A DNA stretch of 17,332 nt from Candidatus Thorarchaeota archaeon (GTDB lineage Archaea; Asgardarchaeota; Thorarchaeia; Thorarchaeales; Thorarchaeaceae): contig JAWAQK010000050.1 of NCBI GenBank assembly GCA_038893995.1, forward strand, positions 1 through 17,332, given 5' to 3'. The position numbers and the translations under genes are program-made. This document shows positions 1-17,332 of the stretch, in pieces. Numbering within the stretch: position 1 is the first letter of the stretch; every line of letters starts with the position of its first letter. The notes beneath the pieces were generated by a model. It searched no databases, was not told the origin of the DNA, and was given only the letters and a program-made list of their open reading frames with translations.

Positions 1-3
1 CAA

Positions 4-2751
4 GTGCTGAGCCCCATGCTCGCAGGACTGATGGCGACCAACGAACCGAGTCAGATGATACCCGTTGTGGTGAGGTTTGACGATGAGGCATCGAAAGACG
101 AAATGACCGAGATCCTGACCGGAATGAGAGCAGAGGGACTCAAGATCCGCCATGTTTTCCATCTGATACCCTTTGCATCGTTGTACGCATCAGCAGCAGC
201 AGTGTCCGAACTCATCAGTAACTGGAGAGTGAAATACATTGACATTGACCGAAGGGTTTCCATAAGTGAAACAGACCTCAGAAAAGTAGGTCCTGCAGAA
301 CTTGGCAGCACATCGTATGATCCTCCGCATGTCCTTCTCGGTGCTGAACAGATGTGGACCCTCGGATACAACGGCAGTGGCGTGACTATCGCCATTATTG
401 ACACCGGTGTCCAACCAGACCACCCAGACCTACAGGGACGAGTAGTGGCATTCAAGGACCTCGTAGGGGACAGGACCTTGCCTTACGACGACAACGGCCA
501 TGGAACCGCATGTGCGTGGCTCGCAGCAGGCACAGGTCAGGCAATGGGACGGGTGCTGAGTGGAACCGCACCCGGTGCCAGAATCATGGCAGTAAAGGTG
601 CTGGATAGCGAGGGATCCGGCGAGGATTCGGTCATAGCGCAGGGGATCGAGTACGCAGTTGACAACGGGGCCGATGTGATCAGCCTGAGTCTCGGAGGAC
701 CATGGTCTGACACCTACAACGATCCGACTGTGGCTGCTGCAGACGCTGCGGTCAGGGCAGGAGTGGTGGTAGTGGCTGCTGCGGGCAACGCAGGACCTGC
801 CGCCGCAACTGTCAACTCTCCGGGCGTGTCAGAGCTCTCCATCTGTGTGGGTGCATCAATGGGGTCGTTCGGTGTCGCGTCGTTCTCTGGCAGGGGGCCG
901 GTCGTCAGGACTGTCACGCCTCCTATCGGCGTTTCTGCAAGACCCGACCTGATCGCTCCTGGTTACAGGGTCGTATCGGGGAGGAGTACGACCGCCAACA
1001 TGGCAGAGTACCCGCTCTACAATCAGACACAATATGGATACCTTTACACCGTCTGGTCAGGCACATCTGTGTCAACGCCTCTTGTGGCCGGGCTTGCTGC
1101 ATTGCTAGTCGAGCGACATACCGGTATCTCACCTCTCGGAGTGAAGGTGTTTCTCATGGCCGGAGCCTCGGACCTGGGAGAAGATCCCATGGCTCAGGGA
1201 CATGGCATCGCTAATGTCAGCCGAGCCAGCGAGCTCTTACTGAGTTCGTCAGGAGCCTTCTCGGTAGTTTCACCCACTAGGTATCCGACAATTCCAGGCG
1301 GTCAGAACGTAGTCATAGTGGGGGATGAACGAGAGGACCAGTTGCTGACCGTCATCTCGACTGTCAACGTGAGTGACGTGGTCATTGGTGTCGAGGGTAA
1401 TGCGAGCAGACTGGTGACGGTCCCAGTCGGGCCCGTTGACATCATCGCCGGGTATAACTACGTCGAGATTGGCCTGAGAGTGCCAAGGAATACCACCCTA
1501 GATGAGATCGGCTCATACACAGGCGTGATCCGATTCACGCATGAGAACGTGACAGTAGTTTCAGTCGACCTATCAATCAGGCTACGAACATTCGGGGGGA
1601 GAGTCATCGTAGACCAGAGCCACCAGTCATCTGAAGACCCCGATGACCTCAAAGACTACAGGTATTTTGGCGATTACTTGCGTGAGCTAGGGATGAGAAT
1701 GGAGCCCTTCACCGGCGAGTCAAGTTCGGGCAGTATCACAAGCGACTCCCTGTCGTTGGCAGATGTATTGCTGATCATGGATACAGAGCTTGAGTACTCC
1801 GATTCCGAGATCCGTGCCATCCATGAGTTCGTCAATATGGGGGGAACACTACTGATGTTCTCTGAATACTACTCGGAGTCGGAGAACAAGGCCTACTTTT
1901 CGATGGAGTCCTACAACAGAATACTCGCTCCGTACGGAATACAATGCGAGACACGTGAGATAGGTCTGACACCTGAAGGATCAGGAATGGTTTACGGAGC
2001 CGACTACGGTGGGGCGGTGGAGACCCATCCCCTCGTCGAAGGAGTGCGGAACCTGTACGTCAATGCCGGTAGTACACTGAGCGTGGACTCATCAGTACCC
2101 GGTACGCAAGGACTCCTATGGACAGATGCCACAAGACAACATGCCATTGTAGCGATTGCTCAATCCGGAAAGGGACGGGTGGTGGTGATCTCAGACGGGT
2201 CGACAATGTACGACGAGAATCTGTTCTATGCAACTATCAGGGGTGCTGACAATGTCAGGCTGCTCCAGAACCTGGCATCCTTCGTCAGACCGGCGTGGCC
2301 CATCTTGTACGGGATCACCATTGGCCGGGGAGGATTGGAGAGACCTGCCAATGTGACTGCGTACGTCTTCGACGACGACCTATCCAATGTGACTATCACT
2401 GTTGAGCGGGGTGGAGTCATCATCGCCTCTGGACTGGCCGAGGAGGAACTGGGCTACAAGTTTGTGAAGACGTTCGACCAGACCGCACGGGGGTTTGTTG
2501 TGATCGAGTTGCGCGCCACAGACGACATGGGAAACATCAGGGTATTCAGGAGGATCGCACTGCTCACAGCTGAATTGGTTGATCCTGTAGTCCTCGCCCA
2601 AGTAGTAGCAGCCCTCTTGGGTGTACTGGCGGTCTCATTAGGTTATGTTGCAGTCCTGAAGATGAGGGGGCGTCCACGACATGAACCACAGAACGAGGCA
2701 GAGTGGGAGGTCCCCATAGACGACCGGCCACGACCACCCGAGATAGAGTAG
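4..2751 (+). CDS. Membrane-anchored S8 (subtilisin-family) serine protease with I9-like propeptide, GATase/GIFT(DUF4350)-like domain and C-terminal TM helix; Site-1 protease-like. Probably 5'-truncated by the window edge
   Basis: Catalytic motifs IIDTG (Asp), GHGT (His), AAGN (oxyanion Asn) and SGTSV (Ser). N-terminal propeptide-like segment (VVVRF...VKYIDIDRRV). Flavodoxin/GATase-like block VIVDQSH...DVLLIMD...FVNMGGTLLMFSE...GKGRVVVISDGS. Hydrophobic helix VVLAQVVAALLGVLAVSLGYVAVL followed by basic KMRGR. The frame is open to position 1 and no signal peptide is visible. Confidence 0.93.
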   Translation: MLSPMLAGLMATNEPSQMIPVVVRFDDEASKDEMTEILTGMRAEGLKIRHVFHLIPFASLYASAAAVSELISNWRVKYIDIDRRVSISETDLRKVGPAELGSTSYDPPHVLLGAEQMWTLGYNGSGVTIAIIDTGVQPDHPDLQGRVVAFKDLVGDRTLPYDDNGHGTACAWLAAGTGQAMGRVLSGTAPGARIMAVKVLDSEGSGEDSVIAQGIEYAVDNGADVISLSLGGPWSDTYNDPTVAAADAAVRAGVVVVAAAGNAGPAAATVNSPGVSELSICVGASMGSFGVASFSGRGPVVRTVTPPIGVSARPDLIAPGYRVVSGRSTTANMAEYPLYNQTQYGYLYTVWSGTSVSTPLVAGLAALLVERHTGISPLGVKVFLMAGASDLGEDPMAQGHGIANVSRASELLLSSSGAFSVVSPTRYPTIPGGQNVVIVGDEREDQLLTVISTVNVSDVVIGVEGNASRLVTVPVGPVDIIAGYNYVEIGLRVPRNTTLDEIGSYTGVIRFTHENVTVVSVDLSIRLRTFGGRVIVDQSHQSSEDPDDLKDYRYFGDYLRELGMRMEPFTGESSSGSITSDSLSLADVLLIMDTELEYSDSEIRAIHEFVNMGGTLLMFSEYYSESENKAYFSMESYNRILAPYGIQCETREIGLTPEGSGMVYGADYGGAVETHPLVEGVRNLYVNAGSTLSVDSSVPGTQGLLWTDATRQHAIVAIAQSGKGRVVVISDGSTMYDENLFYATIRGADNVRLLQNLASFVRPAWPILYGITIGRGGLERPANVTAYVFDDDLSNVTITVERGGVIIASGLAEEELGYKFVKTFDQTARGFVVIELRATDDMGNIRVFRRIALLTAELVDPVVLAQVVAALLGVLAVSLGYVAVLKMRGRPRHEPQNEAEWEVPIDDRPRPPEIE

Positions 2752-2790
2752 GCCGGCCAAGTGCGGCCTGTGGATACCCCTGGCGGAACA

Positions 2791-3756
2791 CTACTCACGA
2801 CGGCCGAAGCGTTGGGACAGTAGGACGTGTGAATACTTTACTAGGAGGACGCACAGGCCCACGACGAGGACTATCGTCAGGACGGGGAGATAGGACTGGA
2901 CCACATCGAGTGTGGCAAATTGAAGCTCTACCCGTCCGATAGTCCTGACCGTAGCTACAGCGTAGACATCGTAACTAGCCGGAGCAAGAGAGGCTGCACT
3001 CACACGAAATGAGTAGTTTCCGTCAACTCCGCTGATAGTCAGATTGACCCAAGCACCCTGCGGAGATCTGAAGCCCAGCTCCATTCTCTCGACGAGCATA
3101 TGTCCTTCTACTACAATCCTTCCAGTGATGATGGCGGTCATCAATAGTCCGACCGTGACCTCCGACTGATCGAGGACCGCCTCGACGAATCTGAAGACAC
3201 TACCTGTCAGGGACAGACCAATTGGGGGCAGGTCAAGTCCGACTCCAGAATCACAGACTCGAGCTAGTACACTGGCCATCTCGGTCCCGAGCTTATCAGA
3301 AGGGACCTCGTACTGTGGAGAAAACGTGTTGACATCAGATTCCGTGTCGATAACACGTAGAAGACCATCGACCAGTGACCAATTGAGAGACATCTCTTCG
3401 CTGGTACTATCGAGGTCGAAAATCTCTAGTTCCAGAGAAATGCTCGCCGTCCCGTGGGTCACCGACAGGTCTGACACTAGTACTCTCCACTGGTTGGAGA
3501 GAGTGATTTCCGAGGTAATGTCTTCGAGTTGGTCGTCTGTCGAGTAGGACACCAGAATCAGCCTCCCCCGCAGGGTAGAGGGCACTCGCTCCACCCACAT
3601 CAGGACCGAGTCCTCATCACTCCATGAGTCACTCCCCAGCGCGGATGGCTCAAAGTCGCTCCCGTTCCACATGAGCACAGTGGCTCCGCCGACCCCCACT
3701 CTCAAGATCAAATCGATGCCACTCGGTCCACTCGCCGGATCCATGTCTGCATCCAT
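2791..3756 (-). CDS. C-terminal part (beta-sandwich/Ig-like domains + TM anchor) of the frameshifted S8 protease
   Basis: The frame is open from 3810, just after the TGA at 3813-3811, and overlaps the upstream protease ORF. It has no signal peptide or evident SD of its own. It encodes beta-rich acidic extracellular-type sequence ending in TM LPVLTIVLVVGLCVLLV with a basic tail QRFGRRE. Confidence 0.75.
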   Translation of the reverse strand: MDADMDPASGPSGIDLILRVGVGGATVLMWNGSDFEPSALGSDSWSDEDSVLMWVERVPSTLRGRLILVSYSTDDQLEDITSEITLSNQWRVLVSDLSVTHGTASISLELEIFDLDSTSEEMSLNWSLVDGLLRVIDTESDVNTFSPQYEVPSDKLGTEMASVLARVCDSGVGLDLPPIGLSLTGSVFRFVEAVLDQSEVTVGLLMTAIITGRIVVEGHMLVERMELGFRSPQGAWVNLTISGVDGNYSFRVSAASLAPASYDVYAVATVRTIGRVELQFATLDVVQSYLPVLTIVLVVGLCVLLVKYSHVLLSQRFGRRE

Positions 3757-5911
3757 CAGGACATCGATATGAGATCCACCGGTCAGGTTGACAGCCCCCC
3801 TGACAGACCCTCACATACCTCATGTCCAGTCCTGCAGGGACGGAGAGGTCGACAGGGTCCTCGAGAATAGGAGTGATGCCGACCCATTCTGCCAGCCCGG
3901 ACGACACGTCCGGCGACAGTACCTGACGAACGGAGTAGAGAGCATCACACAGACCGTAACCCCAGGCATCGTCAGCGGGAAAGAAATGATGGTCTGAGCC
4001 TCCAGCACCCTGAAGTGTGGCCGTGAGGGGAAGCCATCCCCTTGAACGGGAGGCCTGAACGACAAGAGCCACAAGGCCTGCCACGTGCGGGCTGGCCATG
4101 CTAGTACCACTCTTGGCCTGCCACAATGTAGTGAGGGAGTTCTTGGCAGCCTGAATGGAAACACCTGGCGCACTCACGCCCACTTTCCACACTCCGTCCA
4201 CGCGGGGACCCAGCCCCGAGGATGATGCGATTCCCATGAGGAACTCGTCGTATGACGAAACTGCCACCACGAGGTCAGCCGTAGAGGGGGCACTCAGAGT
4301 CCTGGAGTTATCAACACTCGACGAGAACCGGAGGCTGCTCCCGGACCAACTGTTGTCCCAGACATACATGTTGACTTCGACACCATCACCCTGAGGATTG
4401 GACACTTTCACCAACCAAGTGCCGGTCTCCCACTGGTGGCCGGTCTTTCCAAGCTGAACTAGGATCTGGTTGGTGCCCCTCTGACTCCTGTCGGCAAACA
4501 CGTATGCCTTGAGTGAATCATGGGATATCTCGACTGCACTGCCAACGATGTTGCGAAAGATTCCCAGACTTATCTCTGACCCACCGGGGGTCTGGAGAAT
4601 GACCTCCTCATCGTCATCAATGCTCTGCCACAGGATGTTGAGGAAAGAGTAGAGTGGCGGTGAGATCACCGACAGGCCGGCTAGGCCAGTATGACCGGTC
4701 TCCACGCTAAGTCGGGCATGCTTACTCTGGCCACCCAGATTGCCAGCCGCAGCCACCACAACGGTCCGGTTCTGCAGCACAATCTGACTGATTGCCAGAT
4801 CCTCAACGTCAGTGCCATCAAGAAAACCCATGAAACTGGAGAAGGACAGGTTGATCACGTCAGCACCTTGGGCAACAGCAAATGCGAGACCGTCCAGGAT
4901 CTGTGCAGAAGTCAGCTGACTGCGGACAACGATGAGATCAGCATCTGGTGCCACCCCCAGCATTGACGTGTGACCCACCTGTCCGCCTGCGATGATCGAA
5001 CAGACATGAGTTCCATGCCCACCGGTGTCCAAGTCCCCTACCGACAGACCGTGAGTAGTAAGATTCACCCCTCGGACATATACAGCCTTGCTAACCTGGT
5101 CATAGAGTGCTGCGACCTTGGGTTCGCCGAGGAGGACAACGCCCTCGGTGGGGAGAGTCACCTGACCGTCTCCGTTGGTGTCAACTCCCGCCAACCAGCG
5201 GTCGCCATCGAGGTAGTCAAAGGCACCATCATTGTCAACATCTATGAACATGTATTCATTGGCAATCTCGATAGTGCTTGGACTGCTGACGTGCACAACA
5301 CGTATCGGTCCCTCTCCAGGATCCACAAATGAGTTGTTGTTGAGGTCGACGTAGAAGGATGAACCGTCCTGTATCACCTGCAGTTCGCCAGTGGTAACTC
5401 TCCAGAATGAGGGGTGCAACCAGTGGATCCCAGTGTCAATGACGGCGACCCTTGTACCGGTCCCCTGGACAGACCTGCTGTCCACACGAAGATTGTTCCA
5501 CACTTGAGGCGCCCTGATGAGCGGAACAGACGTCATCAGTGCTGGAAAGTACTGCTTGTCTCCCCGTGTCATTCTGACGACGTCTTTATCACCTAGGGCC
5601 TTCAACGCACATTCTGAGGACACTGACACCACATAGACAGACCCCAGGTGGACCGGAAGAGACCCACGTCTGAGAAACCTGATCCCCATCAACTCCAGAT
5701 CATCTATCTGTTGTGGAGATAGCTGTGTCGAGAACTGGACGATGAGGCTGCCATCAGGGTCCAGGTAGTCACATGGTCCGAGAGTCCCAGTCTTCACATC
5801 TGGACATTCCGATGACATGACAAGCGCTCTGTCGTATCTCTGGCCAAGAAGACTAGATGTCAGTACCACCCCAATCAGGAACAACGTCAGACAGAGAGGG
5901 AACCTCAACAT
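3650..5911 (-). CDS. Secreted S8 serine protease, N-terminal/catalytic part of a frameshifted gene (full gene 5911..2791)
   Basis: Likely start is ATG at 5911, preceded by GGAGG, giving signal peptide MLRFPLCLTLFLIGVVLTSSLLG. Motifs VIDTG, GHGTHV, AAGN and SGTSMASPHVAG. The ORF-track extension to 6202 overlaps the divergent gene and is rejected. The translation degrades after ...LDMRYVRVCQ (~3800). Confidence 0.88.
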   Translation of the reverse strand: MLRFPLCLTLFLIGVVLTSSLLGQRYDRALVMSSECPDVKTGTLGPCDYLDPDGSLIVQFSTQLSPQQIDDLELMGIRFLRRGSLPVHLGSVYVVSVSSECALKALGDKDVVRMTRGDKQYFPALMTSVPLIRAPQVWNNLRVDSRSVQGTGTRVAVIDTGIHWLHPSFWRVTTGELQVIQDGSSFYVDLNNNSFVDPGEGPIRVVHVSSPSTIEIANEYMFIDVDNDGAFDYLDGDRWLAGVDTNGDGQVTLPTEGVVLLGEPKVAALYDQVSKAVYVRGVNLTTHGLSVGDLDTGGHGTHVCSIIAGGQVGHTSMLGVAPDADLIVVRSQLTSAQILDGLAFAVAQGADVINLSFSSFMGFLDGTDVEDLAISQIVLQNRTVVVAAAGNLGGQSKHARLSVETGHTGLAGLSVISPPLYSFLNILWQSIDDDEEVILQTPGGSEISLGIFRNIVGSAVEISHDSLKAYVFADRSQRGTNQILVQLGKTGHQWETGTWLVKVSNPQGDGVEVNMYVWDNSWSGSSLRFSSSVDNSRTLSAPSTADLVVAVSSYDEFLMGIASSSGLGPRVDGVWKVGVSAPGVSIQAAKNSLTTLWQAKSGTSMASPHVAGLVALVVQASRSRGWLPLTATLQGAGGSDHHFFPADDAWGYGLCDALYSVRQVLSPDVSSGLAEWVGITPILEDPVDLSVPAGLDMRYVRVCQGGCQPDRWISYRCPDGCRHGSGEWTEWHRFDLESGGRRSHCAHVERERL

Positions 5912-6091
5912 GCAACCTCCAGCTGAGAGAACACGACTGAAAGCGGAATGACGCTCATATAGATTGCGTGATGTAAATCGCAGGATCGATCGACCGTGAA
6001 TGACCAGATCGGTCGAAACCACAAAAGGACATAAGCACGTTGCGCCAAATGACCTAGGTTGTCGTATCTTGAAATACGCCGGAGGATGTGA

Positions 6092-8095
6092 GTGGAGGAA
6101 GCTCCCCCAGAGTTCGACCGCTACTTGGCAGACGAGGACATACCATGGACTGAGATAGCCGTGGTGACAGCCAAGGCCAAACAGAGGGGGGCCAAGAACC
6201 ACTTTGAGGCATTCACAGATGCAGTAATAGAGATCGCATCGAAGGAGACCATGAAACCACAGCCCAACCCGAGCATCATCGCCATGGGTGTTGAGGCCTG
6301 CCTCATGCGCGGCAGACTGTCAGAGGCTCTGTTCATCTCCTCAGACGTGAATGACATCAGAGTAATGAGTCTAAGGGCAATCGTTCTCTTTGTCGTTTCG
6401 GACACCCAGGGGCTTGCCGAGCTACTATCGACTGCTGAGAGTCTTGTGAACGAGAACTCCGACACCGGACACAGGGTGAGGCTGAGCACCATAAAGGTCC
6501 TGGCCAGTGCGGCCGAGAGAGACACGAGTGTCATTCAATGTGTCATGGACTTCGACGCCCTGCTAGAGGCACATCCAGACCAGGCCGAGATACCGATGCC
6601 TGAGACCATGTTCACCATCTACGTCATCGGTGCACTTCTCAGAGAAACAGGGGAGATCAATCGAGCACTGAGGGTCGCCGACGTGCTTCAGGAGATGTCA
6701 GAGAAGCAGGGAAATAGGATGGTCAGGGCGCTAGTAGAGAACCTCAGGGGCAATATCTCGAACATTCAGGGCAATATCAAGGCCGCACGCGAACACTACA
6801 TGAGATTCAAGCAGATGAGCGAGGCAATGTCGTTCGACCTGGGAGTGGGTATGGCTCTGAACAACATGGGAGCATTAGCGCTCGCTGCACTCAGCCTAGA
6901 GGAGGCACTCGACTACTTCAAACAGGCACTTCAGTACATGACCATGGACACAGGCCGTCTGACAACGCTCGTGAATCTCGGGGAGGTCGCAGTGATACTC
7001 GGTCGATATGACGAGGCTGAACAGTATCTCAGGCAGGCCATGCGACTGGACGCGAAGACTGGCAAGGGGCTCGTTGAGGCATATGCGTGGTACGCCATCA
7101 TGCTCTCCAGAAAAGGAATGGTTGTTGAGGCGCAGAGGTGCCTCCGTCGAGTAGAGGCCATGGCGGAGAACTCCGAGAGGACTCTTAGCAAGGGTATCTA
7201 CCTCCTAGCAAAGGGAATACATGAGATGTGCAGCGGCCGCATTGAGCAGTCGATAGCAACACTGGAGAGTGCGGTCCGTTACGCCATGCACGAGTCACTT
7301 TTCGAGATCCTTGTACCAGCCGAATTGGAACTGGCCAGAAACCATGTGCAGGCGTATGCCAAGACACAGCACAGGGAGCATCTGATGAAGGCCATCCACA
7401 GGTTGGACGACGTCATCCAGATCGCTAAAGAGCAGAGCCTGCATGGGCTCTTTGCGGAATCATTGGTCTTGCGTAGCGATGTGCTCGTGCTTGCTGGGAA
7501 GGGGCTCGAGGCGAAGATGGAGTTGGAACGTGCAGCGGATGTCGCACGCCTGATCAATGACTCACGTCTGGAAACCGAGGCCGTGGAGAGGCTCAAGAGG
7601 TTCGCAGGTGAGGAACCTTCTGAGGACATGGTAGACCAGGGGAAACTCTCTGCATCGCTCGAACGTGTCTCTGCCTTCAGGACGGCCGGGGCTATGAAGG
7701 AGGTCCCCATGCCCCGCCTGATGTTGCTCCTCGTCCTGAACAGCAATTCAGGCTTGCACGAGTATACATACCGATTTGACCCCTCGATAGATCTTGACAG
7801 CTCGCTTGTCAGCAGCTTCATCTCAGCCATAACAACATTCTCCAGTCGCCTGGCAGGAGATGTCGGGCTGCTGAGGTCAATAAACCACGAGGGTCTGGCC
7901 CTGATGATAGAACACACTCAGGACAGGATGATTGCGCTTGTCGCACAGCATGAGTCTTTTGAGCTGAGGTATCGCCTCCAGCAGTTTGCGAAGGAGTTCG
8001 ACCTCGCGTACCCACCGAGGGATGATATTGAAGTGGTCAGACCAGGCGAGTTCAGCGATGCGGACAGGCTTGTTGAGAGGCTGTTTCTTAGCTGA
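6092..8095 (+). CDS. TPR-repeat protein with C-terminal longin-like domain
   Basis: GTG start with GGAGG at 6081-6085. TPR-type repeats (ALNNMGALA...EEALDYFKQAL; TLVNLGEVAVILGRYDEAEQYLRQA). C-terminal pattern LLLVLNSNSGLHEYTYRF-DSSLVSSFISAITTFSSRL-LRSINHEG-ALMIEH-IALVA-LRYRLQQFAKEF matches the beta-beta-alpha-beta-beta-beta-alpha longin/roadblock-related domains common in Asgard archaea. Confidence 0.85.
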   Translation: MEEAPPEFDRYLADEDIPWTEIAVVTAKAKQRGAKNHFEAFTDAVIEIASKETMKPQPNPSIIAMGVEACLMRGRLSEALFISSDVNDIRVMSLRAIVLFVVSDTQGLAELLSTAESLVNENSDTGHRVRLSTIKVLASAAERDTSVIQCVMDFDALLEAHPDQAEIPMPETMFTIYVIGALLRETGEINRALRVADVLQEMSEKQGNRMVRALVENLRGNISNIQGNIKAAREHYMRFKQMSEAMSFDLGVGMALNNMGALALAALSLEEALDYFKQALQYMTMDTGRLTTLVNLGEVAVILGRYDEAEQYLRQAMRLDAKTGKGLVEAYAWYAIMLSRKGMVVEAQRCLRRVEAMAENSERTLSKGIYLLAKGIHEMCSGRIEQSIATLESAVRYAMHESLFEILVPAELELARNHVQAYAKTQHREHLMKAIHRLDDVIQIAKEQSLHGLFAESLVLRSDVLVLAGKGLEAKMELERAADVARLINDSRLETEAVERLKRFAGEEPSEDMVDQGKLSASLERVSAFRTAGAMKEVPMPRLMLLLVLNSNSGLHEYTYRFDPSIDLDSSLVSSFISAITTFSSRLAGDVGLLRSINHEGLALMIEHTQDRMIALVAQHESFELRYRLQQFAKEFDLAYPPRDDIEVVRPGEFSDADRLVERLFLS

Positions 8096-8141
8096 ACTTA
8101 TCTGCAATCCGTGCCTGTATCAGGAAACGAGCAGATAGACA

Positions 8142-9809
8142 ATGGTATCGAGGAGTGATCTCGAGGTCCTCATAGGTAAAGGAGAGACTCGAAATGTCGA
8201 GTTCAAACAGACTCTGACAAGGGCGGACCTGAAAGCGGACAGGGCCCAGCGGCTCGTGACGAGATTCAGATACATGACCTGCGATCCGCCGTTTGAAGGC
8301 CGCCTGGTAATAGGGGTGGAGGACCTCGGAGGCAAGAGCTGGAGAGTGAGGGGACTGACTCGAAGGGGCCTCGAGACAGCTGAAGATGTACTGAAGACTC
8401 TCTGCGAGCAAGCCGGTCTTACAGTGGTTGAGAGGGAGCAGATTGAGACCGACCAGGGGCTTGTCGGCATCTACGTGATAAGCCCTGCGGACATGTTCGA
8501 GGTCAGACAGACGTGCTCAATCAACGTGGCTGGAAGGGTCAATTCGGGTAAGTCTACTCTTGTGGGATCACTGGTGACTGGAAGACCTGACAATGGCAGC
8601 GGAAGGGCAAGATCATTTCTACTCACCCATCCCCAGGAGATCGTAAAGGGTCAGACGGCGGACATCCATCTCGCATTCATGGGCTTCACGGCGGATGGTA
8701 GTCGCGTACATATCGAGAATCCTCTCAATCGACAAGAGGCTGCAATGGCTCTGGATCGGTCAGCGAAGATAATCACCTTCTTCGATGCACCCGGGCACCA
8801 AGAGTTCAGCAAGACAATGATACGGAGTATTCTCGGGTCAGATGCCCAGTACGGGATGGTACTGATACCAGTGCCGGACGAGGCCGAACTCGTGCTAGGT
8901 GAGGAAAGTAGGACTGGGACGCGGCGACTTGACGACATAACCAGAGAGCATATCATCCTCATGGTGGGCCGCAGAGTTCCGTTCATGATTCTGTTGTCAA
9001 TGGTCGATCGTGCCACGCACGAGTACGTTGAGCTTGTGCTCGGGGTCGTCCGCGAGACCGTGAAAGAGACCGGCCGGATTCCGGTACTTGTCCGGACGTG
9101 GGACGATGCGCAGCCTGTGCTGAGAGAGATGCCAAACGGTGCAATAGTACCCATAATTCCGGTATCGGCAGTCGATATGCAGTCTCTCGATCTTCTCACC
9201 CGCATCCTGAGGGATCTGCCAATCGATACATCCTCAACAGACGTGTCCTCTCCGGCGTTTGCGTACATCGACAAGGTGTATCGTGGTGTCAGGGGTACGA
9301 ACATCGTCGTGACTGGAACGGTGAAACAGGGAGTATTCAAACGCGGCCAGATGGTGCAGATTGGACCTGATGAGAACGGGCAGATGATGGAGGGGCGGCT
9401 GTTCAGCATAGAGGTATTCAAGAGGAGGGTCTCAGCGGTAAAGGTCGGAGATCTGTTTGGATTCGACATAAAGGATGTGGACAAACATAGGATCCGTCGT
9501 GGCCAGGTCGTCATGGATGTCGACGGAAATGCCCCCAACAGTGTCAGGACCATCGAGGCAAACATAGTTGTCACAAGGCATCCTACTCGTATCGTAGAGG
9601 GGTACACGCCCGTACTCCAGTGCCATACCATCCAGCAACCAGTTGTGCTCAAGAAGATATACGACCGTGACTACCTCGCAGTCGGAGACTTCGCCAGAGT
9701 CAGGCTGGAATTCATGTTGCGCCCGGAGATAGTGAATGTGAACGACAAGATTGTCCTGAGGGAGGCCAACACACGAGCCATAGGCACAGTCGTCGAGATC
9801 GTTAGATGA
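8142..9809 (+). CDS. GTPBP1/2-family translational GTPase (archaeal COG5258 type) with N-terminal AlbA_2/Schlafen-like domain and EF-Tu-like domains II and III
   Basis: G1 AGRVNSGKST; GTPBP-typical DNGSGRAR..LLTHPQEI.KGQTAD; G3 FDAPGH; G5 VSAV. Domain II (IDKVY.GV.GT..VVTGTVKQG) and domain III (HPTRIVEGYTPVLQCHTI...GDFARVRLEF...LREANTRAIG). N-terminal GETRNVEFK...LVIGVED. Confidence 0.9.
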   Translation: MVSRSDLEVLIGKGETRNVEFKQTLTRADLKADRAQRLVTRFRYMTCDPPFEGRLVIGVEDLGGKSWRVRGLTRRGLETAEDVLKTLCEQAGLTVVEREQIETDQGLVGIYVISPADMFEVRQTCSINVAGRVNSGKSTLVGSLVTGRPDNGSGRARSFLLTHPQEIVKGQTADIHLAFMGFTADGSRVHIENPLNRQEAAMALDRSAKIITFFDAPGHQEFSKTMIRSILGSDAQYGMVLIPVPDEAELVLGEESRTGTRRLDDITREHIILMVGRRVPFMILLSMVDRATHEYVELVLGVVRETVKETGRIPVLVRTWDDAQPVLREMPNGAIVPIIPVSAVDMQSLDLLTRILRDLPIDTSSTDVSSPAFAYIDKVYRGVRGTNIVVTGTVKQGVFKRGQMVQIGPDENGQMMEGRLFSIEVFKRRVSAVKVGDLFGFDIKDVDKHRIRRGQVVMDVDGNAPNSVRTIEANIVVTRHPTRIVEGYTPVLQCHTIQQPVVLKKIYDRDYLAVGDFARVRLEFMLRPEIVNVNDKIVLREANTRAIGTVVEIVR

Positions 9810-9813
9810 GGGC

Positions 9814-11499
9814 TCACATCAGCATTTCCGCTCGTCTGGGGAAGAGATCCTCTGTTCGAAGCAGCCGTCTGCCTAGCAGAATGCGTCGGAGTGGAAAAAC
9901 TGAAATGCCAGCATCGAGAGCGTGAGACAGGACTGCACTTCCCCACCGGGATGGCGCACTCACAATTGCTGCTGAGATATCTCGCCCACACAGCAACGTC
10001 CACTCCACCGAGTAGGACTCGACCAGACTCTGCAGGGCATTGGCCTCGCCTGCCAGCAGCAGATTCGGGTCAACTCCGATATGGTTGAAGTCCGGTAGCA
10101 TCATCATCAGGCCTGCACTGATGATACTCTCAACTCGCTCTGGTGAACCGACGAGGGTGTCCAGCAACACAGACCTGTCCCCTGTTGCCAGTCTCTCAAT
10201 CACTGCCCCGAGGTCCGATGCAGAGACATCACCCACTCCCAGTGAAAGTCGGGACCTCAACATCGGCTCGGGCACATACCGACCGCAGAGAGACTCAGAT
10301 GCCCAGCCCACCATGTCCCTGCCGTGAGGTAGTAGGCCCCCTGACTTCGGTGCAACATCGCCCATGTTCAGGCCGTATTCGATGTACTCGAGCGGGGTAC
10401 CGCTCGCTGTGTTTACACTGACAAGACGCACATCCGAACCCGAGATATACTCGGCCCTGAGCCAATCACTCTCGTCAGATGCCCTATTGTCTGCAAGCTG
10501 CAGCCTCAGAATGACACCAAGAGGCGAGGGGTCAACTACCACCCTGGGGCAGAGATGAATACGTGTGGGCACAACCGTCTTCTCTCTGATGACATGCGGG
10601 TGGCTGAGAGTATTGCAGAAGTCCCTCAGGGTCTCGTAGTCCTCTGTCCCGAAGCTGACCTCCAGAGTATCATGTATGATGCGAAGTGGCTGCTCCCACA
10701 GTTCAAGCGGTCCGGCAGCGGGTGCCTGCGATATGAGCCTGTGCAGACGACTGTATCCAGATCCCTCGTAAGTCAAGGCGTTGTGAATGAAATGGCTGAC
10801 AAACTGCATTGCGAGATTGTCGCGATGAGTGTTCGACTTCCAGACTCTCAACCACTCTGATCTCTGGGGATCATGCAGGAGCGTAAACGCAACTGAGTTT
10901 GCAACTAGCTGTGAAAAGGTGATAGATCGCTTTTCTGGTTCCAGCGTGAGTAGGAAAGAGGTCCTTAGAGCAAGTCCCTCGGCCCAAGACGAGTCAACCG
11001 CGTCCTGATCAAATAGTATCGAACCATCCTGTCCGAACGCCATTCCCCAGTGCTGGGTCATCACGCCATGTCGAGTTCGTTCAATGAAGATCGGAGGGAT
11101 CTCGGGTACACCCATTGCCAGGAGTCTTGCGACCCTTCTGACTGACCTTGCCATCGTCTGTTGCATCTCCTGTGTCACCTGCATGCGGACCTCCTCCTGC
11201 GTAGGGGGTCGGGGTCGTTCATAAGTGACAATCAGCTGGGACTGACGGCGGATACCATGATACTCATCGTGAGTCAGATTCTCGCCCCCCAGCAACAACC
11301 CATTCTCTGCAAAGGGATAGATCCGGACTCGGTCAGTACTTATCACTGCAACCAGGTAGAGCACACCCTTGAGGTTTCTGAAGTGCTTCCTGATAGTGAC
11401 TGCTTTCAGACGTAGGACCTGGACCGAGTCGCAGTCGCTCTCTCGGAAGTTGCGCTCACCGAATTCCGCGATCTGTCTGGGCACGGTTCTGCCGCTCAA
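9814..11499 (-). CDS. Hypothetical multidomain protein (561 aa); C-terminus possibly wHTH/Lrp-AsnC(RAM)-like
   Basis: Long ORF with TTG start preceded by GGAGTGA; converges on the GTPase gene with a 4-bp gap. Weak Lrp-like pattern ERVESIISAGLM..LPDFNHIG followed by an alpha/beta segment. Confidence 0.8.
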   Translation of the reverse strand: MSGRTVPRQIAEFGERNFRESDCDSVQVLRLKAVTIRKHFRNLKGVLYLVAVISTDRVRIYPFAENGLLLGGENLTHDEYHGIRRQSQLIVTYERPRPPTQEEVRMQVTQEMQQTMARSVRRVARLLAMGVPEIPPIFIERTRHGVMTQHWGMAFGQDGSILFDQDAVDSSWAEGLALRTSFLLTLEPEKRSITFSQLVANSVAFTLLHDPQRSEWLRVWKSNTHRDNLAMQFVSHFIHNALTYEGSGYSRLHRLISQAPAAGPLELWEQPLRIIHDTLEVSFGTEDYETLRDFCNTLSHPHVIREKTVVPTRIHLCPRVVVDPSPLGVILRLQLADNRASDESDWLRAEYISGSDVRLVSVNTASGTPLEYIEYGLNMGDVAPKSGGLLPHGRDMVGWASESLCGRYVPEPMLRSRLSLGVGDVSASDLGAVIERLATGDRSVLLDTLVGSPERVESIISAGLMMMLPDFNHIGVDPNLLLAGEANALQSLVESYSVEWTLLCGRDISAAIVSAPSRWGSAVLSHALDAGISVFPLRRILLGRRLLRTEDLFPRRAEMLM

Positions 11500-11723
11500 G
11501 TCGTGTCACTCCGATTCTAGATCTGAACCTCGTGCGCATCGCCAGTGGGTGAACCACCACCTAATACTAGTTGTGCATCGTTGACCCGTCATAGATGTAC
11601 GACGTACGACTAGTAATGGTGAAACAGTACCGTGTGTGACGCATGGTGAGGAGACACGACACACCTTGGTGGAGTCCGTCGGGCCATAATCAGGCGACTA
11701 CGACCGACCAGGAGAACCAGTGA

Positions 11724-12191
11724 CTATCCGCTTGCCATGATCCCCTCATAGAGGGGCATGAAGAGATCTCTGGTGGGCCTCGTGTTCATCACCATGTCCA
11801 GCATCTCGTCATTCTTCTTCAAGATGCACCCAACAAGATCATAAAGGAATTTGTCAAGGCGTATGTTGACACCCCGTCGTGGGACTTGGCTCAGCACGAG
11901 GACTATGCCGAAGTCCCCTCTCGGAAGCTGGTTGAGGATCCCTCGTTTCATGTCGGGCTCGAGACGTGACTCCAACTGCCTCGTGATTGCGCCCCTCTCA
12001 ATAAGACTGTAGCGTATCCTCTCAAAGTCCCCGTTGGCGCTCTTCTTTGGCCTTATGAAGGAGATAGCATACCCCAGTCGCTTGAGAGAATTGTATCCGA
12101 CCATTGTGGTATACAGAGGCGGACACAATTCAGTGAGTTCGACCTTGCGTATCTCGATTACTTCCTGATTATGTCTCACCCGTAGGTTCAT
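11724..12191 (-). CDS. Hypothetical protein (155 aa)
   Basis: ATG start preceded by GGGTGAAGGG (SD-like) and a TTTATT TATA-like box near 12245-12240 (minus strand). Protein-like composition; no family recognised. Confidence 0.75.
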   Translation of the reverse strand: MNLRVRHNQEVIEIRKVELTELCPPLYTTMVGYNSLKRLGYAISFIRPKKSANGDFERIRYSLIERGAITRQLESRLEPDMKRGILNQLPRGDFGIVLVLSQVPRRGVNIRLDKFLYDLVGCILKKNDEMLDMVMNTRPTRDLFMPLYEGIMASG

Positions 12192-12336
12192 CCCTTCACC
12201 CCAGATTGGTCCCTTCTGACATCTATTCTGGTTGCATCAAATAAAGCATTGTGAGAAAATCTTCCGCAACAGAGGAGCCAAACCCGTTCCGAAGGGAGAT
12301 AGATGGTAGGGTTCCCGGATGTGGGACCGGAAGAGG

Positions 12337-13251
12337 TCACTTCCTCTTGCCTTTCTTAGTCGAGGCCGACCTCTGTTCCAGTCCGGACACCCTGCGCACT
12401 GCAAGGACTAGGAGCGATGAGAGTTCGGGATCACTCTTCTTGGAACCCGCTCCACTCCAACCTCCATCGCTGTTCTGAGTACCTATCACGAGTGCGATTC
12501 CCTGATCGACCACGCTCCGCTCGGCATCGGTCTTGATCTCGTCTATTGAGGCGAGGTCGACCATGTCATAGGTCCAACTGCGATTGACAGAGTCTTTGAG
12601 ATGTTGAAACAGGGCCGCTCTGGCACTCTGATATGCCCTATGTTCTGGGTTGATTCCGACAGCCCTCAGGGCAGGGAGAATGTTGCCCGTCCCCAAGGGA
12701 TCAGACACCGGAGCACCCTTGAAGGCAGGCCAGTGACCGTCCTCGTGCTGCGTGTACAAGAGGAAGTCACGGCCACGGCTGATCCGCTCCTCGTCCTTGA
12801 AACCGGCCAAGACGAGGGCCTCAAGAGCCTTCCCAGTGAGCCAGGTTATGCTCTTACCGACAGGATACCATTCTGACGTGCTCGAGGACCCGTAACGGTC
12901 CTCAATCAGTGTCCTCAGATTCAGTGTTTCTGCAAAGCCCCCATCACCCTTCTGCCGAGAAACCAGAAAGGAGACCATCCTGTCTACAATATCCTGTGGG
13001 CGATCTCTTATGTCAAGGAGGAGCACTAGGATCTCAGATGTCTCTTTCACTGAACTCGGATTGCCCCTCGTTAGAGCAAAAGGAAGACCGCCGTCGTCGT
13101 TGATGATCGTTCGCAGATGAGTGAACGCTTGCTCCAACACACTCGGGGCAAGATGGAACCCAGCAGAGTGCAGCCGGAGCTTGTCGGCAATGCTACCCTG
13201 CGACTCTATGAATGACTTGACATCATACAAGAAATCAGCACTTCTGGACAA
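12337..13251 (-). CDS. Prenyltransferase/squalene-cyclase (QW-repeat) alpha-barrel protein
   Basis: TTG start with upstream GGAGG. Four QW-type repeats: INDDGGL, LVSRQKGDGGF, LLYTQHEDGHW and IGTQNSDGGW. Confidence 0.85.
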   Translation of the reverse strand: MSRSADFLYDVKSFIESQGSIADKLRLHSAGFHLAPSVLEQAFTHLRTIINDDGGLPFALTRGNPSSVKETSEILVLLLDIRDRPQDIVDRMVSFLVSRQKGDGGFAETLNLRTLIEDRYGSSSTSEWYPVGKSITWLTGKALEALVLAGFKDEERISRGRDFLLYTQHEDGHWPAFKGAPVSDPLGTGNILPALRAVGINPEHRAYQSARAALFQHLKDSVNRSWTYDMVDLASIDEIKTDAERSVVDQGIALVIGTQNSDGGWSGAGSKKSDPELSSLLVLAVRRVSGLEQRSASTKKGKRK

Positions 13252-13348
13252 TACCTGGCCTCCAGACGGTTGTCACCTGACTGTTCCCTCGCGCAGAACG
13301 CGCGACGTTCACATGTCAAAGGCAGCAGCATAGTACGTATGAGCGAGA

Positions 13349-13364
13349 ACTTAAAGGTTATTTA
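13349..13364 (-). promoter_or_regulatory. BRE/TATA-like promoter for the QW-repeat gene
   Basis: Minus strand TAAATAACCTTTAAGT, an AT-rich island in GC-rich DNA ~100 bp upstream of 13251. Confidence 0.45.
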
Positions 13365-13370
13365 CCCCGA

Positions 13371-13637
13371 CTACTCCGACTCCTCTTCCTCGTAGAACTC
13401 CAGAATGGCCTTGGCTCGCTCCCGCTTCTCATCTTCGGACAACTCCTCCCCGAACTCCGTCTCATCCTCGACGACCACAATCTTCTCTCGAGGACTGTGG
13501 CGTATCCTGTAATTGACGGTATACTCAGGGGGGCGCTCGATAGCTCGCTCGTTGCCACACTCGCGGCAGATCAAGACTGGCGTTCCATCCTTCCTAGTAG
13601 GGAGCATGAGTGCTCCACACTTGTCACAGAACTCCAA
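13371..13637 (-). CDS. TFS/RpoM (Rpb9-like) paralog with N-terminal Zn ribbon only and an acidic C-terminal tail (TFS2-like)
   Basis: Likely TTG start at 13637 (GAGG upstream), 88 aa: EFCDKCGALMLP...LICRECG, linker RHSPREKIVVVE, then acidic tail. No second Zn ribbon and no RxADE catalytic hairpin. Confidence 0.85.
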   Translation of the reverse strand: MEFCDKCGALMLPTRKDGTPVLICRECGNERAIERPPEYTVNYRIRHSPREKIVVVEDETEFGEELSEDEKRERAKAILEFYEEEESE

Positions 13638-13684
13638 TACCCGTTGCCTCTCAGAAGTGGTCCCTGTGAACGTGTGTAATAGAC

Positions 13685-13697
13685 ATTTAAGCTTGAC
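13685..13697 (-). promoter_or_regulatory. TATA-like promoter for the TFS paralog
   Basis: Minus strand TCAAGCTTAAATG ~50 bp upstream of the proposed TTG at 13637, which supports the shorter start. Confidence 0.4.
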
Positions 13698-13721
13698 GCA
13701 GGGTGATTTCTGGTGCATTAT

Positions 13722-13736
13722 GAAAAGCCTTATGAA
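13722..13736 (+). promoter_or_regulatory. BRE/TATA-like promoter for the DUF1015-serC operon
   Basis: GAAAAGCCTTATGAA: purine-rich BRE followed by a TTAT-type box, ~60 bp upstream of the ATG in a divergent intergenic region. Confidence 0.45.
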
Positions 13737-13793
13737 AGAGCCCTGCTCTGCGACAACTGACGCCAAGACCTAGCCGAGAGGAGTCAGAGTAGC

Positions 13794-15125
13794 ATGGTGC
13801 AAGTCAAACCGTTCAGGGCGTACAGGTACAGTCCCTCGAAAGTAAAGGACTACTCGAAGGTCGTAGCACCTCCCTACGACATCATCAAGGGAGACGCCGT
13901 TGATTTCTATCAGGGCCTATCCGAATACAACATTGCATGGATCACCAAGAGCAAGCCGATGCCTGGGGACACCGAGCATAACAATCAGTACACCCGCGCA
14001 GGTGAAAGACTGAGGAAGTGGTTGCAGGAGGGTGTACTGGTGCCCGATTCCAAAGACAGCTACTACGTCTACGGCCAGGACTTTGAGATTGCCGGCAAAC
14101 GATACTTCAGGTTTGGATTCATAGGTCTGTTGGAACTTGAGGAGTTTGGCAGACAGGCACCAGAGAGAGCCCCCTTCACTGGCGTGCTACAACACGAGGA
14201 AACTCTTCCAAAGGATATTCAAGACCGACTCAACCTGTGCAGGCAGACATTCATGCAGTTCGGGCTGATATTCGTCATATACCCGGACCCCGAGAGAAGA
14301 GTAGATAGGATCCTTGAACGCGAGATGAAAAAGTCCCCCATCGTCGACATCACAGACAACGAGGGTGTCAGACACAGAATATGGGCGGTCACTGGCAAAG
14401 CCGAGATCGATGCAATAGGCACGGCCATGCAAGACAAGTACGTCGTGATCGCAGACGGACATCATCGCTACAAGACTGCCCTTGCTCTGCGAGATGAGAA
14501 CCCGGACCTAGAGTCGGCAAAGTACAGGATGGTAGTGTTCGTAAACATGGAGAACCCCGGCCTGATCATACTTCCGACCCACCGAGTAGTCCAGAATCTG
14601 CCTGACTTCGACGTGGAGAAGATGATGAAGAGGGCCACAGAGTACTTTGATGTTGACGCGTTCGACAAGAAGGAAGACATGTTCAGCCGTATGTCGCAGG
14701 AGTTTGACAGGAACGGTCACTGCTTCGGAATGTTCGTGAATGACGGGAAGTTCTACACACTGAGACTCAAAGATCCAAAGGCAATGGACAAGGTCCTTCC
14801 GGGCAAGTCGGAGGACCTGAAGAGCCTAGATGTGACGATACTTCATTCACTCATACTCGACAGGGTCCTCGGTATAGGCAAGGACAAACTTGCTGAGGGC
14901 ACGATGAGCGGGGGTGGATACGTGACCTATCTCAAGGGCACTCCAAGCGCGGTGGATGAGGCACTGGAGATGGTCAAGAAGGGAGCCAACGCGGCGTTCT
15001 TCCTGAACCCAACAAGAGTCAGGGAGGTCGAGGCCGTGTCGAGGAGATTTGAGGTCATGCCTCAGAAGAGTACCTACTTCGTTCCAAAGGTGTGGACTGG
15101 TTTCACCATGAATAGACTGAAGTGA
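13794..15125 (+). CDS. DUF1015 family protein (ParB/Srx-like core)
   Basis: Family-typical motifs VKPFRA, APPYDII, HEETL, IADGHHRY..A, ILPTHRVV and MPQKSTYF.PK. SD GAGGAG upstream; directly upstream of serC, a known association. Confidence 0.92.
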   Translation: MVQVKPFRAYRYSPSKVKDYSKVVAPPYDIIKGDAVDFYQGLSEYNIAWITKSKPMPGDTEHNNQYTRAGERLRKWLQEGVLVPDSKDSYYVYGQDFEIAGKRYFRFGFIGLLELEEFGRQAPERAPFTGVLQHEETLPKDIQDRLNLCRQTFMQFGLIFVIYPDPERRVDRILEREMKKSPIVDITDNEGVRHRIWAVTGKAEIDAIGTAMQDKYVVIADGHHRYKTALALRDENPDLESAKYRMVVFVNMENPGLIILPTHRVVQNLPDFDVEKMMKRATEYFDVDAFDKKEDMFSRMSQEFDRNGHCFGMFVNDGKFYTLRLKDPKAMDKVLPGKSEDLKSLDVTILHSLILDRVLGIGKDKLAEGTMSGGGYVTYLKGTPSAVDEALEMVKKGANAAFFLNPTRVREVEAVSRRFEVMPQKSTYFVPKVWTGFTMNRLK

Positions 15126-15135
15126 GGTATTAAGA

Positions 15136-16221
15136 ATGACGAAGAGAGTATACAATTTCAATCCCGGACCGGCGGCCCTGCCGCTTCCGGCACTTGAGAA
15201 GGCAAGAGATGAGTTCTTGGACTTTGCAGGCACTGGAATGTCTATCCTTGAGGTGTCGCATCGGTCCAAGGAGTACGAGAAGGTCCACAACGAGGCAACG
15301 AGTCTCGTCGTGGAGCTGATGAGAGTTCCAAGCGACTACAAGATTGCATGGCTAACGGGAGGAGCCTCGACCCAGTTCTTTCAAGTACCCATGAACCTCA
15401 TGGTCGCAGGAAAACATGCCGAGTACGCGATCACGGGTACATGGTCTGAAAAGGCTGCATCGGAGGCAGGTCTGTTCCTAGAGGTCAAGACAGTGGCATC
15501 GTCGAAGGACAAGAAATACAGCTATATCCCAGAGGGGGTGAAGTTCGGAAGTGGTGCCTCATATGCGCACATCACCAGTAACAACACGATCTATGGCACC
15601 GAGTGGCACTACTGGCCCGACACCCCTAGCGACGTTCCTCTAGTGTGTGATATGTCGTCTGACATCATGGGCAGAGTCGTAGATGTCAAGAAATTCGGTG
15701 TCATCTACGCAGGCGCTCAGAAGAACATAGGTCCTGCAGGGGTCACGCTACTGATCGTCAGGGAGGACCTGCTTGACAGGGTTCCGGAGAAGACCCCCAC
15801 GATGTTGAAGTGGAAGACACATGTGAAGGAGAACTCTCTCTACAACACACCCCCCACATTCGCCATCTACATTGCGAAGCTCGCACTGGAATACACCAAG
15901 GAGATCGGGGGGATTCCCGCCGTTGAGAGGATGAACCGCGAGAAGGCGAAGATCGTTTACGACGCAATCGACAGTTCAGGCGGGTTCTACAAGGGACATG
16001 CAAGACCAGACTCCCGGTCCATCATGAACCTGACATTCCGACTACCCAACGAGCAGCTTGAGGATGAGTTCGACAAGGAGGCAAAGAAGCGCGGGATGAT
16101 AGGACTCAAGGGTCATCGCTCTGTTGGGGGAATGCGCGCGAGTCTCTACAACGCAGTCACAGTTGAGGCTGCACGGACACTCGCAGAATTCATGAAGGAA
16201 TTTCAGGCAAGACATCAGTAG
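15136..16221 (+). CDS. serC: 3-phosphoserine/phosphohydroxythreonine aminotransferase
   Basis: YNFNPGPAALP, SILEVSHRS, GGASTQF, TGTWS, NNTIYG, DMSS, GAQKNIGPAG (PLP lysine), NTPP and GHRSVGGMRASLYNA. SD GAGGT overlaps the DUF1015 stop. Confidence 0.97.
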   Translation: MTKRVYNFNPGPAALPLPALEKARDEFLDFAGTGMSILEVSHRSKEYEKVHNEATSLVVELMRVPSDYKIAWLTGGASTQFFQVPMNLMVAGKHAEYAITGTWSEKAASEAGLFLEVKTVASSKDKKYSYIPEGVKFGSGASYAHITSNNTIYGTEWHYWPDTPSDVPLVCDMSSDIMGRVVDVKKFGVIYAGAQKNIGPAGVTLLIVREDLLDRVPEKTPTMLKWKTHVKENSLYNTPPTFAIYIAKLALEYTKEIGGIPAVERMNREKAKIVYDAIDSSGGFYKGHARPDSRSIMNLTFRLPNEQLEDEFDKEAKKRGMIGLKGHRSVGGMRASLYNAVTVEAARTLAEFMKEFQARHQ

Positions 16222-16321
16222 AACCAGGTCGCGCCCCCGTGACCCCGGTGTGTGCGGTCAATAATTCGTGATTCCGGATGGCCCTCAACCGGGATCACCG
16301 CGGGCGCATCATCACATCCTG
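16208..16321 (-). ncRNA. Candidate box C/D (K-turn) structured RNA with long internal hairpin
   Basis: Minus strand reads CAGGAT-GTGATGA (box C, 16315-16309) ... ~17-bp GC-rich stem (arms 16307-16288 and 16249-16231) ... CTGA (box D, 16218-16215)-TGTCTTG. The flanks CAGGATG/TGTCTTG can pair with G-U wobbles. Confidence 0.4.
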
Positions 16322-16391
16322 ACAGGGAAACAGTTTGGTGGGAGGGATTGGTCCCTGGACAAGCTACGATCCGAGCAGAGGAGAAGTTGTT

Positions 16392-16772
16392 CTACCTCAT
16401 GGCAATGGAACCCCTGGGTCTGTTCCTGTTATACGCGTCTAGTGACTCCTGCAGCACATTATGAAGCTCAGGGATAGATGCGGGATCCAGGACGCCCCTG
16501 TAGACTCTCCGCATCGTGTTCCCGCTCACTCGGACACCGATGTTTCTCATGTTTCTGCTCTCAAAGAAGCGCTTCAATGACGATGTGATCGGTATGAGTG
16601 CGCCCCCAGGGAGCTTATTCGTCAGCAGTTCCCTACAACAGGAACAGTCAATCACGATAGTGGTGTTTTCAGTGTCGACAAATACCTCGACAGATAGTCT
16701 CCTGTCTGAACCCTTGACGACAGCGGCAAGTGGTCTGTCTAGGCGGAGATCAAAGAGCGCGATCTGCTTCAT
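16392..16772 (-). CDS. Hypothetical protein (~126 aa) with DCSCC motif
   Basis: Likely start MKQIALF at 16772. A TTATAT TATA-like element near 16813-16808 (minus strand) lies inside the longer ORF-track extension. No family recognised. Confidence 0.75.
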   Translation of the reverse strand: MKQIALFDLRLDRPLAAVVKGSDRRLSVEVFVDTENTTIVIDCSCCRELLTNKLPGGALIPITSSLKRFFESRNMRNIGVRVSGNTMRRVYRGVLDPASIPELHNVLQESLDAYNRNRPRGSIAMR

Positions 16773-16889
16773 CTCGGGTCCCTTTGTGTAGGGGATGGTC
16801 AAACATCTCATATAAGAACATCTCAGAGTAATGACCCACAACAGTGCAAGTCACATACTGTTGAAAGTTCATGCGACCCAACTGCTGAG

Positions 16890-17330
16890 TCACTTTGCAA
16901 CTATCACGGTACAAGTGCTCGACATCACCACACGCTCTGCGACGCTGCCGATGCTGGTTCTCCTCCCCCGGACGGATGCTGAGTAACCAATCACAATTAG
17001 GTCCGCCTCTCTATCATGGGCGAGTCGCACGAGCCTGTCGGAGGGATTACCCTTTTCCAGTACCGCTTCGGCAGGTATACCGCGTTCTCTGGCTGCAAGT
17101 AGGTAGCCATTCAGGAGTCTCTGGCCGTTCTCCATGTAGTGTTGAAGTAGTTCTCGGGGATTGGAACTGGACATCAAAGAGATCTGACTAATGAGAGGAG
17201 TTGGAACCACGTGCACGATTATCAATTCAGATTTGGTAAGGATGGCCAGTTCAAAAGCCACCGACGCCGCTCTGGCAGCGCCCTCGCTGCCGTCGACCGC
17301 CAAGACTATTCTCTTGCTGTTGCACAGCAC
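16890..17330 (-). CDS. Universal stress protein (UspA family)
   Basis: RIVLAVDGSE..A, LIIVHVV, GNPSDRLV..A, ADLIVIG, IGSVAERVV..STCTVIVAK. The start lies at the window edge. Confidence 0.95.
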   Translation of the reverse strand: MLCNSKRIVLAVDGSEGAARAASVAFELAILTKSELIIVHVVPTPLISQISLMSSSNPRELLQHYMENGQRLLNGYLLAARERGIPAEAVLEKGNPSDRLVRLAHDREADLIVIGYSASVRGRRTSIGSVAERVVMSSTCTVIVAK

Positions 17331-17332
17331 AA

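Follow-up and report, generated by a model that had tools for sequence, protein, structure and literature searches.

Gene and domain layout

The window, meaning the whole 17,332-nucleotide stretch of a Candidatus Thorarchaeota contig analysed here, opens with a single open reading frame that runs off the contig start (Table 1). Because this frame is open at the contig end, the GTG at position 4 was rejected as the start codon; orthologs are longer N-terminally (about 960 residues, with a hydrophobic segment at the N-terminus), and compared to them about 45 N-terminal residues, including the hydrophobic signal segment, are missing here. In the AlphaFold model of the encoded protein (pLDDT 87), the propeptide is followed by a loose linker, the S8 domain, a beta-sandwich, a GIFT domain, an Ig-like domain, one transmembrane (TM) helix and a 28-residue tail. 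We located in the frame every element named in the original prediction (propeptide, S8 domain, beta-sandwich, GATase/GIFT domain, one C-terminal TM and a short tail), but the Ig-like domain between GIFT and the TM had been overlooked. The latter has no good match in Pfam, and no counterpart was found in eukaryotic site-1 protease (S1P), the structural alignment to which stops at residue 765. In 71 of 76 orthologs, the tail closes with Trp followed by a C-terminal Pro-x-Ile-x; a role as a general sorting signal was rejected, since among the membrane proteins of the source genome caught by the pattern no other carries it at its end.

Table 1. Features of the protease gene, with positions in the window
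Feature	Position	Strand	Details
Gene, membrane-anchored S8-sandwich-GIFT-Ig subtilase	1..2751	+	5' end open at contig edge
Propeptide, Tk-SP N-propeptide-like, residues 1-90	4..273	+	Weak match to Pfam PF18237 (E = 0.005); aligns with pro-Tk-SP (3afg) from residue 1
Low-confidence linker, residues 92-103	277..312	+	pLDDT <50; likely autoprocessing region; no conserved RxxL
S8 catalytic domain	316..1239	+	Asp133 400-402, His166 499-501, Asn262 787-789, Ser355 1066-1068
Beta-sandwich at the position of the S1P P-like domain, residues ~416-528	1249..1587	+	AlphaFold model and alignment to S1P
GIFT/GATase-like domain, residues ~529-768	1588..2307	+	DUF4350, 32.7 bits, above cut-off; lacks the S1P-specific 20-residue insertion
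Extra Ig-like beta domain, residues 767-855	2302..2568	+	Seven strands in the model
Single transmembrane helix, type I anchor	2584..2664	+	Helix 861-887 in the model; hydropathy peak from 867
Cytoplasmic tail	2665..2748	+	Basic patch, then conserved Trp901, Pro912 and Ile914 at the extreme end

Comparison of the protein core with eukaryotic S1P

The closest known system is S1P (MBTPS1/SKI-1; PDB 8UW8, 8UWC and 9CSD; Pfam PF23001, PF00082, PF23094 and PF23090), a protease of eukaryotic cholesterol and stress signalling, of which the protein had been predicted to be an archaeal homolog. Both proteins have, in identical order, propeptide, S8, sandwich, GIFT and a single C-terminal TM with a short cytosolic tail, and they run collinear for about 600 residues; the window protein differs in carrying the extra Ig-like domain before the TM. 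Human S1P was the best Foldseek match in the PDB for the full model (E = 1.5 × 10−42) and also the best match for the non-catalytic part (E = 2.9 × 10−15), and a VIA alignment placed model residues 105-765 on S1P residues 190-874 (595 residues, Z = 40.4, rmsd 7.5). An ESM feature search returned the protein's own cluster first, followed by nine eukaryotic MBTPS1 clusters at ~0.94. A profile built from 41 family members aligned to human S1P in one stretch (positions 3-629 of 656, 283 bits), continuously and without domain-sized gaps, and the human S1P segments cited in the original prediction match the actual human sequence and align where they had been placed.

Identity to S1P is about 20-24%, and the window protein misses all MBTPS1 Pfam cut-offs, with no match at E 0.1 to either PF23094 (MBTPS1_3rd) or PF23001 (N-domain). 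No protein in 301 Asgard genomes scored above the PF23094 cut-off; some Asgard relatives narrowly exceed that of PF23090. For testing, eukaryotic S1P genes were fetched from metagenomes by a short motif pattern, and the one checked gave MBTPS1 model scores of 457 (456.6 for PF23090), 187 and 57 bits. The predicted homology stands for the three-domain core, whereas the missed cut-offs, the missing GIFT insertion and Gln282, and the lack of a conserved RxxL junction (see below) speak against the rest: the window protein is not an S1P, although its three-domain core probably shares descent with S1P. Alternatively, S8, Ig-like sandwich and GIFT domains, all widespread extracellular modules, could have come together once in Asgard archaea and once more in the eukaryotic stem, in which case the likeness would be silent on descent. 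Such convergent assembly appears unlikely to us. It is favored by bacterial precedent for part of the build, as Bacillus Vpr and Streptomyces-type S8 + Ig-like proteases have S8 and then a beta-sandwich, as in the window protein (they lack a GIFT domain, however, and Vpr has a domain inserted within S8), whereas the single continuous alignment argues against it.

GIFT domain

Residues 529-768 share their fold with GIFT, DUF4350, IFT52 and OST48 domains. The domain scores above the PF14258/DUF4350 cut-off and has a class I GATase-like fold; on MBTPS1_4th (PF23090) it reaches 20.1 bits, below the 27-bit cut-off. As a single sequence, it did not match human S1P significantly (E = 0.57), and the GIFT family profile matched S1P with E = 3 × 10−12 and IFT52, at a higher score, with E = 6 × 10−21. 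The profile-profile match to S1P had a probability of 99.5, and fold comparison gave Z = 21.7 for IFT52, 19.2 for OST48 and 18.2 for S1P. The domain is homologous to the S1P GIFT domain yet nearer to IFT52, so that the expected special closeness to S1P does not extend to GIFT taken alone. In the window protein, the GIFT domain is fused behind an active S8 domain and a sandwich, which among solved structures is the case only in S1P, the only proprotein convertase with a GIFT domain (PMC11231238). The S1P GIFT domain further contains an insertion of about 20 residues after the first strand, invariant in S1P, that corresponds to a gap in the window protein; the insertion motif was found in at least 120 metagenome stretches and in 0 of 185,579 prokaryote genomes.

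Several properties of GIFT domains are compatible with separate assembly. They are abundant and mobile in Asgard archaea, S8-linked and stand-alone GIFT domains intermingle in the GIFT tree, and the protein that scores highest on the S1P GIFT profile has no S8 domain. Conversely, S8-linked GIFT domains outscore stand-alone ones on this profile (median 9.9 vs. 6.0 bits, from kin that are not independent).

Sandwich domain and the S1P glycan site

In S1P, Asn515 carries a structural glycan that lies between the S8 and P-like domains, stacked on Tyr561 (PMC11231238). The column of Asn515 holds a sequon in 65 of 76 orthologs, in 11 of 11 S1Ps and, in a broad set, in 16 of 56 archaeal rows; Gly-Tyr occupies the columns of S1P 560-561 in 72 of 76 orthologs. 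The window protein retains the latter pair, with Gly483-Tyr484 (1450-1455) aligned to S1P Gly560-Tyr561, but its own copy has lost the Asn, with Leu447 (1342-1344) in the Asn515 column. It contains nine sequons, compared to a family median of 11. Because the sandwich domain by itself does not match S1P significantly in sequence (probability 2%), the apparent glycan-site correspondence rests on the collinear alignment. Read in this way, the match of both sequon and stacking Tyr argues against convergence.

Catalytic domain and cleavage specificity

The S8 domain (Pfam PF00082, 169.5 bits) shares with S1P the catalytic triad and the oxyanion Asn, and Asp133, His166, Asn262 and Ser355 are invariant across the 76 orthologs. 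We consider it very likely that the window protein is an active anchored subtilase. Its S8 domain is nearest to Tk-SP (291 bits vs. 141 bits for S1P). This Thermococcus kodakarensis protease (PDB 3AFG, 9UES) is also the closest solved catalytic domain (210 bits, Z = 47) and has a similar propeptide, but its alignment stops near residue 521, and the matched part contains neither a GIFT domain nor a TM anchor.

Comparison of specificity-related positions shows that Gly204 occupies the column of S1P Gln282 and Val210 that of Trp288, where Gln and Trp, respectively, are found in 15 of 15 S1Ps. Asp218, Gln282 and Ser307 form the S1P S4 pocket for P4-Arg (PMC11231238); the pocket Asp and Ser are generic to subtilases, and Gln282 is the residue absent in the window protein. 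Among 60 S1P-diagnostic S8 residues, the window protein has 4, against a prokaryotic mean of 4.6. A loose RxxL-like match at the propeptide junction occurs in 22 of 76 orthologs and so is not conserved. The SGTSV motif, originally taken as an S1P-like trait, proved incidental, as at least 61 of 76 orthologs have Ala after the catalytic Ser and Val is a minority state. Judging from these residues, cleavage would be subtilisin-like in specificity and not RxxL-directed.

These observations bear on the proposal that the protein performs the luminal first cut of regulated intramembrane proteolysis, i.e., that it is a functional forerunner of S1P that cuts membrane-tethered regulators outside at RxxL-like sites before an M50 protease makes the second cut. 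The architecture with its type I anchor, the single-copy core status of the gene, the conserved cytoplasmic tail and the presence of three M50 genes in the genome are in keeping with this role; however, M50 genes are universal (14 of 14 control genomes) and lend it no support, the S1P specificity residues, the conserved RxxL junction and the prokaryotic occurrence of the GIFT insertion are all missing, and no candidate substrate turned up, with no bHLH or bZIP protein above the cut-off (weak negatives). We regard this role as highly improbable. SREBP/ATF6-type signalling in archaea is not demonstrated by the existence of the family.

Distribution and paralogs

Named homologs of the window protein come from Thorarchaeota. 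Of 23 good Thorarchaeia genomes, 22 carry exactly one copy of the gene, and it is likewise single-copy in all 16 genera of the family. When 1.84 billion representatives were searched with a profile, a wider family sharing this core emerged; its members are labelled Asgardarchaeia, Odinarchaeia, Ranarchaeia, Hel-, Loki- and Heimdallarchaeota, and one further cluster bears the TACK label Bathyarchaeia/Nitrososphaerota. No bacterial protein with the three-domain core turned up in a thin sampling of bacteria and non-Asgard archaea, and no plasmid record spans 80% of the core. A search of GTDB and viral contigs for S1P motifs yielded only one protein, a Nanoarchaeota S8 protease (L174:1726-4647, +), the sole relative among prokaryotes that the S1P helix motif picked up; this protease lacks a GIFT domain and does not group with S1P. 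The sandwich-GIFT profile had no match in 151 genomes of the same phylum, in a search run without a positive control.

The source genome encodes at least seven S8-type genes. Three further S8-GIFT paralogs lie in this genome, all on the minus strand (G000:C14:36784-38943, C9:5337-7361 and C4:65932-70245), the last of which looks inactive, its His and Ser motifs being absent by pattern. Elsewhere in Asgard archaea, a subfamily of 807-818 residues (L044:2001-4454, +; P0148), in which the TM helix directly follows GIFT, has the overall layout closest to S1P and is among the top scorers on the S1P profile. Several members of the Asgard family (P0113, P0115, P0123 and P0137) end, after the TM, with a cytoplasmic zinc-ribbon-like Cys motif.

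Phylogenetic analysis and the origin of S1P

We compared an S8 tree (114 rows, 291 columns, LG+C20 PMSF, bootstrap not fully settled) with a three-domain tree (67 rows, 599 columns), both built without human S1P, Tk-SP, pyrolysin and kexin. In the S8 tree, S1P forms one clade (100/99), and the Thorarchaeia subfamily lies inside its own 13-member Asgard clade (100/96); in none of the trees is the window protein the sister of S1P. S8-GIFT proteins do not form one clade in the S8 tree, as could be expected under convergence, whereas the supported sister of S1P is itself an Asgard S8-sandwich-GIFT protein (99/95), which argues against it. Encoded by an open frame of 2586 residues, this hot-spring protein (L222:3999-11756, +; G029:C2, family f15) combines S8, sandwich and GIFT with a long stalk; a Trp-containing helix motif and a Val following the catalytic Ser are common to it and S1P. 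The three-domain tree, in which the attachment of S1P is unsettled, does not recover this pairing, nor does the GIFT tree. We rejected the protein as a firm S1P sister, as its support is confined to the S8 tree, both branches are long, it has 9 of the 60 S1P-diagnostic residues (up to 13 in others), and a search of 400 Asgard genomes at a strict cut-off yielded no close relative.

AU tests rejected neither a grouping of S1P with the Thorarchaeia clade (p = 0.24 for S8, p = 0.35 for three domains) nor one with a bacterial clade (p = 0.23), the latter again leaving room for convergence. The anticipated placement of the S8 domain with S1P is not seen in the best trees, its nearest match being Tk-SP, although a link is not rejected. 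The trees are compatible with descent but do not establish it, and they offer no grounds for giving the window gene special weight; that the Thorarchaeia subfamily is the direct sister of S1P appears quite unlikely. The G029:C2 protein is the best lead on the origin of S1P and, rather than the Thorarchaeia gene, may be its closest living relative.

Taken together, the likeness of the three-domain core points to an archaeal origin of the S1P build. We give even odds to the more specific scenario in which eukaryotes took over S1P from their Asgard host as an already assembled, glycosylated S8-sandwich-GIFT membrane protease, including the Asn515 site, with RxxL specificity, the GIFT insertion and the cofactor SPRING added later, the family then being an undescribed eukaryotic signature protein. 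The 'signature' label is not yet earned because bacteria and non-Asgard archaea are thinly sampled. An Asgard-wide family with the S1P core is a concrete candidate source of S1P; it divides S1P into old parts (the domain build and probably the glycan site) and new ones (the RxxL pocket, the GIFT insertion and SPRING), and provides a presumably cofactor-free model for probing the role of GIFT. The GIFT domain of S1P was already known (PMC11231238); new here are the test against real S1P sequences, the apparent glycan-site match, the core-gene status and a better candidate sister. A literature search that took in few subscription papers returned nothing relevant on S1P in Asgard archaea or on Asgard S8 peptidases and proprotein convertases, and no paper on the evolutionary source of S1P.

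Probable function and genomic neighborhood

We tend to favor a housekeeping cell-surface serine protease of Thorarchaeia, whose catalytic-sandwich-GIFT core comes from the same archaeal family as eukaryotic S1P. The protein would be exported via the signal segment, held by one predicted C-terminal helix and, given the conserved sequons, N-glycosylated. By analogy with subtilases, the propeptide would aid folding and then be self-cleaved in the 92-103 linker. Catalysis would proceed through Asp133-His166-Ser355 with subtilisin-like specificity, and GIFT probably braces the oxyanion loops and restricts access to the active site, as in S1P (PMC11231238). The likely job is trimming or turnover of surface glycoproteins and extracellular protein, with no transcription-factor release.

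A related possibility, which we consider somewhat unlikely, is that the protease has a purely nutritional role, breaking down external protein for uptake and using GIFT to bind glycan or substrate. Thorarchaeia probably live partly on peptides, and the subtilisin-like pocket, the number of S8-type genes in the genome and the clustering with other proteases at three orthologous loci (L229-L231), where the gene lies beside a second anchored S8 protease and TldD/PmbA, and no M50 gene is present, would all fit; strict single-copy retention and the conserved tail, however, suggest a fixed cellular role. This reading differs from the housekeeping one, which the protease neighborhood without M50 genes supports as well, in substrate only and is compatible with common descent.

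Compared with window positions 2751-6200, these loci carry a flavin oxidoreductase and a TldD/PmbA pair, which are not evident in the window. The neighboring second S8 protease of the window is split into two minus-strand frames (2791-3756 and 3650-6202) near 3760-3810; the two pieces correspond to residues 60-708 and 738-1053 of an ortholog that is intact and 1055 residues long. The split may be a lesion or an assembly error. Further along, the window encodes a TPR protein followed by an EF-Tu-like GTPase (6092-9809, +) and a protein with squalene-hopene cyclase/prenyltransferase repeats (12337-13251, −).
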